Shown here: positions 1 through 64,000 of the stretch, piece by piece | How positions within the stretch are numbered: the stretch's first letter is position 1 | Layout of the letters: each line of letters begins with the position of its first letter | Source: an uncultured Alphaproteobacteria bacterium | GTDB lineage: Bacteria; Pseudomonadota; Alphaproteobacteria; Methylaequorales; Methylaequoraceae | Assembly (NCBI GenBank): GCA_902523675.1 | Contig: CABZAL010000005.1 | Span: 6,867 to 70,866, forward strand | Length of the DNA stretch: 64,000 nucleotides | Reading direction: 5' to 3' | Position numbers and translations under genes: made by a program | Notes under the pieces: generated by a model | The model's input: only the letters and a program-made list of their open reading frames with translations | Databases searched by the model: none | Told to the model about the DNA's origin: nothing

Positions 1-1
1 A

Positions 2-130
2 AAATTATCTTTTTTCTCTATTCCCAGAAATAAAACAAGAAAAGCAACTATTGAAGTGATAAAAAATGCTCTCATTGCAAATGGGTGGAAATTTGTTGAA
101 AAATCTGAAAGGAGTAAGAATAAATCTTGA
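2..130 (+). CDS. 3' end of a hypothetical protein running in from the window edge (...NALIANGWKFVEKSERSKNKS*)
   Basis: Open frame from base 2 to TGA at 128-130; the stop directly abuts repeat copy R1. Confidence 0.55.
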   Translation, partial: KLSFFSIPRNKTRKATIEVIKNALIANGWKFVEKSERSKNKS

Positions 131-370
131 GTCCGTGCAGAAGTCGTGCAGAAAAAACACTCATTTGCAACGCACTTTGCAACGCACTTTTTAAGAAACC
201 CCTAGAAACAGAGGGTCTTAGACCAAACACCGAGACACAGAAGTCTCATCGGCAAGGGCGGACAATTGTTCGCCCTTGTTTGTTTTAGGTATACTCACAA
301 AGGGTTTCAGAGGGGTCACTCACCAGAAAAAAAGGGAAAATGAAACGAGTTAAGTACAACGCACTTTTGC
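131..370 (+). repeat. att-like composite repeat, copy R1
   Basis: Left tandem CGTGCAGA x2, CAACGCACTTT at 168, 180 and 357, 37-bp core tagaccaWacaccgagacacagaagtctcatcggcaa at 219-255, hairpin CAAGGGCG...CGCCCTTG; homologous to R2-R4. Confidence 0.9.
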
Positions 371-435
371 TTTTTCATTTTCATGAGAGTGATATCCAAG
401 AAATTTGGAAAACTAAGAAGATGTAAATTATACAA

Positions 436-1209
436 TTAGTACAAAAAAGTATAACCACTAAAAATATTAAAATCGTCCCCCTTACCTAATAGTCTATGAT
501 TTAAACCTATGTCAAATATAAGATTTTTACTTTGCGAGTAAGTTGCACCAAATCCAATTATGTTTGATACCTTGTAATCCACATCATTACTTTTGATAGC
601 AATAATTTCTGAATAAAGACCCAATGAATTTTGCATATTTATTCCTAATAGACCTGAAATAATAAATTCAATATCAAAATTTTGTTCATCATCATCATAC
701 ACATAATCTGTTTCAAACATGAAATCTAAATTTAGTGTATCAAAAATATTAGTAGAAAATGGAAAAATAATTCCTCCTTCTACTTTGTTATTGCCTATCT
801 CATTGTCAGCAGTAGGTAATTTTATGTAAGGCATTAATCCAAATGCAGATTTCCCGTCGTCATTTACCCAAATATTCTTTTTAATACTAATTTGAAAATC
901 TCCATTACCGTCATTTGTTTTTTTGTTAGACTCTTGATTAATATATGGTTCAAAAACTAACTGTAGATCTATTGAATTATTCAAACCAATTCTAAAATTA
1001 AATGGATGTATGAACCAAGTATTCACGTCACTATTTTGAGAATAGTCAAAAATATTGCTTTCTACCTGTTTTACTCCAGCATCTATAGTAAATCCACTTT
1101 CGGTGAAAGTCGTGGCATAAACTTTTTTATAATCAATAAGAAAATTTATAAAAATTAAAATTAAGAAAGAAAATTTTGTAATTAGAAAGTTTTGTTTTTT
1201 TGTTAACAT
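436..1209 (-). CDS. Outer-membrane 'transporter' beta-barrel, Phenol_MetA_deg (PF13557)-like
   Basis: N-terminal signal-like segment; TESGFTIDAG..QVE and FGLMPYIKLPTA..GN..VEGG motifs typical of this family; aromatic C-terminus GYTFLY. Confidence 0.65.
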   Translation of the reverse strand: MLTKKQNFLITKFSFLILIFINFLIDYKKVYATTFTESGFTIDAGVKQVESNIFDYSQNSDVNTWFIHPFNFRIGLNNSIDLQLVFEPYINQESNKKTNDGNGDFQISIKKNIWVNDDGKSAFGLMPYIKLPTADNEIGNNKVEGGIIFPFSTNIFDTLNLDFMFETDYVYDDDEQNFDIEFIISGLLGINMQNSLGLYSEIIAIKSNDVDYKVSNIIGFGATYSQSKNLIFDIGLNHRLLGKGDDFNIFSGYTFLY

Positions 1210-1538
1210 TTAATTAATAGATTGATTTTTATTGAAATTAGGTAGAAATTAATTTTGTTACTTAAATAAAAGAATTTAAGTTTTATTCTAGATTATATTT
1301 TTGAATGTTTTTACCCAGCAAGATCATAAAAAAATAGATCCGACTGTTTTAGATAAATAAAATTATTTGGGATATGTTCAATTTAAAAATAAATTACAAA
1401 TTACACAAATAATGCAAACTTGATCATATTACACAGACTTTTTCTCTTCTTATTTTTTCAATATCTATATAAATCTTCATAGAATCGGTTCAAACATTGT
1501 AAATTATTATATTTTGCTTGAACCAATCATAATTCATA

Positions 1539-1712
1539 TTATTCTTTTTTTTCCTCAGTTGATTCTTCTTTTTTATCTTCAGAAGTCTCTTCGTTTGTTT
1601 CTTCAGTTGTTTCTTCCACAACTTCTTTTTTTTCGCCGTGCCCGTCTGCTTTTACGGATTCTGAGGAAAATAAGAATGCTAAGGAAAAAAATAAAATGTA
1701 CAAATATTTCAT
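1539..1712 (-). CDS. Small secreted acidic peptide (57 aa), predicted mature N-terminus DGH
   Basis: GGAG at 1719-1722 lies 6 nt before ATG 1712 (the ORF-track TTG start overlaps the SD); signal peptide MKYLYILFFSLAFLFSSESVKA then an E/K/T-rich tail. Confidence 0.7.
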   Translation of the reverse strand: MKYLYILFFSLAFLFSSESVKADGHGEKKEVVEETTEETNEETSEDKKEESTEEKKE

Positions 1713-1836
1713 ATATATCTCCAAAAAAGTTACTATATATAACCTAACAAATATTAAATATTTTTAAAAATTTATATTCTTTATATCTGCTATAATTCCA
1801 AATTATAATGACTATACTTACTACGATAAAAAGTAA

Positions 1837-2063
1837 TCCGTGCAGAAGTCGTGCAGAAAAAAAACTGATTTGCGCTCCACTTTTTAAAAAAACCCCAGTT
1901 ATTTAGGGTTATAGACCATACACCGAGACACAGAAGTCTCATCGGCAATGTTCACCCTTGTTTGTTTTAGGTAGACTCACAAAGGAATTCAGAGGATTCA
2001 CTCAACAGAAAAAGATAAAATGAAATGGGTTTAAGTGCAGACATGCGCAGACCCTGTGCGGAC
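1837..2063 (+). repeat. att-like composite repeat, copy R2
   Basis: tccgtgcagaagtcgtgcag left end, core at 1912-1948, short deletion in the second hairpin, right-end triplet gtgcagac/gcgcagac/gtgcggac at 2035, 2045, 2056. Confidence 0.9.
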
Positions 2064-2175
2064 ACTTATGAGTGTTCATCATTTGTTTTTCTAGATTGTT
2101 AGAATGGTTTAAAGTATTGTAAGTTTTTTTTTAAGTTGCTTGATCAATGACTTGAAAATTTATTAAAATTTATTT

Positions 2176-2715
2176 ATGAAAAAATTATACTTCAAATTTT
2201 TTAAAATATATTTTTAATTTCAATCATATTTTTTGGTTGTGTAAAAGCAAATTCATCTGAGGGTATTAATGATATCAAAAATTTATTAGAAGGAAGGTAT
2301 GAACTGATTTATTGGACAGAAAATAACATCCAATATTATTACCCAGAAGTAGCAGGAATATTTATCTTAAATAATAATAATGCTTTAATTAGCTTGGATA
2401 AAAATATGGATACAAATTAAGTCTGTCGAATTAATAGGATGGGGGAAATATACAATTAAAAATGAATCATTTCATATCAGATGGCATGATTGGAAGTTAT
2501 TATTGATTGAAAATAATATTAAAACAGTGAAAAAAAAATCTCCTTGGGAAGGCATGAAAGAATATAATGTTTCTTTTAATGATAATAAATTAGTTTTAAC
2601 TTCAATAACTGGTAAACAATCTTGAAACATAAGCAAAAATTCTATAGTTTATAGAGATAAAGAATGGGGATAAGATAAAAACGAAGTTGTAAGATATTGG
2701 AAAAGAGTAGATTAA
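2176..2715 (+). pseudogene. Decayed gene for a secreted, possibly lipocalin-like beta protein
   Basis: Manual translation gives a signal peptide, then LLEGRYELIYW...LIGWGKYTI...SPWEGMKEYNV...VVRYWKRVD*, interrupted by two frameshifts and two in-frame stops (TGA, TAA). Confidence 0.65.
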
Positions 2716-2985
2716 AAAAGATTCATTTGCCATCACACATGGTTCTTGTAATTTTTTCAATATAAATAATAGTTATTTTTCATCGATTTATTAGACTGAT
2801 TTGAGAGAATGTTAGGAAGTCTGAGCAGTTCCTAAAAATCACTTTCAAAAATGTATGTTTTCTAGGATTTTATTTTCAAAAAAATGGTAGTCTAAATCTA
2901 AAGTTTTAGACTGAATGTTAGTTTTTATAAAACAACTAAATACTGGTAAAATATTTATATCAACCCTAGTATAATAAAGTAATAA

Positions 2986-3417
2986 ATGTCATTAAAAAGT
3001 GTTTTAAAAAAGATTCCAGACTTCAAAGGTGCAAATTTTCTTATAAGAGTCCCTCTTGCTATTGTATTTATTTTGCAGGGATTATCAAAGTTACCACTTA
3101 ATATTTCTGATGCAGAATCTTACGGTTTGCCAATGACTGTCTGGTTTTTTGTTGCGTGGGGAGAACTTCTTTCAGGGATTGGGTTGCTAATTGGTGGATT
3201 ATTAGTAACAAAAAAACTTAATAGTTATGGTGGATTAATAACAAGGTTCAGCGGTATTGTCATATGTGGTATTATGACGGGCATTATTTTGATGCAAGAA
3301 CCGGAAAGTCTTTTAGATGTATTGTTATACGATAATTTTCATGTAATGCTTTATTGTGGAGGATTGTTCTTTGCACTTAGAGGGAATAGAGTCTATTTAG
3401 AGGATAATAAAGAATAA
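2986..3417 (+). CDS. DoxX family membrane protein
   Basis: LIRVPLAIVFILQGLSK, WGELLSGIGLLIG and TRFSG motifs; four hydrophobic segments. Confidence 0.75.
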   Translation: MSLKSVLKKIPDFKGANFLIRVPLAIVFILQGLSKLPLNISDAESYGLPMTVWFFVAWGELLSGIGLLIGGLLVTKKLNSYGGLITRFSGIVICGIMTGIILMQEPESLLDVLLYDNFHVMLYCGGLFFALRGNRVYLEDNKE

Positions 3418-3518
3418 TCAAAAAACAAAAAATAATTAAAACTCATATTTTAGTTTTCTCAATTTAAAAGTTTTTACATTTATGGTACTATAATATTATT
3501 AATGAACAGGAGTAGTAA

Positions 3519-3668
3519 GTGACTAAAAAAAATAATATTGAAGAAACCTGTTGCAAATATACTTGTTGTGCAGATGGTTGTTGCAGTGAGGGTTGTAAAA
3601 CAGGAGAGTGTAGTACTGGTTGTTGCAAGGAAGGATGTTGTATTGATTCAGAAAACTGCTGTTCGTAG
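3519..3668 (+). CDS. Cys-rich metallothionein-like peptide 1 (49 aa, 14 Cys)
   Basis: AGGAG 6 nt before GTG; translation MTKKNNIEETCCKYTCCADGCCSEGCKTGECSTGCCKEGCCIDSENCCS; paralog at 4994-5122; absent from ORF track because of size. Confidence 0.8.
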   Translation: MTKKNNIEETCCKYTCCADGCCSEGCKTGECSTGCCKEGCCIDSENCCS

Positions 3669-3733
3669 AAATAAAATTTTATTTAACCTTTTATAATGAA
3701 AAGCGTTAAGTTGTATTTGATACATTGTTATTG

Positions 3734-4138
3734 TTAATAACAAAAACCAGTTCTTGAAAAATTGCAAGAAGTCATCCCTGGGAAATAGTAACTATGCGAA
3801 TAATAATGATAGTTTGAAAAATCAATATTTCTTCTTACTTCAAACTTTGATTCTTCATAATCTATTAAATTATAATATCTAAACATCGCCTCATTATCTG
3901 AAATTTCATTGTTTTTTACCATAATTTGAAGTCTTTTTATAGCATCTACAAATCTAGTATTTTCATTCCGACAATTTATATTATCGTTACAGTCCTTTTG
4001 AATCTTATTAAATGCACACGAAGAAAGATTAGTAAATTCACTAAATTTTTTTTCACAATCAACAAAATAACTGTAAGAATATTTGTTTGAGGCACAAGAA
4101 GTAATAATAAACAAACTAAAAATAAAAAAGTATTTCAT
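3734..4138 (-). CDS. Hypothetical lipoprotein
   Basis: Lipobox-like ITSC after a hydrophobic stretch; several Cys in the mature part. Confidence 0.65.
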   Translation of the reverse strand: MKYFFIFSLFIITSCASNKYSYSYFVDCEKKFSEFTNLSSCAFNKIQKDCNDNINCRNENTRFVDAIKRLQIMVKNNEISDNEAMFRYYNLIDYEESKFEVRRNIDFSNYHYYSHSYYFPGMTSCNFSRTGFCY

Positions 4139-4207
4139 ATAGGTTAATTTAATAATAATTTTTTAAATTTCAGTAAATATTTAATAATTCAACCAAACAG
4201 AAAAGTA

Positions 4208-4390
4208 GTCCGTGCAGAAGTCGTGCATAAAAAACACTAATTTGCGACCCATTTTGCCACTCACTATTTACGAAACCCCCAGTTACAAAGGGGTCTAGAC
4301 CATACACCGAGACACAGAAGTCTCATCGGCAAAGGCGGGCTGTTGGCTCTTGTGAGATTTAAAGACATTCGCAAAGGGGTTTCAAAAGCA
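4208..4390 (+). repeat. att-like composite repeat, copy R3
   Basis: gtccgtgcagaagtcgtgca left end, core at 4296-4332 identical to R2; right half homologous but diverged. Confidence 0.9.
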
Positions 4391-4495
4391 TGTTTTTTTA
4401 AAAACAAAAGTATTTGAAAATAATATGATTTAACTGGGATTCATCCTTGTTAATTTTTATATTGAAATTTAATTCATATTTATTAATTAAACCTT

Positions 4496-4741
4496 ATGAA
4501 ATTTTTTACATTCTATTTTCTTTTTTTTATTCTGGCTTTTATTTTGAATCTTATTCATCCAGATCGACAAGGAAAGATCTTATCATCAACTTTAAATGAA
4601 GTAATGTATTCTGGTTTTTTAAAGTCGCAAAGCGAATTATCTGCCACAGAAAAGACTACCCTTTCTTGTAAGTTCAAAAGTATGAATAGAAAATCCCCAA
4701 AATCTAAGTTGGAAGATAAAATCAGCAAAAGAAAAATTTAG
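4496..4741 (+). CDS. Hypothetical protein with hydrophobic N-terminus
   Basis: ORF track; only ORF between R3 and R4, ending just before R4; no recognisable motif. Confidence 0.35.
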   Translation: MKFFTFYFLFFILAFILNLIHPDRQGKILSSTLNEVMYSGFLKSQSELSATEKTTLSCKFKSMNRKSPKSKLEDKISKRKI

Positions 4742-4752
4742 TAACAGTGATA

Positions 4753-4890
4753 CACTATTTATAAAAGCCTATGAAATAAAAGTTCGTAGAACCTATATTG
4801 TGGCACAGTAATCTCGTCAGCACGGGCGACCAAATTGTTGACCTTTATTTGTTTTAGGTTAACTAAAGGAGTGTTTCAGAGAATTCAACT
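4753..4890 (+). repeat. att-like composite repeat, degenerate copy R4
   Basis: cactattt...tagaacctatattgtggcacagtaatctcgtcagcacgggcgacc...tttgttttaggt...gtttcagag aligns by eye with the core and right half of R1-R3; left tandem arm not recognisable. Confidence 0.7.
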
Positions 4891-4993
4891 TGAAATTAAT
4901 AAAAGAATTAAGGAAAGATTAAGTAACTTCATACAAAAGAATTTCCAATTGGTACATGCAACAATTATGGTAAACCAAATTTAGGAGTTTATA

Positions 4994-5122
4994 ATGATTA
5001 ATATTAAAAATAATTGTTGTAAACATACTTGCTGCGAAGACGGTTGTTGCGAAACAGGCAAGTGTAGTAAAACGAGTTGCAAGGATGGATGTTGTGCAGA
5101 TGCTGAGAACTGTTGTGAATAG
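4994..5122 (+). CDS. Cys-rich metallothionein-like peptide 2 (42 aa, 12 Cys)
   Basis: AGGAG upstream of ATG; translation MINIKNNCCKHTCCEDGCCETGKCSKTSCKDGCCADAENCCE; clear homolog of 3519-3668. Confidence 0.8.
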   Translation: MINIKNNCCKHTCCEDGCCETGKCSKTSCKDGCCADAENCCE

Positions 5123-5256
5123 ATAAAAGCTCGTCTTTAACCTATCGTAATCAATAATTTGATTGTGCATTCATTGTTATTTAATTCACATTATAACTTT
5201 TGTGGTCTTAATTTAGTAAACCTAAGGTGATCGCTATATATGATTCCAAATTCGTG

Positions 5257-5538
5257 TTAAATATTAAACCATGAGAAAATAAAATTTCCAGTGACCATGA
5301 GTGTACCAAAAAATACAAAACAATAGAACGTCCCAAATAAAAAAATGTAAGTTCCTGAAATTAAAAAACGAAAGAAAGAGGACATAGAACTTCCAAGTAA
5401 TTCAAGTCTAAGACTCATAATAAATGGGTTTAGTTTGTGTTTTGTTTTTTTATTCAACCAGTACACAGGATATGTAAATATCCAAAATATAGGAAGGAAT
5501 AATAATATATATAGTAGTGTAATTCCTAGTAGATCCAT
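5257..5538 (-). CDS. Small hypothetical membrane protein
   Basis: ORF track; ATG start, two hydrophobic segments. Confidence 0.5.
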   Translation of the reverse strand: MDLLGITLLYILLFLPIFWIFTYPVYWLNKKTKHKLNPFIMSLRLELLGSSMSSFFRFLISGTYIFLFGTFYCFVFFGTLMVTGNFIFSWFNI

Positions 5539-5699
5539 GTAATTAACATAACTTAAATATAATTTTTTGTTAAAACAAAATTTTTTAAAATCTATAATTA
5601 TTTGACAATGAGTTTTTGTATATGTTTAACTTAAAATGGTAAAGTAAAATTGTAACTTTTTAAAGTTTAAATCTCGGAAAAATAAAAATTTAAGCAAAA

Positions 5700-5870
5700 A
5701 TGATGAGTAATAAGTTTAAAGAAAGTATTCATCAAGAATTTGAAAGATTTATGAGAGATGAAATGGACGATAATGAAAAAAAACATTACCAAAATACATC
5801 AAGATTTAAGAATATGATTAAAGAAATCACCAAAGTGTTGATTGAAAAAAGTTTAAAAAGAAATATTTGA
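5700..5870 (+). CDS. Small hypothetical protein (56 aa)
   Basis: Manual translation MMSNKFKESIHQEFERFMRDEMDDNEKKHYQNTSRFKNMIKEITKVLIEKSLKRNI*; fills an otherwise empty gap. Confidence 0.45.
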   Translation: MMSNKFKESIHQEFERFMRDEMDDNEKKHYQNTSRFKNMIKEITKVLIEKSLKRNI

Positions 5871-5927
5871 ACTTTTCACTGTTTATATTCCGGTTTGCTA
5901 TTTTTATGTTACACTAAACATATAATT

Positions 5928-6236
5928 TTAATGAAGTGTCACTTTTTCTTTTGTATCTTCGTTATTATGTATAAATTTTTGACAAGGACTGTGCATATTC
6001 ACATATTCCTGCGCTGAGTGGACAATTCTGTGAGATTCTCTTATCAATCTTGAAAGCAAATATTTACTGATAGTAAGCTTATTTTTTTTATTTGATTTCA
6101 TTAGTTTTTGAAAAATATAATTGTACATCATATGTTTTTCATTCTTCTGCTCAAAAACTTGATTAATCATAACAAGCATTAAGTTTTTAAAATCATCGTC
6201 GTTCATATTTATAATGATAATAATTATTAATATCAT
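5928..6236 (-). CDS. Hypothetical protein
   Basis: ORF track; true start probably the later MNDDDF. Confidence 0.45.
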   Translation of the reverse strand: MILIIIIIINMNDDDFKNLMLVMINQVFEQKNEKHMMYNYIFQKLMKSNKKNKLTISKYLLSRLIRESHRIVHSAQEYVNMHSPCQKFIHNNEDTKEKVTLH

Positions 6237-6263
6237 TTCAAGATTAATTTTATATTTTTTAAT

Positions 6264-6776
6264 TTACTTGTTTTTAGATATTAAAGTATCCATGTAAGCC
6301 AAAATCACACCACTAATTACAAAAGTAAAATGTATGGCTATGAATAAGATGATCTGTTCTTTCGTGTATTTATCTAAATCGAAAAATACTTTTAAAAGAT
6401 GAATCCCAGATATAGCCACAATTGAGGATACTAATTTAAGTTTTAATCCCTTAAAATCAACTGTTCCCATCCATTCTGGTTTATCCTCGTGGTTATTAAC
6501 ATCGATTTTAGAGACAAAATTTTCATAACCTGAAAATATTACAATTATCAACAAATTACCGGCAAATGATAAATCTATGAGAGTCAGTATAAATAAAATT
6601 AACTCTGTTTCATCAGTACTAAAGTTTAAAACGAAATGAAATATTTCTTTTATAAAAACTACTAATAAAAAAAATAAAGAAATTATTAAGCCAAAATAAA
6701 ATGGTGCAAGTATCCATCTTGACGCAAACATGACTCTTTCAAGAAATTTTTCAAAACTTTTAAGCATATCTTGCAA
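6264..6776 (-). CDS. YqhA/UPF0114 (TIGR00645) family membrane protein
   Basis: FASRWILAPFYFGL, LTLIDLSFAGNLLIIVIFSGYENFVSKID, PEWMGTVDF..LKLKLVSSIVAIS.IHLLK motifs. Confidence 0.85.
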   Translation of the reverse strand: MQDMLKSFEKFLERVMFASRWILAPFYFGLIISLFFLLVVFIKEIFHFVLNFSTDETELILFILTLIDLSFAGNLLIIVIFSGYENFVSKIDVNNHEDKPEWMGTVDFKGLKLKLVSSIVAISGIHLLKVFFDLDKYTKEQIILFIAIHFTFVISGVILAYMDTLISKNK

Positions 6777-6781
6777 AACAG

Positions 6782-6810
6782 AAAAAAAAAGGGGAACTTA
6801 ATCCCCTTTC
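6782..6810 (-). terminator. Intrinsic terminator-like hairpin
   Basis: Minus strand gaaaGGGGA-ttaagt-TCCCC followed by T9. Confidence 0.7.
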
Positions 6811-6839
6811 CGTATTTAAATCACACATCTCAATATTAT

Positions 6840-6914
6840 TTATTTTACCTTTGAAGGTTGCTCAGATAAAAAATACAATAAATTAAGATGTGAAAAATTT
6901 ATAATACTAGACAT
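6840..6914 (-). CDS. Candidate 24-aa small peptide MSSIINFSHLNLLYFLSEQPSKVK
   Basis: Strong SD AAAGGAGGT upstream of ATG, followed by a terminator hairpin. Confidence 0.5.
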   Translation of the reverse strand: MSSIINFSHLNLLYFLSEQPSKVK

Positions 6915-7020
6915 CAGACCACCTCCTTTATATTGGTTAAAACTAATTATAATTTAGTGTCAAATTTGAAAAAGTCAAAAATAATATTGTATAAACATAA
7001 AAAAATTTTTCATTGATTAA

Positions 7021-7422
7021 CTATGAAACTTCTACATTTTCAATCTGAAATTCTAATTCTTTGAACCCATTCGGAAACTCTTTTTCACTGATCGACATGA
7101 AACCCTCATCATAAAATTTTTGTTGTTGAATTGGTATAAAATTTTCTAACTCTACCATTATTTCATTATCTTGTTGAAACCAAGAAATAAAACAATCTTT
7201 AGCCGATTCAATATCATGAACAACGAGTTTTTTTTTTTGTATATTACAAAAATATTGACTGCCCTCTTCCATAAAATATAAATCAGATTTTTTGATATAG
7301 CTTGGGCATTCACCGCATTGACAATTTTCGACTAATTCTGAATAATGGAATTTTTCCGCTTTAATGAATAGTGAAAAATATATTTTGTAAGTTTTCATTA
7401 ATTTAATTCTACTACAAGGCAT
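7021..7422 (-). CDS. Hypothetical protein with CQCGECP motif
   Basis: ORF track; overlaps or closely follows the stop of the transporter, probably co-transcribed; start may be the later MKTY. Confidence 0.55.
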   Translation of the reverse strand: MPCSRIKLMKTYKIYFSLFIKAEKFHYSELVENCQCGECPSYIKKSDLYFMEEGSQYFCNIQKKKLVVHDIESAKDCFISWFQQDNEIMVELENFIPIQQQKFYDEGFMSISEKEFPNGFKELEFQIENVEVS

Positions 7423-8443
7423 ATTGCAAACCCAATATAATTTTAAAATCCTGTTTCATTTGGATTCTATTATATTTTTCATAAATAGGTTTAATTACTT
7501 CAATAGCAAATCTTTGATTTTTTAAAAAGCTATTCCTATTGATGAAATTAAATCCAAGTCCTAGCAGAACTTTAGTATAACCAATATTTCCAGCATCCAT
7601 TGCAGGGCTCATTCTTGAATTTAGTTGATCGTCTTGTCCTTTCATTTGGTTCAAGTTTTTAAAACTAATTTTAAGAGAGGAACTAAAAAAATGAATAAAA
7701 TTATAAGAAGTCCAAATATTTGTATCCAAAAAATTTCCATACTTATAACCATATTTATTGCTATCTCCTGGTCTAAATTTGAAGAAAAATTGTGCGCCAT
7801 ATTTTATTTTATCAATATTTTTTAATATATTTAGCAGAATGTAAGGATCGAAAGTCCCTGAACCATTCTGCATACTGTAACCCAACTTTTTATTGGAACC
7901 CATTGGGGTTTGATCCTTTTTGCTAATACTACCAGTTGGGAAACTCAAACCAAAACCTAGATGCATTTTCAGATTTTTATTATTTTTAATACCAAACATA
8001 CCACCCAATAAAAGATCCCCAAAACCATGCGAATTAATATTAAATCTTGCACCTCCAGACATTTTCATGCGTTGTTGTGTCATTTCTTTCTGTTGGTAAT
8101 TGCTCATTATTAAAAATGTAAAGTAATCAGATGGTGCGTACATCATACCAAACATATGCATTGACATATTCATTGATACTGGTGCGTTCATATATGATCC
8201 TTTATTGAAAGATGAACCATTTGGATTTATCATAGTATCCTCAATTGAAATTGAAGAAGTTCCATTATTTAACCCACTCATTACCATCGATGATAGCCTG
8301 TATGAGAACATGAATTCATTTTTTTTATGCATGTGATCACTCATTATGCTGATAGGGGCATGATCATCGGCAACAGTAATCTCATCCGAATGAGCATAAT
8401 AACAACTTGATAATATAAATAATGTAGTAATTCTCTTAAACAT
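7412..8443 (-). CDS. Met/His-rich outer-membrane 'transporter' (HAPIxxMxDHMH family), probable metal (Cu/Ni) uptake protein
   Basis: Signal peptide; DDHAPISIMSDHMHKKNEFMFSYR and MNMSMHMFGMMYAPSD motifs; G.GD and FPTGSI..MQNGSGT.D barrel-family motifs; C-terminal LGLQYAL. Confidence 0.7.
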   Translation of the reverse strand: MFKRITTLFILSSCYYAHSDEITVADDHAPISIMSDHMHKKNEFMFSYRLSSMVMSGLNNGTSSISIEDTMINPNGSSFNKGSYMNAPVSMNMSMHMFGMMYAPSDYFTFLIMSNYQQKEMTQQRMKMSGGARFNINSHGFGDLLLGGMFGIKNNKNLKMHLGFGLSFPTGSISKKDQTPMGSNKKLGYSMQNGSGTFDPYILLNILKNIDKIKYGAQFFFKFRPGDSNKYGYKYGNFLDTNIWTSYNFIHFFSSSLKISFKNLNQMKGQDDQLNSRMSPAMDAGNIGYTKVLLGLGFNFINRNSFLKNQRFAIEVIKPIYEKYNRIQMKQDFKIILGLQYAL

Positions 8444-8448
8444 AATGT

Positions 8449-8496
8449 TCCTTTCTAAAAAATTTTAAAATCTAAAGTAAAATTTTTTAGAAGGGA
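8449..8496 (-). promoter_or_regulatory. mRNA stem-loop sequestering the SD of the 7412-8443 gene
   Basis: 15-bp perfect inverted repeat (ttctaaaaaatttta / taaaattttttagaa) extended by two C-G pairs beyond one mismatch; the 3' arm contains AGAAAGGA just before the ATG, the 5' arm is the final codons and stop of the leader ORF. Confidence 0.75.
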
Positions 8497-8789
8497 GGAG
8501 ATTGAGATTTTTCAGGAATATTTAAAAAGAAGTTAGTTTTATTTTTCTTTTTTGATTTATCATCAATTTTAATAAATGTAACAAATATTATATTGGCAGA
8601 ATCTACAACATCATCATGAACTAGATCAAAACAATGTTCAAAACAATTATGTTTTGATGAATCTTCACTCGAAGAACATATGTCATAATTAATTTTATAA
8701 TAAAAATTTTGTAACTGGTTGCTAATAGCGATGTTAGAGCCAAGCAAAAAAAATAATATTATGGTTAAGAAGCTGCTATTTTTTTTCAT
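8487..8789 (-). CDS. CutF/CruR (DUF2946)-like secreted leader protein
   Basis: Signal peptide MKKNSSFLTIILFFLLGSNIAIS, HNCFEHC (CxxxC), C-terminal SQSPPF; lies directly upstream of a metal-transporter-like gene. Confidence 0.65.
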   Translation of the reverse strand: MKKNSSFLTIILFFLLGSNIAISNQLQNFYYKINYDICSSSEDSSKHNCFEHCFDLVHDDVVDSANIIFVTFIKIDDKSKKKNKTNFFLNIPEKSQSPPF

Positions 8790-9139
8790 TTTTTCCAATT
8801 CTTTAAATTACTAGTCACTGTTATATAAGGCAACTCAAATAATAAATTTTAACCAAACTGTTTTCTTAAAGAGAAGAAAAAACAAAAATTCAAAGAAAAT
8901 TTTTGTCATGTGTTTTTCAAAAAATGAGCATTATTTTTTGTGAATATATACTATTTAACAATCACTCCAAACTATGCAAATTAATTTGAGCAGAATAAAA
9001 TTTATGAAAAAAAAATATAGAAATCAACAATTACAAAATTTACAACTTAGTTGAAATAAATTCCAAAAATAAGGATTTTAGATATAATAGATACTATAAA
9101 TAAATTGGTTAAATTATTATAATTATAAAACAATTTAAA

Positions 9140-9898
9140 ATGAGATTTGAATTTGGAAAAAATTGGAAAAAATATTCAAGATTTATTGACAGTAAAAAAA
9201 TTGAAATTGGAAAGGAATCATTAAAAGAATATTTTAACATTGAGAACTTTGAAAACAAAACTTTTTTAGATGTAGGTTGTGGAAGTGGGCTTTTCTCGAT
9301 TTGTGCTACTTCTCTCGGAGCTGATGTAAGATCTTTTGATTACGATGCAGATTCCGTTGATTGTACAAAAAAAGTTTTTAAGACACACATTAAAAAAAAA
9401 GCATTAGTTGAAAAAGGAGATATTTTAGATAAGTCTTTTATTCAAAAACTCGGAAAATTCGACTATGTATATTCATGGGGTGTCCTTCATCATACAGGGA
9501 ATTTAAATACTGCAATGAAAAATATAGATATATTAGTTAAAAAAAAAGGAAAACTTTTTATCTCCATCTACAATAACCAAGGTGCAAAGTCAAAAGCTTG
9601 GGAAAAGATAAAACTTATATACAACAAGTTTTATTTTTTGAGGCCATTATTATTCATCATATTTTTTATTTTTATGAAGTTACCTGAAATTATTTACAAA
9701 ATCATTATAAAGAAAAAAGAATTAAGAGGAATGAATCCTTTCATTGATTTAATAGATTGGATAGGTGGTTATCCATTTGAAACAGCAAAACCAGAAGAAA
9801 TCTTCGATTTTTTTAGAAAGCTTGGGTATTCATTAGAAAAAATCAAAACTGTTAATGGAAAATCAGGTTGTAACGAATATGTTTTTATGAAAGGTTAG
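9140..9898 (+). CDS. Class I SAM-dependent methyltransferase (UbiG-like)
   Basis: RFEFGKNW, FLDVGCGSGLFS, YSWGVLHHTG, DWIGGYPFE motifs. Confidence 0.85.
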   Translation: MRFEFGKNWKKYSRFIDSKKIEIGKESLKEYFNIENFENKTFLDVGCGSGLFSICATSLGADVRSFDYDADSVDCTKKVFKTHIKKKALVEKGDILDKSFIQKLGKFDYVYSWGVLHHTGNLNTAMKNIDILVKKKGKLFISIYNNQGAKSKAWEKIKLIYNKFYFLRPLLFIIFFIFMKLPEIIYKIIIKKKELRGMNPFIDLIDWIGGYPFETAKPEEIFDFFRKLGYSLEKIKTVNGKSGCNEYVFMKG

Positions 9899-9909
9899 TT
9901 TTAAGTCAA

Positions 9910-10650
9910 ATGTTTAAAAAATTTAAAGAAAAATATATTAAAAATTCTCTCGCCTACAAATCATATAGGATTAAGAAATTTAAACCTTTCGTATCGTATT
10001 CTTCCTTTGGTGAAGAAATACTGGTAAATAGAATCTTTAAAAATAAAAAAAATGGATTTTTTGTTGATGTTGGAGCTTTTAATCCTGTTGTTGGTTCCTT
10101 GACAAAAATACTTTATGATAAAGGATGGAAAGGAATAAATTTAGATTTTTCTGAAACTAATATCAATTTGTTTAAAATTTTCAGAAAAAGAGATATTTCT
10201 ATTAAAACTGGAGTTTCAAATAAAAATATAGTTAAAAAATCTTTTTCTTTTGATCCTAGTTCAGGGACTAATACACTTAATAAGCAATACGCTGAAGGTT
10301 GGTCCAAAAAATTTTATAAAAATTATAAAATTGAAGATGTTAAGTGTAAAACTCTGAATACAATTCTTGAGGAAAATAATATTTGTAAAAATTTTGATTA
10401 TCTAAATATTGATGTTGAAGCCCACGACTACGAAGTTTTGCAAGGTATTAATCTGAACTTATTTAAGCCTAAGTTGATTACATGTGAAATAATAGGTGAT
10501 TTAAAAGAAATATCAAAAAAAAACACAAATATGTATTTTACAACTACTGAAGAGTTGATTGATTCAAAAATAAATAAATATTTAAGCAGATTTAAATATA
10601 AACTTGTGTCGCAATATTATTTAACTGCCTTCTTCATTAAAGAAATTTAA
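9910..10650 (+). CDS. FkbM family methyltransferase
   Basis: SYSSFGEE, GFFVDVGAF.P, GWKGINLD, LNIDVEAHDYEVLQG. Confidence 0.85.
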   Translation: MFKKFKEKYIKNSLAYKSYRIKKFKPFVSYSSFGEEILVNRIFKNKKNGFFVDVGAFNPVVGSLTKILYDKGWKGINLDFSETNINLFKIFRKRDISIKTGVSNKNIVKKSFSFDPSSGTNTLNKQYAEGWSKKFYKNYKIEDVKCKTLNTILEENNICKNFDYLNIDVEAHDYEVLQGINLNLFKPKLITCEIIGDLKEISKKNTNMYFTTTEELIDSKINKYLSRFKYKLVSQYYLTAFFIKEI

Positions 10651-10685
10651 ATTAAAAAAAAAATTGTAGTGTCGTTTTATTTATA

Positions 10686-10853
10686 ATGTTCCCATTATAT
10701 TTAAAAATATTTGTTTATTTCAACTTAGTAAGCATAGTTTCGGTTTGTTTGTTTCTTTTATTGTCAAAGCAAAAAGGAACTAAAATGCCTGAAAATTATA
10801 AAAAAAAATATGTTCTAAAAAAAAGTAACCCCCGTTTTAAACGGGGGTCCTGA
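10686..10853 (+). CDS. Possible 55-aa single-pass membrane peptide
   Basis: Manual translation MFPLYLKIFVYFNLVSIVSVCLFLLLSKQKGTKMPENYKKKYVLKKSNPRFKRGS*; no SD seen. Confidence 0.3.
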   Translation: MFPLYLKIFVYFNLVSIVSVCLFLLLSKQKGTKMPENYKKKYVLKKSNPRFKRGS

Positions 10854-10927
10854 TTTCGGGGAGGTAAATCATTAGAATAAATGTTTGTGTTTATGTTTGA
10901 TATTCAAATTTATTTTGATTATGTTAA
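10817..10927 (-). ncRNA. Candidate small RNA with anti-Shine-Dalgarno loop and intrinsic terminator (5' end uncertain)
   Basis: Minus strand UGAUUU-ACCUCCCCG-AAAUCA hairpin, then a GC-rich inverted repeat (10828-10848) and U8; no minus-strand gene upstream that needs this terminator. Confidence 0.5.
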
Positions 10928-11008
10928 ATATTCATTATATGAATTATTAATTAAACCTTAAATATTTTTAATTCATTATTACATATTATTAATTAAGCTT
11001 AGATTGTA

Positions 11009-11191
11009 ATGACAAAAAAATCCGAGAACAATTTATCATCTGAAATCAAAGATCTAAATAAAAAGATCGATGATCTTCAGAAATCTTTAGACTTGCTTAA
11101 TAAAAAACTCAGTGATCACATAAAGTTCATTGACAAAGTATATGAACCTTTACGCAACCCAATCTCAAAAATAAAAAACTTTTTTAATTGA
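11009..11191 (+). CDS. Small coiled-coil hypothetical protein
   Basis: ORF track; heptad-like L/I pattern; adjoins the next gene. Confidence 0.6.
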   Translation: MTKKSENNLSSEIKDLNKKIDDLQKSLDLLNKKLSDHIKFIDKVYEPLRNPISKIKNFFN

Positions 11192-11533
11192 TTGATGTTC
11201 AGTTTTTTTGTCAAAGTCCTAATATCAAGCATAATTATCTCATTTGCTAGTTGGTTATCTTTCAAAAAACCTCAAATTTCTGGATTTATAGTTGCATTAC
11301 CCCTCGTAAGCATAATTTCATTGGCTTTTTCTTTTCTTGAACATCAAGATAAAGATAAAACAATTTTATTTGCTAAAAGTATCGTTGTCGGAATACCTGC
11401 TTCATTGCTTTTTTTTGTACCCTTTTTTTTTTCTAAAATGTTAAATCTAAACTTTTGGACAACTTATATACTAGGTCTTATCTTTCTAGTGTTAGGTTTT
11501 TATATTCATAAATTCATAACACAATTTTTCTAG
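11192..11533 (+). CDS. DUF3147-like small membrane protein
   Basis: KVLISSIII...SGFIVALPLVSIISLAF...SLLFFVPF pattern, four hydrophobic segments. Confidence 0.65.
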   Translation: MMFSFFVKVLISSIIISFASWLSFKKPQISGFIVALPLVSIISLAFSFLEHQDKDKTILFAKSIVVGIPASLLFFVPFFFSKMLNLNFWTTYILGLIFLVLGFYIHKFITQFF

Positions 11534-11777
11534 AACCAAATGTAAAAAAATATGAATTTAATTAATTTTACTCTCTTTTAAGTTACAATATTAGGGGTTA
11601 AATTTTGATTATTAGCTATGTATGAATTTTTAAAAGTGATAAAATATTTTTTGCCTTTTGTTTTGATAATTTTTTTTTTTTTTATTCTTTTACATTTAAG
11701 TGTATTTTGAAACTTTTGAAGTTTTTAAAACTTTGTTATAGTGTTTATAATAAAATAGTTATTTACAGTTTTTTAGA

Positions 11778-12257
11778 ATGCAAAAAAATTTTATTGATTA
11801 TGGTGAAAGAATAAATAGTGCTTTACTGAGGGTAATTAAAGATATTTTATGTGATTTAAGTAAAGCAAAAATCTCTCCTAATCATTGTTTTTATATTACA
11901 TTTGACACAACACACCCTGATGTAGTGATTAGTTCAAAACTAAAAAGAGAATATCCAAAAGAGATCACGGTTGTAATTCAAAACCAATTTTGGGATCTTG
12001 AGGTTAAAAATGACAGTTTCGATGTAACTTTATCATTTAATAGAAAAAAAGAAATGCTAACCATCCCATTTGAAGCTATCAACAAATTTAATGATCCATT
12101 TGTAAAGTTTAGTCTTCAACTGGAATTTAGATCTAGAAAAAACTCAAAAATTAAGAAAACAAAAAAAAATGAAGCAAAGAAAACTATTAATAAAAAGCCA
12201 AACCAATCTGATAAAGTCATAAAATTGGACAAATTTAGAAAGAATAAAAATGAATAA
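11778..12257 (+). CDS. sspB: ClpXP protease specificity adaptor SspB (alphaproteobacterial type)
   Basis: HCFYITFDTTHPDV, YPKEITVVIQNQFWDL, LSFN, C-terminal VIKLDKFRK. Confidence 0.85.
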   Translation: MQKNFIDYGERINSALLRVIKDILCDLSKAKISPNHCFYITFDTTHPDVVISSKLKREYPKEITVVIQNQFWDLEVKNDSFDVTLSFNRKKEMLTIPFEAINKFNDPFVKFSLQLEFRSRKNSKIKKTKKNEAKKTINKKPNQSDKVIKLDKFRKNKNE

Positions 12258-13653
12258 AAAAAATTTTAGAGAAGAACAAGATAGTATTGGAAAAATAGAA
12301 GTTCCAATTGACAAATATTGGGGAGCTCAAACTCAAAGAAGTCTAATGAATTTTCAAATTGGCTCTGATTTAATGCCAAAAGAAATTATTAAGGCATTTG
12401 CAATTCAAAAAAAATCTGCAGCGATTAGCAACTTGGCATTAAATAATATTGAAGAAAGAATTGGTAATACAATTTTAGAGGTTTGTGACGAAATTATTGA
12501 GGGAAAGCTATTTGATCATTTTCCCTTGTCTGTATGGCAAACTGGCTCAGGAACTCAAACAAATATGAATTTGAATGAAGTTTTAGCAAATAGGGGTAAC
12601 GAAATTATGGGTAAAAAAATTGGAAAAAATCAACCTATTCATCCAAATGATCACTGTAACCTTGGACAATCATCAAATGATTCTTTTCCAACTGCTATGC
12701 ATATTGCAATAGTTATTGAAACTAATGAAAAGCTTTTACCTGTTGTTAATAAATTTGAAAAAACATTACAGAAAAAAGAAGATGAATATTCCAATATTGT
12801 AAAAATTGGAAGAACACACCTTCAAGATGCTGTTCCACTAACACTAGGGCAAGAATTAAGCTCTTTTAAAGAACAAATTAGAAAATGTAAGATAAGAATT
12901 AATTTAGCCATCAAAGAAATTTTATCAATCTCTCAAGGCGCAACTGCTGTGGGTACAGGGTTAAATACCTCTAAAAAATTTGTTATGGGGTTTGTAAGAG
13001 CTTTACAAGAAATTACATCTTATCCATTTGAATCAGCTGAAAATAAATTCGAATCAATTGCATCCCATGATTCTATTGTTAACTTTTCTGGAGCAATATG
13101 CTCGCTAACAACAGCTTGTTATAAGATTGCAAATGACATTAGATTATTAGCCTCTGGACCAAGATGTGGTATCAGCGAATTAATTTTACCAGCTAATGAA
13201 CCTGGGTCTTCAATTATGCCAGGAAAAGTAAACCCAACTCAGTCAGAAGCATTAATTCAAGTGTGCATTTATCTTTTGGGTTACAACAATTCTATAAGTT
13301 TCGCAGCAAGTCAAGGACATTTTCAATTAAATGCTAATAAAACTTTGATGGCTCATGTCATAATTAGATCGATAAATCTCATTAGCGACGCTATAGATTC
13401 TTTTGAAAAAAATTGCTTGAGTGGTATGAGGCCAAACTTAAAGATTATTGATGAAAATCTAAAGAAATCTCTAATGCTCGTGACAGCACTTAACCCGAAA
13501 TTAGGGTATGACAAATCAGCAAAAATCGCTAAAAAAGCTTTTGATGAAAATCTAACCCTTAAACAAGCAGCAGTTAAACTTGGTTATGTATCCGATAAAG
13601 AATTTGATGAATTTGTTAACCCGATAAATATGACCAAAAATTCTAGTCAATAA
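12250..13653 (+). CDS. fumC: Class II fumarate hydratase
   Basis: YWGAQTQRS, WQTGSGTQTNMN, GRTHLQDA, GSSIMPGKVNP. Confidence 0.97.
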   Translation: MNKKNFREEQDSIGKIEVPIDKYWGAQTQRSLMNFQIGSDLMPKEIIKAFAIQKKSAAISNLALNNIEERIGNTILEVCDEIIEGKLFDHFPLSVWQTGSGTQTNMNLNEVLANRGNEIMGKKIGKNQPIHPNDHCNLGQSSNDSFPTAMHIAIVIETNEKLLPVVNKFEKTLQKKEDEYSNIVKIGRTHLQDAVPLTLGQELSSFKEQIRKCKIRINLAIKEILSISQGATAVGTGLNTSKKFVMGFVRALQEITSYPFESAENKFESIASHDSIVNFSGAICSLTTACYKIANDIRLLASGPRCGISELILPANEPGSSIMPGKVNPTQSEALIQVCIYLLGYNNSISFAASQGHFQLNANKTLMAHVIIRSINLISDAIDSFEKNCLSGMRPNLKIIDENLKKSLMLVTALNPKLGYDKSAKIAKKAFDENLTLKQAAVKLGYVSDKEFDEFVNPINMTKNSSQ

Positions 13654-15289
13654 AAAATTCTAAGAAATTTTCAAAATTATCTAATTTTTCGTTATTTTTT
13701 TTTAATAATTTTTTTAAACTTTTTGAAATGAGATACTCTTTTAAATTTTTAAAATCATAAATATAATCAAAATCACTGGATAAGCCTTTAATATTAACGT
13801 TAAAAGACGGAAACTTTGGAAATTTTTTTGATTTTATTGTAATTTCGTTCGAAACATCAAACCTTTTGGTATTTAAAAAATATTTACCAGCTGAATAGAC
13901 AGTAATATGAGGGCTTTTAAAGGTAAGATTATCAAATTTCAATTCATTATTATTAATTCTAAAATTTGATTTGATTGAATCTATATTACTTTTTTGGTTT
14001 TTTTTTGATAGTTTAAAAATTTCAAAAATATCATTTATTCCAGTAAAATTGTCAATTTTTTTTGAAATTTCCTCTAAGTTTATACCATTCAAATCAGCGT
14101 TTTTAATTTCAAGTTTTCCCATAAGATTCAAATTACTAATTAATGATTGAAAATCATTCTTTAAAAGGATTGATTCAAAGGACGATGATAAGCTGTTTTT
14201 TCCTCCACTAATGTAATACTTTGTTTCTACAAAATGATTTGAAGGCAATGAAAAATCCTCAAGGAATAATACACCTTTTAAACGATTATCTAACTTTGAG
14301 TAATCTGCATTAAATTTTAAAACACCATCGAGATAACTGCTATTAAATTGTTCAATCCTCATAAAATTGTCACTAATAAATGAGTTGAAAGTTACATTTT
14401 TAAAAGTTTGGTTAGTAATTTTCAACTTTTCTATTTTTGCGTTTATATTAATTTTGAAAAAATCAGAAAAAGAATATTTTATTTTTTTTAAAAAATCTTT
14501 TTCTTTGCTTTTCTGCCTATTATTTTGGATTAGTTCTGAGATGTTAAGATTTTTACTTTGCAACAAGCCATTGAATTCAAATGTTCTTCCTTTAATAAAC
14601 AAAACTCCGTTTAAAAAAATTTTTTCTTTCTGATCTAATATTTTTTGTTCAATGCTCATACTTATTTCTTCATAATTTTGAGATTGAGAGATTGCTTTTA
14701 AAGAAAAATTCGAATTAAAATTCTTTAAAAAAAAATTACCGTTAATTTGTTGTCTTGAATTAACAAATGAGAAATTTACTTTTTCTAAATTTTGTTGTCC
14801 AGAATTTGTAAGTATACTTACTATCCCATTTTTAATTTCAATTTTTTCAAATATTCTTATGTGTTGATCTAGAAATTTAGAATTATTTCCTATGTTTACA
14901 TGCAAAAAATAATTATTGTGAATTACGGATTGATCAACTGTTTTAAAATCAAAAGAAACCATAGGATTAAGAAACTTTACATTTTTAAATTTTAAATCTC
15001 CACGCAAAAGATATATCCACTTGGAAGTGATTTGGGTATTAGCTACTTTTACTGACAAATTTTTATCAATAAATGATAGATTATTTAATACAACCTTAGG
15101 ATAAGGAAAAAAGGTTAAATCAATTTTATTGTCAAACCTTATATCTCCAGATATTTTGTTTGAAATATTGTCAGTTATTGAGTTCTTAAAACTCTCAGAA
15201 TCGAAAAAAAAAGAAAAATAAATTATTGGCAGAATTAAAATTGTTACCAAAAACAAAAAAAAAAAACGAATTATCTTCATTAAATTCAA
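13643..15289 (-). CDS. AsmA family protein
   Basis: N-terminal anchor, LTFFPYPKVVL, C-terminal NADLNGINL...FRINNNEL..SAG.Y AsmA-like region. Confidence 0.7.
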   Translation of the reverse strand: MNLMKIIRFFFLFLVTILILPIIYFSFFFDSESFKNSITDNISNKISGDIRFDNKIDLTFFPYPKVVLNNLSFIDKNLSVKVANTQITSKWIYLLRGDLKFKNVKFLNPMVSFDFKTVDQSVIHNNYFLHVNIGNNSKFLDQHIRIFEKIEIKNGIVSILTNSGQQNLEKVNFSFVNSRQQINGNFFLKNFNSNFSLKAISQSQNYEEISMSIEQKILDQKEKIFLNGVLFIKGRTFEFNGLLQSKNLNISELIQNNRQKSKEKDFLKKIKYSFSDFFKININAKIEKLKITNQTFKNVTFNSFISDNFMRIEQFNSSYLDGVLKFNADYSKLDNRLKGVLFLEDFSLPSNHFVETKYYISGGKNSLSSSFESILLKNDFQSLISNLNLMGKLEIKNADLNGINLEEISKKIDNFTGINDIFEIFKLSKKNQKSNIDSIKSNFRINNNELKFDNLTFKSPHITVYSAGKYFLNTKRFDVSNEITIKSKKFPKFPSFNVNIKGLSSDFDYIYDFKNLKEYLISKSLKKLLKKNNEKLDNFENFLEFFID

Positions 15290-15870
15290 TTACTTTTAAG
15301 ATATCTTGGTCTATGTGGTCCAGATAAAACAATAAATTTTTCATTTCCAGATTCGTCTCGAAAAGATAAAAAAGATGGAGTTTGATTTAAACCTCTCCAT
15401 ATTTCATAGACTTGGAAAGCTTGATTTTTGTGTCTTCTACCTAAGAACCAATCTTCACTTGCTACAACAACAGCAGCTACACCTCCCATGTGCTGAGTCT
15501 CAATAAAAGTTTCTATGCCAATAGCCTCCTCAATAGATTTACTCATTTCTTCTAATCTATCTGAAAAAATTTCAAAGGATTTCTTATAATCACTGTTTGC
15601 GGCAGAATCAAGAGGTTTAGTAACACCAAATTCTTCTTCCTTTACCCACCCATTGAGACCAGTTTTTTCATCAGTAACATTATACCAGCCGTTTTTCAGT
15701 TCAATAACTTTCATTTTGTGCCCTAGTTCAAGAGGATATATCATTGGTGAATTTGTTTCAGGATTCATGAAAAATTGTCCAATTTTTTTTTGGTTGAATA
15801 TCATTTCATTTGCATTAGTAATTGAATATAGAATAAAAACTTTAAAGAAAACAATTAAAAAAAATTTCAT
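15286..15870 (-). CDS. Secreted SH3b-domain protein
   Basis: Signal peptide; VIELKNGWYNV...GLNGWV SH3-like motif. Confidence 0.6.
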   Translation of the reverse strand: MKFFLIVFFKVFILYSITNANEMIFNQKKIGQFFMNPETNSPMIYPLELGHKMKVIELKNGWYNVTDEKTGLNGWVKEEEFGVTKPLDSAANSDYKKSFEIFSDRLEEMSKSIEEAIGIETFIETQHMGGVAAVVVASEDWFLGRRHKNQAFQVYEIWRGLNQTPSFLSFRDESGNEKFIVLSGPHRPRYLKSN

Positions 15871-15898
15871 AATAACCCTGTATTAATTTGTTAAACAC

Positions 15899-16633
15899 AT
15901 GTTAGAAAAAAAGTTTGTTCATACTTTCAAATCTAAGAATTTCGATAATAGGTCAAAAAAATCAAAAATCAAATATATTATACTTCATTACACTGAAACA
16001 AAAAATTTGAATGATGCTTTAAAACTTTTATGTTCAAAAAAAAGAAAGGTCAGTGCTCACTATGTTATAGATCTAGATGGAAAAATTTATATGTTAGTTG
16101 AGGATACTAAAAGAGCTTGGCACGCTGGTTTATCCTCATGGAAAAATGAAAAATATTTAAATGAAACATCAATAGGAATAGAAATCGTAAATGAAGGAGA
16201 GCAAAATAAAAAAAAATATCCAAAAATACAGATTAAATCAGTGATACTTTTGTTAAAATACCTGAAGAAAAAATTTCAAATTAAAAAACCTAATATCCTT
16301 GCTCATAGCGATATTGCGCCAACGAGAAAGATTGACCCAGGTGTTTTTTTTCCTTGGGAGGAACTGGCCAAGAATTCCTTATCAAATTTCTCAACAATTA
16401 AAAGTGAAAAAAATGATTTTGATATGCTTACACCCAAAGAACTTGTTTTTTTCTTTAATTGTTTAAAAATACTTGGATTCCATGAAACAGAAGTTAATGC
16501 TTCTTTTTCCAAAAATAAGTTAATTTCAAATGCTTTTCACAGACACTACTTTCCCCAGTTAGTAAATAAAAAACCTAGAAAGATTAGTGTAAGACTCATA
16601 AAAAAAATTATTAATTTGACAACAAATATTTAA
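15899..16633 (+). CDS. amiD: N-acetylmuramoyl-L-alanine amidase (Amidase_2, AmiD-like)
   Basis: ILHYT, VSAHYVI, RAWHAGLSSW, SIGIEIVN, HSDIAPTRKIDPG. Confidence 0.88.
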   Translation: MLEKKFVHTFKSKNFDNRSKKSKIKYIILHYTETKNLNDALKLLCSKKRKVSAHYVIDLDGKIYMLVEDTKRAWHAGLSSWKNEKYLNETSIGIEIVNEGEQNKKKYPKIQIKSVILLLKYLKKKFQIKKPNILAHSDIAPTRKIDPGVFFPWEELAKNSLSNFSTIKSEKNDFDMLTPKELVFFFNCLKILGFHETEVNASFSKNKLISNAFHRHYFPQLVNKKPRKISVRLIKKIINLTTNI

Positions 16634-16650
16634 TTTATCTATATAAATCT

Positions 16651-16997
16651 ACTAGATGATTGGATGGCTGCCTTTTTAAGGAGGAAAGTCCGGACTCCAC
16701 GGAGTTACAATGCCGGTTAACGGCCGGCGAGGGAAACTTTAGGGAAAGTGCCGCAGAAAATAAACCGCCTTTTGGGTAAGGGTGAAAAGGTGAGGTAAGA
16801 GCTCACCGCATTAATGGTAACATTAATGGCATGGTAAACCCCATTGGGAGCAAGTCTAAAAAAGCACGTTCATTAGATTGAAAAGCGATAACTCCTCGTG
16901 TGCATGGTAAGACGCTAGAAGTAGTTGGTAACAATTACTCAAGATGAATAGCCATTACTTTTTTAAAGAACAGAATCCGGCTTATAGATCATCTAGT
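16651..16997 (+). ncRNA. rnpB: RNase P RNA, class A
   Basis: GAGGAAAGTCCGGACTCC, GGAAAGTGCCGCAGAAA, GGTAAACCCC, ACAGAATCCGGCTTA; terminal P1 pairing actagatgat/atcatctagt. Confidence 0.97.
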
Positions 16998-17030
16998 TTT
17001 TTTTTTTTTTTTTGTAGATAATTGGAAAAA

Positions 17031-17060
17031 AATACCATAAAATTCCATGTAATACCATAT
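17031..17060 (+). promoter_or_regulatory. Putative MraZ-binding direct repeats
   Basis: aataccataa/aattccatgt/aataccatat: CCAT at 17035, 17045, 17055 (exact 10-bp period) just upstream of mraZ. Confidence 0.55.
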
Positions 17061-17081
17061 AAATATTTTATAGGGAATTTT

Positions 17082-17546
17082 ATGACGCTTTTTTTATCAA
17101 AAACTCTAAACAAAATCGATAATAAATCGAGAGTATCAGTACCTTCTACATTTAGATCTGCTTTAAAAAATCAAAGCTTCAATGGGATAATTGCTTTTCC
17201 ATCATATTCAGACAGATGCATTGATTCTTGTGGAATCAATAGAATGGAGTTAATTGCCCAAAATTTAGATGAAACTGAAAATTACTCAAAAGCGGAATTT
17301 GATTTAATTTCATTATGTTTTGGTGAGGCTGAAAAGCTACCATTTGACAAAGAGGGAAGAATTATATTACCAAAAAATCTTATAGAACATTCAGGTATAA
17401 AAGACGAAGCTTTGTTTGTGGGTTTAGGACCGACATTTCAAATTTGGGAACCAAAAACATTTGATCAAAATAAAATCCTCACTTTAAAAAAAGCTAAAGA
17501 AAAAAATCTCAAACCCAGACTTAAACCAATTCCCAAGGGAGTATAA
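17082..17546 (+). CDS. mraZ: Division/cell-wall cluster repressor MraZ
   Basis: IDNKSRVSVPSTFR, FDKEGRIILP, FVGLGPTFQIWEP; ATG 17082 preferred to upstream TTG. Confidence 0.93.
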   Translation: MTLFLSKTLNKIDNKSRVSVPSTFRSALKNQSFNGIIAFPSYSDRCIDSCGINRMELIAQNLDETENYSKAEFDLISLCFGEAEKLPFDKEGRIILPKNLIEHSGIKDEALFVGLGPTFQIWEPKTFDQNKILTLKKAKEKNLKPRLKPIPKGV

Positions 17547-17561
17547 ATAAAGGAGCAAATC

Positions 17562-19103
17562 ATGACACTTCATTTAAAAATGCCAAATAAAATTAATAAC
17601 CTTTCACCAAAAATATCCGTTATAGGAGTTGGTGGTGCTGGTGGAAATATAATAAATAGTATGATTAAAACTGAAATTAGTGGAGTGTCTTTCCTCGATG
17701 TAAATACAGACAGTCAAGCGTTAGCACACTCTCAAGCCTCCGAAACTCTTCAATTAGGTCCATCTTGTACACAAGGTTTAGGGGCTGGTGCAGATCCTGA
17801 TATCGGGAGAGACTCTGCATTAGAAGTAGAAAATGAAATCAAAGACTATTTAGAAGACTCCAATATGGTCTTCATTACAGCCGGGATGGGAGGAGGAACA
17901 GGAACAGGAGCTTCACCAATAATCGCAAAAATAGCAAAAGAATTAGGTATTCTTATTGTAGGTGTAGTAACAAAACCTCTTGATTATGAGGGAAAAAGAA
18001 GAATGCAACAAGCAGTTGATGGAATCAAAGAATTGCAGAAATACGTTGATAATTTAATAATTATTCCAAACCAAAATATTTTTCATTTGGCAAAAACTGA
18101 TACGACCTACACAGATGCTTTTAAATTGGCAAACAATGTTTTAATAGATGGTGTGAAAAGTATTATGGATCTGATGTTAAAACCTGGAATGATAAACCAT
18201 GATTTTGCTGACGTAAAAGCAGTTATGAGTGAAACAGGAAAGGTTCATATGGGTACAGCGATTTCTGACGAAGAAGATCGAGCAATAAAAGCCACAGAAG
18301 AAGCAATTTCTAATCCACTTTTAGAATATAACTCAATGTCAGGAGCAAAAGGGGTTTTAGTAAACATCACTGGCGGTGAGGACATTACGTTACATGAAGT
18401 TGATCAGGCTATAAATCTTATTAAAGAGCAAGCTGATGAAAATGCTAATTTAATTTGGGGACTAACAAAAGATGAAAATTTTTCAGGAAAATTTAAAATA
18501 TCTGTAATTTCTACTGGTATTGAGTCAGAAAGTTTCATAAAAAATCAAATACATGACATCAATGTTAAGGAGTTTAACAACTTTAAAGAAAATTTAGAAA
18601 AAAATGAGCGGAACTTGGATTTTCAAAAAAGAAATACTTTGGATGAAAATTTAGAAAAAAATCAGACAAATTTTTTTGTAGACCTAAAAAATGATACCAA
18701 AAATAATCCTCAAAATGAAAAAATTAAGGAACTAGAGGAAAAAGCTCAAGAATTTAAAGAATCAAAAAAAGATAAACAATCAATTTTTTCTAAAATTTTT
18801 GGGTCTAAAGAAAAATTTTTAAATGAAAAGAGTAATTCAAATATTTTTCAAGAACCTAGAAATGTTAAATTAGGAATTTTGGAAACTGAAAAATTACAAA
18901 ATGGTGAATCAGATATATTAAATCAAATAAACAATGAAGCTTTAGATGAAAAAAAAATAGATCTAAAAGAATCAGCAGATGATGAAATTGCTTTTGATCA
19001 GAAAATAAATACTAATGAAGATTTAAATATAAATATTAAGAAAGACAATTATGAAGATGATCTACTTCAAATACCTGCTTTTTTGAGAAGACAAGCCAAC
19101 TAA
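17562..19103 (+). CDS. ftsZ: Cell division GTPase FtsZ
   Basis: [24 protein letters not shown], long acidic linker, C-terminal [11 protein letters not shown]. Confidence 0.97.
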
Positions 19104-19109
19104 AAATTA

Positions 19110-20039
19110 ATGACACCTCATGATCATATACCTGTTATGTGTAATGAAGTTATAAAATTATTAAATCCTCAGAAAAATAAAACATACGCAGATGCAACTT
19201 TTGGTCAGGGAGGATATTCAAGAAAAATTTTGTCTAAAACAAATTGTTGCGTGGTAGGAATCGATAGAGATAAAGAAGCTATCAAATATGCAGAAATTAT
19301 AAAAAAAAAATTTAAATCTAACTTTTTTTTTAAAAATGAGAGATTTAGCAATATAAAAAATATTTTCAAAAACAACAAAGTCGATGGAATAACATTTGAT
19401 TTAGGAATGTCAAATACACAACTTTCTTCGAAAACTAGAGGATTTTCTTTTTCAAATAACGGATCATTAGATATGAGAATGGGAATGCAAAAAGATAAAG
19501 AACTTACTGCTAAAAAGATAATAAATGGTTATTCTGAAAAACAACTTTTTTATATTTTTAGAAAATATGGTGAAGAAAGAAATTCTCAAAAAATCTCCAA
19601 AGCCATAGTAAGTGCAAGAAAAAATAAAACTATAACATCAACTTATGAACTATCCAGAATAATTAACAATATAAATAAGTTTGGGAATCAAAAAAAAAAT
19701 CCATCTACAAAAATTTTTCAAGCGCTTAGAATATTTATTAATGAAGAACTTTTGGAACTTGAGAGCGCTTTGGAGAGTTGTTTAAAAATTTTAAATAAAA
19801 AGTCAAAAATTGTAGTTGTATCTTTTCATTCTTTAGAAGATAGGATAGTAAAAAAATTTTTTAGAGAAAATAGTGGTTATTCAGCAAACAATTACAAACA
19901 TCTTCCAAATTTAGAGCGTAAGAGCTTCAAACCTTTTTTAAAACTTTTAACAAAAAAAGCGATTAAGCCTAGCATTGAAGAAATAAGACAGAACCCTAGA
20001 GCTAGATCAGCTAAATTAAGAGCTGCAGAATTATTATGA
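19110..20039 (+). CDS. rsmH: 16S rRNA m4C1402 methyltransferase RsmH (MraW)
   Basis: HIPVM, DATFGQGGYS, DLGMS..QL..RGFSF, SFHSLEDRIVK, NPRARSAKLR. Confidence 0.96.
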   Translation: MTPHDHIPVMCNEVIKLLNPQKNKTYADATFGQGGYSRKILSKTNCCVVGIDRDKEAIKYAEIIKKKFKSNFFFKNERFSNIKNIFKNNKVDGITFDLGMSNTQLSSKTRGFSFSNNGSLDMRMGMQKDKELTAKKIINGYSEKQLFYIFRKYGEERNSQKISKAIVSARKNKTITSTYELSRIINNINKFGNQKKNPSTKIFQALRIFINEELLELESALESCLKILNKKSKIVVVSFHSLEDRIVKKFFRENSGYSANNYKHLPNLERKSFKPFLKLLTKKAIKPSIEEIRQNPRARSAKLRAAELL

Positions 20040-20302
20040 TCGTTAAAAACCTAATTATTTTATTTACAGTTTTTTTTTGTACTTCTTATATAAATTATAA
20101 GGTCCTATTGGTCGAAAACCAAATATTTGAATCCAACAAATATAAAATAGAGGTCGAAGAATCTTTAGAGCTGATTGAAATCAATTGGGCTTATTTAACA
20201 AAACCTGAAAATTTAAAGAGATTGAATACTGAAGTATACGAACTAGAACCAATTATTTTTGAGGATGTTTTAAACTTAGAAATTTATGGACGAAAGAAAT
20301 AA
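20036..20302 (+). CDS. ftsL: Cell division protein FtsL
   Basis: Position between rsmH and ftsI; TM plus coiled coil with WAYLTKPENL motif. Confidence 0.75.
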   Translation: MIVKNLIILFTVFFCTSYINYKVLLVENQIFESNKYKIEVEESLELIEINWAYLTKPENLKRLNTEVYELEPIIFEDVLNLEIYGRKK

Positions 20303-22007
20303 CAATTTAATATTTGACAATATTTCACCTAAAAAAATTTTTAGCAGAAATAATGAATCAATCTTATTTTTAGATCAAGGTAAAATAATTGAATCTAATA
20401 AAATAAATGTTGCTTTGCAAAAAGGTAAAAATAAGTTTTTTGTGATTTTTTTTCTTTTATTGTCCTCTTTCTTTTTTATAACATTAACTTTATTTAAACT
20501 TTCGATTACTAGTGATAAAATCAAGATTTCTGAAAGTAGCCTAGAGGTTACTAGAGGAAAGATAGTTGATAGAAATAATAAAATTATTTCTGCTTCTATA
20601 CCTACACTGGATCTATATATTGACGGAAGAAAAATAATAAATAAAAAAAAGACTATTGAGAATTTAAAAAAAATTTTTAATAAAAAGAATAGTAATTTTT
20701 TTAAAGATATTATCAAAAAAAAAAAGTATAAACTTGTCTCGAAACATTTGAGTGAAACTGAAGAAAATGAAGTAAGAAAACTAGGGGAACCTGGTTTAAT
20801 ATTTCATAATTCTAGCAGAAGAATTTATCCTCAAGATAATTTGTTTTCTAATGTAACTGGATTTATATCTAAATTCGGAGTTGCTCAGAATAAACTTGAA
20901 AAATTTTATGATGAAGAACTCAACAAAGGCTTAGATATTAAATTGACACTGGATCTTAAGATTCAAAATATTATTTATCAACAACTTACAGAAAGCGAAA
21001 ATTATTTTTTATCAAAAGGATCGCTGGGATTGTTGATAGATGTAACTAATGGAGAAATAATTTCAATGGTTTCAAAACCAGACTATAACCCTAATCACCC
21101 AATCACAATAAAACCTTTCTCTGAAAATAATCTAATTACTGAAGCCAGATTTGAAATGGGTTCGATTTTAAAAATATATAATGCTGCTATGGCTTTAGAA
21201 AACAACTCTAAAGCAGAGAATAAATTATTCGATGTCTCAAGAGATTATGAGTTAACTAAAACCTACAGAGTAAAAGACTCCACAAAATTTTTAGATCCAA
21301 TAAATTTTGAAAAAATTTTTACTCATTCTTCAAACATTGGAAGTATCAAAGTATACGAGACTCTTGGAAGAAAGACACAAAAAAACTTTTTAAAAAAAAT
21401 TGGCTTCAATGAGCATACAAGAATCAAGGGCTTATCAACTATTGATAATAACCTTCCTAATGATGAACAATGGAATGAAGTCATATCACGAAGTATCAGT
21501 TTTGGATATGGTTTATCAATCACACCTCTAAGCTTAGTAACAACATTTTCTTCACTAGTAAATGGTGGATACAAAATAGAACCAAAAATAATTGATAATC
21601 TTGAAAGCGATAAAGAAAGAATAATTTCAAGACAAACTTCACAAAAAATTAGTCATCTATTAAGAAAAGTTGTTGAAGAAGGCACAGGAAAGCATGCAAA
21701 AGTAAAAAATTTAGGTATTGGAGGAAAAACTGGTACAGCAAAAAAATCTAATAAAATAGGTGGTTATTATGAAGATAAAGTAATAACTTCATTTTTAGGT
21801 GTATTCCCTATTAACAAACCTAAATATTTGTTATTGGTTTTATTCGATGAACCTATGAAGGGACTTAATAGCTTGACCCCATATGGATCAAATACCGCAG
21901 CACCAATTTTTGCTAAAATCGTAAATCAAATTGCACCGATATTAAATTTAAAAAAGAGTAAAATTAATGATAATAATTTTATGTTTACAAATCAAACTAA
22001 TCAATGA
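20286..22007 (+). CDS. ftsI: Penicillin-binding protein 3
   Basis: RGKIVDRN, RIYP, EMGSILK, SSNIG, KTGTA. Confidence 0.93.
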   Translation: MDERNNNLIFDNISPKKIFSRNNESILFLDQGKIIESNKINVALQKGKNKFFVIFFLLLSSFFFITLTLFKLSITSDKIKISESSLEVTRGKIVDRNNKIISASIPTLDLYIDGRKIINKKKTIENLKKIFNKKNSNFFKDIIKKKKYKLVSKHLSETEENEVRKLGEPGLIFHNSSRRIYPQDNLFSNVTGFISKFGVAQNKLEKFYDEELNKGLDIKLTLDLKIQNIIYQQLTESENYFLSKGSLGLLIDVTNGEIISMVSKPDYNPNHPITIKPFSENNLITEARFEMGSILKIYNAAMALENNSKAENKLFDVSRDYELTKTYRVKDSTKFLDPINFEKIFTHSSNIGSIKVYETLGRKTQKNFLKKIGFNEHTRIKGLSTIDNNLPNDEQWNEVISRSISFGYGLSITPLSLVTTFSSLVNGGYKIEPKIIDNLESDKERIISRQTSQKISHLLRKVVEEGTGKHAKVKNLGIGGKTGTAKKSNKIGGYYEDKVITSFLGVFPINKPKYLLLVLFDEPMKGLNSLTPYGSNTAAPIFAKIVNQIAPILNLKKSKINDNNFMFTNQTNQ

Positions 22008-23467
22008 AACTATTTAAACTGTTAAATAAGTGTAAAGTAAAATTTAGTATATTGAATAAGAACAATATTGATATAAAAGGGATATCTACATCCTCTAATC
22101 AAATAAAAAGTAATTTCATCTTTGGTGCAATAAAAGGAACAAAATTTAATGGAGAAGATTTCATTGATTCATTAAAAAAATTTAAAGAAATTGTTGTCGT
22201 TGTAAAAGCATTATCGAACAAAGTAAAAGAAATTAAAAATGATTTTATTGTTATAATTTGTAAAGATGTCGATTTTCTTATTGCTGAGATGGCAAGTATT
22301 TTATACAAAAGTAATATTAAAGAAATGATTGCAGTCACTGGTACCAATGGAAAGACAAGCGTGGCAAGCTACACTAAACAGATTTGGGAAAGTAAAAATA
22401 TTAAATGTGCTAGTGTTGGAACTTTAGGTTTTCAATATAACAAATATTTCTATGAGTCTTTTTTAACTACCCCTTTACCTGAAATTCTACATGAGAAGCT
22501 TTTACTATTTAGCAAAGAAAGGTGCGAGCATGTTATTATTGAAGCTTCAAGCATCGGCATACATAAAAAAAGATTACATCCTATAAAGTTTCAAAAAATT
22601 TGTTTTACAAATTTTTCAAGAGACCATTTAGATTATCATAAAAATTTCAAGAATTACTTAAATGCAAAGCTAGATCTTGTACGAAATCACACCAACAATA
22701 ATTCAATAGCTGTTATAAATTCTGATAATAAATATTCTCGATACTTCTATGAAATATGTAAAAAACAAAAAGTAAAAATTTTAGATTTTGGAAAGAAAGC
22801 GTCATTCTTAAAAATAAAAAAAATTTTAAAAGAAGAAAAAAAATTTCTCGTAAAATTATTTTTTAAAAATCGATTATTTACAATAGAATTAAGATGTTTA
22901 AGTGAGTTTCAAATATATAATCAAATAAGCGCACTAGTTCTGGTATATGGTGATAAGCTTAAATCAGAGAACTTTGATATTCTAAATGTGCTAAATGATC
23001 CTAAAGGAAGACTTGAAAAAATTTATGATAAAGAATACAAAATTTTTATTGACTACGCTCACACTCCAGATGCATTGAGAAACGTATTGAAGTCATTGAA
23101 AAATAATATACCAAAAAAAATTATAACACTTATAGGCTGTGGAGGAGACAGAGATAAGGGTAAAAGACATTTACTCACAAAACAAGCAGTTAAATATTCA
23201 GATTTAGTAATTCTTGCTGATGATAATCCAAGAAATGAAGACCCATCCAAAATCAGGCTAGAAATGATTAAAGGTTTAAAACACGAGGAAATTAGGAAAG
23301 TTTTTAATATTGGTGATAGAGAAAAAGCAATAACCAAAGGTATAAAATTGTTAAAAAAAGGTGATGTTTTTTTAATTGCAGGAAAAGGTCATGAAAATTA
23401 TCAAATTTTCAAAGATAAAAAAGTATTCTTTAGCGATCATAAAACAGTTTTGAGGATTGTAAAATGA
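22004..23467 (+). CDS. murE: UDP-MurNAc-tripeptide synthetase
   Basis: VTGTNGKTS, DYAHTPDAL, GCGGDRD, DDNPRNE, AGKGHE. Confidence 0.95.
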   Translation: MKLFKLLNKCKVKFSILNKNNIDIKGISTSSNQIKSNFIFGAIKGTKFNGEDFIDSLKKFKEIVVVVKALSNKVKEIKNDFIVIICKDVDFLIAEMASILYKSNIKEMIAVTGTNGKTSVASYTKQIWESKNIKCASVGTLGFQYNKYFYESFLTTPLPEILHEKLLLFSKERCEHVIIEASSIGIHKKRLHPIKFQKICFTNFSRDHLDYHKNFKNYLNAKLDLVRNHTNNNSIAVINSDNKYSRYFYEICKKQKVKILDFGKKASFLKIKKILKEEKKFLVKLFFKNRLFTIELRCLSEFQIYNQISALVLVYGDKLKSENFDILNVLNDPKGRLEKIYDKEYKIFIDYAHTPDALRNVLKSLKNNIPKKIITLIGCGGDRDKGKRHLLTKQAVKYSDLVILADDNPRNEDPSKIRLEMIKGLKHEEIRKVFNIGDREKAITKGIKLLKKGDVFLIAGKGHENYQIFKDKKVFFSDHKTVLRIVK

Positions 23468-24852
23468 GTCTTTGGAACGTTGAAGATATTAATAAAATTT
23501 CGGAAAAAAAAATTAATAAAGATATAATGATTTCTGACATATCTATTAATACCAGAGATTTGAAAAAAAATTCTCTTTTTTTTGCAATAAAAGGTGAAAG
23601 GTTTGACGGCCATGATTTCGTAATTGATGCATTTAAAAAAGGGGCTGCAGCTGCAGTGGTAGAAAAAAAAAAACTAGATTTATTCAAGGACTCATTTTTT
23701 TCTGATAAAACACTTTTCATTGTAAATGACTCCTTAAGTTCTCTTCAAAAACTTGCTTATCTTTCAAGAAGAAGAGCTAAAAATTTAAAAATGATTTGTG
23801 TCACTGGAAGTAGTGGAAAAACTTCGGTAAAAAATTGGTTATCAAAAATTCTATTGAATAAAAAAGTTCATTACACTGAAGGTAATTTTAATAATCATAT
23901 TGGTTTGCCCTTAACACTAGCAAAAATGAAAAAAGATTCAAAGTTTTGTATTTTGGAAGTTGGAATGAATAAACCCAATGAAATTCAAAAATTAACAAAA
24001 ATAGCAAAACCTGATTTTTCTATAATAACTAATGTTGGTCCAGCGCATATTGGAAACTTTAAATCCATAAAGGATATTGCTAGAGAAAAATCTGAAATTT
24101 TTTCTAAGGATTGTTTTGCAATTTATCCACAAGAATCAGATTATTATAGCATAATCAATGAAACTGCTAAAAAAAAAGCAAGTAAAACGTTTACTTATGG
24201 ATATTCTAATATTTCAGATTTTCAGATTACAAAAATCAAACCACTTGACTATTTAAAAAAAATTGTCTCTTTCAGATTAATAAATGAAAAAGTAGACCTT
24301 GAACTCGAATATTATGGTAAACACTGGCTTGATAATATTCTAATTATTTTAGCAGTCTCAAAACTTCTAAAAATTAATATTAAAGAAGTAAATAAAATTT
24401 TATTAAATCTTAAACCTAATGAGGGCAGAGGATCAATTCATAAATTAATTTTTAAAAGTAAAAAAATTACATTATTTGACGACTCATACAATTCTAACCC
24501 TATATCTCTTAGGGCGTCGCTAGAAACTATAAAAATTCTTCCAACAAAAAAAATGAGAAAAATTTGTGTGATTGGAGATATGCTAGAATTAGGCAAAGAT
24601 TCAGATTACTATCATAAAGAGGTAGTAAGTTTAATTGAGGAGTCTAAAGTAAATATTGTTTTTACAATAGGTAATTACTCGAAAGTTATTTACAAAAATT
24701 TACCTAAATCAATAGAATCTTTTCACTTTGATGACTTAGATATGCTATATAATAAAATTAAAGATTTCTTAAAAGACAATGATTTTATAATGATCAAAGG
24801 ATCTAATTCAATGAATCTAAACTTAATATGTAATAAACTTAAAATCAGTTAA
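23464..24852 (+). CDS. murF: UDP-MurNAc-pentapeptide synthetase
   Basis: GERFDGHDF, TGSSGKT, NNHIGLPLTL, DDSYNSNP, GDMLELG, KGSNS. Confidence 0.95.
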   Translation: MSLWNVEDINKISEKKINKDIMISDISINTRDLKKNSLFFAIKGERFDGHDFVIDAFKKGAAAAVVEKKKLDLFKDSFFSDKTLFIVNDSLSSLQKLAYLSRRRAKNLKMICVTGSSGKTSVKNWLSKILLNKKVHYTEGNFNNHIGLPLTLAKMKKDSKFCILEVGMNKPNEIQKLTKIAKPDFSIITNVGPAHIGNFKSIKDIAREKSEIFSKDCFAIYPQESDYYSIINETAKKKASKTFTYGYSNISDFQITKIKPLDYLKKIVSFRLINEKVDLELEYYGKHWLDNILIILAVSKLLKINIKEVNKILLNLKPNEGRGSIHKLIFKSKKITLFDDSYNSNPISLRASLETIKILPTKKMRKICVIGDMLELGKDSDYYHKEVVSLIEESKVNIVFTIGNYSKVIYKNLPKSIESFHFDDLDMLYNKIKDFLKDNDFIMIKGSNSMNLNLICNKLKIS

Positions 24853-24859
24853 TAAAAAT

Positions 24860-25948
24860 ATGTTTTATTATTACTTAGTGCCGCTTAGTGAGAATTTTAG
24901 TTTTCTAAACTTATTTAACTATATTACTTTTAGGGCTGGAGGAGCATTATTCACATCTTTAATTATAAGCTTTGTATTGGGTCCGCATCTCATCAACTAC
25001 TTGAAAAAGATTCAAAAATCAGGACAACCAATAAGAAAGGACGGACCGAAGTCTCACATAATAAAGAAAGTTGGTACGCCAACGATGGGTGGAACTTTAA
25101 TTCTTTTCTCGTTAATTTCTTCAGTAATACTTTGGAGTAATTTAGTTAATAAATTAGTTTGGCTTGTTTTGTTTGTTATAATTTCATTTGGAGTAATTGG
25201 TGCTATTGATGACTTCAAAAAAATTAAAAATAAGTCATCAGAGGGTACGAGTGGAAGAATAAGGTTGATTTTTGAATTTACTGTTGCTGTAATTTTTCTT
25301 TATTTCTTAAATCTTTTTTCTGTGGAAGAAATTAGAAATCACATTTCAATTCCATACACAAAAGGAATAACAATTGATTTAAATTATTGGTATATTCCTT
25401 TTGGAGCTTTTGTTGTTGTTGGCACTGCAAACGCTGTAAATTTGACAGATGGACTTGATGGATTAGCAATTGGTCCAATAATGATTACAACATTATCATT
25501 TGCACTTATAGCTTACTTTACGGGAAATTATATCTTCTCTGAATACTTAAAACTTCCCTTCATATCTGGAACTGGTGAATTAGCAATTATTTGCGCAGCT
25601 TTAATTGGTTCTGGTTTAGGTTTTTTATGGTATAATGCTCCGCCTGCTATGGTTTTTATGGGTGATACAGGATCATTATCTGTTGGAAGTGCGATTGGAG
25701 CAATTGCAGTTGCAACGAAACATGAGATTGTATTAGCTATTATTGGAGGATTATTCGTCCTTGAAACAGTTTCTGTGATAATACAAGTGACCTCATTCAA
25801 GTTAACAGGAAAAAGAATATTTAAAATGGCCCCTCTTCACCATCATTTTGAACAAAAAGGTTGGTCAGAGTCCACTATCGTTATTAGATTTTGGATAATA
25901 TCTATTGTTTTGGCATTGATAGGTTTAGCAAGCTTAAAATTAAGATGA
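24860..25948 (+). CDS. mraY: Phospho-MurNAc-pentapeptide transferase
   Basis: GTPTMGG, NAVNLTDGLDGL, FMGDTGSL, MAPLHHHFE. Confidence 0.97.
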   Translation: MFYYYLVPLSENFSFLNLFNYITFRAGGALFTSLIISFVLGPHLINYLKKIQKSGQPIRKDGPKSHIIKKVGTPTMGGTLILFSLISSVILWSNLVNKLVWLVLFVIISFGVIGAIDDFKKIKNKSSEGTSGRIRLIFEFTVAVIFLYFLNLFSVEEIRNHISIPYTKGITIDLNYWYIPFGAFVVVGTANAVNLTDGLDGLAIGPIMITTLSFALIAYFTGNYIFSEYLKLPFISGTGELAIICAALIGSGLGFLWYNAPPAMVFMGDTGSLSVGSAIGAIAVATKHEIVLAIIGGLFVLETVSVIIQVTSFKLTGKRIFKMAPLHHHFEQKGWSESTIVIRFWIISIVLALIGLASLKLR

Positions 25949-27333
25949 TTTTTAATTCTGCTTTCTCAAAAAAAAAAATTGTCATAGTTGGTCTTGGAAT
26001 ATCAGGAATGACTCTAGCAAAAAAACTTTTTACTTATAATATGGATGTAACAGTCTGGGATGATAATCCAAAAATTCGAGAAATAGCATTGAAAAATGGA
26101 TTAAGACTCAAGACAGTCCGAAATATAAAGTTTTCTGAAATAGATTTTCTAGTCTTAAGTCCAGGAATACAACATATTGGACCTAATGCTCACATTGCTG
26201 CAAGAAATGCAAAAAAAAATAATTGTAAAGTTATCTCAGATTTAGAATTACTTTATTATTTAAAAACAAAAAAACTAATTATCGGTGTTACAGGAACCAA
26301 CGGAAAATCTACAACAGTATCATTACTAGAACATATTTTACAAAATAATGGTATTAAAGCTGAAGCTTGTGGAAATATTGGCAAATCATTTCTCAGCATT
26401 AAAAATCTTAATGAAAAAATATTAATAGTGGAAGCCTCTTCTTATCAGCTTGAGCGATTGCATAATTTAAAATTTGATATTTCTGTACTACTTAATATTC
26501 AAAAAGATCATATTGAAAGACACTTTAAAATGTCAAATTACATCAATGCTAAAAAAAAAATTTTTAAAAACAAAACTTTAGATGATCATGCTATAATATC
26601 GAACGATGATGAATATTGTCAAAAGATTAGAAAAGAACTGATTAAAGAAAAAAAAACAAACGTCATTTCATTTTCAACAAACTCTTCATCTAAATTTAAT
26701 ATTAGAGTAGAAAATCATAAAGACTTTTTGTTAATAATAGAAGATTCTTGTAAAACAAAAATAAAAATTATTAAAAAAAAATTAAACATATCACTTGGAA
26801 AAAAAAATTTTCAAAATATTATTTCTGCGTATTGTGTAAGTAAAATTTTAAAAATAAGAACGACCTCTTTCAAAAACTCATTATATTGTTTTAAAGGATT
26901 ACCTCACAGAATTGAAAAGTTTTGTTCTTTCAATAATGTTGTTTTTTACAATGATAGTAAGGCCACTAATATTTCTTCGACTATATTTGCACTAAATAGT
27001 TTAAAAAATATTTATTTACTTATTGGAGGTGAAAATAAAAAGGGAAATTTTAGTGATTTAAATAAAAATTTCAAAAATGTTGTTAAAACTTTCACTTTTG
27101 GAAAATCAAATCAACTTCTCAAAGTAAAAATTAAACAAAAAAATGTATTTGCATTCAAAAATCTTAAAGATTCTATAGAGTTTGCATTTAAAGAAGCATT
27201 ATTAGACAAGAGACAAATCAATTTTTTATTATCACCAGCTTGTGCATCATTTGATGAATTTGAAAACTTTGAAAAAAGGGGCAGTTTTTTTAAAAAGAAA
27301 ATACAAGAATTAATTTTTAAAAAACAAAAATGA
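25945..27333 (+). CDS. murD: UDP-MurNAc-L-Ala:D-Glu ligase
   Basis: GLGISG, TGTNGKST, GLPHRIE, NDSKATN, SPACASFD; ATG 25945 overlaps the mraY stop. Confidence 0.95.
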   Translation: MIFNSAFSKKKIVIVGLGISGMTLAKKLFTYNMDVTVWDDNPKIREIALKNGLRLKTVRNIKFSEIDFLVLSPGIQHIGPNAHIAARNAKKNNCKVISDLELLYYLKTKKLIIGVTGTNGKSTTVSLLEHILQNNGIKAEACGNIGKSFLSIKNLNEKILIVEASSYQLERLHNLKFDISVLLNIQKDHIERHFKMSNYINAKKKIFKNKTLDDHAIISNDDEYCQKIRKELIKEKKTNVISFSTNSSSKFNIRVENHKDFLLIIEDSCKTKIKIIKKKLNISLGKKNFQNIISAYCVSKILKIRTTSFKNSLYCFKGLPHRIEKFCSFNNVVFYNDSKATNISSTIFALNSLKNIYLLIGGENKKGNFSDLNKNFKNVVKTFTFGKSNQLLKVKIKQKNVFAFKNLKDSIEFAFKEALLDKRQINFLLSPACASFDEFENFEKRGSFFKKKIQELIFKKQK

Positions 27334-28412
27334 ATATTATTCGCGAAATTAAAAACTGGTGGTGGTCAATCGATAAATGGATACTTTTTTCTACCATACT
27401 TTTATTATTATTTGGGTTAATGTTAACTTTGAGTGGGTCTAGTAAAATTGAGTATAAGTATGATTATCCTGCTGGATATTTATTTAATAAACAAATTATT
27501 TTTGTTCTTATATCCTTATTAGTAATTTTAATAAGTTCTATGTTATCAGTAAAAAATTTAATATTTTTTTCAATCTCAACTTTTTTTATTTTCATAATTT
27601 TATCTTTTTTACCTTTATTTCAAGAAGAAATTAAAGGTGCAAGCAGATGGATCAAATTTTTTAATTTTTCTATTCAACCATCAGAGTTTCTCAAACCAAC
27701 ATTTATTATTATGAGCGCGCTACTACTTAGTAGGTATAAAAAGAAATCTGACAATTCTTTTTTTTTAAACTTTTTATTATTTTCATTATTGGGGTTTGTA
27801 CTTTTTTTACAGCCAGACTTTGGAATGTTTGTTTTATTTTTTTTAACATGGCTAGTTCAACTTATACTAGCAGGTTTACCATTTAAGTTCATGTCTTTAA
27901 TAATTTTATTTGGTTCATTGATATTTATTATTTCATTTTTAACACATGACCACATAAGATTTAGAATATTAAATTATTTCCACTCAGATATTGGTGATAA
28001 TTATCAAGTAAATAAAGCTATTGAATCATTTTCTAATGGTGGCTTTTTTGGAACCGGTTTAGGTGGTGGTTTCTTCTCAAAAAGACTTCCAGATGTTCAC
28101 TCAGATTTCATTTTTGCTCTTGCAGGAGAAGAGTTGGGTTTTGTTTTCTTATGCTTTATAATATTTTTATACATAATTTTATTTTATAGGGTTGTAAGTT
28201 CGATGGTAAATGAGAAGAATTTATTTGTTTTTTTATCTGCATCAAGTCTGATTCTTATCTTAATCTTTCAGTGTCTAATTAATATATCCTCTGCAGTAAA
28301 CTTAATACCCACGAAAGGAATGACACTTCCATTTTTGTCATATGGAGGTTCATCTCTATTATCATGTTCATTAATTATCGGTTTTTTATTAGCATTAACA
28401 AAAAAAAATTGA
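27330..28412 (+). CDS. ftsW: SEDS glycosyltransferase FtsW
   Basis: GASRW, QPSEFLKP, QPDFG, LPDVHSDFIF, PTKGMTLPFLSYGGSS. Confidence 0.95.
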   Translation: MNIIREIKNWWWSIDKWILFSTILLLLFGLMLTLSGSSKIEYKYDYPAGYLFNKQIIFVLISLLVILISSMLSVKNLIFFSISTFFIFIILSFLPLFQEEIKGASRWIKFFNFSIQPSEFLKPTFIIMSALLLSRYKKKSDNSFFLNFLLFSLLGFVLFLQPDFGMFVLFFLTWLVQLILAGLPFKFMSLIILFGSLIFIISFLTHDHIRFRILNYFHSDIGDNYQVNKAIESFSNGGFFGTGLGGGFFSKRLPDVHSDFIFALAGEELGFVFLCFIIFLYIILFYRVVSSMVNEKNLFVFLSASSLILILIFQCLINISSAVNLIPTKGMTLPFLSYGGSSLLSCSLIIGFLLALTKKN

Positions 28413-28415
28413 ATA

Positions 28416-29474
28416 ATGGAAGATAAGAAAAAAATTGTTTTAGTTGCGGGAGGGACTGGTGGTCATGTTTTTCCTGCCTTAGCTTTAGCTGAATTTCTTG
28501 AAGAAAAAGAGGTAAGTCATTATTTCCTGACCGATCATAGATGTAAAATAATTCTGGATAAATATAAAGTTGATTACAAATTAGTTTGTTGTTCTCAAGT
28601 TAAGAAAAATATCTTTCTCTTACCTATTGTGTGTTCAAAAATTTTATTTGGATTGATTCAATCTTTATTTTTTTTTCTTAATTCAAAGCCTAATTATGTA
28701 ATTGGTTTTGGCGGATACACTTGTTTACCACCCTTATTAGCAGCTAAGATATTGAAGATACCGATATTCGTTCACGAACAAAATGCAGTAATGGGACAAG
28801 CGAATAGATTTTTTTCAAAATTCTCAAAAAAAGTTTTTCTTGGTTATAAATTTACAGCCAATTCAACTAAAAACTCACACTTTGTTGGAATTCCAATTAG
28901 AAAAGAATTCCTTGATCTTAAAAAAAAAAAATTTGTAGATAACGATATCAATATTTTAGTTCTTGGTGGGAGTCAAGGAGCTAGTGTATTTTTTGAGTTT
29001 TTACCAAAAATTTTATCATCAATTAGAAAAAGAGATTTAAAAAGATTGGTTTTAATTCAACAGGCAAAAAAAGATCAAATAAAAATTCTTAAAAATATAT
29101 ACTCAAACTATGAATTAAAATTTACTCTAAAAAGTTTCTTTGATAATATTTCAGAGATAATGAACGAATCTGACATTATTATAACAAGATGTGGCGCGTC
29201 GACTCTAGCCGAAATTAATTTTTTAAAAAAGCCTTCTATTTTATTTCCATTACCTTCAGCAAAAGATAATCACCAATTAAGGAATGCTAATGCTTTTGCA
29301 AAATCAAATAAATGTTTAATCATCGAGGAAAACCAAATTTCTAATGAAAATACTATTTCAGATATAAGAAATTCAATATTTGATTGCCAAAATAATAAGA
29401 TTAATTGTGAAAATAAAAACATTTTAACAGTTAATAAAAAAATTTTTAATATTCTAAATGCAGAGAAACAATGA
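28416..29474 (+). CDS. murG: Undecaprenyl-PP-MurNAc-pentapeptide GlcNAc transferase
   Basis: GGTGGHVFP, HEQNAVMG.AN, GGSQGA, RCGASTL, HQ..NA. Confidence 0.95.
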   Translation: MEDKKKIVLVAGGTGGHVFPALALAEFLEEKEVSHYFLTDHRCKIILDKYKVDYKLVCCSQVKKNIFLLPIVCSKILFGLIQSLFFFLNSKPNYVIGFGGYTCLPPLLAAKILKIPIFVHEQNAVMGQANRFFSKFSKKVFLGYKFTANSTKNSHFVGIPIRKEFLDLKKKKFVDNDINILVLGGSQGASVFFEFLPKILSSIRKRDLKRLVLIQQAKKDQIKILKNIYSNYELKFTLKSFFDNISEIMNESDIIITRCGASTLAEINFLKKPSILFPLPSAKDNHQLRNANAFAKSNKCLIIEENQISNENTISDIRNSIFDCQNNKINCENKNILTVNKKIFNILNAEKQ

Positions 29475-30883
29475 ATATTTTAGCAAAAAAAAAAAGTATT
29501 TATTTTATAGGCATTGGGGGAATTGGAATGAGTGGTATAGCAGAAATTCTTCATGAAATGAAATTTTCAATATCTGGTAGTGATTTAAATGAAAATCATA
29601 ATACGAAAAGACTTAAAGGTGTGGGGATAAAAATAAATTTGGGTCATTTTAAGGAAAATATTAAAAATAAAGATATAATTGTTTATTCATCGGCAATAAA
29701 AATGAATAATCCTGAGATAGTTGAAGCAGAAAAACTTAATATTCCTATACTACCTCGGGCTAAAATTCTAGCAGAAATACTTTTTTTAAAGTCTTCTATA
29801 ACCGTCTCTGGTTCGCACGGTAAAACTACGACCACTTCATTAATTGCTTGTATTCTTGAAGAGGCTAAATTTGATCCTACAGTCATAAATGGAGGAATAA
29901 TAAATACCTATAACACTAATGCAAAACTTGGGCATGGCAACTGGATTGTAGCTGAGGCTGATGAATCTGATGGGTCATTTAAATTATTACCATCAACTAT
30001 TTGTTTAATCAATAATATTGATCCTGAACATTTGGATTATTATAAAACCTTTAAAAACCTCAAAAGTGCATTTGTCAAATACGCAAGTAAAGTGCCATTT
30101 TACGGATTTATATCAATGTGTATTGACCACAAAAGTGTAAGAGATTTGAAAAAAACATTCAAAAATAAAAAAGTAATTACTTATGGTATTTCAAAAAGAG
30201 CTGATTTTTCTTTGATAAACAGAAAAATTATTGAACAGAATGGATTTTTTTATAATAAATTTGACGTTGTAATAAATGGAAATGATCAAATTAAAAATGT
30301 TTTAATTCCAATTTTAGGTAATCATAATTTGCAAAATACACTTGGTGCGATAAGTGTTACAAGAAGCATAGGAATTAAAAAAAATATAATAAAAAAAGCA
30401 TTGAAAAAATTTAAAGGGGTTAAAAGAAGGTTTACTCTTGTTGGTGAAGTTGATGATATTAAAATATTTGATGATTATGCTCATCATCCTAAAGAGATTA
30501 AAGCAACGCTATCGGCTTTAAAAGAAATATCAAAAAAAAAAATTATTGTAGTTTATGAGCCACACAGATTTTCAAGACTAAAGTCTTTATTTACTGATTT
30601 TCAGAATTGTTTTGGAAATTCTACATATTTATTCATTTTACCTGTATTTTCAGCTGGTGAAAAAATTAACAAATTTTTTAATAGTGAAACATTAGTTAAA
30701 CAACTAAGAAAAAAAAAAAAACATACATTTTATGTATCTAATAATAATGATTTATTCCTAGAGCTAAGTCAATTATTGAAACCAAACGATAGTCTAATAT
30801 TTTTGGGCGCTGGTCCAATCACAAAAATTGCTAATTCATTTCCAACTTATTTTAAAAATAAAAAAAATGAAGTGTTTGATTAA
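29471..30883 (+). CDS. murC: UDP-MurNAc-L-alanine ligase
   Basis: GIGGIGMSG, GSHGKTTTT, EADESDG, DDYAHHP. Confidence 0.96.
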   Translation: MNILAKKKSIYFIGIGGIGMSGIAEILHEMKFSISGSDLNENHNTKRLKGVGIKINLGHFKENIKNKDIIVYSSAIKMNNPEIVEAEKLNIPILPRAKILAEILFLKSSITVSGSHGKTTTTSLIACILEEAKFDPTVINGGIINTYNTNAKLGHGNWIVAEADESDGSFKLLPSTICLINNIDPEHLDYYKTFKNLKSAFVKYASKVPFYGFISMCIDHKSVRDLKKTFKNKKVITYGISKRADFSLINRKIIEQNGFFYNKFDVVINGNDQIKNVLIPILGNHNLQNTLGAISVTRSIGIKKNIIKKALKKFKGVKRRFTLVGEVDDIKIFDDYAHHPKEIKATLSALKEISKKKIIVVYEPHRFSRLKSLFTDFQNCFGNSTYLFILPVFSAGEKINKFFNSETLVKQLRKKKKHTFYVSNNNDLFLELSQLLKPNDSLIFLGAGPITKIANSFPTYFKNKKNEVFD

Positions 30884-31787
30884 AATATTTACCTTGATAA
30901 AAAGTTTTGTTAAATCGATTAAAATAAATTATCCCATTGCAAAAAACACCTGGTTTGGTTCTGGAGGTAAAACTAGCATTTTTTTTGAAGCTCAGAGCAT
31001 TATATCACTAAAATTTTTTTTAAGTTTATTACCAATAAATATACCAATATTTACAATTGGTATGGGCTCAAATATTCTAATTAGAGATGGTGGTATTAGG
31101 GGGGTTACTATAAAACTAAAGGGTGATTTTAACAAAATTATTATTGACAAATCAAATAATGTTTTGAAGGTTGGAAGTGGAGTTAAAAATATAGATTTGG
31201 CAAAGTTTTGTGAAGTAAATAACATTGGAGGGTTTGAATTTTTGATTGGCATACCTGGCTCTGTAGGAGGCTCAGTGAAGATGAATGCAGGTTGTTTTAA
31301 ACAATCAATAAGTGATTTGATTACTAAGATTACAGTCATAGACCGACTAGGAAAAATTCATACTATTAATAAAGAAAAAATAAACTTTAGTTACAGAAAA
31401 ACAGAAATCCCCAATCAGCATATCATAATTGATTCAACATTTAATATGCAAAAGAAATCTAAAACATTAATAAAAAATAAAATGAAGTCTATTAGCCTAA
31501 AACGAAAGACAGTTCAACCAACCAACACAAGGACTGGAGGAAGTACATTCAAAAATACAAAAAGTTTTAAAGCTTGGGAACTAATTGAAAAAATTAACTT
31601 TCGAGGCAAATCGTTAGGAGGTGCAAAAATTTCAAAGCTACATCCAAACTTTATTATTAATTACAATAATGCGAAATCACTTGATATCGAAGTTCTAGGA
31701 GAAGAAATTGTAGAAGAAGTAAGGAAAAAGACTGGTATTCGCCTTGAGTGGGAAATTAAAAGGGTTGGAAATTTTGAAAAGATCTAA
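30867..31787 (+). CDS. murB: UDP-N-acetylenolpyruvoylglucosamine reductase
   Basis: GMGSNILIRDGG, GIPGSVGGSVKMNAG, GGSTFKN, HPNFIIN. Confidence 0.94.
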   Translation: MKCLIKIFTLIKSFVKSIKINYPIAKNTWFGSGGKTSIFFEAQSIISLKFFLSLLPINIPIFTIGMGSNILIRDGGIRGVTIKLKGDFNKIIIDKSNNVLKVGSGVKNIDLAKFCEVNNIGGFEFLIGIPGSVGGSVKMNAGCFKQSISDLITKITVIDRLGKIHTINKEKINFSYRKTEIPNQHIIIDSTFNMQKKSKTLIKNKMKSISLKRKTVQPTNTRTGGSTFKNTKSFKAWELIEKINFRGKSLGGAKISKLHPNFIINYNNAKSLDIEVLGEEIVEEVRKKTGIRLEWEIKRVGNFEKI

Positions 31788-32691
31788 GAAAATAATTGTA
31801 TTAAAAGGAGGACCATCAGAAGAAAGAGAAATTTCTATTAAGACTGGAAATCAGGTAGAAGAGGCTCTAAGCAAACAACATGATGTTAAAGGAGTTTTGG
31901 TATCTCAAAATTTGTCGTTAATAACAGAAAAGATTTTGAAATTTGGACCACATGTTATTTTTAATGCGCTTCACGGAAATTTTGGAGAAGATGGACAGAT
32001 CCAATCAATTTTAAATGCCTTGAAGATACCATATACACACTCAGGGGTAGTCGCATCATCAATAGGAATGAATAAATACTTTTCAAAAATTATTTTTGAA
32101 AATGCTGGTATAAGGTGTCCAAAAGGAGAAAAAATTAAACTTGAAGAAATACAAAAAACTAAGATTAAAATACCTTCAATCATCAAACCAACGTCAGGAG
32201 GATCCAGCATTGGTATTATAAAAATATTTAAAAGTGAGCAACTGTACAAAGAAAATTTAATCAATTCTAACTCTAAAAATGAAGATTATTTAGTAGAAGA
32301 TTTTATTGAAGGAAGAGAAATTACGGTCGGAATATTAGATAATAAAATTTGCGGAATAACCGAAATAATAACTAACTCAAAATTTTATGATTTTAAAAGT
32401 AAATATGTGCAAGTTGCCAAACATATACAAAATCCAAAATTACCTGAAAAAATTAATAAGGAGCTAGAAGATAATTCTTTACTGGCCCACAACATTTTGG
32501 GTTGTAATTACATTAGTAGATCAGATTTTAGATATGATGAAAAAAATCAAAAATTGTATTTACTTGAAATTAATACTCAGCCTGGATTAACATCCGATTC
32601 ATTAATTCCAGAGATGGCTAAAAAGAATGGAATAAGTTTTGTTAATTTGTGCAATATGTTAATTGATTCTGCTAGATGCGAAAAACTCTAA
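31774..32691 (+). CDS. ddl: D-alanine-D-alanine ligase
   Basis: GGPSEEREIS, LHGNFGEDG, YDFKSKY, EINTQPG. Confidence 0.95.
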   Translation: MKRSKKIIVLKGGPSEEREISIKTGNQVEEALSKQHDVKGVLVSQNLSLITEKILKFGPHVIFNALHGNFGEDGQIQSILNALKIPYTHSGVVASSIGMNKYFSKIIFENAGIRCPKGEKIKLEEIQKTKIKIPSIIKPTSGGSSIGIIKIFKSEQLYKENLINSNSKNEDYLVEDFIEGREITVGILDNKICGITEIITNSKFYDFKSKYVQVAKHIQNPKLPEKINKELEDNSLLAHNILGCNYISRSDFRYDEKNQKLYLLEINTQPGLTSDSLIPEMAKKNGISFVNLCNMLIDSARCEKL

Positions 32692-33398
32692 TATATTCAT
32701 TTCTTTTTATTTTTACTTTTATTTTTATTTTTTGGCATTATTTCCGACATTTGACCTTCAATGATTTCAAAAAAATAATTCACAAAAATTTTGAAAATAT
32801 TTCAGATGATAAAAAATTTAAAGTAATAAAGATAACATTTATTAATACAAAAAATATAGAAATTGATAAATTAAATAAATTAGTTAAAAATTATAATAAT
32901 AAAAATTTTCTTGATATAAATTTCAAAGAAATGGGCGAAGAACTCCTTAAAATTAAAGAAATTAAGTCCCTAAAAATTAATTTTAACATGCAAGGAGAAA
33001 TAAAAATTTCAATTGAGGAAAAAAAACCTTTTTTTATTTGGAAATATGAGAATTTTCAAAAGGTTTTAAATCTTGAAGGAGAAATTCTAAATTTTAACAA
33101 ATTAAATAATAAAAATTTAATCAATCTTTATGGATATGGAGCACAGAAAAAAATTGGAAACTTTTATCAAATTATTAGAAGAAATAAACAATTTGAAAAT
33201 ATTATAAAGTCCATAGAATATATTGAAAATTATAGATGGGACATAGTTCTAGAAAATAATACGTTAGTAAAACTATCCGAAAAAAATTACGAAAACAACT
33301 TAGAAACCTTAGATAGGTTTTTAAGTAGTAAGGAGTTATTTAATAAGACATACAAAATGATTGATTTTAGGGTGGATAATAGAATATCTTTTTATTAA
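32676..33398 (+). CDS. ftsQ: Cell division protein FtsQ
   Basis: Position ddl-ftsQ-ftsA; TM, POTRA-like region, RWDIVL, IDFR. Confidence 0.8.
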   Translation: MRKTLIYSFLFIFTFIFIFWHYFRHLTFNDFKKIIHKNFENISDDKKFKVIKITFINTKNIEIDKLNKLVKNYNNKNFLDINFKEMGEELLKIKEIKSLKINFNMQGEIKISIEEKKPFFIWKYENFQKVLNLEGEILNFNKLNNKNLINLYGYGAQKKIGNFYQIIRRNKQFENIIKSIEYIENYRWDIVLENNTLVKLSEKNYENNLETLDRFLSSKELFNKTYKMIDFRVDNRISFY

Positions 33399-33401
33399 GT
33401 A

Positions 33402-34604
33402 ATGTTAGATTTTAAAAATAATAAAAGCAGATGTATTTTTGATATAGGAACAAATAAAATAGTTTGTTTAATTTATGATATTACTAGAGGAAACCTTAAC
33501 GTTCATGAGTGGTCTCATAAACAAAGTTTGGGATTAAATAGAAGTAAAATACTTAACATGGATAAAGTATCCGAATGTATACTAGATACAACCAAAGAAA
33601 TTAAAAAAAAAATAGATAAAATTAATGTGAATATTACTGATATTGATTTTTTATCAAAGAAAAAATATTCTGAAATAAATATTGGGGGTATTAAAATTTC
33701 AAAAAAAGAAATATGGAGAAGCTTTAAAAAAAGCCTTCAAAATTCAAATTTGTCTCAGAAAAATTTAATCCATTCAATACCTTTAAATTTTATAGTTGAT
33801 GGAACACAATCTTATTCTGACCCATTTGGAATTTTCTGTAATAATTTAGGAATTAATACTTTCAACATCTGGATTAATACAGTTATTCTCAAAAATTTGG
33901 AAAGTTGCTTTAGAAATGCAAATATATTGATTGAAAATTCTATAGATACAAGTTTCGCATCAGCCGAGGCATGTCTCACTGAACAAGAGAAAATTATTGG
34001 ATCAACTTGCATAGATTTAGGAGCAGGTTCCGCAAAAATAGCTACATATTTCAAAGGAGTATTAGAATATATAAATTATGTTCCACTTGGAGGAAACGAT
34101 GTAACTAATGATATACAAAGAGGGCTAGAGATTCCAAAAGATCTAGCAGAATATATTAAAATCATTCATGGAAATTTAGAATATACTTATGAAAAAAATT
34201 TTAAAATTAATCTTGCTAATGGAAAAGAAAAAATCATAACTCAAAATTTTCTTCATGGAATCATAAAGCCGAGGTATGAGGAAATTTTAGAAATTATTAG
34301 GGATAAACTTCAAGATAATCTAGTCACAAAGATTGGGGTTAATAACATTGTTCTTACCGGAGGTGCAAGTCAAATTCCTGGTTTAAAAAATTTTGCTTCA
34401 AAAATATTTAATCGTAAAACGCGACTATCAAGACCACAGACAGAGTTTAGTTTTTTAAATAAGCCTGAATTTAGTACTTGTGTTGGTCTGATAAATATGA
34501 AATCAGACCTAGATTTAAAAAAAATTATTAAATCAGTATCAAATAATAAAGTATTTAATTTAATGGAAAGCTTTGATAATTGGGTAAAAGAAAGCTTTAT
34601 GTAA
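33402..34604 (+). CDS. ftsA: Cell division protein FtsA
   Basis: DIGTNKI, IDLGAG, GGNDVTNDI, VLTGGASQIPG. Confidence 0.92.
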   Translation: MLDFKNNKSRCIFDIGTNKIVCLIYDITRGNLNVHEWSHKQSLGLNRSKILNMDKVSECILDTTKEIKKKIDKINVNITDIDFLSKKKYSEINIGGIKISKKEIWRSFKKSLQNSNLSQKNLIHSIPLNFIVDGTQSYSDPFGIFCNNLGINTFNIWINTVILKNLESCFRNANILIENSIDTSFASAEACLTEQEKIIGSTCIDLGAGSAKIATYFKGVLEYINYVPLGGNDVTNDIQRGLEIPKDLAEYIKIIHGNLEYTYEKNFKINLANGKEKIITQNFLHGIIKPRYEEILEIIRDKLQDNLVTKIGVNNIVLTGGASQIPGLKNFASKIFNRKTRLSRPQTEFSFLNKPEFSTCVGLINMKSDLDLKKIIKSVSNNKVFNLMESFDNWVKESFM

Positions 34605-34664
34605 ATGAAATATTGTGAAACTATTTGTGATTAGTATTTCAATCAATTCAAGTTATTCTATGGT

Positions 34665-35609
34665 ATGAACTTTCTAAATTCAAAATCTAAATTTGACGAT
34701 TTAAATCGAAATGATATTTCTTCTCCATTACCAAGGATGAGTTATGCTGCAAAGCAAAGAACTCTTTCCAAATCTATATCTTTTTCAGGTGTTGGCCTTC
34801 ACACTGGTTGTGAGTCAACAATAGTTCTTCACCCTGCATCAGAAAATACTGGTTATTTGTTCAAACTAAAAAGTGGACCAAGCTCATTTTCTGATATCCT
34901 TGGTATCTACAATAATGTCTCATCAACAATGTTATGTACAACTTTATCAAACCAATCTGGGTTCAAAATTTCTACTACGGAGCATTTACTATCAGCCTTG
35001 TATGGTCTTGAAATTGACAATGTGATTATTGAAATTATTGGAGGTAATGAAATTCCAATTCTAGATGGTTCTGCTTCAGAGTTTGTTGATGGGATCAATT
35101 CGTGTGGCTCAGAAATGCAAAATTTTTCAAAAAAGTTCATTAAAATTATCAAAAATGTCGAATTAGTTGATGGTGACAAAGTAATTAAAGTTTCACCTCA
35201 TGATGAAACGCTTGTTACATGTGAAATTGACTTCGACTCAAAACCCATTGGTCATCAATCTATGAGCTTGATTTTAAATCGAGACATTTATTCTTCACAA
35301 ATCTCTAATGCTAGGACTTTTGGTTTTCTTGATCAAGTTAAAACTCTAAGGAAAAAAGGTCTAGCCCTTGGTGGAAACTTAGAAAATGCAATTGTTATTT
35401 CAAATGATAAGGTAGTGAGTAAAAATGGATTGAGGTATAATGATGAGTTTGTTAGGCACAAAACCTTAGATTTAATTGGTGATTTTTCACTTGCTGGCTT
35501 TAAAATGCAAGCATCTATTTTTAGTTATAAAGCTGGGCATGACTTAAACAATAAACTGTTAAGAAAAATATTTTCTTCCAGTGAAAATTGGGAATTCTTG
35601 GAAAACTAA
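34665..35609 (+). CDS. lpxC: UDP-3-O-acyl-GlcNAc deacetylase
   Basis: QRTL, GVGLHTG, STTEHLLSAL, PILDGSA, RHKTLDLIGD. Confidence 0.96.
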   Translation: MNFLNSKSKFDDLNRNDISSPLPRMSYAAKQRTLSKSISFSGVGLHTGCESTIVLHPASENTGYLFKLKSGPSSFSDILGIYNNVSSTMLCTTLSNQSGFKISTTEHLLSALYGLEIDNVIIEIIGGNEIPILDGSASEFVDGINSCGSEMQNFSKKFIKIIKNVELVDGDKVIKVSPHDETLVTCEIDFDSKPIGHQSMSLILNRDIYSSQISNARTFGFLDQVKTLRKKGLALGGNLENAIVISNDKVVSKNGLRYNDEFVRHKTLDLIGDFSLAGFKMQASIFSYKAGHDLNNKLLRKIFSSSENWEFLEN

Positions 35610-35661
35610 TTTTTTTATTTTTTGATTTTTTTTTAAATGATAAAAGATATTATTAGTTTCT

Positions 35662-36492
35662 ATGTCATTAAAACTTATCATATCTTTTCTGTTTTTTTTT
35701 CTTTTATCTTGTTCTTCTGATGACAAAGAAGCAAATATTGATTATTCGCTTAGAAGTGATAGTGTTCTTTATAATGAAGCTCTGACTGCGCTTAAAAAAA
35801 AAGATTACCTTGTAGCACACGAACTTTTTACTGAACTTGATTTACAACATCCATATTCAAAATGGGCCACAAAAGGACAGTTAATGTCTGGGTTTGCACT
35901 ATATAAAAATAATAAATATGATGAGGCGATTTTTACATTAAGTAAATTTATAAATCTTAATCCAAATAATCCAGATTTAGATTACGCTTATTATTTAAGA
36001 GGTTACTGCTATTTTGAAAGAATTAAGCAAGTTACTAGAGATCAAAAGTATGCAAAAAAAGCCTATGATTCTTTTATTGAATTAAATAATAAATTTCCAA
36101 AATCAAAATATACTCAGAAATCAAAAAAACATATAATTTTGTTAAATAATCAACTTGCTGGTAAAGAGATGTCTATCGGAAAATTTTATCAGACTAAAGG
36201 AAATTTTTTGTCAGGAATATTAAGATATAAATATATCCTAAAAAATTATAAAAAATCTGCCCAAATCCCTGAATCACTTTATAGATTAGTAGAATGTAAT
36301 TTGTCTTTAGGTCTTAAAAATAAAGCCATCAGATATGCAAAAATCTTAGGTTATAATTTCTCTAAAACACAATGGCATATTGATGCACAAATTCTAATGA
36401 AAAAACATTCTGTAAATCTCACAAGGAATTATGAAAAAGAAAAGTCTTTAAATTTAGATACAATTGATCCAAACGAATTCAATTCCTTTTAA
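35662..36492 (+). CDS. bamD: Outer-membrane assembly lipoprotein BamD
   Basis: Lipobox LLSC, TPR repeats, HPYSKWA, LAGKEMSIGKFY. Confidence 0.92.
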   Translation: MSLKLIISFLFFFLLSCSSDDKEANIDYSLRSDSVLYNEALTALKKKDYLVAHELFTELDLQHPYSKWATKGQLMSGFALYKNNKYDEAIFTLSKFINLNPNNPDLDYAYYLRGYCYFERIKQVTRDQKYAKKAYDSFIELNNKFPKSKYTQKSKKHIILLNNQLAGKEMSIGKFYQTKGNFLSGILRYKYILKNYKKSAQIPESLYRLVECNLSLGLKNKAIRYAKILGYNFSKTQWHIDAQILMKKHSVNLTRNYEKEKSLNLDTIDPNEFNSF

Positions 36493-36500
36493 AAGTAATA

Positions 36501-38171
36501 ATGCTAAAGTATCTATCCATAAAAAATGTAGTTTTAATTGATCAATTAGAAATTGACTTTAAACAGGGGCTGTGTGTTCTTACTGGAGAAACAGGTGCAG
36601 GAAAATCAATTATTTTAAATGCATTAGGCCTAGCAATTGGTTACAGAGCTAACTATTCTTTTAGACAAGAAAACGATAAAATAACTGAAATCATAGCAGT
36701 ATTTTCAGTAGCAGACAATCCTGAAATCAATCATTTATTAGAGTCATTTGGGTTAAATCAGAGTCCTGAAAGTGAAATAATTCTTAAAAGACAACTGCTA
36801 AATGATAATAAAAGTAAAGCCTTTATAAATGAACAAGTAGTTACTCTAAATACTTTAAAAATTATTGGATCTCATCTAATTGAAATTCAAAGCCAATTTT
36901 CTGAACAAGGACTGTTAGATTCTTCAACTCATATAAATGTACTTGATGAATATGGAAATTTAGAACCATTTATTGATCAAGTACAAAAGAATTGGGAAAT
37001 GTTAAAAAAATATAGAGAAAAAATAAATATGTTGATTTTAGAATATGAAAAAGTCAAAAATAATAAAGAGATTTTTGATTATGAATTAAAAGAACTAAAA
37101 GAATTTGATCCAACTAAAGAAGAATATGATACTTTAGTTATGAAAAAGAAAAACCTCCTTAACTCAACAAAAATTAAAGAAAACCTTAAGATAGTTGTTA
37201 AAAATTTCTCTTCTGAAGAGAGTAATGGTATTGAAGAAAAAATTTCAAAAAATATCAACCTATTGGAACAAATAAGTGATTATTTAGGTCCTAACCTAAA
37301 ATCTGCAGCTAAATCACTGGATGAAATATTAATAAATATACAAGAATTAAATGTAAGCATTAGCAGTTACTTAGAAAAATTTGGTGATGATGGTTTCGAT
37401 TTAGAAAAAATAGAAGAAAGAATATATAACTATCGAAGATTATCAAAGAAACATAATTGCTCTGAAGCAGACTTAGTTGATAAGTTAAAAAATTTAAAGT
37501 TATCTTACTCATCATATGATGATATGGAAAACCAGCTAAAAGATGAACAACAAAATTTAAATCGTATTGAAAATGAGTATAACAAACGTTGCTTAGAATT
37601 ATCCGAACAAAGACAATTATACGCTAAAAATGTTGATAATGAAATTAATGCTGAATTACCATCTTTAAGACTTGAAAGCGCAAAGTTTAAAACGATGGTT
37701 TCAGAAAATGAAAAACCAGGGCGGAATGGTAAAGATTTAATAAAATTTTTTATCAAAACTAATAATCATTCAAAATTTGACGAAATTAAAAGTATATCCT
37801 CAGGAGGAGAATTATGTCGTTTTGCATTAGCTATAAAAGTTGTTACGTCAAAGAAAAACAGTACATCTATAGTCTTTGACGAAGTAGATAGTGGTATTGG
37901 TGGGGCGGTAGCTTCAGCAGTAGGTGAAAGACTAAGAAAACTTGGAAATCAACAGCAAGTTTTGGTTGTCACACATTCACCTCAAGTTGCATCATTGGGA
38001 AATGATCATTTTAAAATATCAAAAAAAAATGATAATACCAAAACTAGTACAACAATTACAAGATTAGAAGGCAATGAAAGAGTTCGAGAAATAGCAAGGA
38101 TGCTTTCTGGAAAAGAAATAACAATTGAGGCAGAGGCTGCAGCAAGAAAACTAATAGAAAACTTTATCTAA
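36501..38171 (+). CDS. recN: DNA repair protein RecN
   Basis: TGETGAGKS, SSGGELCR, VFDEVDSGIGG, THSPQVA. Confidence 0.96.
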   Translation: MLKYLSIKNVVLIDQLEIDFKQGLCVLTGETGAGKSIILNALGLAIGYRANYSFRQENDKITEIIAVFSVADNPEINHLLESFGLNQSPESEIILKRQLLNDNKSKAFINEQVVTLNTLKIIGSHLIEIQSQFSEQGLLDSSTHINVLDEYGNLEPFIDQVQKNWEMLKKYREKINMLILEYEKVKNNKEIFDYELKELKEFDPTKEEYDTLVMKKKNLLNSTKIKENLKIVVKNFSSEESNGIEEKISKNINLLEQISDYLGPNLKSAAKSLDEILINIQELNVSISSYLEKFGDDGFDLEKIEERIYNYRRLSKKHNCSEADLVDKLKNLKLSYSSYDDMENQLKDEQQNLNRIENEYNKRCLELSEQRQLYAKNVDNEINAELPSLRLESAKFKTMVSENEKPGRNGKDLIKFFIKTNNHSKFDEIKSISSGGELCRFALAIKVVTSKKNSTSIVFDEVDSGIGGAVASAVGERLRKLGNQQQVLVVTHSPQVASLGNDHFKISKKNDNTKTSTTITRLEGNERVREIARMLSGKEITIEAEAAARKLIENFI

Positions 38172-39973
38172 ATTTGTTTTGTTTGGTTTAAAAGCCATCT
38201 CTGTTCACTTTTCGACAAAAGGTTTTTTAATGTTTTATATACAAACTGGTGATAGGTGTTCAACCACATAATTTGATTTGAATTCATTATCTTTTTGTTA
38301 ATTAATTTTTTTTGAAAAGGAACTAGTGTTAAAGGCTCAAACATAAGAAATTTTTTATTAGTTGATTTTGTAATTAGCACCAAGTTTTCTAATCTAATTC
38401 CATATTTTTTTTCTTCATAGTATCCCGGTTCTATAGAAACTATCATCCCTGGCTTCAAAATTGTGTTATTGGTTCCTCTTGATATACTTTGAGGACCCTC
38501 ATGAACACTTAAAAAAGATCCAACACCATGTCCAGTTCCATGAGCATAATCTTTAAAATTTTCCCATAAAGCAATTCGCGCAATAGCATCAATTTGAGAG
38601 CCTTTAGTATCGTCAGGGAATTTTAGTGAAGTTAAATCGATGTGTCCAATTAAAACCCTTGTATAAATATCTTGAAATTCTTTTAAATATTTTGTTTTCT
38701 CTCCAATTAACACTGTCCTTGTTACATCGGTGGTCCCATAAGTATATTGTCCTCCTGAATCACATAAATATAGTTCACCTTTTTGTAATAGTTTAGAATT
38801 TTGTTCTTGTGGACAATAATGAATAATTGCACCATTTTCTCCAACAGCGGAAATTGTTGGAAAACTTGGTGAAATAAAATTTTTATTTTCTTTTCTTAGT
38901 TCTTCTAGTTTTTTAGAAACGTCAAATTCATTTAGGTTTTTTGTAAAGTCTTGATTCTCTAACCAGTATAAAAACCGCACTAACGCTACTGCATCGTAAA
39001 TATGACATTCTTTAATATTTTTGAGTTCGATATAATTTTTTATTGATCTATGGGATAAACATAAATCGTCTTCCCAAATAATTTTAATTTTACTTGATTT
39101 TAATATATTGAAGAAAAAATAAGGAATGTTTTTTGTTAACATAATTGTCTTATTTTTTGATTCATTAATTAGTTTTGGTTTAATATAATTTTCAGGTAAA
39201 ACCTCTAAATTATAATTTTTCTCGAATTTAACTTTAATGTACTTTTGAATTTTTTTTTCATTAATAAATAAGATATGTTTTTTGTTATTATTAATTAGTA
39301 AATAACTGAATACAATTGGTGTATTATCTAAGTCATCACCTCTTAAGTTTAATAGCCAAGCAATAGATTCTGGTGAAGTAATTAGAACTAAATCCGCCTT
39401 AGATGATGAAAGTTTAATTTGCCTAAGTTTTTCATTAAAAGATAAACCTGTAATTTTTTTTGGTAAAAGGTATACAGAATTTTCTTTAACTGTTATTTTT
39501 CTTTTCCATAAATCATCAATCAAAACTTCATCTTTTATTACAAGTTTACATTTAATTGAGGTACAGAGTGAATCTAATTTTTTGACAAATGAAAAACTAT
39601 TAATCTTACTGTCTATTAAAATCCTTACTTTTTTGTTATCCAAATTAAATTTTATCCATCTAAAAATATTTTCCTTAGATGAATCAAAAATTTTAAAAGT
39701 TTGAGGGAGTTCTTTTTTTGCTTGAGATGTATATCTTCCATCAGTAAAAAAAAGCAATTCGTTTTTTATTATAAACAAAGTGCCTGACGAACCCGAAAAA
39801 TTTGTTAACCACTTAAGTCTTTGATTGAATTCTGGAACATATTCATTTAAATACTCATCGGTTGATGGCAGAATGTATCCATCAAAGTTTCCTTTTTTTA
39901 ATAGTTGTTTTAATAGTGTTATTCTTTTTTCTATTATAATTATTTCCTTTTCTTTAGCACGATAACTGACCAA
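38168..39973 (-). CDS. Xaa-Pro aminopeptidase (aminopeptidase P)
   Basis: DEYLNEY, FSGSSG, DGRY, DSGGQY..GTTDVTRT, HGTGHGVG, EPGYY...GIRLEN. Confidence 0.93.
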   Translation of the reverse strand: MVSYRAKEKEIIIIEKRITLLKQLLKKGNFDGYILPSTDEYLNEYVPEFNQRLKWLTNFSGSSGTLFIIKNELLFFTDGRYTSQAKKELPQTFKIFDSSKENIFRWIKFNLDNKKVRILIDSKINSFSFVKKLDSLCTSIKCKLVIKDEVLIDDLWKRKITVKENSVYLLPKKITGLSFNEKLRQIKLSSSKADLVLITSPESIAWLLNLRGDDLDNTPIVFSYLLINNNKKHILFINEKKIQKYIKVKFEKNYNLEVLPENYIKPKLINESKNKTIMLTKNIPYFFFNILKSSKIKIIWEDDLCLSHRSIKNYIELKNIKECHIYDAVALVRFLYWLENQDFTKNLNEFDVSKKLEELRKENKNFISPSFPTISAVGENGAIIHYCPQEQNSKLLQKGELYLCDSGGQYTYGTTDVTRTVLIGEKTKYLKEFQDIYTRVLIGHIDLTSLKFPDDTKGSQIDAIARIALWENFKDYAHGTGHGVGSFLSVHEGPQSISRGTNNTILKPGMIVSIEPGYYEEKKYGIRLENLVLITKSTNKKFLMFEPLTLVPFQKKLINKKIMNSNQIMWLNTYHQFVYKTLKNLLSKSEQRWLLNQTKQI

Positions 39974-40782
39974 TTATTTAAAGATAGCTTAAAAAGCATA
40001 ACAAAATTATAAGAATAATAAACACTGTACAAAAAATTAATCTGATCTTTAAGAATTCCAGATAATATAACATATCCTCCTGATCGAACTTTATTTGAAA
40101 TTTGGTTTGCAATTTTTATAATTGGTTTTAATAAAATATTACAGACTATCAATTCAAATGATTTTTTTCTAATTACATGATGTTTAAGACCGTTAAATCT
40201 AAAATTTTTACAGTTATTTAATCCATTTTTTTTCATATTTTCACCAAAATTTACAATGGAGGCAGAATCAATATCACAGGATAGTATTTTAGATTTTGTT
40301 AATTTTGCGAGAACAAATGAGAGAATACCTGTACCTGTACCCAGATCAAAAAAAGAATAAAATTTTTTTTTTTTTATTAATTTTTCAATTGCCAAAACTG
40401 CCAAAATCGTAGACTCATGTTGCCCGGTACCAAAGCTATTAGCAGCAGGAATGGTAAGTTTATATTTTTTTTTTTTCTTCAAATGTGAGTTTAAACCTTG
40501 AGAAATTTGAAAAAATTGAGTGTTGATTATTTTCTCATTTTTTTGATTGTGATTAATCCAGTTAGCTTTGATTTTGTTGATTTTAGAATCGATTTTGTAA
40601 ATTTGCTTTAATTTTTCTCTACAACTTTCCAAAGTTGCTTTTCGATGGTTAAGAATGGTAATCTCCCAATATTTTTTTTTTTTAAACCATGAAATATTTT
40701 TTAATTTTGAAATAAAAATTAAAATTTTTTCTAAATTCTGTCTACTTACTTCAAATCTTAATTCAAATAAACTACTGTCCAT
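39940..40782 (-). CDS. prmA: Ribosomal protein L11 methyltransferase
   Basis: SFGTGQHEST, DLGTGTGIL, CNIL, LSGIL. Confidence 0.8.
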   Translation of the reverse strand: MDSSLFELRFEVSRQNLEKILIFISKLKNISWFKKKKYWEITILNHRKATLESCREKLKQIYKIDSKINKIKANWINHNQKNEKIINTQFFQISQGLNSHLKKKKKYKLTIPAANSFGTGQHESTILAVLAIEKLIKKKKFYSFFDLGTGTGILSFVLAKLTKSKILSCDIDSASIVNFGENMKKNGLNNCKNFRFNGLKHHVIRKKSFELIVCNILLKPIIKIANQISNKVRSGGYVILSGILKDQINFLYSVYYSYNFVMLFKLSLNNWSVIVLKKRK

Positions 40783-42928
40783 ATTTTTTTATAAAATCAC
40801 TGAATATATTCACCACATTATTTTGATTTTCAAATCTGATTTGTAACTTTTCACCATTAACACCAAGAATTTGACCTTGACCAAATTCATCATGAAATAC
40901 TTTATCACCTATATTAAACTTTTCATTTTGATATCTTTGATCTTTATAATTTATTTTTTTGTTAGAGTAGTTATCATTTATGGCTAAAACCTCGCAACTT
41001 TTTTTTGGTAGTTCCGTTAAAAATCTTGATGGAATTGTTCTATACAAACTTTGATTATATTGTTTCCGGTAGTTTGCGTATGATATAAATAAAATTTCTC
41101 TAGCCCTAGTTATGCCTACATATGCAAGTCTCCTTTCTTCCTCCAAACCCTGATTACCTTTCTCCTCTACACTTCTTTGATTTGGAAATATATTCTCTTC
41201 CCAACCAGGCAAAAAAACTATCTTAAACTCCAGTCCTTTGGCGCTATGTAATGTCATTAATGAGACTCTCGAGGATTCTTCAGCATTACTTGAATTATCG
41301 ATCACTAAACTAATTTCCTCTAAAAACTCTTTTATTGAACTTCTACTGTCAATATCACCGACAAACTTTTTAATATTTTCAAGTCTACCCTCTGATTCCG
41401 GTGTCTTGTCATTCTGAAGCATTTCAGTATATCCCATATCATCTAACAATGAACCAGCCACGTCTCTATGTTTTAATTTTTTTAATTTGTCTTCGTGTAA
41501 CTCAAAAACAGTTAGAAAGTGTTTAACTTTTAAATCAACACTTTTGCTAAATTTGCCTTCCTCATGAATTTTTTTTAATGAACTATAAGCAGAAATATTA
41601 TTACACTCTGCATATTGATTTATTTTTGAAAGTAAAGCAAGTCCAATTCCTCTTTTTGGAACATTAATAATTCTTTCAAATGCAAGATTATCTTCTTGAT
41701 TAACTAATAATCTTAGATAGGCAATCGAATCCCTGATTTCTTTTCTTTCATAAAATTTCAGACCACCTATAACCTTATATTTAATATTTTCTTTTATAAA
41801 TCTATCTTCAATCTCTTTAAATTGAAAAGTAGCTCTTGTTAGAATCGCAATATCACTAGCATTAAAATTTTTATTCACTAAATTTTCAATTTCTTTTGAA
41901 ATTGTTAATGCTTCAATTTCGTCATCTTCAACGTTTAAAATTTTTACCTTTTTACCACTAGAACCTTGAGTCCATAAATTTTTACCTATTCTTTCTTTAT
42001 TTTCAGATATAATTTCAGACGCTGCTGATAAAATATGACCTGTTGATCTATAATTTTGCTCTAACCTTACAATTTTCGCATTTGGAAAATCTTTTTCAAA
42101 ATTCAAAATATTTTTTAATTGTGCTCCCCTCCATCCGTAAATAGACTGATCTTCATCTCCAACGCAACAGATATTATTATCTTTATTTGTAATTAATCTT
42201 AACAACATATATTGAGCTGTATTTGTGTCTTGATACTCATCAACAAGTATATATTTAAATTTCTTCCTATAAAATTCTAATATCTGAGCATTTTCTCTTA
42301 AAATATTTACCGGTCTCAAGATCAAGTCTCCAAAATCAACAGAATTGTAAGCATTTAAACGATTTTGATACATCTCGTATATTTGACTCAACTTGCCATT
42401 CGAAAAACTCTCAAATTCATGGTTTGAAATTTCGTTATAAGAGTAACCATGATTTTTAAGACTATCGATAAAATAAAGATAATTCTTTGGAATATATTTT
42501 TTTGAATCTAAATCCAATAAACTAAGAACTTGTTTTATTAATCGTAACTGATCATCGGTATCTAATATCGTAAAATCACTTTTTAAAGAGCATAATTCTG
42601 CGTGTTTTCTCAGAAGTCTAACACCTATGGAGTGAAAAGTTCCAATGTACATACCTTCAACAGGTTTTTTAATAAGACTTTCAACCCTCATTTTCATCTC
42701 AAAAGCAGCTTTATTAGTAAATGTTACGGCAAATATTTCATTTGCCCTTGCATTTCTTGTAAAAATTAAATTTGCTAATCGAGTAGTTAATACCTTAGTT
42801 TTCCCAGTTCCTGCACCCGATAAAACTAGTATTGGGCCATCTTCGTGCAAAACTGCTTGCTTTTGCTCACTATTTAGATTTTTCAAAAAATCTAATTCGG
42901 GTAAATGAACTTTCTCTAGCTCATTCAT
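40772..42928 (-). CDS. uvrD: ATP-dependent DNA helicase UvrD/PcrA
   Basis: [54 protein letters not shown]. Confidence 0.96.
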
Positions 42929-45584
42929 TATTACTTTTCTTTGGGGAATAACTTAAATATGGACCTAACCATTTTTCTACGTACTCTAGCGAAACGTTCT
43001 TCCTTTTGGAATATTCCATGATTTGATCCTTTCCTAACTTCCCAATACCAAAATACGAAGAATTAGGATTAGAGAAATAAAACCCTGAAACAGAACTCAT
43101 TGGGACCATCGCAAAAGATTCAGTAAGTTCTACCTTTAGATTATTTTTTATTTTTAGTAATTCAAATAAAGTATTTTTTTCTGTATGGTCAGGACAAGCT
43201 GGATAACCTGGAGCTGGTCTAATGCCCACATATTTTTCTTTGATGAGATCGTCGTCGGTTAATTTCTCATCCTTAGAATAACCCCAATACTTTGTTCTAA
43301 CATCTTGATGTAACTTTTCAGCTAAACCTTCAGCAATTCTATCACCCAACGATTTTACCAAAATAGAATTATAATCGTCATTATTTTGTTCAAATTCTTT
43401 TGAAAATTTGTCAATTCCATTTCCTGCTGTAACAACAAAACCACCAAGATAATCAATTTTTCCTGATGCTTTAGGCGCAACAAAATCTGCCAAACACATA
43501 TTAGCTCTTTTTTTTGTTTTTCTTTCCATTTGTTGTCTTAAGAAAAAAAACTTTGCTATAATTTTTTTTCTGGATTCATCTTCATATACCTCAACATCGT
43601 CATCAACTGAATTTACCGGCCAAAAACCAATAACTGCTTTAGGTCTAGTTAATTTTTTTGTATCGAGTATTTTTAACATTTTTTGAGCATCATTCCATAA
43701 CTGTTTAGCAGACTCACCAACAACTTTATCATTCAAAATTTCTGGAAATCTTCCGTATAATTCCCAAGATTCAAAAAAAGGTTTCCAATCAATAAATGGA
43801 GTTATTTCTTTTAAACTTATATTATTTAACACTGTGGTCGAAAACTTTTTTGGTTTAAAAGATTTATGATTATTCCAATCTAGATTCAATTTATTCAATC
43901 TAGAATTTTGAATAGAAAAACTTTCTTTAGTACTATTATTCTTAAAGTAATTACTCCTAATTTCTTCATATTCTCTTTGTATTAGATCTTTAAAAGGTAA
44001 ACTGTTTTTTTTTGAAATAAGTTGTGTTGCTACACCTACTGCTTTTGAAGCATCAGGCACATAAACAACTGCATGATTATAAGCAGGAGAGATCTTAATT
44101 GCTGTATGAATTTTACTAGTTGTTGCTCCTCCAATCATAAGAGGGATTTTTATATTATTTCTTTTAAGTTCACTAGCAACAAAGCACATCTCATCTAAAC
44201 TTGGTGTAATTAATCCTGATAAGCCAATAATATTTACATTTTCTCTAATAGCTGTTTCAATGATTTTTTGAGAAGTAACCATAACACCCAGATCAATTAT
44301 ATCAAAATTATTACATTGTAAGACAACACCAACTATATTTTTTCCAATATCGTGAACATCCCCTTTCACAGTTGCAAGTAGAATCTTACCCTTTGTATTT
44401 TTTTTTTTTACATCATTTTTATCCTCCATAAATGGTAATAAATAACCAACAGATTGTTTCATGACTCTTGCAGATTTAACTACTTGCGGTAAAAACATCT
44501 TGCCAGAACCAAACAAGTCTCCTACCACATTCATTCCGTTCATAAGTGGTCCTTCGATGATATCTAAAGGAGTTTTGTATTTCTGTCTCAAACTTTCTGT
44601 ATCTTTATCTACATAGTCGTTAATACCATTGATCAAGGCATATTCCATTCTTTTATCAATATCTTTTTTTCTCCAAAGACTCTTAGATTTTTTTTTTGTT
44701 TTTTTACCTGAAAATTCATTTGAGACTTCTAATAATCTTTCTGTGGCATTGTTATCTTTATTAAATAACACTTCTTCGATTGCTATTTTCAGTTTTTTGG
44801 GAATTTGTTCGTATATAGTAATCTGACCAGCGTTTACGATGGCCATGTCTAATCCTGCCTTTATTGCATGAAATAAAAAACATGAATGCATGGCTTCTCT
44901 TACCAAATCATTTCCTCTAAAACTAAAAGATACATTTGAGAGTCCTCCTGAAACTTTTGCATTAGGAAGATTTCTTTTAATTAAAATTGTGGCTTCAAAG
45001 AAATCTTTTGCGTAATTATTGTGTTCTTCAAGTCCTGTTGCAACAGCAAAAATATTAGGATCAAAAATAATATCACATGAGGGAAAATTAATTCTTTTTG
45101 TTAATAAGTTATAAGCTCTTTTACAAATCTCAAATTTTCTATCCACATTGTCAGCTTGGCCTTTTTCATCAAAAGCCATCACGATAACTGCTGCTCCATA
45201 TGCTTTGACTAATTCGGCTTTTTCCAGAAAAGATCTTTCTCCCTCCTTTAAGCTAATTGAATTTACAATCGGCTTTCCTTGCACACATTTTAATCCAGCC
45301 TCAATTACAGACCATTTTGAGGAATCAAGCATGAAAGGAACTTTCGCAATTCCAGGCTCAACAGCCAGTAAATTTAAAAACCTAACCATTGCTCTCTCAG
45401 AATCTAATAGACCTTCATCCATATTAATATCAATAATTTGGGCTCCGTTATCTACTTGTTGTTTAGCAATATTGACTGCCTCTTCAAAATTATCTTCCAA
45501 AATTAGCTTCTTAAACTTTGAAGAACCAGTGATATTAGTCCTCTCACCAATGTTAATAAAATTTGTTGTAATTTGTGAATTCAT
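42921..45584 (-). CDS. metH: Cobalamin-dependent methionine synthase: pterin-binding, B12-binding and reactivation domains
   Basis: [40 protein letters not shown]. Confidence 0.95.
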
Positions 45585-46630
45585 CAGTAGCTAAAATTTT
45601 CTAAACCTGACAATTGGAATTTGTTATCCTCAATTTTTGGTTCGCGTGGCTTAATATTTAAAGTTACCTCTTTCATGGATTTTATATGTTCTGGTGTAGT
45701 TCCGCAACAACCACCAACTATATTTAAGTAACCATTTTCTGCCCATTTTTTTGTAAATTTTGCCATGCTTTCAGGTGTTTCATCATATTCTCCGAAAGCA
45801 TTTGGCAAACCCGCGTTAGGATGAATACTAACATACGAACTGCAAATTCTTGATAATACAATCAAATGGGGTTCTAATTCTTTCGGGCCTAAAGCACAAT
45901 TAAGACCAACAATTATTGGGTTCATGTGTTTTATTGAACAATAGAAAGCTTCTAAAGTTTGTCCTGATAGTGTTCTCCCAGACAAATCTGTAATTGTTGC
46001 TGAGAGCATAAGCGGTATTTTAATTTTTAATTTCTTTTCCATTTCGTAAACTGCCATCAATGCTGCTTTAGCGTTTAAGGTATCAAAAATTGTCTCAATA
46101 AGAATTAAGTCTGCTCCACCGTCTAATAAACCTCTCAAGGAAATAGTATAATCCTTTTTGAGGGTATCATAATCAATATTTCTAAATTCTGGGTTATTTA
46201 CATCTGGGGACATTGAACAAGTTCTATTCGTAGGACCTAAAACTCCAGCAACGAACTTCTTTTCCTTATTTTTGTTGTCTTTCATAAACTTGTCCACACA
46301 TTTCTTTGCAATACTTGCTCCTGAAAAATTGAGATCATATGAATGATCTTGACATAGATAATCTTCTTGAGATGTCATAGTCGAATTGAAAGTATTTGTT
46401 TCTATAATGTCACATCCTGATTTCAAATATTCGTGGTGAATATCAAAAATCAAAGAACTTTTTGAGATATTCAAAATATCATTATTTCCTTTAAGAGGCT
46501 TCTTCCAAGTTTTAAATTTTTTCCCTCTAAAATCTGATTCTGTGAGTGGATGTTTTTGGATTATTGTACCCATTGGACCATCAAGAATCAAAATTCTTTT
46601 TTTCAAATTTTCTTTTAAATCATCAATCAT
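45584..46630 (-). CDS. metH: Cobalamin-dependent methionine synthase: homocysteine-binding domain
   Basis: [24 protein letters not shown], ends LSGLENFSY*. Confidence 0.95.
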
Positions 46631-47492
46631 TTATCTTAATATCCTCCAAACTTCTTATACCTAATATATGGCATATAGCAAACGACAAATCTGCTCTGTT
46701 TAACGTATAAAAATGAAATTCTTTTATTCCTTCTTTTGCAAGTTTCTTACATTGTTCAGCTGATATAGTGGCTGCCACTAATTTTCTTGTTTCAGGATCA
46801 GAATCTAAACCAACAAACATTTCTTTTAACCATGCCGGTATACTACAGTTAGTTGAATTGCAAAATTCGATGGTTTTTTTACAGTCTGTTACTGGAAGAA
46901 TGCCAGGAATAACAGGAATATTGATATTTTTTTTTCTTAATTTATCAAGAAATTCAAAAAAAATATTTGTGTCGAAAAAAAATTGTGTAATCGCTCTCGT
47001 AGCACCTAAATCAATCTTTTTCTGCAGGAAATCTATATCTTGTTCAATTGATCTTGAGTCAGGATGCCCTTCAGGATAAGCAGATACAGTTATTTCAAAA
47101 TCATTTATATTTTTCAAGGTTCTAATTAAGTCAGTTGCATACTTAAGTTCTTCTTTTTTGTGATCAATATCATTAGGAATATCACCTCTGAGAGCAACAA
47201 TGTGTCGAATTCCATCAGACCAGTAGTTTGAAGCTATTTCTTCAATTTCGGAAATTTTAGAACCTATGCAAGTAAGATGAGCTGCTGGAGGAATTTTTGT
47301 TTCTCTTATTATTTTTTTAACTAAATCATGAGTCATTGTTCGTGTTGAACCCATTGCACCATATGTTACAGACACAAATTGAGGGTTTAAAGGCTCTAAT
47401 CTTTTAAGACTATTCCATAGCACGTCAGCCATTCTTTGATTTTTTGGAGGAAAAAACTCAAATGAAACCTTTAATTCTTTTTCTAAGCACAT
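46623..47492 (-). CDS. metF: 5,10-methylenetetrahydrofolate reductase
   Basis: SFEFFPPK, SVTYGA, AHLTC, ALRGD, AITQFFF, HFYTLNR. Confidence 0.96.
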   Translation of the reverse strand: MCLEKELKVSFEFFPPKNQRMADVLWNSLKRLEPLNPQFVSVTYGAMGSTRTMTHDLVKKIIRETKIPPAAHLTCIGSKISEIEEIASNYWSDGIRHIVALRGDIPNDIDHKKEELKYATDLIRTLKNINDFEITVSAYPEGHPDSRSIEQDIDFLQKKIDLGATRAITQFFFDTNIFFEFLDKLRKKNINIPVIPGILPVTDCKKTIEFCNSTNCSIPAWLKEMFVGLDSDPETRKLVAATISAEQCKKLAKEGIKEFHFYTLNRADLSFAICHILGIRSLEDIKIND

Positions 47493-47638
47493 TTTTATTA
47501 CACCAACTCAAAATTATAATTTATAGCCTTAATCAAAAAAAATTACTAAAATGATAAATATTTTTAGAAATTTACATTATTTATTATATAATAAACAAAA
47601 AAAGAATTATTTAAAAAAATTAAGATAATAGATCTTAT

Positions 47639-48550
47639 ATGAATATAAATTTTAAAAATTACAACTATATTATAATTATTATTTTTTGTTTTTTTCTCTT
47701 AGGATGTGCATCAAAAAATACTGAGATAAATTTAATTGACAATAATGACCCATTTGAATCTTCAAATAGAGCAGTATTTGCTTTTAATGAAGATCTAGAT
47801 GAGCTAATATTTAAGCCTGTTGCCAGAGGTTGGAGAAAGATTCCAGATTTTCCTAGAAATAATCTTTCAAATTTAGCTAATACAGCATCTGCTCCATTAG
47901 ATATTGCTAACTCAATTTTACAATTTGATATAGATAGCATTAGAATAACTTTGAGTAGATTTCTAATTAACATGACATTTGGCATTGGAGGCATGTATGA
48001 TGTTGCTAGTACAGAGGAATTTGGAAATATAGAAAAAAGAAGTGAAGATTTTGGTCAAACACTAGCAACATGGGGCATCAAAGAAGGACCTTATGTCGTG
48101 CTTCCAATCTTTGGACCGTCTAATGTAAGAGATGCAATTGGTAGGGGTATGGACACAATTTTCAACCCTGTTACATTTGCTTTTAGAATGAATAATCTTG
48201 GTTTTGAGGCTAGACTTCCCCAACCAGTTGTAAGCGGAGCTTCAACTAGAGAAAAATATATGGATTACATTGATGAAATAAAAAATAGTTCTTTAGATTT
48301 TTACGCCACTATGAGAAGTTTATACAGACAAAAAAGAGTTAAAGATATTGGTAACGGAAAAAAAAAAATCCAAAAAATTAATTATGAAATACCTGGATAT
48401 GAGGATTCATTGTTAACGCAAGAAAGTTTTGAAATAGATGGTAAAAACTTTATCGAAGATTCAGAAAAAAAAAAATCAGATATAAATTCACTACCATCAT
48501 CCCATTATCCGGAATATAATGAAAATAGTACTAATTTATTAACTAATTAA
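47639..48550 (+). CDS. mlaA: Phospholipid-transport lipoprotein MlaA (VacJ)
   Basis: Lipobox LLGC, DPFESSNR, RFLINMTFGIGG, EDFGQTL, GPYVVLP..GPS..RD. Confidence 0.93.
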   Translation: MNINFKNYNYIIIIIFCFFLLGCASKNTEINLIDNNDPFESSNRAVFAFNEDLDELIFKPVARGWRKIPDFPRNNLSNLANTASAPLDIANSILQFDIDSIRITLSRFLINMTFGIGGMYDVASTEEFGNIEKRSEDFGQTLATWGIKEGPYVVLPIFGPSNVRDAIGRGMDTIFNPVTFAFRMNNLGFEARLPQPVVSGASTREKYMDYIDEIKNSSLDFYATMRSLYRQKRVKDIGNGKKKIQKINYEIPGYEDSLLTQESFEIDGKNFIEDSEKKKSDINSLPSSHYPEYNENSTNLLTN

Positions 48551-48551
48551 A

Positions 48552-49151
48552 ATGAAGTTTAAGTATTATATATTTGCGCTATTGTTGGTTCCATTTTTAG
48601 CTAATAGTGCTAGTGGTAATACAAATCTTTCAAAAAGTAGACTTTTCATAGAATCTCTTGGTCAGGAAGTCCTGACCAAGATAGCCGTCAAAAATATCAC
48701 TGAAAAGCAAAGAGAAAAAAATTTCAGAGAACTTTACACTAGAGCTTTTGATAATAATTATATTTGTCAATTCGTATTAGGGCGTCATTGGAAAAAAATT
48801 AATAAAAAGACGCAAGAAGAGTTCGTAAAATCCTTTAATGAATATTTGATAATGATTTATGCTCCTAAATTTAAAGGCTGGAGTGGAAAATTTAAGACAA
48901 TTGATTCTCAGGTTGAAAATAATATGTACGTGGTAGCTATGCAACTAGTCACAAATTCAAATTCCCCTACATCACTTAACTTAGACTGGAGAATGATTTT
49001 GAAAAACAAGGAATTTAAAATTCTTGATGTAAACATTGATGGTGTTAGTATGTTGGTTACACAAAGAGCAGAATTCTCATCAGTTATTAAAAATCATCCC
49101 CTAGGTGTGAAGGGTTTGATAAAACAAATGAATGAAAAAGTAAACTCTTAA
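48552..49151 (+). CDS. mlaC: Periplasmic phospholipid-binding protein MlaC (Ttg2D)
   Basis: FVLGRHW, LDWR, DVNIDGVSMLVTQRAEF. Confidence 0.9.
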   Translation: MKFKYYIFALLLVPFLANSASGNTNLSKSRLFIESLGQEVLTKIAVKNITEKQREKNFRELYTRAFDNNYICQFVLGRHWKKINKKTQEEFVKSFNEYLIMIYAPKFKGWSGKFKTIDSQVENNMYVVAMQLVTNSNSPTSLNLDWRMILKNKEFKILDVNIDGVSMLVTQRAEFSSVIKNHPLGVKGLIKQMNEKVNS

Positions 49152-49240
49152 AAATTATTTCTATAAAAATTGAATTTTATAAAAGAATTAAAGTGGATTA
49201 ATCCCTAGCTATTTTGTTTTATCAAAAAATTGATACTTTT

Positions 49241-49317
49241 TGGTAGGCCCGGAGGGACTTGAACCCCCGACAACACCGTTATGAGCGGTGCGTTCTAACC
49301 AACTGAACTACGGGCCT
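49241..49317 (-). tRNA. tRNA with CAT anticodon, most likely tRNA-Ile2 (lysidine-modified)
   Basis: AGGCCCG/CGGGCCT acceptor stem, caccg-CTCATAA-cggtg anticodon arm, GGTTCAAGTCC T-loop, encoded CCA; lacks the initiator C1:A72 mismatch and GGG/CCC stem. Confidence 0.9.
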
Positions 49318-49551
49318 TTAATTATAAATCATATTATATACATTAAACTTTGCTTATTATAAAGAAAAGTTCTTTTCAAGAACATTTTTTGGCTTAGAAT
49401 ATTTGAATCAATACATGGTAAAATAAGATAGGTTATCTAACTCATAACCAATTGTTGAGACACCGAAAATGCGATTAAATATCTGGTAAAAACCTATATA
49501 AATAGCTCTGCTTTAAGCAGAAAAAATATTAATTGAGAAAAAAATGAGAAA

Positions 49552-51480
49552 CTAATTGTCAAGAAAACTTCTTAATTTTCTTGACCTACTAGGGTGCTTT
49601 AATTTTCTAAGACCCTTAGCTTCAATTTGTCTAATTCTTTCTCTTGTCACTGAAAATTGTTGACCAACCTCTTCCAAGGTATGATCGGTATTCATACCAA
49701 TACCAAATCTCATTCTCAAAACTCTTTCTTCTCTGGGTGTAAGTGTAGAAAGAACATTTGTTGTAGCTTCTCTTAAATTGTTTTGTATTGCTGCATCAAG
49801 CGGTAATTTGATATTTTTATCTTCAATAAAATCACCTAAATGACTGTCATCTTCATCACCTACAGGAGTCTCCAAACTAATTGGTTCTTTAGCAATCTTA
49901 AGAACTTTTCTTACTTTTTCTAGTGGCATGCCTAATCTTGAGGCAAGTTCTTCTGGTTGTGGTTCAATTCCATTTTCATTTAACAACTGCCTTGAAACTC
50001 TTACAAGTTTGCTAATAGTTTCAATCATATGAACAGGAATCCTTATGGTTCTCGCTTGATCAGCTATTGATCTTGTTATGGCTTGTCTTATCCACCATGT
50101 TGCATACGTTGAAAATTTATATCCTCTTCTATATTCAAATTTATCAACAGCTTTCATCAAACCAATATTACCTTCTTGAATTAAATCAAGAAACTGAAGA
50201 CCTCTGTTAGTATATTTTTTTGCTATAGAAATCACCAACCTTAGATTAGCTTCGATCATCTCTTTCTTTGCAATGTTAGATTGTCTGACACCATTATTCA
50301 CTAATTTAGAGATTTCTTTTATCTCAGTAAGTGTCATCATAGAAACTTTAGAAATTTCATGAAGACTATTCACAATCTCAATATTGTCATTCCTCTTTCC
50401 AAAAGCAACCCAACCTGCTTTCTTTCTTCTCTGAAGATTTTTCATCCAAGATTTATTCATACAATTAGATTCAAACTCATCAATAAACTCTTCTTTTTTT
50501 ATTTTTGACTTCTTTGCTGATTCTAACAATTTTCTTTCAGAGATTATAATACGTTTACAATACTGATTTAGTTGATCGACAATCTCGTCAATTCTAGATT
50601 GATTGATAAAAAATGACCTAACTTTTTCTGCAACCGTATTTTTTATTCTCAAATGCTTTTGTAAAGTTTTGACATCTATCTTTTTATTGTCTAAGTGAGA
50701 ATGAATGATTTTGTTTTGAATTTTTTTTAGCTCTTTAAATTTTTTTGAGAACAAATTTAAGCTATTAAGTAAAATAGGTTTTAAACTTTCTTCTTTTTCT
50801 AATATTGATAAATCAGCACTTTCATCATGCATCTCAGAATTATCATCAAAATCTTCATCAATTTCCTCTTTTTCTTCAGAAGAAACGTTATCATTTAACA
50901 ATTCTTTTTCATGTTTTGCATCATCTATAAAAGCATCATCTGTCTCACCATTGACTGACCTAAAAGTAGCGTCTAAATCAATAAGATCTCTTAAAGGCCT
51001 TTCAGATGTACTGTATGACAAAAAGAAGTCGTTAACATATTCCATAGAAATGAAACAGTTCGAAAATGCATTAATCGTTACTTTTTTTCCTTCTTCAATT
51101 CTTTTTGCAATCTCAATTTCACCTTGTCTTGATAAAAGTTCTACATTTCCCATTTCCTTTAAATACATCCTTACTGGATCATCGGTCTTTCCAGTATCAT
51201 CGTCTTTATAACCGGAATTATCTTCCTTTGTACTATCTTCTTGAAGTTCATCTTCATCTTCGTGTATTTGGATTCCTAAATTAGTAATTTTAGATTGAAA
51301 TTCTTCCAAAACTTCTGAGTTTTCGGAAGACAAAATCAATTCTATTTCATTTAAAGTTAGAAACCCTGCTTTTTTACCTTTTAGAATCAATTTTTTCATT
51401 AATTCTGAGGTCTGATCTATTATAGGTTGTTCAGAAACGGGTTTTTTAGGTATTTTCTTAATCAATTTTTTTTCAGTCAT
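49552..51480 (-). CDS. rpoD: Primary sigma factor sigma-70
   Basis: [52 protein letters not shown]. Confidence 0.98.
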
Positions 51481-51579
51481 TTTTATAAAAAAGCTTCGTT
51501 TAGGTGATATTTAATTAATGCATAATTACGAATAATCAAGTATTAATATCAAAAATAATATGAATAAATGATGAATTTT

Positions 51580-53340
51580 TTAAATTTCTCTTTTTTTTAT
51601 TTTGTTAATTTCGTTTGTTAATTTTTCATGTTTTAAGAATAATTTTGAATTATCTAAATCTTTATTAAGAACTATTTCAGATTTTATTTTCTCTCTTTCT
51701 TTCAATAAATTTGGAAGACGCAAATTTAACATAATATCTTGTAATAACTTCTTTTTTTTAACAATGTTTAGATTTTTGAAATGATCAACTTGTATTTTTT
51801 TAATTAGTTGAAAAAACTTTTCATCATTTTCTTTAAAACTATTTTTATAATTTGATACTCTTAAGTCATTGTTTTCCGATGATAAAATTTTAATTAAGCT
51901 TAATTTTTTTTGTTCAAGATTAGGGTCAACAAATTTTAAATGAACTATTTCTTCAATAAAATTTTCCATTATCTTGGGCTCAAAAAACAAGAGGCTTAAA
52001 ATAATCATTTCATTAATATATGATTTTTGTGTTAAATCTGATTTTACGATTGTGTTGTTTTTGTTTTTATTAATCGATCTAGATTTCCAAAAAAATTCAT
52101 TTTTCTTGTTTTGAAGATATTTAACATATTCATTTCTAATTGTTTTGTCTTCAATAACATTTGTAGCTTCAAAAATCCTTTGATTAACTAATGCAATATA
52201 TTCAGGCGTTGCATTTTTTTCGTTGTTCAAGATTGACCAAATAAATTCAGACAGCTCTTGAGCATTATTTATTAATGAAGTGAATCCTTCATTTTTAAAC
52301 TCTCTGATATAAGAATCAGGATCCATCTTATTTGGCAAATGAATAAACCTTAAAGATTTACCTGGTTTCAAAAACTTCAAACTTTTCAATGCTATTGATT
52401 TCATAGCCTTTTCACCAGCTAAGTCACCATCGAAGCAAATATAGGGAGTATCAACAAAATTCCATGTTTTTTTAATTTGAGTTTCGGATAAACTTGTTCC
52501 TAGTGATGCAACAGAAAAACCAATTCTTTTTGAATTCAGTGAAACTACATCAAGGTATCCTTCAACAACTATAAGCTTTTTTTGATCTTTAATCTCAGAA
52601 AAATTTTGTTTAAATCCATACAAGTTTTCACTTTTTTTAAATAATAAACTCTCTGGTGAATTAATATACTTGATTTTTGAATTTGAGACAGTTCTACCAC
52701 CAAAACCGTTTATTTTATTTGAAAAATTATATATTGGGAATATTATTCTATCGTTAAATCTTCCAAAAAAAGTATTTTCACTATTCTTCGACTGAATAAT
52801 AATTCCTAATTCTAAGATCTCAGATTTTGTAAATTCATTTTCTTCCAAGAATTTTAGAAAGTTTTCAATATTATTTGGACAATATCCAATAGAAAACTTT
52901 TGTACCAAACTTTTATCAATTTCTCTTGTGTTTAAGTATTCCAAAACTTTTTGATTCTTTAAAATATTCTTATGAAAAAATTGATTAAATAAATCTAATA
53001 ATTTAAATTTTTTGTTTAATGTATTAGGTGATATTGACGGACTAGTGTGTTTTAAATTTATTCCAGCTATGCTCGTAATTTCTTGAAGTGATTCTCTGAA
53101 GGTACAATTTTTATATTTTGAAATGAAATTTAATATGTTTCCACCTGTCCCACACCCAAAACAGTAAAATAATCCTTTTTCATCATTAATTGAGAATGAT
53201 GGCGTTTTTTCTTTATGAAATGGACACCTAGCAACAAATGAATTTCCCCGTGGAATTAAATCAAGATATTTATTTAAGTATTCAGATAATTTTATCTTAT
53301 TATGAAATTGATTTAAAATATCACTTACTGAATTTTTCAT
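51580..53340 (-). CDS. dnaG: DNA primase
   Basis: CPFHKEKTPSF, CFGC, KYINSPE, VVEGYLDV, FDGDLAG, DPD. Confidence 0.96.
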   Translation of the reverse strand: MKNSVSDILNQFHNKIKLSEYLNKYLDLIPRGNSFVARCPFHKEKTPSFSINDEKGLFYCFGCGTGGNILNFISKYKNCTFRESLQEITSIAGINLKHTSPSISPNTLNKKFKLLDLFNQFFHKNILKNQKVLEYLNTREIDKSLVQKFSIGYCPNNIENFLKFLEENEFTKSEILELGIIIQSKNSENTFFGRFNDRIIFPIYNFSNKINGFGGRTVSNSKIKYINSPESLLFKKSENLYGFKQNFSEIKDQKKLIVVEGYLDVVSLNSKRIGFSVASLGTSLSETQIKKTWNFVDTPYICFDGDLAGEKAMKSIALKSLKFLKPGKSLRFIHLPNKMDPDSYIREFKNEGFTSLINNAQELSEFIWSILNNEKNATPEYIALVNQRIFEATNVIEDKTIRNEYVKYLQNKKNEFFWKSRSINKNKNNTIVKSDLTQKSYINEMIILSLLFFEPKIMENFIEEIVHLKFVDPNLEQKKLSLIKILSSENNDLRVSNYKNSFKENDEKFFQLIKKIQVDHFKNLNIVKKKKLLQDIMLNLRLPNLLKEREKIKSEIVLNKDLDNSKLFLKHEKLTNEINKIKKREI

Positions 53341-53801
53341 TTAGTGAGAATTGACTTTGTTATTTCAGCTACAATTTTAAAATCAAGCCTACCTGGATAT
53401 CTTTCTTTCAGAATTTTTATTATTTTTCCAAGATCTTTAATAGAATGCGCTTCTTGTTCTGAACATAAGTCCTCAACTATTTTTTTTACTTCATCAGCAG
53501 AAATTTGGTCAGGAAGGAATGACTCAATGATTTTTATTTCTCTATTTTCTCTTTCCATTAATTCTTTTCTTCCAGCTTGAGAATAAATTTTTACACTTTC
53601 TTTCCTCTGCTTTACCATATTTTGAAGAATATCTAAAATTTGATTATTGTTAATCTGATTATCTTTTTCTTTAGAACGGTGCTCTATATCTCTGTCTTTT
53701 ATAGCAGCAAGAATTAACCTTGTTGTCGCAACAGCTATATCATCTTTTTTTTTGATGTTTTCGTCTAAAAAACTTTTAAACTTTTCTCTCAAATTATCCA
53801 T
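53337..53801 (-). CDS. GatB/YqeY domain protein
   Basis: TRLILAAIKDRDIE, KQRKESVKIYSQAGRKEL..RE..EI. Confidence 0.9.
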   Translation of the reverse strand: MDNLREKFKSFLDENIKKKDDIAVATTRLILAAIKDRDIEHRSKEKDNQINNNQILDILQNMVKQRKESVKIYSQAGRKELMERENREIKIIESFLPDQISADEVKKIVEDLCSEQEAHSIKDLGKIIKILKERYPGRLDFKIVAEITKSILTK

Positions 53802-53919
53802 TAAATTTATATTTTTTATGTATATTGGTTTTACATATTAAAAACCATAAATCAAGTTATAATAATTACTAAACATCACTTGTAATTAGAGTTAAGGGAA
53901 GTGTATATTAAAAACTCTG

Positions 53920-55089
53920 ATGAAAAATAAATCATTACATAACGAAAAAGATTGTATTTTAATTTTTGAAAATGGCCAATATTTTTTTGGAAAAGGTTTT
54001 GGTGCTTTTGGCACCACAATTGGAGAAGTTTGTTTCAATACTTCAATTACAGGCTATCAAGAAATCCTAACAGATCCATCATACAAAAATCAAATCATAA
54101 CATTCACTTTCCCTCATATTGGTATAGTTGGAACTAATTCAGAAGATTATGAGAGTGACCTAATTCATTCATCTGGTTGTATTGTAAACAGTATTTCAAC
54201 TCATTCGTCTAACCATAGATCTGAAGTTTTATTTCATAAATGGCTAAAAAGTAATAATAAGATTTGTATATCTGGAATTGATACGAGAACTATAACAAGA
54301 ATGATAAGATCAAAAGGTGCAGTGAATGCGCTAATTAATTATGATGACAAAAAGCGATTTAATAAAAAAAAATTACTAAATGATCTGCTAAATTTTCCTA
54401 AAATGGATAATAGTGACCTTGCTACAGAAGTATCTACAAGAAAGGTTTATGAATGGGAATACGACAAAAAAACTTATTTGAACTCAACTCAAATTAGCAA
54501 GATTAAGCAAAATTCTTTTATTGCAGTTATAGATTTTGGAGTTAAACATAATATTTTAAATTTACTACATCAAACTAATTATAAAATAGTTGTTTTTCCA
54601 TTAACCTTCGATTATTCGGTAATACTAAATAAAAATCCAGTTGGGATTTTTTTATCAAATGGACCTGGAGATCCTCAAGCAACATTTAATAATCATAAAA
54701 TAAAACTGAACACCATCTTTGATACTAATATACCAGTTTTTGGAATATGTTTGGGTCATCAAATTTTGGCCTTAGCTCATGGAGCAAAAACCTTAAAAAT
54801 GCATCATGGACACAGGGGAGCTAATCATCCTGTTAAAAATCTTCATCAAAAAAATGTTGAAATTACTGTTCAAAATCATGGTTATGTAGTTCAAAAAAAA
54901 AATCTTCCCAATAAAATATCTGTAACCCACTCATCATTATTTGATAGTACAATTGCTGGAATAAAAATTAAAAACAAACCTTTTTTTTCTGTTCAATATC
55001 ATCCTGAAGCGTCACCTGGTCCTCATGACAGCAGGTATTTGTTCAAAGAATTTTTAGAAAGCATAAAAACCTGTGCCAAAAAGAAATGA
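53920..55089 (+). CDS. carA: Carbamoyl-phosphate synthase small subunit
   Basis: [45 protein letters not shown]. Confidence 0.97.
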
Positions 55090-58000
55090 TTTAAAATCTA
55101 TAATGATCATCGGAGCTGGGCCAATAGTGATTGGACAAGCCTGCGAGTTTGACTATTCTGGCGCACAAGCCTGCAAAGCGCTTAAAGAAGAGGGTTATAA
55201 AGTTATTCTAGTAAATAGTAATCCTGCAACAATAATGACAGATCCAGAAATGGCAGATTCAACTTATATTGAACCTTTAGAACTAAACACACTTGAAAAT
55301 ATAATATGTAAAGAAAGACCAGACGCATTGATGTCTACAATGGGGGGGCAAACAGCATTAAATCTTTCGATTGAGTTAGAAGAAAAACAAATATTAAAAA
55401 AATATTCGATAGAATTAATAGGAGCAAAAGGTAGCGTTATAGAAAAAGCGGAAAATAGACAATTATTCAAAAAATCTATGAAAAAAATTGGGCTCAATAC
55501 ACCAAAAGGAATTATAATAAAAAATTTCAAGGAAGCACAACATGCACTTAAGCATATTGGGTTCCCAGTAATAATAAGACCCTCCTATACGTTGGGCGGA
55601 GCCGGAGGCGGAGTGGCTCAAAACAATAAAGAATTTGAAATAATAGTAAAAAAAGGTTTGTCACTCTCTCCAATCAGTGAAGTGCTTATAGAAGAATCAG
55701 TCATAGGCTGGAAAGAATATGAAATGGAAGTGGTAAGAGATAAAAAAGATAATTGTATAATTGTTTGTTCAATTGAAAACATTGATCCAATGGGTGTGCA
55801 CACTGGAGACTCAGTAACTGTTGCTCCTGCTTTGACTTTAACTGATAAAGAGTATCAAAAAATGCGCCTAGACTCAATTAAAGTTTTAAAAGAAATTGGT
55901 GTAGAAACTGGCGGGTCGAATGTTCAATTTGCAATTAATCCAAAAAATGGGAAATCAATTGTAATTGAAATGAATCCAAGAGTTTCAAGATCATCTGCAT
56001 TAGCCTCTAAAGCTACAGGTTTCCCAATAGCAAGAATAGCTGCCAAACTTGCTGTAGGGTATACACTTGATGAATTAAAAAATGATATTACAATTGTTAC
56101 ACCTGCATCATTTGAACCTTCTATTGATTACATCGTAACAAAAATACCTAGATTTACGTTCGAGAAATTTGATCAGACAGATAAATCATTAGGAACATCA
56201 ATGAAATCAATTGGTGAATGTATGGCTATTGGAAGAAATTTCAAAGAATCATTTCAAAAAGCAATAAGAAGTTTGGAAATTGGACTGAATGGATTTGAAA
56301 CTATAGAGGATTACAAAAATAAATCTAAATCAAAGTTACTTGAACAATTGAAAGTAAATTTGCCAAATAAATTTTTACTGATTGCCGAGTGTTTAAGAAA
56401 AAATATTTCAATTCAAAAAGTTTGTAAAATTTCAGGCTTCGATTTTTGGTATGTAAATCAAATAAAAGAAATAGTAGAAATTGAAAATCAAATTAAAAAA
56501 TCTAAAATGACGAAAGATTTGTATATAAAACTCAAAAGTGAAGGCTTTTCTGATAAACGAATTATTCAACTTTCAAAAAATTCAGAAAAAGAAATCAAAA
56601 GACTTAAGAAAAAACTAAAGATTAGGCCACATTTCAGAAATATTGATACATGTTCAGCAGAATTTCCTTCAAAAACACCTTATCTTTACTCATCCTACTC
56701 AAATTTGGATTCATCCCCTCACTATGAAAAAGAATCAAAAGTATCTGCCAGAAAAAAAGTAATAATCATAGGAGGTGGACCCAACAGAATTGGTCAAGGA
56801 ATTGAATTTGACTATTGTTGTGTTCATGCAGCTTACGCACTAAAAGAACTTAATATTGAATCTATAATGATTAATTGTAATCCAGAAACTGTATCTACAG
56901 ATTTTGATACATCTGATAGACTTTATTTTGAACCACTAGATAATGAGTCTGTAATAGAGATTTGTAAGGCAGAAAAAACAAATGGAAATCTAGTTGGGGT
57001 TATAGTCCAACTTGGAGGACAAACACCATTAAAACTAGCAAAATTTTTAATTGAAAATAATATAAAAATTTTAGGAACATCTTTTGATTCTATTGATCTA
57101 GCAGAGGATAGAAATAGATTTAAAAAGTTAATAAGTGAATTGGACTTGAATCAACCAGAAAACTTTATAGTAAATAACCCTTTAGAAGCTAAAAAAATTT
57201 TAAAAAAAATTCAATTCCCCGTTGTAGTTAGACCCTCATATGTATTAGGTGGAAGAGCAATGAAAATAATATACAATTCTAAAGAATTAAATTCCTATTT
57301 AAAATCTAAGATTTTTGAAAATAAAAATTCAATATTAATTGACAAATTTCTTAATGATGCAAAAGAAGTTGATGTTGACGCAATTTCTGATGGAAAAGAA
57401 GTATTTGTTTGCGGAATTTTAGAACACATTGAAGAAGCGGGAATTCATTCCGGTGACTCTGCTTGTTCATTACCACCACTAACACTTACTTCCAAAAATA
57501 TAAAATTTATTGAGGTAGCAACAAAAAAAAATTGCAACCAAATTGAAGATAAAAGGACTCATAAATATTCAATTTGCAATTAAGGATAATCAAATTTTTA
57601 TAATTGAAGTTAATCCTAGGGCGAGCAGAACAATTCCATTTATTGCCAAATCAATAGGAGTACCATTAGCAAAAATAGCAACAAAGGTTATGTTAGGAAA
57701 AAGTCTGAAAAATCTGAGTATTAAAAATAAAAAATTAAATCATGTAACAATTAAAGAATCAGTTTTTCCTTTTGACAGATTTCCACGAGAAGATATTGTC
57801 CTAGGACCCGAAATGAAATCAACAGGAGAGGTAATGGGAATAGATAGTAATTATCCAATGGCATTTGTAAAATCTCAGATTTCTTCAGGAAATTATTTAC
57901 CTGAAAAAGGTAATGTTTTTATTTCAGTAAAAGACGAAGATAAGGAAAATATAATATTGATGGCACAAATATTAATTAGTTTGAATTTTAAATTAATTGG

Positions 58001-58304
58001 TACCATTGGAACTGCAAGCTTTTTAAAAAAATACTCTATTGAAGTTAAAATTATCAACAAGGTAAACGAAGGAAAACCTCATATTGTTGGGTTAATAGAA
58101 AGCAAAAAAATCGATCTTATTATTAACACAACGCAGGACTCGCAATCACTGAAGGATAGTCACTCAATTAGAAGAGCTGCAATTAGATATAAAGTACCAT
58201 ATGTCACTACAATTGCTGCTGCTAAATTAGCTATCACAGGTATAAATATTATGAAAAATAAAAAGTTTGAGGTTCAATCAATTCAAGAATACTATAAATT
58301 ATAG
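55073..58304 (+). CDS. carB: Carbamoyl-phosphate synthase large subunit, split by a +1 frameshift at the A9 run 57523-57531
   Basis: [32 protein letters not shown]; second ORF continues [10 protein letters not shown] to the MGS domain; removing one A restores [12 protein letters not shown]. Confidence 0.95.
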
Positions 58305-58354
58305 AAAATCATATAAAAATAGTTATAATATAAAATACAATAAAAAAATAAAAT

Positions 58355-58831
58355 ATGAGTGATAAATTTCCAATGACCGAGGACGGATTTAAAAAACTTA
58401 AGTCTGAACTTGATGATCTTAAAAATAGTCAAAGGCCCAAAATAATTAAAGCCATTTCTGATGCAAGAGAACACGGTGATCTTTCAGAAAATGCTGAATA
58501 TCATGCTGCAAGAGAAAAACAAAGCTTTATTGAAGGAAAAATCAATGATTTAGAGACAAAGATTAGTAGGGCTAATATTATTGATGTAAAAAACCTTGAC
58601 CATTCTAAAGTAACATTTGGGGCCACTGTTGAACTAGTAGATCTTGAAAACGAATCAAAACATACCTACAAAATTGTAGGTGTTGATGAAGCAGATATTG
58701 AAAAAAAGTTAATTTCAATCAACGCACCTTTGTGTAAAGCAATGATTAATAAACCTGTTAATGAAATAATTGAGTTTAGTACACCAAGCGGAATAAAAGA
58801 ATATCAGATAAAATCAATAAGTTTTAAATAA
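58355..58831 (+). CDS. greA: Transcription elongation factor GreA
   Basis: AREHGDLSENAEYHAA, VTFGATV, SINAPL. Confidence 0.97.
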   Translation: MSDKFPMTEDGFKKLKSELDDLKNSQRPKIIKAISDAREHGDLSENAEYHAAREKQSFIEGKINDLETKISRANIIDVKNLDHSKVTFGATVELVDLENESKHTYKIVGVDEADIEKKLISINAPLCKAMINKPVNEIIEFSTPSGIKEYQIKSISFK

Positions 58832-59769
58832 TGGCAGAAATAGAGAAAGTTTTAATTATTGGTTCTGGGCCAGCTGGCTATACTGCAGCTATTTACGCCG
58901 CTAGATCAGGTTTAAAACCTCTTCTAATTTCAGGTTTAGAACCAGGGGGACAATTAATGATTACCACGGAAGTAGAAAATTTTCCTGGATTTGAAAATCC
59001 TGTGCAAGGCCCATGGTTAATGGAACAGATGAAAAATCAAGCTCTATCCTTTGGTACAAAAATACATAATGATAGAGTGGTCAAAGTAGAATTTAACAAT
59101 TATCCCTTTCAGGTGATAACAGAAAAGAATTCTCAAATAAGTTCTTATTCAGTAATAATTTCAACAGGTGCAAAAGCCAAGTGGCTAAGTATACCCGGAG
59201 AAGAAAATTTCATGGGTTTTGGAATCTCAGCTTGTGCTACTTGTGATGGCTTTTTTTTTAAAAATAAAGATGTTGCAGTAATTGGTGGCGGTAATACGGC
59301 CGTTGAAGAAGCACTTTACTTGTCAAATCTTTGTAAAAAAGTAACGTTAATCCATAGAAGAGATCAATTAAGGGCAGAAAAAATTCTTCAGGACAGACTT
59401 TTTCAAAAAAAAAATGTAAGAATTTTGTGGAATTCTGTAGTAAACGAATTTATTGGTTCAGAAAAACCAAAAACTCTTGAAAAATTGCTTATTAGTTCTG
59501 GAAAAATATCCTCAGAATTAAAAGTGGATGGTGCATTTGTAGCTATTGGACATTCCCCATCAACGGAAATCTTTAAAAATTCTTTAGATATGGATTCTGA
59601 GGGATATATATATACAGAAAATAAGTCAACTAAAACATCAATAGATGGAATTTTTGCTGCTGGTGATGTTACAGATAAAATTTATAGGCAAGCTGTCACT
59701 GCAGCAGGTATGGGGTGTATGGGTGCTCTGGAAGTTGAAGAATTTTTAAGTAAAAAAAGTATTATTTAA
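58831..59769 (+). CDS. trxB: Thioredoxin reductase
   Basis: GSGPAGYTAA, CATCDGFF, GGGNTAVEEA, AAGDV. Confidence 0.97.
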   Translation: MAEIEKVLIIGSGPAGYTAAIYAARSGLKPLLISGLEPGGQLMITTEVENFPGFENPVQGPWLMEQMKNQALSFGTKIHNDRVVKVEFNNYPFQVITEKNSQISSYSVIISTGAKAKWLSIPGEENFMGFGISACATCDGFFFKNKDVAVIGGGNTAVEEALYLSNLCKKVTLIHRRDQLRAEKILQDRLFQKKNVRILWNSVVNEFIGSEKPKTLEKLLISSGKISSELKVDGAFVAIGHSPSTEIFKNSLDMDSEGYIYTENKSTKTSIDGIFAAGDVTDKIYRQAVTAAGMGCMGALEVEEFLSKKSII

Positions 59770-60671
59770 ATGTTATTTTTTTAATTATTTTTTCATGGGT
59801 TTTACAATTCACTTTAAATTTTTTTCCCTCTCTCAATACAAAGCCAGATAACCAATTGAGTTCTAATTTCTTATTTCTCTTATAATCAATGAACATTGAA
59901 GAGGTCATGTCGTAAGGCATTTTTTTTATTTTTTTTAACCACTTTTCAACAGGATTTTGTATAAAAATAATACCATAACACTTTGATAATTCAAAAGTCT
60001 CGTTCATTGCATTAATAAAATCTTTTTTGTATTCTTTATCTTCAAATATCTCCCCAATTGATAACTTTGTCATTGTTGTTAAACCACTATAGGCAGATAA
60101 AAAAAATAAATTTTTCCCAAATTTTACAACCAATATTTTTTGTAAATCTTATATCTAACCCTTTGGTTTGACATTCTTCAGTGAAATTTGAAAGTATATT
60201 AGAATTGATATTTTTTTTTATGGGTCCAACAAAAAATGTAGCTAACCTTCCATGATGAATTATTTCTTTATTATCACTAATTGAGGCTGAAATCTGTGCA
60301 ACAGCTCCATAATAGTTTTTCAATAATATTTTTTTGTATATCACTTCCTCAGAAAAAACTCCGTTTTGAAATGGTAAAATTATAGTTTTTTCGTTGATGA
60401 ATTCTTTAAGGTAATCAATCGAAGATTCGAGATCATAAAGTTTTACAGATAAAATAACTATATCAAAGATCAAGTTAGTAGGTAATTTTTCAAATATATT
60501 AACTTTTTTAAATTTAATTTCTCCTAACTCGCTTTTCATTGTTAATCCGTTTTTATTTATATTTTCAAAGGTTTTGCCGCGAGATAAAAAAAAGATTTCA
60601 TTTTCTGTTTTTAGTAAATAAGAACCTAAAAAACCCCCAACTCCACCTAGTCCAAATATCAAAACTTTCAT
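59762..60671 (-). CDS. panE: 2-dehydropantoate 2-reductase, split by a +1 frameshift at the A8 run 60099-60106
   Basis: GLGGVGG, SVKLYD, QNG; removing one base restores WEKFIFLSAYSGLT; C-terminal SSMFID...ELNWLSG. Confidence 0.85.
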
Positions 60672-61874
60672 TTATTTAAGTTTGCTAATTGCATTGCGAA
60701 TTTTTTCACAAGCTTTTATTAATAGTTCCTTCGACGCGGCATATGAAATTCTAAAATATGGAGATCTACCAAAAGCTGTTCCTGGTACAACTGCTACTTG
60801 AGCATGATCTAATAAAAAGTCAGCAAAATCAATGTCATTGTAAATAACTTTACCATCTGGTGTATTTTTATTAATCAACCCAGAACATGAAATAAATAAA
60901 TAAAATGCCCCATCAGGTTTTATGCAATCTAACCCTTCTATCGTATTTAAATAATCAGAGACATAATTTCTTCTCTCAGAAAATTGCTGAATCCAATCTA
61001 CTAAAAATGTTTTTTCTGAATTTAGAGCTTTAACAGCAGCCATCTGACTTATTGAGGTTGGGTTGGTCGTGCTTTGAGATTGAATCTTGGAAATAGACTT
61101 AACTATTTCTTTACTTCCAGCACCATAACCAATTCTCCATCCAGTCATCGAAAATGCTTTTGACACACCATTTACTATGAATGTCCTATCATAAAGTTTT
61201 GGTTCTAAATTGAGAATATTAAAAAATTTTAAATTATCATAAATCAAATATTCATAAATATCATCACTCAGTATCCACAAATTCTCATATTTAAGTAAAA
61301 CATTTGCCAAACCAGCCAATTCTTCTTTACTGTAAGTTGAACCAGTAGGGTTTGCAGGTGAATTTATAATAACCCATTTTGTTTTATTTGTTATTTTTGA
61401 TTCAAGCTCTGCTGGTGTCATTTTAAATTTATTAGACTCTGAGGTATTTACTACTACGGGTTTGCCATCACAAAGGGAGACGATATCAGGGTAAGAAACC
61501 CAAAATGGAGACGGAATTATAACTTCGTCACCTTGATTTAATGTGGACATAAATAGATTAAAAATTACATGTTTACCTCCTACTCCAACAGTAATCTGAT
61601 TTAGATCATAATTAATCGAATTTTCTTTTTTGAATTTTTGAGTTATTGCCAACTTTAATAAATCAATTCCATCAACTGCAGTATATTTTGTAAAGCCGTT
61701 ATTAATTGCCCTTATACCCTCATCTTTGACATGTATCGGTGTATCAAAATCTGGTTCACCAGAGCTTAGGCTTATTATATTGATACCTTTAGATGACAAT
61801 TCTCTGGCTTTCTGACTAACCTTAACAGTCAGTGATGGTTTGAAATTGTTTAATCTATTAGATAGAATTGACAT
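60672..61874 (-). CDS. aspC: Aspartate aminotransferase (class I PLP-dependent)
   Basis: GEPDFDTP, NSPANPTG, DDIYE, NGVSKAFSMTGWRIGY. Confidence 0.9.
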   Translation of the reverse strand: MSILSNRLNNFKPSLTVKVSQKARELSSKGINIISLSSGEPDFDTPIHVKDEGIRAINNGFTKYTAVDGIDLLKLAITQKFKKENSINYDLNQITVGVGGKHVIFNLFMSTLNQGDEVIIPSPFWVSYPDIVSLCDGKPVVVNTSESNKFKMTPAELESKITNKTKWVIINSPANPTGSTYSKEELAGLANVLLKYENLWILSDDIYEYLIYDNLKFFNILNLEPKLYDRTFIVNGVSKAFSMTGWRIGYGAGSKEIVKSISKIQSQSTTNPTSISQMAAVKALNSEKTFLVDWIQQFSERRNYVSDYLNTIEGLDCIKPDGAFYLFISCSGLINKNTPDGKVIYNDIDFADFLLDHAQVAVVPGTAFGRSPYFRISYAASKELLIKACEKIRNAISKLK

Positions 61875-61971
61875 TAAGTATCTTAAAAAATAAAAATTTA
61901 AAAGTTTGACTTAGAGATTATATATATTCTTAAAAGTGAATGTTAATTAATTTAACTGTACAGTAAACAGT

Positions 61972-63948
61972 ATGAATTTTAAAATAAAAAGTGATTTTCT
62001 TCCATCCGGAGATCAGCCTGAAGCAATCCAGCAATTATGCGAAGGGTTGAAGCAAAATAAAAATGATCAAGTGCTTCTTGGGGTGACAGGATCTGGTAAA
62101 ACATTTACAATGGCAAATGTTATAAAAAATTTGCAAAGACCTGCACTAATTTTTGCTCCTAATAAAACACTTGCCGCTCAACTATACAGTGAAATGAAAA
62201 GTTTTTTTCCTGAAAATTGCGTCGAATATTTTGTTTCATACTACGATTATTATACACCAGAAGCATATGTGGCAAGAACAGATACATATATAGAAAAAGA
62301 ATCATCAATAAACGAACAGATTGATAGAATGAGACATTCAGCAACACGAGCTTTACTAGAAAGAAGAGATACAATTATTGTTGCAAGTGTGTCTTGTATT
62401 TATGGTATTGGATCAGTTCAAGCATATCAATCAATGACATTAAAGGTTTCAAAGAATCAGGAACTCGATAGAGATCTATTTAAAAAAAAACTTGTAGAAC
62501 TTCAATTTAAAAGAAATGAACAAAATTTTTTAAGAGGTACATTCAGAAACAAAGGTGATATCCTTGAAATCTTTCCCTCCCACCTTGAGGATAGATCTTG
62601 GAGAATTTCTTTTTTTGGAGATATTGTTGAAGAAATTACAGAGTTTGATCCTCTTACTGGTAAAATATTCAAAAATTTAGAAAATATAACTATTTATGCT
62701 AATAGTCATTACGTAACACCAAAACCATCACTTGAGAAAGCCATAACGGGGATAAAAAAAGAACTAAAGAATAGAGTAGAATTTTTTCAAAATAACAATA
62801 AACTTTTAGAAGCTCAAAGAATCGAGCAAAGAACTAAATTCGATTTAGAAATGATTGCCGCAACTGGAAGTTGCTCAGGAATCGAAAACTATTCAAGACA
62901 CCTTACAGGGCGAATGGAGGGAGAACCACCCCCTACTTTGTTTGAATATCTTCCAGATGACACTATTATCTTTATTGATGAATCTCACGTAACAATACCA
63001 CAAATTGGGGGCATGTACAAAGGTGATAGATCGAGAAAAGAAAACTTATCTGAACACGGTTTTAGATTACCATCATGCAAAGATAATAGACCTTTAATGT
63101 TTGAAGAGTGGGCTAAATTTAAAGGTCAAACAATTTATGTTTCTGCAACACCAGGCTCTTGGGAACTTGAAAAAACCTCTGGAATTTTTATTGAACAAAT
63201 TGTAAGACCAACTGGCTTAACTGAACCAAATTGTCTTATTCATAATGCAAAAAATCAGGTTGAGGATCTTATCGAACAGAGTAAAGAATGTGTTAAAAAA
63301 AAATTAAGAGTTTTAGTAACTACTTTGACAAAAAAAATGGCAGAAGATTTAACAGATTATTTAAATGAATCAAACATCAAAACTAAATATTTGCATTCTG
63401 ATATTGATGCAATTGAAAGAATTGAATTGATAAAATCTCTTAGACTAGGAGAATTTGACGTTTTAGTAGGAATAAATTTATTGAGAGAAGGTTTAGACAT
63501 ACCCGAATGTGGGTTGGTGGCAATATTGGATGCTGACAAGGAAGGATTTCTTAGATCTAAAGTTTCATTAATACAAACAATTGGTAGAGCAGCAAGAAAT
63601 GTAAACGGGAAAGTCATTTTGTACGCAGATAATAAAACCAAATCAATTTACGAGGCTATTGAAGAAACTGATAGAAGAAGGAAAAAACAAGTTGAATATA
63701 ATAAAGTTAATAATATCAAACCCAGATCAACTACAAGAAAGATTATTGATATAATTGAAATTAATCAGGAAAAAAATCCTAAAAAAACATTAAAAGAAAC
63801 TAAACTAGTCGGTAATAACTTATCAGCTCATGTAAAAGAGTTAAAATTATTAATGATTGAAAACGCAGAAAATTTAAATTTTGAAAAGGCAGCTGAAATT
63901 AGAGATGAAATTAAAAAATTAGAAAAAGACGAGATTGGAGTCAAATAA
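61972..63948 (+). CDS. uvrB: Excinuclease ABC subunit B
   Basis: GVTGSGKT, NKTLAAQLY, DESHVT, GINLLREGLD, UVR domain FEKAAEIRD. Confidence 0.98.
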   Translation: MNFKIKSDFLPSGDQPEAIQQLCEGLKQNKNDQVLLGVTGSGKTFTMANVIKNLQRPALIFAPNKTLAAQLYSEMKSFFPENCVEYFVSYYDYYTPEAYVARTDTYIEKESSINEQIDRMRHSATRALLERRDTIIVASVSCIYGIGSVQAYQSMTLKVSKNQELDRDLFKKKLVELQFKRNEQNFLRGTFRNKGDILEIFPSHLEDRSWRISFFGDIVEEITEFDPLTGKIFKNLENITIYANSHYVTPKPSLEKAITGIKKELKNRVEFFQNNNKLLEAQRIEQRTKFDLEMIAATGSCSGIENYSRHLTGRMEGEPPPTLFEYLPDDTIIFIDESHVTIPQIGGMYKGDRSRKENLSEHGFRLPSCKDNRPLMFEEWAKFKGQTIYVSATPGSWELEKTSGIFIEQIVRPTGLTEPNCLIHNAKNQVEDLIEQSKECVKKKLRVLVTTLTKKMAEDLTDYLNESNIKTKYLHSDIDAIERIELIKSLRLGEFDVLVGINLLREGLDIPECGLVAILDADKEGFLRSKVSLIQTIGRAARNVNGKVILYADNKTKSIYEAIEETDRRRKKQVEYNKVNNIKPRSTTRKIIDIIEINQEKNPKKTLKETKLVGNNLSAHVKELKLLMIENAENLNFEKAAEIRDEIKKLEKDEIGVK

Positions 63949-64000
63949 TATGGGTAATAAAACCGCACTTATAACAGGATCATCTAAACGAATTGGTAAA

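Follow-up and report, generated by a model that had tools for sequence, protein, structure and literature searches.

We analysed a window of 64,000 nucleotides from a genome of the order TMED127 ('Methylaequorales'), which is not a SAR11 genome. Near the left edge of the window, repeated units separated small gene cassettes. It is likely that these integrase-less cassettes were stacked at the tmRNA gene ssrA by a tyrosine integrase acting in trans, forming an 'additive' genomic island. Serial site-specific insertion of non-autonomous units with a recombinase in trans was well supported. We infer that the enzyme belonged to the tyrosine-recombinase class and acted on circular intermediates, and likewise that it came from a trans source and that a vehicle carried the units from cell to cell.

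Cassette array at the ssrA gene

Four co-oriented homologous copies of a ~230-bp unit, R1 to R4, were identified by repeat finding, alignment and whole-genome blastn. A sequence model matched them with E-values of 1e-35 to 1e-60. The 37-bp block TAGACCAWACACCGAGACACAGAAGTCTCATCGGCAA was common to R1, R2 and R3, with one variable base. The core-to-core distances from R1 to R4 were 1693, 2384 and ~491 bp. ORFs were found on both strands between the repeats, and none of those between R1 and R4 encoded a recombinase. These results bore out the first-pass annotation, which had described four homologous elements in the same orientation, a 37-bp core with one variable base, and modules of about 1.7, 2.4 and 0.5 kb with genes in either orientation and no recombinase between the repeats. 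It had also suggested that the array might continue past the left edge, where a parent attB gene should be sought. Both were found there. A fifth copy, R0, was present as a half-unit (C5:5634-5787) 1.2 kb left of the window, with one extra cassette between R0 and the window. R0 formed the 3' end of ssrA, the permuted tmRNA gene, and the core lay within the last ~15 nt of the Rfam alpha_tmRNA model. Genome-wide scatter, which the annotation had set against its own reading, was not seen by blastn. All copies in the 1.1-Mb assembly were on contig C5 adjoining ssrA, and none was elsewhere. MITE/REP-type dispersed repeats did not fit, since the placeable copies, those of relatives included, occurred only beside ssrA and on one strand. 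The array consisted of the following features.

C5:5366-5658 (outside the window): ssrA, two-piece tmRNA gene (Rfam alpha_tmRNA, 184 bits)
1-236, plus strand: right part of cassette 1 (end of a small ORF at 2-130, plus the P arm of R1); the cassette starts at the ssrA core (C5:5644), 1222 bp left of the window
237-1929: cassette 2, 1693 bp core to core
436-1209, minus strand: cassette 2 gene for a MetA/phenol-degradation-type outer-membrane protein (Pfam PF13557, E 5.9e-13)
1539-1724, minus strand: cassette 2 gene for a 61-aa secreted acidic peptide
1930-4313: cassette 3, 2384 bp, four fused modules
2176-2714: cassette 3 module, disrupted lipoprotein gene
2986-3417, plus strand: cassette 3 module, DoxX (PF07681)
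3519-3668, plus strand: cassette 3 module, 49-aa Cys-rich peptide
3734-4138, minus strand: cassette 3 module, 134-aa lipoprotein
4314-4804: cassette 4, ~0.5 kb, with a single 81-aa ORF at 4496-4741 (plus strand, from the ORF list)
4994-5122, plus strand: second Cys-rich peptide, behind R4, shared with the congeneric genome G001
5257-5538, minus strand: 93-aa membrane protein, behind R4, shared with G001
6264-6776, minus strand: UPF0114 (PF03350), ~77% nucleotide identity across genera

UPF0114 was the first gene past the array that was widely conserved in the order. The genes at 4994-5538 behind R4 were probably former cassettes, and the 93-aa membrane protein gene was still an att-flanked cassette in two relatives, G018 and G022. 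From R4 onward, the window genome (G000) and G001 were collinear, with 92.7% identity over 6 kb.

Anatomy of the att unit

The internal unit was built like a lambda-type attP, with a left (P) arm, a core, a copy of the ssrA 3' end with its terminator, and a right (P') arm. In the P arm, two phased GTGCAGA repeats were separated by 11 bp; the arm also had a hairpin and a tandem 12-mer specific to the cassette. The P' arm ended in the same cassette-specific motif as the P arm at the other end of the cassette. The core, GAGAC-ACAGAA-GTCTC, was an inverted repeat around a 6-bp spacer. The repeats were thus att-like and not attC sites, as had been proposed, being asymmetric units of ~230 bp with arm repeats. 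The units in the window were as follows.

129-371, plus strand: R1 att unit (model 199 bits, E 5.6e-60)
136-160: R1 arm repeats, two GTGCAGA
165-188: R1 tandem motif TTTGCAACGCAC, two copies
232-247, plus strand: R1 core (GAGAC 232-236, spacer ACAGAA 237-242, GTCTC 243-247)
237-246, plus strand: R1 putative crossover region ACAGAAGTCT, bracketed by shared-cassette comparison
251-290, plus strand: R1 copy of the ssrA intrinsic terminator, a terminator-like hairpin with 13 pairs and a T-run
1834-2068, plus strand: R2 att unit (model 177 bits, model match 1834-2042)
1925-1940: R2 core GAGAC-ACAGAA-GTCTC
2036-2062: R2 P' arm with GTGCAGAC-type repeats
4206-4392, plus strand: R3 att unit (model 150 bits; the model match runs to 4439, and the real similarity stops near 4392)
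4309-4324: R3 core
4725-4924, plus strand: R4, degenerate AT-rich terminal att unit (model 117 bits, GC 0.31)
4805-4823: R4 core-like sequence ACAGTAATCTCGTCAGCAC, 5 changes in 19

Identity between ssrA and the units began exactly at ACAGAAG. R1 to R3 carried ACAGAAGTCTCATCGGCAA, and R1 and R3 carried the terminator too. Between the R1 terminator and the one behind ssrA at R0, only a single loop base differed (G/A). In the case of R2, the terminator was part-deleted, with the 5' half of the stem missing. The P' arm of R3 was truncated or diverged. R4 was a degenerate copy, which was probably inactive and marked the distal end of the variable array. AT-rich terminal copies like R4 were also found in G001, G002 and G011, and AT-rich partial copies in G010, G018 and G022. 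Both arms were intact in most units, and the P and P' arms were conserved over 11 genera, phased repeats included. Besides a forward terminator, the units had a terminator-like hairpin on the reverse strand, and the changes in the hairpin stems were compensatory. Because the terminators faced both ways in each unit, neighbouring cassettes were probably insulated transcriptionally.

Distribution and shuffling of cassettes

The unit was found in 35 of 42 genomes of the order TMED127. In the relatives, all units that could be placed shared the contig and the orientation of ssrA; small separate contigs of fragmented assemblies carried a few. When the exact P-core 18-mer was compared with 185,579 species genomes, the matches were confined to the order TMED127 and chance matches. 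The 17 arrays held 37 cassettes (0-6 per array) of 0.18-3.5 kb, with a median of 988 bp. Their cargo included restriction-modification systems, a PhoD-like phosphatase, envelope proteins and Cys-rich peptides. The cassettes carried cargo alone, with att units on both sides and no integration or transfer genes.

Cassettes of one type were found across genera, and at differing positions in the array, with 93-99% identity, whereas the core DNA flanking the arrays was only ~75% identical between genera. Six genomes from three genera shared a 660-bp cassette (86-99% identity), which was at array position 1, 2 or 4, and a 1335-bp cassette was 97.7% identical between two genera. Cassette 2 of the window was found at array position 3 in G001, with 89.5% identity over its full length and different neighbours. 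Cassette 4 was homologous to cassette 5 of G001 (75%). The modules of cassette 3 were found elsewhere as separate cassettes or stretches, namely in G011 cassette 2 (90.7%), G010 cassette 3 (87%), G001 cassette 6 (82%) and the post-array stretches of G010, G018 and G022 (75-83%). An intact 179-aa homologue of its broken gene was present in G011. Metagenome contigs gave further neighbour combinations of the same cassettes. The order of cassettes was thus not fixed among relatives, the comparison that the annotation had recommended.

Breakpoints and arm motifs

Shared cassettes were used to locate the crossover. In the cleanest pairs, the units after the same cassette were identical up to column 118, and the units before it were identical from column 99. 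The ssrA junction set a lower bound at column 109. Together, these limits bracketed the crossover to the 10-bp ACAGAAGTCT, and comparison of cassette 2 of the window with G001 gave the same pattern. The crossover would lie within ACAGAAGTCT, between GAGAC and GTCTC. Breakpoints in a 10-bp core with flanking inverted repeats were as expected for a tyrosine recombinase. Some cassette pairs broke outside the core, such as cassette 3 of G002 and cassette 3 of G013, which differed in the terminator. This meant that homologous exchange between units also occurred. The change-point scan was noisy, since the 60 bp right of the core were nearly invariant.

The variable arm motif of P'(i) matched P(i+1), at the other end of the same cassette, best. 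The longest shared word was 8.95 for the same cassette, compared to 6.80 for the P arm of its own junction and 6.78 for random pairs (Mann-Whitney p = 2e-5, for pairs that are not phylogenetically independent). The match was weak in the window genome itself (7 and 7).

Search for a recombinase

PF00589 gave no match in or near any array of the 42 genomes, and the sole PF00589 matches of the window genome were on other contigs. No integrase was found in 47 metagenome contigs with the locus, and a custom integrase profile matched no array or metagenome ORF. None of the viral contigs in IMG/VR carried the att unit, and searches of the genomes, the metagenome loci and IMG/VR gave no autonomous element that bears this att. 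Few recombinases besides Xer-type were present in the TMED127 genomes searched. The four integrase families elsewhere in these genomes were located at tRNA-derived sites, close to such sites or at other loci, and GTGCAGA was not enriched there. The annotation had proposed a tyrosine recombinase in trans acting on small circles. Mobile cassettes, breakpoints in the core and the lack of a recombinase in cis agreed with this, and the enzyme class and the circles are what we infer.

Alternative explanations

The absence of an integrase near the arrays in any search would also suit homologous recombination only, with the units serving as portable homology arms for RecA-dependent gain, loss and reordering of cassettes after DNA uptake, no site-specific recombinase active at present, and the units being relics of ancient integrations. 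The 85-95% identity of units over >200 bp suffices for RecA, and some pairs broke outside the core. However, in the cleanest recent transfers the breaks fell in a span of 10 bp at the inverted-repeat core. Although the P and P' arms had no ssrA function, they were conserved across genera with their phased repeats. In addition, arm motifs paired within cassettes and not at junctions, whereas homologous recombination would favour whole-junction inheritance. We consider this explanation unlikely. A fossil array, in which the cassettes are decayed, once-autonomous islands that lost their own integrase and are now immobile, appeared somewhat less probable still. None of the 37 cassettes kept an integrase fragment, most units had both arms, and cassettes 97-99% identical were found in different genera at different positions. 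Degeneration was evident in the AT-rich R4 and the terminal copies of other genomes and in cassette 3, a fusion that had lost its internal att units and contained a broken gene, and decay is the published origin of CIMEs (PMC5704250).

The terminator-like hairpins on both strands and their compensatory changes might suggest that the repeat was primarily a locally duplicated RNA or regulatory module, such as a terminator/insulator or an sRNA that arose from the 3' end of the tmRNA. This is very improbable, because Rfam gave no match for the unit and local duplication did not explain identical core-bounded cassettes in other genera. Insulation by the units would fit alongside the att explanation and complement it.

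Comparison with known systems

The first-pass annotation had called the array an undescribed system. This was overstated, since CIMEs and tandem ssrA islands, around half of which have no integration module, are in print (PMC3146451, PMC5704250). The locus is an extreme, minimal, order-wide variant of these. In Dehalococcoides, the number of ssrA islands varies by strain, and cis-mobilization was proposed for the 15 of 31 islands that have no integration module (PMC3146451). They have a 20-bp repeat, and the large serine integrase DsiB is in cis in about half (PMC3146451). Both systems have tandem islands at ssrA, which in Dehalococcoides are partly integrase-less. In the arrays of TMED127, the unit was instead ~230 bp long and of tyrosine-integrase type, having an inverted-repeat core and repeats in the arms; the median cassette size was ~1 kb, and no integrase lay in the arrays of 42 genomes. 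The predicted site architecture (arms, inverted-repeat core, 6-bp spacer) would argue against the Dehalococcoides DsiB/DsiA serine module. CIMEs are described as decayed ICEs or IMEs, mobilised by the integration of an autonomous element alongside, and ICEs and IMEs accrete in tandem in Streptococcus (PMC5704250). Like CIMEs, the cassettes had no integration or transfer genes, kept attL and attR and were stacked at the 3' end of the target gene. However, they were far smaller, had a full two-armed attP and were spread over a whole order, and an adjacent autonomous ICE/IME partner was not found in the genomes, metagenome loci or IMG/VR.

Islands at tRNA and tmRNA genes are formed by P4/lambda-type tyrosine integrases, and tandem arrays are common at ssrA (Williams 2002; Islander, PMC4383910). 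The likeness included the target at the 3' end of the gene, the restored gene end and the displaced fragment at the far boundary. Intact ssrA bounded one side of the array, the element restored the 3' end of the gene, and direct repeats of the ssrA 3' end were at the distal boundaries. Islands of this class cross over in an overlap of 6-8 bp between inverted core sites, and here the crossover, by comparison of cassettes, would fall in the identity block between such sites. In contrast, the defining integrase gene beside the att site was absent. Tycheposons and additive flexible islands are known from streamlined plankton (bioRxiv 10.1101/2020.12.28.424599; PMC10872708; PMC11796062). They likewise occur in genomes, marine or freshwater, that are streamlined and nearly devoid of classical mobile elements, and their cargo modules, with defence and nutrient-uptake genes, are split by partial tRNA/tmRNA copies beside the tDNA. 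Tycheposons carry a tyrosine recombinase with replication/helicase genes and short partial-tRNA repeats, whereas all units here were integrase-less, with cargo only and ~100-bp arms on both sides. Functionally, the array resembled integrons and CALINs, with promoter-independent cassettes of 0.2-3.5 kb at one fixed site that were reshuffled and shared across taxa. Unlike integrons, it had no intI, attI or Pc, and its primary site was the tmRNA gene. In place of attC hairpins it had asymmetric sites of ~230 bp that carried direct repeats in the arms and duplicated the ssrA end, and its cassettes were in either orientation and insulated by terminators.

Proposed mechanism and significance

On the preferred reading of trans-acting integration, the island would be anchored at the 3' end of the two-piece ssrA, and the window would open inside it. 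Each cassette may be the integrated linear form of a small circle with nothing but a lambda-type attP of ~230 bp and 1-4 cargo genes, which lie on either strand and have promoters of their own. The attP would bring a replacement copy of the last ssrA bases and the terminator. A heterobivalent tyrosine integrase, encoded outside the array, would recombine attP with the ssrA 3' end inside ACAGAAGTCT, and any resident unit could also serve as its target, likewise within ACAGAAGTCT. Every insertion would regenerate ssrA and shift older cassettes distally. Recombination between any two units would lead to deletion, excision or reordering of cassettes.

More tentatively, the order may share an integron-like 'integrase-in-trans' economy, in which minimal elements are kept mobile by selection on their arms and by rare or transient integrase donors. 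If true, dozens of elements would consist of 1-2 cargo genes and a split two-armed attP each, and cassette-specific arm motifs may match different integrase variants. The donors would be a satellite-like element, a virus or vesicle-borne DNA, by which cassettes would be inserted, excised and reshuffled, and each att unit would restore ssrA and insulate transcription both ways. The practical gain is modest, as integrase-less islands at ssrA were already published. The locus supplies primers and probes by which circles of cassettes could be detected in seawater, and candidate integrases could be tested on it as a defined substrate. TMED127 are abundant, uncultured, genome-streamlined marine methylotrophs (bioRxiv 10.1101/2025.06.11.659106), and the exchange of accessory genes in streamlined cells is a question of marine microbiology. 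The locus is a concrete, sequence-defined exchange point, offering a 10-bp crossover site, arms of ~100 bp with candidate protein-binding repeats, and cassettes shared between genera.

Repeat units and their anchor at ssrA

Repeat finding, alignment, blastn and a unit model confirmed the four homologous, co-oriented elements that the first-pass annotation had placed in the window. The unit model was built from the window copies using sequence only, and it matched them with E-values of 1e-35 to 1e-60. Positions are those of the window, which spans C5:6867-70866, except where the contig itself, C5, is named.

C5:5366-5658, ssrA, a permuted alphaproteobacterial tmRNA gene (Rfam alpha_tmRNA, 184 bits, E 1.8e-52)
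C5:5634-5787, R0, partial copy with the core and the right half only (blastn, unit model)
129-371, R1, co-oriented with R2-R4 (unit model)
1834-2042, R2, co-oriented (unit model)
4206-4439, R3, co-oriented, with real similarity up to ~4392 (unit model)
4725-4924, R4, co-oriented, degenerate, 31% GC (unit model)

R1-R3 shared a 37-bp block, TAGACCAWACACCGAGACACAGAAGTCTCATCGGCAA, and the claim that a single base varied in this core was borne out by the sequence. Blastn of the repeat against the whole 1.1-Mb assembly of the host genome, G000, showed no copy on another contig. The genome-wide scatter of a MITE or REP element was thus not seen, and since all G000 copies lay on C5, a dispersed repeat of this type was ruled out. 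A known RNA family was also rejected, as Rfam scans with gathering and E-value thresholds gave no match for the repeats. Two RNA genes within the window, a class A RNase P RNA (16652-17000, 289 bits) and tRNA-Met(CAT) (49241-49317), were ordinary.

The suspicion that the array extended past the left edge was correct, and the search left of base 1 for the parent attB gene led to the 3' end of ssrA. Because the Rfam match to ssrA overlapped R0, R0 was identified as the ssrA 3' end with its intrinsic terminator, followed by a right arm of the R1/R2 type. In the alignment, ssrA and the internal units became identical exactly at ACAGAAG. ARAGORN reported no tmRNA at C5:5366-5658, where Rfam alpha_tmRNA matched, so this program can overlook permuted tmRNA genes in the lineage. 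Left of ssrA lay core-looking genes that we take, on inspection of the ORF list by eye, to be degP, hflC, hflK, mrp and thyX, in this order. With B for the ssrA side, O for the core, and P and P' for the left and right arms, the array read B-O-P' (R0), P-O-P' (R1, R2 and R3) and a decayed terminal site (R4). This layout is expected for serial integration at the 3' end of a tDNA.

Distribution across TMED127

The exact 18-mer spanning the P arm and core was searched in 185,579 species genomes, and it was found in the order TMED127 only, apart from a few chance matches. Public contigs with the unit came from single-cell or metagenome-assembled genomes, among them AG-892-F10 and MED715, which a 2025 preprint assigns to TMED127, proposed as 'Methylaequorales', an order of streamlined marine methylotrophs of ~1.5 Mb (bioRxiv 10.1101/2025.06.11.659106). 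G000 showed low GC and thyX-ssrA synteny, and the same synteny occurs in SAR11 HTCC1062 (PMC2704228). The SAR11 identity that these two features suggested was rejected, as the related contigs belonged to TMED127.

The order comprised one family with 42 species genomes in the set searched. Unit-model matches were obtained in 35 of these, and the left-arm 17-mer was present in 19 of the 42; within each genome it kept to one strand, the fragmented G008 assembly being the exception. Wherever ssrA was placed, most matches were on the ssrA contig, and the few others were on contigs of their own where the assembly was fragmented (G008, G009 and G023). The two-armed site of ~230 bp was conserved across 11 genera. 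In 17 arrays, 37 cassettes were counted, with lengths of 177-3542 bp and a median of 988 bp. A cassette usually contained one or two ORFs, in either orientation; occasionally there were none, or as many as five. In two genomes (G004 and G015), ssrA was followed by the right arm and no more units within 8-17 kb.

Anatomy of the unit

The consensus of 32 distinct full-length copies gave the following features, from left to right.

Leftmost: CCGTGCAGAAGTCGTGCAGAA, two GTGCAGA repeats 11 bp apart
Next rightward: a variable 12-mer in tandem (in R1, TTTGCAACGCAC twice)
Next rightward: a short GC hairpin, terminator-like for the minus strand
Core: ACACC-GAGAC-ACAGAA-GTCTC-ATCGG, a 6-bp spacer flanked by a perfect inverted repeat of 5 bp
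Right of the core: the ssrA terminator
Right arm, conserved: ACTCACAAAGGGTTTCAGAGG
Distal end: a motif resembling the variable 12-mer

In the attP of lambda/P4-type, heterobivalent tyrosine integrases, core-type sites lie around an overlap region and arm-type direct repeats lie on both sides. By analogy, the architecture of the unit is that of a lambda/P4-type attP, with the GTGCAGA and TTTGCAAYRCAC repeats as candidate arm sites. A site of the XerCD/dif type was rejected, as the core was unlike dif when judged by eye.

The P-arm hairpin was located on the minus strand at 199-214 and 1891-1910, where a T-run followed, and its stem changes between copies looked compensatory. Combined with the plus-strand terminator of ssrA type, this hairpin may let each unit insulate the adjoining cassettes in both directions. 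In R2 (1940-1960), the 5' stem of the terminator was short by 12 nt (CGGCAA--TGTTCACCC). This deletion may allow read-through from cassette 2 to cassette 3, the cassettes being counted from ssrA.

All full-length units were aligned to a common profile, and the crossover point was sought in pairs that had the same cargo on one side only. For the same left cargo (G020 versus G013), there was one mismatch in columns 1-118 and a run of mismatches from 119. Where a metagenome contig and a single-cell genome had their right cargo in common, all 40 mismatches fell in columns 2-98, and columns 99-231 were identical. Sequence specific to the tmRNA extended to column 108 at the ssrA junction. Together, these comparisons bracketed the crossover to columns 109-118, ACAGAAGTCT, which covered the 6-bp spacer and the start of the right core site. 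One pair was not clean and differed in the terminator, which meant that homologous exchange among units also occurs. An automatic change-point scan was blurred by the 60 bp right of the core, which were nearly invariant.

The two ends of one cassette, P'(i) and P(i+1), shared motifs: exact words common to the variable motif at the end of P'(i) and the tandem motif of P(i+1) were long. The mean longest common word was 8.95 between them, compared to 6.80 with the P arm of the same junction and 6.78 with random partners (Mann-Whitney p = 7e-4 and 2e-5, respectively, for pairs that are not phylogenetically independent). In the cassettes of the window itself, the match was weak. The pairing of these motifs fits an origin of each cassette from one circle with its own attP, and it hints at several integrase specificities.

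Movement and cargo of the cassettes

Cassettes were compared in content and order among the relatives, and neither their order nor their neighbours were fixed. A 660-bp cassette was found in six genomes of three genera with pairwise identity of 86-99%, at array position 1 (G013, G022 and G011), 2 (G020 and G018) or 4 (G010). Between two genera, a 1335-bp cassette had 97.7% identity. Rightward, UPF0114, the first core gene in common, was only ~75-77% identical between genera, well below the cassettes. The cassettes common to G000 and the congeneric G001 were permuted in order; cassette 2 was at position 3 in G001, with other neighbours and 89.5% identity. Cassette 3 was a fusion of four modules that were found apart elsewhere, as cassettes or stretches. 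Metagenome contigs gave more neighbour combinations, and one Tara contig carried the junction of cassette 2, R2 and cassette 3 of G000 at 99.3%.

The cargo of the window was as follows.

Window cargo: MetA/phenol-degradation-type outer-membrane protein (PF13557)
Window cargo: small acidic secreted peptide (ORF list)
Window cargo: small lipoproteins (ORF list)
2176-2714, broken lipoprotein gene of cassette 3, with only a 40-aa fragment ORF left (2503-2625)
2986-3417, DoxX, cassette gene (PF07681)
3519-3668, Cys-rich peptide of 49 aa with many CC doublets, inside cassette 3
4994-5122, Cys-rich peptide of 42 aa with many CC doublets, behind the decayed R4

An intact 179-aa homologue of the broken lipoprotein was present in cassette 2 of G011, in a stretch with 90.7% nucleotide identity. 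The two Cys-rich peptides were paralogues. Neither had a Pfam match, and homologous stretches followed the arrays in G010, G018 and G022. A DoxX-like protein is reported to be, at BATS, among the top-transcribed genes of the TMED127 single-cell genome AG-892-F10 (bioRxiv 10.1101/2025.06.11.659106). Relatives carried complete restriction-modification pairs of type II, in which a C5 methylase came with an endonuclease of the SacI or MvaI/BcnI type, and also a PhoD-like phosphatase, an FkbM methyltransferase and a formyltransferase-domain protein.

Search for the recombinase

The absence of a recombinase between the repeats was upheld, as in the 42 genomes no array contained or adjoined a PF00589 match. 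Among 47 metagenome loci with the P-core sequence, all were more TMED127 arrays or right flanks, and neither tblastn nor a home-made profile detected an integrase-like ORF in these loci or in any array. In G000, PF00589 was limited to an Xer-like gene and a fragment, neither of which lay on C5. A phage-borne attP was rejected: no IMG/VR contig contained the att unit, the 19-nt core had no match there, and the 15- and 16-mer matches were due to chance, none fitting the unit model.

Four integrase families (389, ~412, 451 and ~420 aa) occurred sporadically elsewhere in the order, one at a partial tRNA, two at tRNA-Thr or tRNA-Leu and one without an adjacent tRNA. They were rejected as the trans-acting enzyme, since an att unit was lacking and GTGCAGA was not enriched. 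Two integrases on small contigs (G019:C46 and G024:C29) were likewise rejected, with no unit at the contig ends. A 244-aa ORF (C6:51608-52342 of G000) resembled the N-terminal, arm- and core-binding part of the 451-aa integrase and had no catalytic domain. It was discarded as a conserved arm-binding factor because homologues were present in only 8 of 42 genomes, where the G011 and G018 matches were the N-terminal part of the full-length 451-aa integrase.

Two of these families were also observed in settings of their own. The 389-aa integrase was 92-95% identical in three genera (loci L088, 5490-8500, on G010:C11; L089; L090). It adjoined the 3' half of a partial tRNA (L088, ~7310-7365) and restriction-modification and helicase genes, and to its right, modules stood in differing orders among genomes. 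Here, too, a cassette-like variable locus may exist. G000 had only a broken integrase closer to the 451-aa family, with shuffled modules, at C7:9159-16855. The divergent ~420-aa integrase (L096-L099 in G003, G024, G022 and G018) was 36-42% identical between genera with a weak PF00589 match. In all four genomes it adjoined tRNA-Leu(gag), within a shared tRNA-Leu/tRNA-His context; its inheritance looks vertical, and it may have been domesticated.

Comparison with known systems

The first-pass annotation had proposed serial integration by a recombinase acting in trans. The comparative evidence largely supported this, and we infer the enzyme and the intermediates. The statement that the array was not built from attC sites also held; unlike an integron, it had no intI, attI or attC. 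The cassettes were of integron-cassette size. Every junction was a complete two-armed site, and the arms had cassette-specific motifs.

The term "undescribed system" was too strong, as tandem, partly integrase-less ssrA islands and CIMEs are in print (PMC3146451, PMC5704250). In Dehalococcoides, tandem ssrA-specific islands are bounded by a 20-bp ssrA repeat; an integration module is missing from 15 of 31 islands, for which mobilization in cis was proposed (PMC3146451). For the ICEs and IMEs of streptococci, both CIMEs and accretion have been described (PMC5704250). Tandems are also formed by Prochlorococcus tycheposons, whose tDNA sites include ssrA (bioRxiv 10.1101/2020.12.28.424599). In Methylophilaceae, additive islands contain recurring repeats of tRNA ends, and SAR11 islands contain partial tRNA repeats (PMC10872708, PMC11796062). 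Compared to known ssrA islands, CIMEs and tycheposons, the TMED127 arrays differed in degree, and no unit in any genome came with an integrase. The arrays lacked one feature of classical tDNA islands, the integrase. The cassettes fitted the descriptive definition of a CIME, but no adjacent autonomous partner was found. The array is chiefly valuable as a well-defined model in which gene exchange can be tested, in a marine lineage that is abundant, streamlined and nearly free of mobile elements.

Follow-up and report, generated by a model that had tools for sequence, protein, structure and literature searches.

A putative nascent-chain switch of the CutF/CruR type ahead of an outer-membrane channel gene in AT-rich marine Alphaproteobacteria

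On the minus strand of the window (the entire 64,000-nucleotide stretch analysed here, from an uncultured alphaproteobacterium), a short gene for a putatively exported leader protein precedes the gene of a predicted outer-membrane channel, and the channel gene's Shine-Dalgarno (SD) sequence is locked in a hairpin whose opposite arm is made of the last codons of the leader. We consider it probable that this locus works as a nascent-chain translational switch of the CutF/CruR type acting on the outer-membrane channel, and copper is probably the ligand of the switch. To judge from its sequence features, the leader is a new variant that is related in design to the CutF and CruR leaders.

The SD-sequestering hairpin (8449..8496; all features described here lie on the minus strand) was folded by RNAfold with a 5' arm at 8478-8496, a loop at 8468-8477 and a 3' arm at 8449-8467. 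Its 5' arm begins with the final base of the P98 codon, takes in the codons for P99 and F100 and the stop codon, and ends 9 nt after the stop. The core of the hairpin is a perfect 15-bp stem in which UUCUAAAAAAUUUUA (8492-8478) is paired with UAAAAUUUUUUAGAA (8467-8453), and beyond a bulge of 1 nt on either side UCC (8496-8494) pairs with GGA (8451-8449), for 18 bp in total. The SD of the channel gene (AGAAAGGA; 8449..8456) resides in the 3' arm, 5 nt before the ATG at 8443. The 111-nt stretch 8420-8530 has a minimum free energy (MFE) of -19 kcal/mol (z = -3.4), and none of 200 dinucleotide shuffles was as stable. In this U-rich stretch, the pairing probability of the SD is hardly higher than in shuffles (0.86 vs 0.79). 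Because this measure discriminates poorly in such a context, we adopted the opening energy compared with genome-wide controls and a duplex test of cognate against non-cognate arms, together with the location of the pairing partner, as discriminating measures instead. Exposing the channel SD costs 11.6 kcal/mol, which ranks second among the 318 SD-bearing genes of the same genome (median 2.2). When 7000-9200 was scanned with Rfam, the hairpin drew only miRNA-like matches below threshold, with no riboswitch and no family at threshold, and no intrinsic terminator-like site was found between the leader and channel genes.

The leader ORF (8487..8789, stop included) encodes 100 amino acids from an ATG at 8789 to a stop codon at 8487-8489, with an alternative in-frame TTG start at 8798. 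Its N-terminus (MKKNSSFLTIILFFLLGSNIAIS) has the look of an export signal with a basic n-region, a hydrophobic core and an AxS-type c-region, and residues 1-23 (KK, hydrophobic core, AIS before N; 8721..8789) can be read as the putative signal. An N-terminal helix at residues 5-38 excepted, the AF2 model of the leader is of low confidence (pLDDT 57). The cysteine motif C38-x10-C49FEHC53 (8631..8678), with C38 at 8676-8678 and CFEHC at 8631-8645, is followed by a 43-residue spacer of unconserved sequence (8502..8630), a putative "ruler" recognised by its constant length among loci, and then by the S97-P98-P99 codons (UCU CCU CCC; 8493..8501) as the putative ribosome pause site, so that the protein ends in Q-S-P-P-F-stop (8504-8487). 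The initial annotation of this DNA had described a signal peptide, CFEHC, a C-terminal SQSPPF and a 15-bp perfect stem built from the leader end and stop codon with the SD in its 3' arm; all of these were found again on the minus strand, and RNAfold agrees with the stem and its unusual stability. Neither Pfam nor NCBIfam returned a relevant match for the leader, and promoter-like hexamers upstream of it (9084..9151) are weak candidates with fewer matches than in shuffled sequences.

Within this family of marine Alphaproteobacteria, 30 of 37 genomes keep the pair of leader and channel, with the leader directly upstream of the channel gene in each of 32 family loci at a distance of only 24-78 nt (start codons corrected), and the flanks of the module differ between genera while the pair is conserved. 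Very little of the leader itself is constant. Identity between genera is 22-34% with no more than 6 invariant positions in about 100, and C38, C49, C53 and SPP do not vary in an alignment of 20 leaders (A1), all of which begin with a hydrophobic N-terminus. Across 69 cluster representatives, the leader retains only the three cysteines and xSPP. The cysteine pattern C-x10-14-CxxxC is common to all family leaders, with CxxxC present in 63 of the 69 representatives and the remaining ones truncated, and two consecutive prolines invariably stand 1-7 residues ahead of the stop. The gap from CxxxC to SPP is 41-44 residues in 20/20 loci and 41-45 residues in 56 of 58 representatives, or 40-43 residues when counted to the position that matches the R of RAPP. 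QSPP, which had been singled out as the variant arrest motif, is indeed a form of a conserved SPP motif but a minority one (4 representatives): the consensus is NSPP (51 representatives), besides HSPP (3), TSPP (2) and single cases of RSPP, NAPP and NYPP, and N/Q is conserved at position -1 of SPP.

All four TCN serine codons and all four proline codons are used at SPP, and the constraint on this motif therefore acts on the peptide. In the relatives, the 5' arm of the hairpin is formed by the S-P-P codons themselves (UCUCCUCC / GGAGGA) or by the few codons following. The S/P codons constitute the anti-SD in around 60% of loci, and the anti-SD is found downstream of SPP in around 40%, where SPP is kept with CCG/CCA codons. 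In 30 of 32 loci the 5' end of the anti-SD is located at -3 to +16 nt from the first Pro codon, a position that by geometry would lie inside the footprint of a Pro-Pro-paused ribosome. Cognate arms pair with a mean of -10.5 kcal/mol vs -7.6 when swapped (21 representatives; permutation p=5e-5). The opening energy has a family median of 6.7, compared with a background of 2.2 for the genome, and a Mann-Whitney test with 26 neighbouring genes gave p=4e-9. Conservation of motif and stem, proposed in the initial annotation as a check, is seen in the family-wide pair, the fixed ruler and the cognate arms but is uneven in hairpin strength: in several relatives the hairpin is weak, with an MFE between -6 and -8 kcal/mol and a z of about -1 relative to shuffles. 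Of ten close pairs, nine have a leader dN/dS of 0.23-0.64 and the closest (WIN/L021, with few changes) has 1.2; the values of the target are 0.08-0.23.

The target (7412..8443) is predicted by Pfam, AF2 and Foldseek to be an outer-membrane 12-strand beta-barrel channel of 343 amino acids (COG4313 / Phenol_MetA_deg type). It scores 23.6 bits against Pfam PF13557 (cutoff 22; 7 of 20 relatives also match), its AF2 model has a pLDDT of 82, and its best Foldseek matches are FapF (5o67) and the COG4313 channel 4rl8 (E about 1e-11, TM 0.57-0.77), in line with the earlier suggestion that the switch controls a different class of target than in the known systems. With the COG4313 channel Pput2725 (PDB 4rl8) and FapF (PDB 5o65/5o67) it shares the predicted 12-strand barrel and an N-terminal segment at an identity of only 9-12%, but differs from both by a dense invariant Met/His/Asp set and an ADSHGPISxMGDHMHKK motif. 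Many of the 83 invariant channel columns are Met and His, invariant Asp occurs too, and the His/Met/Asp motif at the mature N-terminus (8309..8368; DDHAPISIMSDHMHKKNEFM; family consensus ADSHGPISxMGDHMHKKNE) is retained in other Pseudomonadota by homologues that are 30-38% identical. Met-rich ladders plus His are typical of Cu(I) sites, and the protein is possibly a new class of copper channel. COX1 is present, i.e., a copper need exists; no copper genes adjoining the module are conserved, and none for a copper enzyme or chaperone is linked to it. Our literature search found no paper tying COG4313, Phenol_MetA_deg or PF13557 to copper, and the channel family is not listed in the supplements available for the papers on CutF and CruR. 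Substitution of the channel for absent TonB-dependent transporters was considered and rejected, as the family genomes have 1-4 TonB_dep_Rec matches each (2 here).

Distant homologues of the channel in other Pseudomonadota are preceded by DUF2946 (PF11162) leaders in which CxxC is followed by about 44 residues and RAPP+3. PF11162 was the best Pfam match of the upstream ORF in 7 of 8 tested RAPP-type loci and the sole match in 6, with scores of 20.9 bits (L052) and, for 6 of the 7 further loci, 18.9-29 bits, which exceeds the cutoff at two loci. The DUF2946 leader of a homologous channel in Thalassotalea has a Cys-to-Pro spacing of 44 residues. Distant loci often pair the PP region of the leader with the SD as well; at two of them (L056 and L065) the intergenic region is long (131-187 nt) and structured, with no clear SD sequestration by the leader end, and a Lyngbya homologue (L053) has no same-strand upstream ORF of at least 40 residues. 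None of 20 family leaders matched the PF11162 profile even at E<=10, this profile found no match in the whole genome of the window, and hhalign of the leader profile with 30 genome-extracted DUF2946 proteins gave a probability of 0.2%. Since the profile-profile comparison with these 30 proteins showed no similarity, we do not assign the leader to DUF2946 on sequence grounds. Judged by gene order, it is the positional equivalent of the recognised DUF2946 leaders, heading a putative metal-channel unit. The initial annotation of a CutF/CruR-like leader is supported in part, by architecture, ruler and the DUF2946 leaders at distant homologues, but by no detectable homology to DUF2946.

We propose a two-gene unit in which translation of the short exported leader would control initiation on the channel gene. 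A ribosome would pause with Pro-Pro in its P and A sites, at which point CxxxC, around 43 residues behind, would be just out of the exit tunnel and located at or inside the Sec translocon. In this state the ribosome would cover and unwind the anti-SD arm so that a second ribosome could load on the channel gene, and a Cys-bound metal, most likely copper, would alter the duration of the pause and in this way set channel output. We lean slightly towards a default pause that is relieved by metal, i.e., the channel would be made at copper scarcity for uptake serving cytochrome oxidase; somewhat disfavoured is the alternative that metal prolongs the pause and that channel production rises when copper is in excess, as for CutF. 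Against the arrest reading, one study on diprolyl context names only Asp and Ala as stalling-promoting before two prolines and does not discuss SPP (PMC4176338), and EF-P, which occurs in the three relatives of highest completeness, was not found in the 74%-complete assembly.

The stop codon of the leader lies inside or beside the anti-SD arm, so even a merely terminating ribosome would transiently open the hairpin and coupling as such needs no arrest. The leader might then be a small periplasmic cysteine protein, e.g., a metal-handling partner of the channel, and the hairpin would only tie channel synthesis to leader translation, with no regulated arrest and no nascent-chain sensing. Some purifying selection on the leader (the dN/dS of 0.23-0.64 in 9/10 close pairs) and conserved cysteines that the mature protein could use are compatible with this. 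We nonetheless regard such plain coupling as somewhat unlikely, given that just 6 of the leader's roughly 100 positions are invariant at 22-34% identity between genera and that AF2 finds no confident fold. In addition, a constant-length spacer of free sequence and a C-terminal diproline have no evident role in a mature protein and match the CruR ruler (PMC9426467), and the counterparts at the same position elsewhere are DUF2946 arrest leaders. It is scarcely credible that the SPP codons are kept solely as an anti-SD (CCUCC) within an upstream ORF that has no peptide role: UCNCCUCC does complement GGAGG, and the S/P codons do serve as anti-SD at about 60% of loci, but every Pro codon and every TCN Ser codon is used, N/Q is conserved at -1, SPP with CCG/CCA codons persists where the anti-SD is downstream, and the Cys motif and ruler are conserved in frame.

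Attenuation as in CruR would be in keeping with the presence of Rho in 13/13 genomes tested, with the CruR-like motif spacing (PMC9426467) and with the long, structured intergenic regions of L056 and L065. However, the short intergenic regions of the family (24-78 nt), a C-poor spacer in the window (2 C in 43 nt) that makes a poor Rho loading site, and SD sequestration far above genome background render it quite improbable here. It is unlikely that the same switch responds not to copper but to a different metal of thiophilic or borderline character (Zn, Cd, Co, Ni, or Hg): the module has no linked copper enzyme or chaperone gene, but the channel's Met ladders with His are of the kind typical of Cu(I) sites. 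Similarly, CutF-like leaders beside other genes are proposed to sense Ni/Co (PMC9973294), but the CxxxC/CxxC leaders characterised to date respond specifically to Cu (PMC9426467; PMC9973294).

Copper control by nascent leaders was described only in 2021-2025 and in two model bacteria (CutF and CruR). The locus studied here suggests that this design has been kept in streamlined marine genomes of very high AT content, beyond the reach of the Pfam model; since this model misses the AT-rich marine leaders, PF11162-based surveys undercount the design. With three cysteines, a ruler of around 43 residues, NSPP and an 18-bp stem, it would represent a natural minimal switch that is convenient for dissecting how a signal is transferred from metal outside the tunnel to the peptidyl-transferase centre. 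It would also link this sensor class to a target not treated in the literature consulted, a passive 12-strand barrel with an invariant Met/His set, which is a testable candidate for the poorly known passage of copper across the outer membrane, and the three leader flavours before homologous channels form a comparative system for the evolution of arrest motifs. More speculatively, Met/His-lined COG4313-type barrels might be unrecognised and widespread copper channels of Pseudomonadota that are nearly always under arrest leaders (RAPP, PPP, or NSPP), and the minimal NSPP type of the AT-rich marine clade might have diverged, or arisen anew, beyond sequence recognition. If true, oligotrophic ocean bacteria would have in leader sensing with SD unmasking a general means of tuning the passage of copper through their outer membrane.

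Secretion-monitoring arrest peptides like SecM, VemP, and MifM (bioRxiv 10.1101/2023.09.02.556018) sense translocation force and not metal, use other arrest motifs, and target the Sec/YidC machinery. They are likewise exported nascent chains whose arrest frees a downstream SD from a stem. CutF of Rhodobacter capsulatus (cutFOG; PMC9973294, PMC8456105, bioRxiv 10.1101/2025.02.05.636593) is, like the family leader, a Sec-exported leader of about 100 residues with CxxxC, an extra upstream Cys and a proline motif a few residues ahead of the stop, followed by a short intergenic region and a stem-loop over the SD of the next gene that a stalled ribosome can melt. Its motif is PPP (PMC9973294; bioRxiv 10.1101/2025.02.05.636593) and not of the RAPP type, as had initially been assumed, whereas the leader of the window's family has NSPP. 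Furthermore, CutF controls a Tat-exported multicopper oxidase rather than a predicted Sec-exported outer-membrane barrel, the two leaders have no detectable sequence similarity, and CutF has been shown to be copper-induced whereas metal might act in either direction on the family leader. CruR (Bp2923) of Bordetella pertussis (DUF2946 / PF11162; PMC9426467) is likewise encoded by an upstream ORF with an export signal and a Cys motif, carries an xxPP motif 1-7 residues before its C-terminus, stands first in an operon that encodes an outer-membrane metal transporter, and has a conserved Cys-to-Pro spacer (45 residues, compared to 40-44 in the family leader). It differs by CxxC with RAPP, by a GC-rich intergenic region of 162 nt, and by a TonB-dependent transporter in place of the barrel channel as its target, and the family leader fails the Pfam model to which CruR belongs. 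The output of CruR is Rho-dependent termination (PMC9426467), which corrects its earlier portrayal as a leader that works by stem unfolding. By analogy, the family leader would combine the motif spacing of CruR with the logic of CutF, in which stalling melts a stem that shields the SD.

The channel gene (7412-8443, minus strand, ATG at 8443), which encodes a 343-aa outer-membrane barrel, occurs at ~50% identity in 30 of 37 genomes from the marine alphaproteobacterial family to which the source genome belongs, and a ~100-aa ORF lies directly upstream of it in all 32 family loci that we examined. Since this leader is invariably there while the genes flanking the pair vary between genera, the conserved unit is the leader plus the channel; the changing flanks also led us to reject the pair as cargo of a local island. 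Outside this module, a 133-aa ORF with a CQCGEC motif and without family match overlaps the channel stop codon (7021-7422, minus strand), and it was found in the same genus only and partly at locus L025. Of the other family loci, only L021 (same genus) and L022 share a downstream gene for a UPF0114 (YqhA-like) membrane protein (6264-6776, minus strand; Pfam E 7e-37).

In the window, the leader ORF runs on the minus strand from ATG 8789 (or the in-frame TTG 8798) to a stop codon at 8487-8489 and encodes MKKNSSFLTIILFFLLGSNIAIS..., with Cys38, C49FEHC53 and a C-terminal QSPPF before the stop. All elements listed in the initial annotation (leader, Cys motif, this C-terminus, stem and SD) are present at the locus. 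Leader identity between genera is just 22-34%, and the invariant positions of the family alignment are exactly C38, C49, C53, S97, P98 and P99. Searched with a leader profile, 1.84 billion representatives yielded only 69 clusters, all of 47-122 aa; 63 end in xxPP plus 1-7 residues, and the remaining 6 are truncated. In 56 of 58 leader representatives, CxxxC is separated from the residue preceding PP by 41-45 aa. QSPP had been proposed as a variant motif and does occur in the window, but NSPP dominates (NSPP 51, QSPP 4, HSPP 3, TSPP 2, and RSPP, NAPP and NYPP 1 each). Across loci, each of the four Pro codons and each of the four TCN Ser codons is used at SPP, and the anti-SD lies downstream of the SPP codons in ~40% of loci, which argues that SPP is kept as a peptide and not merely as a CCUCC anti-SD. 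Values of dN/dS (0.23-0.64 for the leader in 9 of 10 close pairs, against 0.08-0.23 for the channel) point to a leader that is translated, yet under loose constraint only; the closest pair, the window locus and L021, has a leader dN/dS of 1.2 with few changes. The AF2 model of the leader contains an N-terminal helix and otherwise no confident fold (pLDDT 57). At individual loci, L048 has NAPP in place of NSPP, the channel start-codon position reads ATA in L045 and ATG in L048, and L049 combines a leader shortened to 40 aa with a channel gene split over two matches, suggestive of a frameshift or assembly error.

The target indeed belongs to a different class than those of the known switches. 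Its Pfam match to Phenol_MetA_deg is marginal (23.6 bits against a cutoff of 22), and Foldseek with the AF2 model (pLDDT 82) retrieves the COG4313 channel Pput2725 (4rl8) and FapF (5o65/5o67), both 12-strand outer-membrane barrels, at E about 1e-11. Many of the 83 invariant columns of the channel alignment are Met: M91, M93 and M97 are invariant, M95 and H96 nearly so, and they alternate on one strand, while invariant D26, H28, D36, H37 and H39 form a motif at the mature N-terminus. This Met ladder with His suggests Cu(I) handling. The source genome encodes a heme-copper oxidase and TonB-dependent receptors, and the latter rule out the channel as a stand-in for missing receptors of that kind. 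We found no link of this target class to copper or DUF2946 in the literature searched and parts of the CutF/CruR supplements, whose larger tables may list it. Channel domains also occur C-terminal to an extra ~500-aa domain with a His-rich junction (L062 and L064, open frames over 900 aa) and in a cyanobacterial homologue (L053, Lyngbya aestuarii record) whose N-terminus bears a long extension (458-476 aa) and which lacks an upstream ORF of at least 40 aa on the same strand.

RNAfold of the minus strand of 8420-8530 (111 nt) bears out the hairpin of the initial annotation: a perfect 15-bp stem (8492-8478 with 8467-8453), extended by UCC/GGA (8496-8494 with 8451-8449) across a one-base bulge per strand, holds the SD AGAAAGGA (8456-8449, 5 nt upstream of ATG 8443) in its 3' arm, with an MFE of -19 kcal/mol (z = -3.4; equalled by 0 of 200 shuffles). 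Conservation held as well, with SPP invariant in the family alignment and the channel SD paired with the leader 3' end in the MFE structure of every locus. The SD pairing probability is hardly higher than in dinucleotide shuffles (0.86 versus 0.79, 32 loci) since any run of purines finds weak partners in U-rich sequence. Unlike pairing probability, opening energy sets the locus clearly apart from the AT-rich background: unmasking the window SD costs 11.6 kcal/mol, rank 2 of 318 SD-bearing genes of the whole assembly (median 2.2, 99th percentile 8.7), and the family median is 6.7 versus 2.0 kcal/mol for 26 neighbour genes at the same loci (Mann-Whitney p = 4e-9). The arms are co-adapted locus by locus, with mean duplex energies of -10.5 kcal/mol for cognate arms versus -7.6 when leader ends are matched with SD regions from other loci (permutation test on 21 non-redundant representatives, p = 5e-5); most loci have CUCCU...AGGAG, L024 and L046 CUCCA...UGGAG. 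Measured from the first Pro codon, the anti-SD starts at -3 to +16 nt in 30 of 32 loci. A ribosome covers ~13-15 nt downstream of its P site, and this start falls within the mRNA covered with Pro-Pro in the P and A sites. The genome-wide screen also returned strongly sequestered SDs of two other genes, on contigs C16 (plus strand, start near 7378; 15.9 kcal/mol) and C9 (plus strand, start near 13957; 10.7 kcal/mol), which may be further translational switches.

The demonstrated part of the mechanism comprises the ORF, its invariants, the Cys-to-Pro ruler, the hairpin with the energy that opening it takes, its placement relative to SPP and the arm co-variation. Beyond it, stalling at the leader and copper as the ligand are what we infer from the sequence: the ribosome would pause at the Pro-Pro, the leader cysteines would bind metal on just emerging from the tunnel, and the paused ribosome would unmask the channel SD. 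The three most complete relatives encode EF-P, which was not found in the 74%-complete source assembly. As to the sign, we lean slightly towards metal relieving the pause, so that the channel would be made under scarcity and serve uptake by the logic of CruR, given that relatives of the channel have RAPP/CxxC leaders, that the habitat is oligotrophic, that nearly the whole family has the module and that the channel is passive. Detoxification by the logic of CutF, with metal prolonging the pause, is the less probable yet credible reading, favoured by the leader's CxxxC and Sec signal and by the stem as output. With the Rho gene present, control may have an additional transcriptional component, although the intergenic region is short, with 2 C in 43 nt.

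CutF carries a Sec signal, CxxxC with two more Cys, and PPP at its C-terminus, and a ribosome stalled on it melts the stem that covers the SD of cutO (PMC9973294; bioRxiv 10.1101/2025.02.05.636593), while the output of CruR is Rho-dependent (PMC9426467); of the earlier view of both as RAPP-type, stem-unfolding leaders, the RAPP motif holds for CruR and the melting for CutF. None of 20 family leaders matched PF11162, profile-profile comparison with 30 genome-derived DUF2946 proteins was negative, and homology of the window leader to DUF2946 cannot be shown. Channel homologues of other Pseudomonadota (30-38% identity) are almost all preceded by DUF2946/CutF-like leaders. In Thalassotalea, the upstream 141-aa ORF has CPIC, 44 aa and then a terminal RAPPLFS, with PF11162 at 20.9 bits and a hairpin that links its final codons with the channel SD; among other RAPP-type upstream ORFs, PF11162 is the only Pfam match in 6 of 7, above cutoff in two. 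A second channel subfamily (mature N-terminus YIGLCCGKCGGNMPMN) has leaders with CxxEC(G/S)CGCH and a terminal PPP followed by 3-5 residues, whose PPP codons pair with the channel SD across 96-142 nt of intergenic sequence; L067-L082, from a family of the same phylum with 1.4-2.9 Mb genomes, carry this subfamily, in which the mature N-terminus is rich in Cys (Y[IV]GLCCGKCGGNMPMNIPGGG). The window leader shares with DUF2946 leaders the motif order, the ruler and the position before the channel and is thus their positional counterpart, either a member diverged past detection, its genome being of extreme composition, or a replacement that arose by convergence. Systems of this kind are already known from CutF and CruR; new here are the NSPP motif, a leader invisible to the DUF2946 family model, the AT-rich genome context and the COG4313-type barrel as target class.
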